DNA of 32,000 bases. Origin: Actinoplanes sp. N902-109 (GTDB taxonomy: Bacteria > Actinomycetota > Actinomycetes > Mycobacteriales > Micromonosporaceae). Below, piece by piece: positions 1 through 32,000 of the stretch (the stretch's first letter is position 1; each line of letters begins with the position of its first letter). Under the pieces are notes generated by a model. That model made no database searches. It had not been told where the DNA came from and saw only the letters and a program-made list of their open reading frames with translations. The stretch covers positions 1,959,104 through 1,991,103 of the forward strand of contig NC_021191.1 of assembly GCF_000389965.1 (NCBI RefSeq). Direction: 5' to 3'. Both the position numbers and the translations under genes were made by a program.

Positions 1-9278: not shown

Positions 9279-9782
9279 TCACCCGGCCGTGGTGTTGCTT
9301 GCCGCGATGGGCTCGAAGCGGGGCTCGGCGATCCTCAGGTAGTCCTCGGTGCGCAGGGCCATCGACCGGTCCAGCCGGGCGGCGTTGAAGAACAGCTCGG
9401 GGAACGCTTTGATGCCGGGGTCGGCGATCAGCTCGAGCTCGTCGCTGAACGAGAACGGCAGGATCGTGCCGGCGACGCACCCGGACAGCCGTTCGGCGAT
9501 CTCGGGGTTGGCGAACGAGATGTACGTGCCGCCGAGCAGACCCTTGATGGCCTGCAGGTCGACCCGCGCGTCGCCGGGGACGACCGCCAGCACGTACTTG
9601 GTCACCTTCTTGCCGAGCTTGACCATGACGATCATGCACTTGGCGGCGGACGCGACCTCGTGCCCCCGGTATCCGCTGACGATCTCGGTGCGGCCCTCCT
9701 CGGGATGGTCGATCAACCGATAACTCGCGCCGTTGGTGTCGAGCAGGGCGATCAAGCGGTCGTAGGTCTCTTCGTAGGGCAT
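9279..9782 (-). CDS. YbaK/ProX-type aminoacyl-tRNA deacylase; FthB-like fluorothreonyl-tRNA deacylase candidate
   Basis: 167 aa from MPYEETYDRL. YbaK/INS-domain features are present (AAKCMIVMVKLGKK..YVLAVVPGDARVDL.AIK, GTILPFSF). GAGGGG lies 9 nt upstream of ATG 9782. The gene is divergent from an EamA exporter, as fthB/fthC are in S. cattleya. Confidence 0.75.
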   Translation of the reverse strand: MPYEETYDRLIALLDTNGASYRLIDHPEEGRTEIVSGYRGHEVASAAKCMIVMVKLGKKVTKYVLAVVPGDARVDLQAIKGLLGGTYISFANPEIAERLSGCVAGTILPFSFSDELELIADPGIKAFPELFFNAARLDRSMALRTEDYLRIAEPRFEPIAASNTTAG

Positions 9783-9805
9783 CGTGCCCATCCCCTCGGA
9801 GTCAG

Positions 9806-9850
9806 CAGCAGCGTTCAAGACAGTGGCGTTCAAAGCAGTGGCGTTCAATA
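9806..9850. promoter_or_regulatory. Three tandem 15-bp direct repeats (CAGYRGCGTTCAANA) in the divergent deacylase/exporter promoter, followed by an AT-rich box
   Basis: cagcagcgttcaaga / cagtggcgttcaaag / cagtggcgttcaata at 9806, 9821 and 9836. They are followed by cgtacTTTATATTgtacg (9864-9881), the most AT-rich stretch I noticed in the cluster. Confidence 0.5.
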
Positions 9851-9931
9851 CGGTGTGCGATTTCGTACTTTATATTGTACGGTGGGCCCTGCCAACGCGG
9901 AGGGGCCGCACGGGGGAGGCACTGAAAAGTC

Positions 9932-10933
9932 ATGAGAAATCCATCCGGGCTGTCTCCGGAGCTGATCGACACGCCAGCCGGAGCGCCTGTGGCGCTGCCG
10001 CCTGTCCCGGTGACCCGGGATCGCTCGGCGCTGCTCCGGTCCGACCTGTCCATCCTGCTGGTCGCAATCATCTGGGGTTCCAGCTATGTCGTGATGCAGA
10101 CCGTGGGGGACAAGGTGCCCGCCGCGGCGTTCCTCGCGTTGCGCTTCCTCACCGCACTGCCGGTGGTGCTGGTGCTCGCGGCTCCGTCCCTGCGCCGGCT
10201 CAACAAGGTGGAGGTGCTGGCCGGTGCGGCGTTCGGCACCATGCTCTACGGCATCCTCATCCTGGAAACGATCGGTGTCCAGCACACGTCCGCAGCCAAT
10301 GCCGGATTCCTCATCACCGTGTCGGTGGTGCTGGTGCCCCTGCTGGAGCGTGTCCTCAGTGGCCGGGCGCAGCCGCGCATCGTCTACACCGCCACCGTCT
10401 TCGCGCTGCTGGGCTGCGCGTTGCTGCTGCTGCACGACGGCATCCATCCGCGCTCCGGCGACCTGATCATCCTCGCCGCGGCGATGATCCGGGCCACCCA
10501 GATCACGCTGTTCGGCCGGCACGTGCACGGGCAGTCGATCCAGAATCTCACCGCCGTCGAATTCGTCGTGGTGGTCCTGCTCGCGACCGTGACGTCGGTG
10601 GCGACCGGGCATCCGGTGTGGAGCGTGGCCACCCATGTCGACGGCCGGTCCTGGTTGCTGATCACCTATCTGGGCGTGCTCGGCACCGCGTTCGCCTTCT
10701 TCATGCAGCTGCGTTCCGCCCGGCTCTCCAGCTCCACCCGGGTGGGTCTGATCCTGTGCACCGAGCCGGTCTTCGCCACTGCGTTCGCGTTGCTGGTGGC
10801 GGGTGAGACCCTGGGGTTGCTGCAGGCCGTCGGCGGTTTGCTCATGGTCGGCTCCGCGCTCGTCGGACGCGCCGCGGAGTCCAGCGGGCAGGAAACGGAA
10901 GATCGGGCAGCAAACCCATCAGGGGCCGGATGA
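9932..10933 (+). CDS. EamA/DMT family transporter; FthC-like 4-fluorothreonine exporter candidate
   Basis: 333 aa with about 10 TM helices in two EamA-like halves (LLVAIIWGSSYVVMQ...; LITYLGVLGTAFAFFMQ...). It pairs divergently with the YbaK-like gene. Confidence 0.75.
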   Translation: MRNPSGLSPELIDTPAGAPVALPPVPVTRDRSALLRSDLSILLVAIIWGSSYVVMQTVGDKVPAAAFLALRFLTALPVVLVLAAPSLRRLNKVEVLAGAAFGTMLYGILILETIGVQHTSAANAGFLITVSVVLVPLLERVLSGRAQPRIVYTATVFALLGCALLLLHDGIHPRSGDLIILAAAMIRATQITLFGRHVHGQSIQNLTAVEFVVVVLLATVTSVATGHPVWSVATHVDGRSWLLITYLGVLGTAFAFFMQLRSARLSSSTRVGLILCTEPVFATAFALLVAGETLGLLQAVGGLLMVGSALVGRAAESSGQETEDRAANPSGAG

Positions 10934-10970
10934 TCACTGCCCCGGCCCGGCTGCACTGTTAAATGAGCGC

Positions 10971-11582
10971 GTGACACAGGAAAGTTTTGGTCCGCCGGCC
11001 GTCGGCATGGGCGCCGCCGTGGGCAGGGAGATCCGCCGCTTCCGGGAGGCGCGCCGGATGTCGGTCTCGGAACTGGCGCGGCGGGCGGATCTCAGCAAGG
11101 GCACGCTGTCCCGGCTCGAGGCCGGCGGCGGCAACCCGACGATCGAAACGATCGCGGCCATCGCTGTCGCGCTGCGTCTGCCGCTGGGCGACCTCATCCC
11201 GACGTCCACCCCGGCCATCCCCATGCTGCAGCGCGGCACGCCGGACCCGGACTACAGCCGGCAGGACCTGTTGCAGCGCATCGGTCCGGGTGTCCTGACC
11301 GAACTGTGGCGGGTGCGCATCCGGCAGGCCGGCGGGCTGGTGGACAGCCCCGCGCATGCCGCCGGCACGGTGGAATACCTGCTGGTGAGCCGCGGGGTGT
11401 TCCGGGCCGGGCCGGTGAGTGCGCTCAGCGAGCTGCACGCCGGTGACTTCCTGGTCTATCCGGCCGATGTGCCGCATCGGTACGAGGTGGTCGATGGCCC
11501 CGGCGAGGCCAGCCTGATGATGACGTATCCGGCGATGAACGTCGGCGTCGCCGGTTCCCCGCTGCACGCCGAGACGCCCTAA
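10971..11582 (+). CDS. XRE-family HTH transcriptional regulator with C-terminal cupin domain
   Basis: HTH motif MSVSELARRADLSKGTLSRLEAGGGNPTIETIAAIAVALRLPLGDL, and cupin motif GDFLVYPADVPHRYE. The start is uncertain: GTG 10971 or ATG 11007. Confidence 0.75.
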   Translation: MTQESFGPPAVGMGAAVGREIRRFREARRMSVSELARRADLSKGTLSRLEAGGGNPTIETIAAIAVALRLPLGDLIPTSTPAIPMLQRGTPDPDYSRQDLLQRIGPGVLTELWRVRIRQAGGLVDSPAHAAGTVEYLLVSRGVFRAGPVSALSELHAGDFLVYPADVPHRYEVVDGPGEASLMMTYPAMNVGVAGSPLHAETP

Positions 11583-11750
11583 GAGAGCCGGTCCACCCAG
11601 GCGCAGGGAGAGCGAGCCGCGCGGGGAGAGCGAGCAGCGCGCGGGGGAGAGCCGGTCCACGCGGGCGCGGGGAGAGCCAGTCGCGGGGGCGGATAGGGCC
11701 GGTCGCGCGGGCGGAGGGAGAGCTGGCCCGCGGGAGGCGGAGGGGGGATG
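11583..11750. repeat. Degenerate GC-rich tandem repeats built on GGGAGAGC(N)GCGCGG, immediately 3' of the XRE-cupin stop
   Basis: GAGAGCCGGTCCAC occurs at 11583 and 11647. GGGAGAGC-type cores occur at about 11606, 11624, 11644, 11669 and 11715, spaced about 18-25 bp apart. Confidence 0.6.
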
Positions 11751-11865
11751 CTGAGTCCGTGTGTGCGGAAGGTCGTACGGGAATATGACGTATGGCTGAC
11801 GCCTCCGATCTCGTCCGACAGCCACTATGGATGGAGGACGATGGTTCCGTAACCGCTCGGAGGCA

Positions 11866-12510
11866 ATGATGCCGACGTCGTCGACCGTCGAGGAAGCCGT
11901 TCTACGCCGTGGTTTCCATCCCCACCCGCGGCGGGGCGCCTGCCTGCTGGAGCTGGTCAGCACCCTGCCCGGGGGACCGTGGACCGATCGGCCCCGGGGC
12001 GTGCCGCCGTTGCTGGCCGTGGTATGCCGCTCGGTGAACGACCGGCTCAGCGACGCGGCGCGGTCCGGCATTCTGCCCGCGGTGCCGTGGCTGGCCGCGC
12101 TGCCCGCCGCCGCCGGCCGTGATCCGGATGCCTTGTTCGGCGGGCTGCTCGAGGCGGCCGCGCGGTGGGCCGGTGCCGCGGTGTGGGCGTTGCCGCGCGA
12201 TCGGCCGCGGGCCCGGGTGCTCCGGCGTGCCGTGCGGCAGGTCGCTGAGCTGCCCGGGGCGGATGCGGCGCTGCAGCAGCTGCTGTTCGACGCGATCGAT
12301 GTGACGCGGACGGGGTGCGGGTTGCCGCCGGTGCCCTGGAGTTCCCAGCCGTCCGTTGCCGGGCCGGGCGGCACCGTGGGGTTGCGCATGCGGGCCGAGA
12401 CCCGCTGCCCCGACGACAGCCTGTCAACCTATCTGTGGTGCGGTGCTGAGCTGCAGCAGTGGCCCGGTGCGCTACGGCAGGCCTGGGCCGACGCGCGACC
12501 CGCCGCCTGA
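11866..12510 (+). CDS. Hypothetical protein (no recognisable family)
   Basis: ORF 11827..12510 with GC-typical codon usage. GGAGG lies just upstream of the ATG-ATG pair at 11866/11869. No motif was recognised, so coding status is only moderately supported. Confidence 0.4.
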   Translation: MMPTSSTVEEAVLRRGFHPHPRRGACLLELVSTLPGGPWTDRPRGVPPLLAVVCRSVNDRLSDAARSGILPAVPWLAALPAAAGRDPDALFGGLLEAAARWAGAAVWALPRDRPRARVLRRAVRQVAELPGADAALQQLLFDAIDVTRTGCGLPPVPWSSQPSVAGPGGTVGLRMRAETRCPDDSLSTYLWCGAELQQWPGALRQAWADARPAA

Positions 12511-12842
12511 TCGGGCCCCGGCCGGGTCAGGCCGGGCCGGGTCATGCCGGGCCGGGTCAGGCCGGGTCAGGCCGGGTCGGCCTTGGTGGCGCGCCGCAGG
12601 GCACGGCGCGGCGCAGGGCACGGCGCGGCGCAGGGCACGGCGCGGCGCAGGGCACGGCGCGGCGCAGGGCACGGCGCGGCGCAGGGCAGGGCACGGTCAA
12701 GGCCGGCCTCGGTCGCGCGGGCCCGGCACGGTCAGGCCCGGCCTCGGTCGCGCGGGCTCCCGGCCAGTCAGGCCGGGCCGGCCTCGGTCGCGCAGGCCCG
12801 GCACGGTGAGGCCCGGCCTTGGTCGCGCGGGCCCCCGCCCGG
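12511..12842. repeat. Composite tandem-repeat tract filling a convergent intergenic region
   Basis: GCCGGGTCAG-type 10-15-bp units span 12517-12580. A 34/37 copy of the response-regulator 3' end (12565-12601 versus 12841-12877) follows. Next is a 17-bp unit GCAGGGCACGGCGCGGC, about 5.5 copies (12596-12697). Four 34-39-bp units resembling TCAGGCC(N)GGCCTCGGTCGCGCGGGC span 12698-12842. Confidence 0.85.
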
Positions 12843-13592
12843 TCAGGCCAGGCCGGCCTTGGTGGCGCGCCGCACGGCATCGGTACGCGAGGTGGCGCCC
12901 AGCTTCGCGTAGATGTTGGTCAGGTGCCGCTTGACCGTGCCCTCGGCGATGAAGAGCTTGCCCGCGATGTCGGAGTTGCGCATGCCCTCGGCCACCAGCG
13001 TGAGCACCTCGGCCTCGCGGTGGGACAGGATGGGCTCGCTGTTCGCCCGCAACCTGTTCATGGTCTCCCGGGACACCGACAGGACCACGCGGTCCTCGTG
13101 CTGATCCACCACCCGGATCGTGGCGAGCAGTTCGTCCAGGCTCGCGCTCTTCATGATGTACGCGTGGGCCCCGGAGGAGAGCAGGTGCTCCACCCGTCGC
13201 GGGTCGTCGCGGGTGGCGAGGATGACGAGTTTGGCCTGGGGGATCGCGTGCCGTAGCAGCTGCAGGTCGTCGAGCGCGTTGGAGTTCGCCGCGTCCAGGC
13301 TGACCAGCAGGATGTCGGGAAGTTGGCGGCGCAGCGTCTGCATGGCCTCGGGGCCGGGGCGCAGCGCGCCGACCACGCGGATGCCGTGCTGTCGTTCCAG
13401 CAGACCGACCAGCCCCTCGCGGAACAGGCCGGGCTCATCGATGAGGGCGACGGTGATGAGGCCGGCGGTGCCGGAGGTCACGGCGCTGGGGTAGCGGCGC
13501 TGGCTGGTCGGCTCGGTGCGGTGCTGGCCGGCGTCGAGCATGCCGGCGCGGTCGGAGGTGGGGTTGTCGTAGGTGGCATGATCGTAAGTCAC
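12843..13592 (-). CDS. NarL/FixJ (LuxR-type) response regulator
   Basis: Receiver features are present: ALIDE, LLVSLD (phospho-acceptor Asp), VILAT, YIMKS. The LuxR HTH reads [44 protein letters not shown]. The start is GTG 13592, preceded by GGGGAG. No histidine kinase lies adjacent in the window. Confidence 0.8.
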
Positions 13593-14036
13593 GCACAGCT
13601 CCCCGTACTTTCGTGTTTTCTCCAGCTGACGTGTCCGTTCAGGGTGTCGCGCGCCGCCGTGGTGCCGGCATTGGCTCGCCGACCGGCAGTCAGGCCGGCG
13701 GCACTGGTGTGGGCGGCTGGGGATCATGGGCCGGCCAAATCTCTGTTCATGTGGCTACCCCGGTTCGACGACGCGGATATCCGTCCGGTTCCTTCAGTCG
13801 AGTCCGGCCGGTGATGGCGCCCGGCACGGCGTCGCGAAGTCACATGCTGTCGCAGGCTTAATACTGCGCGCGACAGGCACGTAAGTAAAGGTTCCCGGGA
13901 AGCTGCGCCGAACGTCGTAGTGCGATGTGATACGTGGGTCAATCGCTATGCGTCTTCCGCCGTCCGCCCGGGCTGGGATTTCATCGTCAGGAGCCGGGCA
14001 ACGGGCCTGGACGGCAATGACGAAGGAAGGCTGGCG

Positions 14037-14579
14037 ATGAGCTCCGGGACAAAGATCGCATTGGCGTCGCAGGTGCGGGTGTTCCCCGACTTCCCGCACC
14101 CGGGAATCGCATTTCAAGATCTTGCGCCGCTGTATGCGGCGCCCGGTCTGATCACCCGGTTGGGCGCCGAGGTGGCGGATTCCTTTTCCGGCGAGTTCGA
14201 TACCGTCCTGGCGGTCGAGGCTCGCGGCTTCGTGCTCGGCACGGCGGTCGCGATGGCTGCCCGGTGCCCCCTGGTGCTGGCCCGCAAGCAGGGCAAGCTA
14301 CCCGGCCCGCTGCACTCTGCCGAATACAGCCTCGAGTACGGCTCGGCCGTGCTGACCGTGCAACATGGTGCAATCTCCCCGGAATCGACTGTGCTCGCGG
14401 TGGATGACGTCCTGGCGACCGGCGGCACCCTCGCGGCCGCCGCCGATCTGGTCAACCAGGCGGGCGGCGGCCTGGCCGGGTTCGCGGTGCTCCTCGAGCT
14501 CGGCGCGCTGGGTGGCCGGGACCGGCTCCAGCCGGCCCGGGTCTTTTCGTTGCTCACCTCCGGCGAAGCGCCGAAATAG
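14037..14579 (+). CDS. apt: Adenine phosphoribosyltransferase
   Basis: FPDFPHPGIAFQDL.PL, AVEARGF.LG, and the PRPP-binding loop VLAVDDVLATGGT. A GAAGGAAGG RBS precedes ATG 14037. Confidence 0.9.
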   Translation: MSSGTKIALASQVRVFPDFPHPGIAFQDLAPLYAAPGLITRLGAEVADSFSGEFDTVLAVEARGFVLGTAVAMAARCPLVLARKQGKLPGPLHSAEYSLEYGSAVLTVQHGAISPESTVLAVDDVLATGGTLAAAADLVNQAGGGLAGFAVLLELGALGGRDRLQPARVFSLLTSGEAPK

Positions 14580-14605
14580 GTAGCCGGGGGCGAGTTCCGG
14601 CTACC
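14579..14605 (+). terminator. Stem-loop at the apt stop codon
   Basis: GGTAGCCGG (14579-14587) pairs with CCGGCTACC (14597-14605) around a 9-nt loop. There is no U-tract, which is common in high-GC actinomycetes. Confidence 0.45.
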
Positions 14606-14663
14606 CCGAACGTCGTATTCCAGCAGGCCGTAACGGGCGTACGGAACAACACCGGTATACGCC

Positions 14664-15638
<975 letters not shown>

Positions 15639-15649
15639 TCCCCCCGGCC

Positions 15650-15680
15650 GGGCCGGCACGGACCTCGTCCGTGCCGGCCC
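15650..15680 (+). terminator. Perfect 14-bp GC stem-loop between the fluorinase and antiporter genes (terminator/attenuator)
   Basis: GGGCCGGCACGGAC (15650-15663), loop CTC, GTCCGTGCCGGCCC (15667-15680). It lies 12 nt after the flA stop and 27 nt before the next start. Confidence 0.55.
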
Positions 15681-15706
15681 GTTGTCATCTCCCGAGAGAA
15701 GACGTC

Positions 15707-17080
15707 ATGAGCCTTTCTTCCCAGCAGATAGCTGCGCTGGTCGCCGTCATCGCCATCGTCGTGCTGATGTGCCACGCGATCGGTGGCTTGTTCGCCCGCT
15801 ACCGTCAGCCGGTCGTGGTGGGTGAGATCCTCGCGGGCCTGCTGTTCGGGCCCACCGTGCTGGGCCTGGTCGCCCCGGACTTCCAGCACCTGCTGTTCCC
15901 GCGTACCGGGCCGGTGGCGGCGATCCTGGCCGGGCTGGCCCAGCTCGGCATGCTGCTGCTGATGTTCGTCACCGGCAGCGAACTGCGGTTGACCGCGTCG
16001 CCGGGTGACCGCCGCACCATCGGCCTGGTCGCCGCGACCGGCATGGTGGTGCCGTTCGCGGTGGGACTCGCCGTGGTCGCCGCCCTGGACTATCACGACT
16101 TGAGCGGCCCGGCCGGTACCCGTACCACCACGATTCTGGTCTTCGCGATCGCGGTCGCGGTGACCAGCATCCCGGTGATCTCCCGGATCATGCTCGACCT
16201 GGGCCTGCTCGGCAGTTCGTTCGCCCGCGTCGTGCTGGGGGTCGCCGCGCTCGAGGATGTCGGGCTGTACGTCGTGCTCGCCGTCGTGCTCAGCCTGGCC
16301 AGCGCGCCGGCCACGGAGTTCGGGCTGTGGGAGCTGGTCGGGGTGCACACCACCGGCTGGACGGTGGGCTACCACACGACGATCACCATCGTCTTCCTCG
16401 GGGCGTTCCTGATGTGGGGCACGCCGGTCTTCCGGTTCCTGCTGTACGGGCCGGCGCGGGTGCTCTCCCGGCGCAATCCCGCCGCGGCCCGGCTCGTGCT
16501 GCTGCTGATCGCGGTGCTGGTCTGCACGCTGCTCGGCATCAACCCCATCTTCGGGGCCCTGCTCACCGGCATCTGCGCGCGCCGGGCCGAACCGGATCGG
16601 GTGCCGGTGGAACCCGGCGCGCCCGGCCTGGGACAGCCGGACTCGTGGGCCACGATCCGGCACTTCTCGCTGGCGTTCTTCATCCCCGTGTACTTCTTCA
16701 CCGTGGGGCTCGGGCTCGACCTCGTGCACGACTTCGACGTCTGGTTCTTCGTCTGGTTCTTCCTGGTGTGCTGCGTGGTGAAGTCGCTGAGCGTGCTGGC
16801 CGGCGCGCTGCTGAGCCGGCAGTCGCTGCGGTGGTCGCTGGACCTGTCGATCGCGTTGAACGCGCGCGGCGGGCCGGGCATCGTGCTGGCGACCACGACG
16901 CTGAGCGCGGGCGTGGTGAACCGGTCCTTCTACACGGCCATGGTGCTGCTGTCGGTGCTCACGTCGCAGATCGCGGGGATGTGGCTCGACCGGCGGTCCG
17001 CGGCGCTGCTCGGCTGGGACCGGGACGTGGCCGGCGGACGGACCGACGCCCGCCCGGTGGCGATCGGCGAGCAGCACTGA
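15707..17080 (+). CDS. Cation:proton antiporter (CPA family, Na+/H+ exchanger type); FlH-like
   Basis: 457 aa, multi-TM. The N-terminal signature QPVVVGEILAGLLFGPTVLG is typical of Kef/NapA-type CPA2 exchangers. It sits immediately downstream of flA. S. cattleya flH is annotated as a Na+/H+ antiporter. Confidence 0.8.
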   Translation: MSLSSQQIAALVAVIAIVVLMCHAIGGLFARYRQPVVVGEILAGLLFGPTVLGLVAPDFQHLLFPRTGPVAAILAGLAQLGMLLLMFVTGSELRLTASPGDRRTIGLVAATGMVVPFAVGLAVVAALDYHDLSGPAGTRTTTILVFAIAVAVTSIPVISRIMLDLGLLGSSFARVVLGVAALEDVGLYVVLAVVLSLASAPATEFGLWELVGVHTTGWTVGYHTTITIVFLGAFLMWGTPVFRFLLYGPARVLSRRNPAAARLVLLLIAVLVCTLLGINPIFGALLTGICARRAEPDRVPVEPGAPGLGQPDSWATIRHFSLAFFIPVYFFTVGLGLDLVHDFDVWFFVWFFLVCCVVKSLSVLAGALLSRQSLRWSLDLSIALNARGGPGIVLATTTLSAGVVNRSFYTAMVLLSVLTSQIAGMWLDRRSAALLGWDRDVAGGRTDARPVAIGEQH

Positions 17081-17149
17081 GCCGGGACGGGAACAGCGGC
17101 AAGGGGGACGGGCCGGGTGGCATACGCCACCCGGCCCGCCCGGCCGTGT

Positions 17150-18127
17150 TCACCAATGCAGCGCCGTTGCCGCATCGGCGGCCGCTCGATCGCCGTACAC
17201 GGTGGCCAGCTCCGTGGTGAACGCGGTCCGGTCCAGCTCGTACTCCTGCGGGCCGACCACCCGCAGCACCAGCGCGGCCAGCGCGCAGCCGAGTTGAGCC
17301 GCGGGTACCAGCCCGAGTCCGGCCGCCACACCGGTGAGGAACCCGGCCCGGAACGCATCCCCCACGCCGGTCGGGTCCACCGGCTCGGCGACCGGGACCG
17401 CCGGGACGTCCAGCACCGGGTGGCCGTCCTGCTCGATGCGCGCACCCCGGGCGCCCAGCGTGGTGACCCAGATGCCCACCCGGGACAGCACCTCGTCGTG
17501 CGTCCACTCGGTCTTCTGCAGCACCAGCGCGTGCTCGTACTCGTTGGTGAACAGGTACTGGGCGTCCTCGATCAGCCGCCGGATGTCCTTGGGCTCCATC
17601 ACGGCCAGCTGCTGCGACGGGTCCGCGACGAACGGGTAGCCGCGGTAGCGGCACTCGTCGGTGTGCCGCAGCATCGCCTCCGGATCGTTCGGGCCGATGA
17701 CCACGTGCCGCACCGATCCCAGCCGGTCCACGGCCGGCCGCAGCTCCAGCCGGCGGGCCTGGGTCATCGCGCCGGGATAGAACGAGGCGAGCTGGTTGCC
17801 GTCCCGGTCGGTGATGCACTGGAACCGGGCGGTGTGCAGGTCCGCGGACTGGTGGATCGACGCGACATCGACGCCCGCCCGTTCCAGCCAGGAGCGGTAG
17901 TCGTCGAAGTCGTGCCCCGCCGCGGCGAGCACGGCGGGCCGGTGCCCGAGCCGGGCCATCCCGAGGGCGATGTTGGCTGCCACCCCGCCGCGCCGCACGT
18001 CGAGCGAGTCGACCAGGAAGGACAGCGACAGACTGGCCAGTGAGCCGGGCACGATCTGGTCGACGAACCGGCCGGGGAAGGTGCTGAGGTGGTCGACCGC
18101 GATCGACCCGGTGACGAGCGTGGTCAT
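17150..18127 (-). CDS. PfkB-family carbohydrate kinase, adenosine kinase-like
   Basis: Starts MTTLVTGSIAVDHL; contains GGVAANIA and the C-terminal DPTGVGDAFRAGF ribokinase/PfkB motif. It resembles the actinobacterial AdoK type. It begins 5 bp after the metK stop. The upstream part of ORF 17150..19054 is a shadow frame. Confidence 0.75.
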   Translation of the reverse strand: MTTLVTGSIAVDHLSTFPGRFVDQIVPGSLASLSLSFLVDSLDVRRGGVAANIALGMARLGHRPAVLAAAGHDFDDYRSWLERAGVDVASIHQSADLHTARFQCITDRDGNQLASFYPGAMTQARRLELRPAVDRLGSVRHVVIGPNDPEAMLRHTDECRYRGYPFVADPSQQLAVMEPKDIRRLIEDAQYLFTNEYEHALVLQKTEWTHDEVLSRVGIWVTTLGARGARIEQDGHPVLDVPAVPVAEPVDPTGVGDAFRAGFLTGVAAGLGLVPAAQLGCALAALVLRVVGPQEYELDRTAFTTELATVYGDRAAADAATALHW

Positions 18128-18132
18128 CGCGG

Positions 18133-29938: not shown

Positions 29939-32000
29939 ATGGCCGCTCCCAAGCAGGTTGCCCCGGGCCGGGCAACCACGACCCGAGCCTCGGCCCGGGC
30001 CGCCAGCGCCGCCACCCCGGCCGGGCGCCCGGCCGCCAAGCCCACCGTCAAGCGCGTGGCTGCCGCGACGTCGACCACCACCCGCCCCAAGGCCGCATCG
30101 GCATCGGCGCCTCCGAAGGGTGCTGCTGCCGCCAAGACCGGTGCTGCCTCGAAGGCTTCGGGCAAGGCTGCTTCGGGCGCGGGCTCCACGGCATCCTCGG
30201 CCAAGGCTTCCGTCTCGACGACCGCCGCGAAGGGTGCCGCGGCGAAAGCCCCGACGGGCTCGACGGGCTCGACGGCTAAGGCATCGACCGCCAAGAGCGC
30301 TTCCGTCAAGGCCGGCACCGCCACCAAGACCACCGCCGCGAAGTCCGCCGCCGCTGCGAAGTCTGCCGCCACCAAGACCGCCGCCGCGAAGACTGGCGCC
30401 GCTGCGAAGTCCGGCGCGACGAAGACTGTCGCCGCTGCGAAGTCTGGCGCGACGAAGACTGGTACCGCTGCGAAGTCCGGCGCGACGAAGACTGTCGCCG
30501 CGAAGACCGCCGCTACCAAGACCGCTGCCGTGAAGACCGCTGCTGCGAAGTCCGGCACTGTTGCGAAGTCCGGCGCGACCAAGGTTGCTGCCGTGAAGGG
30601 TGGCGCCGCCAATTCCGGCGTGAGCAAGGGTTCCGCCGCGAAGGCCGGCGTGAGCAAGGTTCCTGCCGCGACGGCCGGCGCGAGCAAGGCCGGGGCGGCT
30701 AAAGCTGGTGCGGGCAAGCCGGTCGCCAAGCGCATCGCCGCCGCGACGTCGACGACGGCCAAGCCGACCGTCAGCGCTTCCGCGACCGATGCCGGCACCA
30801 AGTCGGCCCCCGCGAAGCGCACGGCTGCGTCGTCCACGACAGGTGCCGCGAAGCGCACGGCTGCGTCGTCCACGACAGGTCCCGCGAAGCGCACGGCTGC
30901 GTCGACCACGACAGGTGCCACGAAGCGCACCGCTGCGTCGACCACGACAGGTGCCACGAAGCGCACCGCTGCGGCCGCCAAGACCGCCGCTGCCAAGCCT
31001 GCCACCGCCAAAGCCAGCGTCACCGACGTCGGCGCCGCGGCCACCGCCACGACGACCGGCACCGCCGCCAAGGCTGGTGTCGCCAGGGCCGGTGTCGCCA
31101 AGAAGGTGTCCGCAGCCAAGAGTGTGGCACCGAAGGCACCGGCTTCGAAGGCTCTGGCTTCGAAGGCTCCGGCTTCGAGGACCACGGCGAAAAAGGCGCC
31201 GGCGACGAAGGCTTCGGCGAAGAACGTTCCGGCGACGAAGGCGGCTACCAAGTCGACGACTCGTTCGACGGCGAAGTCGGCATCCGCTCGGATCGGCGGC
31301 GTTGCTGCCACGGCGGCTTCGGCGGGGAGCGGCGCGGCGGCTTCGGCGGGGAGCGGCGCGGCGCGGAAGGCCACCGGGAAAGCGGCGGCTCCCACCCGGA
31401 ACGCCACCACGAGCGCCACCAGGAGTGCCGGCAAGGCCGCTACCACCAGCGGCACCAAGTCCACCGCGAGCAAGGCCACGGCGAGCAAGGCCACGGCAAG
31501 CAAGGCCACGGCGAGCAAGGCCACGGCGAGCAAGTCCACCGCGAGCAAGGCCACGGCGTCGAAGGCGACGAGCGGCAAGGCTACCGGCGCTGAGGCGGCA
31601 GGCGCCAAGGCGACGGGCGGGAAGGGCTCTGCTGCGAAGTCCGCTGCCAAGTCGGCCGCTACCAAGGCTGCGACGACGGCCAAGTCGGCAATGGCCAAGG
31701 CAACCACCGCAGCGAAGTCCATGACCAGCAGCAAGACGGCCCAAGCTTCCAAGACGGCCCAGGCTGCCAAGACGGCCCAGGCTGCCAAGACGGCCCAGGC
31801 TGCCAAGACGGCTCAGCCGTCCAAGACGACCCTTGCGAAGGCGACCGCGACCAAGACAGCCGCGGCGAAGGCGACCGCCGGCAGGACAGCAGCCAAGCCC
31901 GCCGCGGCGAAGGCCACCGCAGCCAGAGCCACCGCGGGCAAGCCGGCGGCCACCACCAGTACGGGGGCGAAGGTGACCGCTGCCAGGGCGGGCGCGGGCA
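29939..32000 (+). CDS. Very large Ala/Lys/Thr/Ser-rich repetitive basic protein (histone H1-like / HU-tail-like low complexity), 3'-truncated by the window edge
   Basis: ATG 29939 lies 7 nt after a strong AAGGAGGA RBS. I read the frame by hand to 32000 with no stop, and G/C dominates third positions. The protein is MAAPKQVAPGRATTTRAS... followed by (A/T/S)xK repeats. It is missing from the ORF track because it has no stop. The listed ORFs 29830..31806(-), 29915..31744(-) and 30708..31724(+) are its shadow frames. Confidence 0.7.
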   Translation, partial: MAAPKQVAPGRATTTRASARAASAATPAGRPAAKPTVKRVAAATSTTTRPKAASASAPPKGAAAAKTGAASKASGKAASGAGSTASSAKASVSTTAAKGAAAKAPTGSTGSTAKASTAKSASVKAGTATKTTAAKSAAAAKSAATKTAAAKTGAAAKSGATKTVAAAKSGATKTGTAAKSGATKTVAAKTAATKTAAVKTAAAKSGTVAKSGATKVAAVKGGAANSGVSKGSAAKAGVSKVPAATAGASKAGAAKAGAGKPVAKRIAAATSTTAKPTVSASATDAGTKSAPAKRTAASSTTGAAKRTAASSTTGPAKRTAASTTTGATKRTAASTTTGATKRTAAAAKTAAAKPATAKASVTDVGAAATATTTGTAAKAGVARAGVAKKVSAAKSVAPKAPASKALASKAPASRTTAKKAPATKASAKNVPATKAATKSTTRSTAKSASARIGGVAATAASAGSGAAASAGSGAARKATGKAAAPTRNATTSATRSAGKAATTSGTKSTASKATASKATASKATASKATASKSTASKATASKATSGKATGAEAAGAKATGGKGSAAKSAAKSAATKAATTAKSAMAKATTAAKSMTSSKTAQASKTAQAAKTAQAAKTAQAAKTAQPSKTTLAKATATKTAAAKATAGRTAAKPAAAKATAARATAGKPAATTSTGAKVTAARAGAG

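Follow-up and report, generated by a model that had tools for sequence, protein, structure and literature searches.

Promoter repeats between fthB- and fthC-like genes of Actinoplanes sp. N902-109 resemble a triplicated half-site linked to an XRE-cupin regulator

Two proteins, the fluorothreonyl-tRNA deacylase FthB and the 4-fluorothreonine exporter FthC, are conserved in 4-fluorothreonine clusters, and knock-outs in Streptomyces sp. MA37 agree with these roles (PMC7408626, PMC7162832, PMC9173684). In S. cattleya they correspond to SCAT_p0564 and SCAT_p0565, respectively, after McMurry & Chang (PNAS 2017) as quoted in PMC7408626, PMC7162832 and PMC13149037, and the MA37 homologues are named FthB-MA and FthC-MA; knock-out of fthC together with 19F-NMR has been done in both organisms (PMC7408626). 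The pair is described as usually close to the transaldolase gene in actinomycete fluorination clusters, and the genomic contexts of fluorinase clusters have been published (PMC9173684). Likewise, the clustered trans-editing deacylase BesG, from beta-ethynylserine clusters, protects the producer of a threonine-like amino acid (PMC13149037). The editing domain of BesG belongs to the AlaX family, whereas that of the deacylase analysed here is of the INS/YbaK type.

Among regulators, PuuR of E. coli is an XRE-cupin local repressor. The XRE-cupin factors of Pseudomonas are also local repressors of adjacent genes, which bind palindromes as dimers and occlude promoters; ErfA, PsdR and PauR join an N-terminal XRE HTH to a C-terminal cupin and are encoded beside their target (PMC7901475), and the regulator of the locus described below likewise adjoins its putative target.

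Actinoplanes sp. N902-109 is a published fluorinase strain, known for the FlA3 / FLA_ACTS9 cluster (Deng et al. 2014, as cited in PMC3999930), and the window, that is, the whole 32-kb stretch of DNA that we analysed, is that published fluorinase locus itself. Because the proximity of the pair to the transaldolase is already in the literature, the core of the finding was known beforehand, and the resistance pair, a published module in a published strain, adds nothing new. The fresh point is in its promoter, whose repeats look like a triplicated half-site of an XRE-cupin regulator and not like a response-regulator array; we found no description of these promoter repeats, or of an XRE-cupin operator, in the literature searched.

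The resistance pair and its cluster

The genes of the window that are relevant to this analysis are as follows:

6090–7955, minus strand: 4-fluorothreonine transaldolase, an SHMT fused to a class II aldolase (TIGR04506, 1205.7 bits, cut-off 650)
8115–9152, plus strand: MtnA-type isomerase, candidate 5-FDRP isomerase (IF-2B, E=7e-62; TIGR00512, 356 bits, cut-off 279)
9279–9782, minus strand: fthB-like gene, 167 aa, a free-standing aminoacyl-tRNA trans-editing domain of the YbaK/INS superfamily (WP_041833330.1, L083_1813)
9932–10933, plus strand: fthC-like gene, 333 aa, an EamA/DMT transporter annotated as DMT family transporter (L083_1814)
10971–11582, plus strand: flF-like XRE-cupin regulator, 37 bp after fthC (HTH_3, E=3.2e-13)
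12843–13727, minus strand: flG-like NarL/LuxR-type response regulator, given as its longest ORF (Response_reg and GerE)
14742–15638, plus strand: fluorinase, UniProt R4LHX8, FLA_ACTS9 (TIGR04507, 612.5 bits, cut-off 400)

Genes for 4-fluorothreonine, the end product proposed in an earlier note on this DNA, are present in the cluster: an MtnA-type isomerase, a transaldolase that is 61% identical to the S. cattleya enzyme and carries the same annotation at NCBI, and a fluorinase that scores 539 bits against solved fluorinases versus 181 against the chlorinase and exactly matches the Actinoplanes sp. N902-109 protein. That note had also described the pair as a free-standing editing-domain gene and an EamA transporter of about ten transmembrane segments, diverging from a 149-bp spacer (9783–9931), and all of this was borne out. 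In a profile search, residues 38–150 of the 167 of the deacylase match Pfam tRNA_edit (PF04073, E=1.4e-18), and the protein is an exact match to one of Actinoplanes sp. N902-109, with a RefSeq length of 167 aa. YbaK and ProX (PDB 2dxa and 2cx5) have the PF04073 fold in common with it, although they are distant (E=7.5e-07 and 6.9e-04), and it is not a YbaK proper, because its score against NCBIfam YbaK (41.5 bits) is under the cut-off of 153. The transporter, which clusters with an Actinoplanes sp. N902-109 protein, contains two EamA stretches (Pfam, E=7.3e-28) and 9–10 hydrophobic segments in a crude Kyte-Doolittle hydropathy scan. Its start at 9932 is supported because the alignment with the P. 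deccanensis homologue begins at residue 2; the NCBI annotation is shorter, at 314 aa.

The deacylase is 71% identical to S. cattleya FthB (162 aa, 0 gaps), the gene compared being that on the megaplasmid between the transaldolase and EamA genes, and the transporter is 66% identical to S. cattleya FthC (SCAT_p0565) over 287 aa. The window thus shares both families and the linkage to a transaldolase with S. cattleya, and like roles are expected: by homology to the tested S. cattleya and MA37 proteins, the deacylase would hydrolyse fluorothreonyl-tRNA(Thr) and the transporter would export 4-fluorothreonine, so that the pair would form the 4-fluorothreonine self-protection module of the N902-109 fluorometabolite cluster. 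The equation of the pair with FthB and FthC, made earlier, holds for the protein families, but not for the gene arrangement. In S. cattleya and Streptomyces sp. SAJ15, fthB, fthC and an amidohydrolase gene are co-directional, whereas the pair of the window is divergent; the S. cattleya pair is on a megaplasmid, away from the fluorinase, whereas that of the window is inside the fluorinase cluster; and the Streptomyces pair has no adjoining XRE-cupin gene, unlike the window, with its flF-like regulator after fthC. P. deccanensis (locus L001) and a 14-kb soil contig show the same fthB / fthC-XRE layout as the window, and the divergent layout is a trait of Actinoplanes-type clusters. The fthC gene adjoins fthB in the window and in loci L001, L006, L002 and L090.

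The FthB family is large, with more than 3,800 matches, many of them 60–76% identical to the window deacylase, and relatives in this range of identity are abundant in genomes and metagenomes without a nearby transaldolase; FthB identity cannot be assigned from sequence similarity alone. In a neighbour-joining tree, built with no bootstrap and having short deep branches, the window deacylase groups with XRE-linked homologues, and its clade includes two of these without a nearby transaldolase, while the FthB proteins of S. cattleya and SAJ15 are placed outside. Since this clade is mixed and both Streptomyces proteins fall elsewhere, fluorothreonyl specificity rests on context and not on phylogeny.

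Tandem repeats and predicted promoters in the spacer

Within the spacer we recognised the following elements:

9792–9797, minus strand: Shine-Dalgarno sequence GAGGGG of fthB, read from the sequence, 9 nt before ATG 9782
9806–9850, no strand assigned: three 15-bp tandem units, with the core GCGTTCAA at 9811–9818, 9826–9833 and 9841–9848
9841–9848, minus strand: promoter-proximal repeat copy, containing the right half-site (T)TGAAC(G), which is conserved and follows the −10 box at a distance of 21 nt downstream
9864–9881, no strand assigned: AT-rich box cgtacTTTATATTgtacg, which holds the conserved fthB −10 element
9890–9895, minus strand: −35-like hexamer TTGGCA from a promoter scan, with no counterpart in L001, L006 and L008

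The ATG at 9782 is the likely start of fthB, because of the spacing of GAGGGG, the presence of the same Met in homologues, and in-frame stops upstream in three relatives; loci L001, L006 and L008 have GAGAGG at the corresponding site. The open reading frame continues up to 9848, and a repeat period divisible by three would allow translation from TTG 9848, in which case the repeats would encode additional N-terminal residues (LNATA, LNATV, LNAAA) of the deacylase. The chances of this are practically nil, and we rejected it on account of the in-frame stops that precede the shared Met in L001, L006 and L008; besides, the Shine-Dalgarno spacing suits ATG 9782, homologues including S. cattleya FthB begin at the shared Met, and the RefSeq protein has 167 aa.

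The three repeats of exact 15-bp period noticed earlier are indeed present, with GCGTTCAA starting at 9811, 9826 and 9841 (in the sense of fthB the core reads TTGAACGC), and these units are a duplication and not a product of chance. The window contains five copies of GCGTTCAA, versus 0.70 expected, and at least five occurred in 0 of 100 shuffles; Tandem Repeats Finder reports 9811–9848 with period 15, 2.5 copies, 91% matches and a score of 62, and the units, read from the core with their spacers included, are identical at 13 of 15 positions. Tandem duplication is, however, common in the window, with 71 tandem-repeat rows in 32 kb and strong arrays in the nearby intergenic stretches 9126–9262, 11601–11723 and 12520–12869, and is therefore no sign of function by itself.

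The AT-rich box, which had been proposed as part of the operator, aligns instead with a −10 box that all eight loci compared below have in common. On the minus strand, candidate −10 elements of fthB are TATAAA (9874–9869) or TAAAGT (9872–9867), and a possible −10 of fthC is TATATT on the plus strand (9871–9876). The motif CCGTRCAATAWAAW (W = A or T) is kept in the window, L001, L006 and L008, and TATAGT or TATATT occupies the −10 position in L004, L007, L088 and L089. We also considered the AT-rich palindrome as an operator and discarded it: in the nearest relatives, conservation extends to the −10 box but not to the CGTAC/GTACG arms. The promoter scan returned TTGGCA-17-TAAAGT on the minus strand (1 match versus 0.2 expected), and TTGGCA was rejected as a −35 because it is not conserved in relatives. 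With respect to these predicted promoters, the repeats lie at about +14 to +51 in the fthB leader and at about −35 to −72 from the possible fthC start.

As the repeats are downstream of the predicted −10 box, they should be transcribed, and the palindrome found in related loci (see below) could form a 6-bp hairpin; the repeats might thus act in RNA, as a structured, or a protein- or tRNA-binding, element of the fthB 5' leader. We regard this as very improbable and set it aside: the 91-nt leader folds worse than shuffled sequences (−15.9 versus a mean of −21.2 kcal/mol, z=+1.78), we found no Rfam match in 9000–13000 at E≤1, and the palindrome arms show no compensatory changes across loci. Likewise, a tRNA gene or tRNA mimic was dismissed, since the window has no tRNA gene and the resemblance between GTTCAA and a T-loop was judged to be due to chance.

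Comparison of the putative operator and linkage to an XRE-cupin gene

We performed an anchored comparison of the promoter in eight loci: the window, L001 (P. deccanensis), L004, L006, L007, L008, L088 and L089. In all eight, 20–21 nt separate the −10 box from the motif TGAAC (TAAAC in one). In four of them (L004, L007, L088 and L089) this motif belongs to a 16-bp palindrome, GTTCAG-N4-CTGAAC, as its right arm. L088 and L089 carry the palindrome in exact form, at the homologous promoter position and nowhere else, and L004 and L007 match it there at 11/12 positions. A scan of eleven XRE-linked or fluorometabolite loci gave no other site as good, and a looser pattern gave the same picture over some 600 kb across all loci. 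The palindrome is degenerate in L008, and neither the window nor the fluorometabolite loci of SAJ15 and S. cattleya yielded one with at least 11/12 matches. The window has the right arm only, three times and in direct orientation, and matches 3/5 at the position of the left arm; as judged by alignment, its proximal repeat is homologous to the right palindrome arm of the relatives. Isolated GTTCAG hexamers also occur upstream of flA and flG, not above the expectation for AT-richer spacers.

The gene encoding the XRE-cupin regulator is probably co-transcribed with fthC. Its product is 100% identical to an N902-109 'putative DNA binding regulatory protein', 55% identical to the S. cattleya chromosomal homologue, and 58–61% identical to XRE-cupin proteins of A. 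anabasis and N. tenerifensis whose genes adjoin members of the FthB family. Its Cupin_2 match is weak (20.5 bits, under the Pfam cut-off of 27.2); its homologues carry precomputed PF07883 matches, and the C-terminal motif GDF..AD.PH is invariant. Homologous genes, with 53–85% identity, adjoin FthB-family genes in L001, L004, L007, L008, L088 and L089, and a FlF-type gene also adjoins one on a JGI contig. Seven of the eight loci used for the promoter comparison thus have a FlF-type XRE-cupin gene next to the deacylase, the contig of the eighth being too short to show it. The family is small (49 matches), and for eight of these the longest contig is as long as that of an FthB-family match, which suggests that they share contigs; plasmid searches found no further regulator–deacylase modules. 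Neither a clear palindrome nor an adjoining XRE-cupin gene was found in Streptomyces clusters carrying the resistance pair.

These comparisons bear on the earlier view of the repeats as a response-regulator array, based on the idea that direct repeats fit such a regulator. NarL/LuxR-type regulators usually read inverted, not direct, repeats, so this argument was weak from the outset. An operator array for the flG-like LuxR-type protein, activating or repressing the divergent pair, would agree with the presence of this GerE-domain response-regulator gene in the cluster, with the reported conservation of flG in all actinomycete fluorinase clusters (PMC9173684), and with the location of the repeats relative to the possible fthC start, which is typical for an activator. 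Yet we consider it quite unlikely, because the comparative link to the repeats was not found: their core is homologous to a palindrome arm that tracks the XRE-cupin gene, including in L004 and L007, without a flG-like gene in the fetched flanks; S. cattleya and SAJ15 have flG-type genes and yet no TGAAC repeats upstream of fthB; and P. deccanensis lacks the array despite a flG homologue with 80% identity. Across clusters, then, the repeats do not co-occur with the response regulator, whereas their core corresponds to the right half-site that goes with the FlF-type XRE-cupin. The conserved part of the flG-like protein starts at about residue 90, with the L001 homologue covering residues 91–293.

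None of the 91 related loci compared has the three-copy array. In P. deccanensis, the closest genome, a single clean TGAACG precedes a different repeat, GACCG, and in L008 the leader is shorter and contains one copy. The near identity of the units, which extends to non-core positions, and the abundance of tandem arrays in the cluster, including the adjacent spacers, make recent neutral slippage plausible, in which case the two extra copies would be neutral and at most the promoter-proximal one would matter. We hold this to be rather unlikely as a full account. In L006, with an FthB of 89% identity, two further degenerate CTGC-TGAAC-like units lie at the same place, at spacings of 12 and 15 nt, and in L001 the fthB leader contains several TGACCG units, which hints that multiple GA(A/C)CG units may be maintained in this leader.

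Proposed regulation and wider distribution of the module

From the observed gene identities, synteny, promoter/operator geometry and regulator–deacylase linkage, the explanation that we favour, with moderate confidence in its parts taken jointly, is that of a self-protection module controlled by an XRE-cupin local repressor acting on TGAAC half-sites, which underwent a lineage-specific triplication. The fthB gene would be transcribed leftward from the conserved −10 box at about 9869–9874, starting near 9860 and with an unstructured leader of about 80 nt, and fthC and the flF-like gene would be transcribed rightward from the same AT-rich core, with a predicted fthC start near 9883. We infer that the XRE-cupin protein would bind half-sites of the TGAAC type immediately after the fthB −10 box, a region that would double as the −35 region of fthC, and that fthB, and probably also fthC-flF, would stay repressed by it until its cupin domain is filled by a ligand, for which 4-fluorothreonine or a pathway intermediate is the most plausible candidate. 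Such ligand-relieved repression would be expected by analogy with the Pseudomonas XRE-cupin repressors; the relatives have a palindrome over the promoter. The proposed window operator differs from the sites of these repressors in being a direct-repeat array of half-sites, with a reduced palindrome, and its direct 15-bp geometry is ill-suited to a symmetric dimer that reads two arms spaced by 10 bp. The three repeats would derive by tandem triplication from the right half of an ancestral 16-bp palindromic operator, and the two extra copies may add binding, either cooperatively or as a roadblock, or be neutral.

FlF represents an actinomycete family paired with a tRNA deacylase, whereas the Pseudomonas XRE-cupin repressors are not so paired and are associated with a catabolic operon. 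A broader reading, possible though doubtful when all its elements are taken together, is that of an older, mobile module for inducible tRNA proofreading, made up of the FlF-type XRE-cupin and the FthB-family deacylase, which would also exist away from the transaldolase (Amycolatopsis anabasis, Nocardia tenerifensis) and which fluorothreonine clusters would have recruited. When the cupin senses a toxic amino acid resembling threonine, repression of the deacylase would be lifted, and in Actinoplanes the operator would have been remodelled to the three-copy half-site array, also controlling the exporter. To our knowledge, no ligand-controlled expression of a trans-editing factor has been described. 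If the FlF-type protein senses 4-fluorothreonine and controls the pair, it would exemplify inducible aminoacyl-tRNA proofreading and would also offer an organofluorine-responsive switch, ready for use in engineering the production of fluorometabolites. Furthermore, the regulator–deacylase linkage without a nearby transaldolase suggests a route to other producers or targets of threonine-like antimetabolites, and a search for this linkage would complement the recent deacylase-guided genome mining on the AlaX family.

Within the XRE-cupin family, the putative recognition helix SKGTLSxLE, assigned by analogy with XRE-type HTH domains, is near-invariant. At its one variable position, the palindrome group has T, the Actinoplanes group R/K and Streptomyces L/M, which tracks the differences among operators.

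Genes of the divergent pair and their surroundings

The genes around the pair in the window (70% G+C) are the expected fluorometabolite set:

6090-7955, fluorothreonine transaldolase (TIGR04506, 1205.7 bits, cut-off 650)
8115-9152, MtnA-type isomerase (IF-2B; TIGR00512, 356 bits)
9279-9782, minus strand, deacylase gene fthB (167 aa; one aminoacyl-tRNA editing domain, PF04073, E=1.4e-18)
9783-9931, fthB/fthC spacer (149 bp)
9811, 9826 and 9841, copies of the repeat core GCGTTCAA, with a period of exactly 15 bp
9864-9881, AT-rich element cgtacTTTATATTgtacg
9932-10933, plus strand, transporter gene fthC (333 aa; two EamA stretches; 9-10 hydrophobic segments)
10971-11582, flF-like regulator, 37 bp 3' of fthC (XRE helix-turn-helix; weak cupin match)
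12843-13727, flG-like response regulator (Response_reg and GerE)
13920-14579, adenine phosphoribosyltransferase (NF002636, 183 bits)
14742-15638, fluorinase (TIGR04507, 612.5 bits, cut-off 400; 539 bits against solved fluorinases, 181 against the chlorinase)
15671-17080, Na+/H+ antiporter (Na_H_Exchanger)
18133-19401, SAM synthetase (S-AdoMet_synt domains)
19355-20794, SAH hydrolase (AdoHcyase)

The deacylase, transaldolase and fluorinase correspond, by exact or near-exact matches, to WP_041833330.1 (L083_1813), AGL15321.1 and UniProt R4LHX8, and the transporter clusters with AGL15324.1 of Actinoplanes sp. N902-109. In the scanned parts of the window we saw no flB-type purine nucleoside phosphorylase, and no ORF of 17117-18130 had a Pfam match in the frames tried; in a related soil contig, the antiporter and the SAM synthetase are separated by a PfkB-family kinase. 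Reading the ORFs, domains, repeat counts and AT-rich element from the sequence confirmed the pair, spacer, repeats and element described in an earlier note. The repeats are in frame with fthB and were considered as an N-terminal extension of FthB; this is ruled out because the ATG at 9782 has a GAGGGG box 9 nt upstream, homologues begin at the same Met, and three relatives have in-frame stops upstream of it.

In the S. cattleya megaplasmid, the transaldolase gene is followed by a tRNA_edit and then an EamA gene, and identities to the window proteins are 61% (transaldolase), 71% (deacylase) and 66% (transporter). FthB deacylates fluorothreonyl-tRNA and FthC exports 4-fluorothreonine, and both are strongly conserved among 4-fluorothreonine clusters; knock-outs in Streptomyces sp. 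MA37 behave in the same way, and a survey of actinomycete fluorinase clusters that included N902-109 found both genes usually near the transaldolase (PMC7408626, PMC7162832, PMC9173684). Actinoplanes sp. N902-109 is itself a published fluorinase organism (PMC3999930, PMC5947533, PMC9173684). The central proposal of the earlier note, that the pair is of the FthB/FthC type, is thus right and already known for this strain.

The layout differs: S. cattleya, like Streptomyces sp. SAJ15, has fthB, fthC and an amidohydrolase gene in co-directional order, whereas fthB and fthC diverge in clusters of the Actinoplanes type, namely those of the window, P. deccanensis, soil contig L006 and a 14-kb JGI contig. 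The deacylase family is very large and slowly evolving (3,884 matches, many 60-76% identical), and many homologues from genomes and metagenomes lack a nearby transaldolase, EamA or XRE gene. A neighbour-joining tree, which carries no support values, placed the window deacylase among XRE-linked homologues, two of them without a nearby transaldolase, and the Streptomyces FthB proteins apart from this group. Specificity for fluorothreonyl-tRNA is therefore predicted from genomic context, not from the protein sequence.

A putative palindromic operator at the fthB promoter

Eight loci were aligned in the fthB sense and anchored at the -10 box. All contained a -10 hexamer (TATAAA, TAAAAT, TATAAT, TATAGT or TATATT), followed after 20-21 nt by TGAAC (TAAAC in Nocardia tenerifensis). 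The AT-rich element is present at 9864-9881, but its operator reading did not hold: it is a conserved -10 region, with CCGTRCAATAWAAW (W = A or T) common to the four closest loci, and its CGTAC/GTACG arms are not kept in P. deccanensis or soil contig L008. A consensus promoter scan retrieved a single site, on the minus strand (TTGGCA-17-TAAAGT; 0.2 expected), whose -35 part lacks conservation in relatives.

In two Amycolatopsis fluorometabolite clusters, L088 and L089, TGAAC belongs to the right arm of the perfect palindrome CGTTCAG-TTTG-CTGAAC; Amycolatopsis anabasis and N. tenerifensis agree with it in 11 of 12 arm positions, and the L008 sequence is GTGCA-N6-TGAAC. No equally good palindrome was present elsewhere in the eleven XRE-linked or fluorometabolite loci scored (12-position arm match), and a looser scan for GTTCA-N6-TGAAC, covering ca. 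600 kb from all loci, agreed with this. Because the palindrome begins 8-9 nt past the -10 box and spans the expected transcription start, its placement is that predicted for a repressor site. The window retains an intact right arm (TTGAACGC, copy 9841-9848) and a degraded left arm (3/5 matches); the right arm and its flank occur in three copies.

In L088 (5603-5953) and L089 (5620-5940), a conserved ORF of 106-116 aa, with no Pfam match and no window counterpart, lies between the putative operator and fthB.

An XRE-cupin regulator paired with the deacylase

The XRE-cupin protein shares 100% identity with an N902-109 'putative DNA binding regulatory protein' and 55% with a chromosomal S. cattleya protein of the same name, which we take to be FlF; Table 1 of PMC3999930 also gives a flF homologue of 191 aa for the N. 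brasiliensis cluster. Homologues (53-85% identity) adjoin FthB-family genes in P. deccanensis, L008, L088, L089, A. anabasis and N. tenerifensis, and in L008 the divergent partner of the fthB-family gene is the XRE gene, not fthC. The pairs of N. tenerifensis (8001-9168 of L004) and A. anabasis (9361-10498 of L007) share 58-61% (regulator) and 70-76% (deacylase) identity with their window counterparts and have neither a transaldolase nor an EamA or fluorinase gene within 8-10 kb; hence, the module extends beyond known fluorometabolite clusters. The regulator family is small (49 matches), and for eight matches the longest contig is as long as that of an FthB-family match, which points to shared contigs. 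Together with these adjacencies, this suggests a pairing that is older and more widespread than the divergent pair of the window. The putative recognition helix, assigned from XRE-type domains in general, would be the nearly invariant SKGTLSxLE. The only residue that varies in it parallels the operator differences between groups: the palindrome group has T, the Actinoplanes group R or K, and Streptomyces L or M.

The earlier note had proposed an operator array for a response regulator. The locus comparisons did not support this for the flG-like protein: the motif follows the XRE-cupin gene and not flG, and P. deccanensis lacks the array although its flG is 80% identical. A plausible FlF-type XRE-cupin operator model should probably take its place. 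In this model, fthB would be transcribed from ca. 9860 with an 80-nt leader carrying the three repeats, and fthC and flF rightward off the same AT-rich core (plus-strand TATATT, 9871-9876), so a protein on 9811-9848 would occupy the early transcribed region of fthB as well as fthC promoter sequence at and upstream of the -35. The XRE-cupin protein is the best candidate, since the characterised factors of this class act locally, repressing adjacent genes, and occlude promoters as palindrome-bound dimers (PMC7901475). Binding of 4-fluorothreonine or a pathway intermediate in the cupin domain might cause release, switching on proofreading and export while the product accumulates. That the repeats instead act as an RNA element in the fthB leader is unlikely: shuffled versions of the leader fold better than the leader itself (z=+1.78), no Rfam family matched, and the window contains no tRNA gene. 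Only one thing here is modestly new: a conserved regulator-deacylase module with a putative palindromic operator, at loci with and without a nearby transaldolase.

The triplicated repeat and other repeats

GCGTTCAA occurs five times in the window (0.70 expected; none of 100 shuffles reached five), and Tandem Repeats Finder reported the promoter repeats with period 15, 2.5 copies and score 62. The triplication may consist of neutral copies or be under some constraint. Units 13/15 identical, non-core bases included, favour the former, as do the absence of the array from all 91 related loci compared, closest genome included, the tandem arrays in neighbouring spacers, and direct half-sites 15 bp apart, which do not suit a symmetric dimer. 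Against this, two more degenerate units resembling CTGC-TGAAC occur in the same place in L006, at distances of 12 and 15 nt, and P. deccanensis has repeated TGACCG units at the matching place.

The intergenic DNA of the cluster is unusually repeat-prone. A 33-bp tandem repeat (9126-9262; 4.2 copies, 86% matches, score 183) spans the last isomerase codons (stop at 9152) and the convergent spacer up to the fthB stop at 9279. Dense G+C-rich arrays at 11601-11723 and 12520-12869 (17 bp x 6.4 copies; 35- and 75-bp units) flank ORF 11827-12510 and enter the 3' end of the flG-like gene; this ORF has no Pfam or NCBIfam match, and in P. deccanensis its similarity is limited to 88 aa at 56% identity. 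Long runs of 15-, 18-, 33- and 36-bp repeats (30300-31900; scores up to 279) lie within ORFs 29883-30533 and 30708-31724, both without Pfam match, which look like repetitive low-complexity protein.

A long inverted repeat occupies the fthB-fthC spacer of S. cattleya (ATGCCCATGGTGT...ACACCATGGGCAT, ca. 10567-10637 of L002) and of Streptomyces sp. SAJ15 (GCCCACGGTGT...ACACCGTGGGC, ca. 10611-10667 of L090), with symmetry kept by changes on both arms. It encloses GTGTTCAGTAAACTGG and GTGTTCGTTATGCTGG, respectively, which agree with the FlF-type palindrome in 10-11 of 17 positions, and may act as fthC promoter and operator in Streptomyces.
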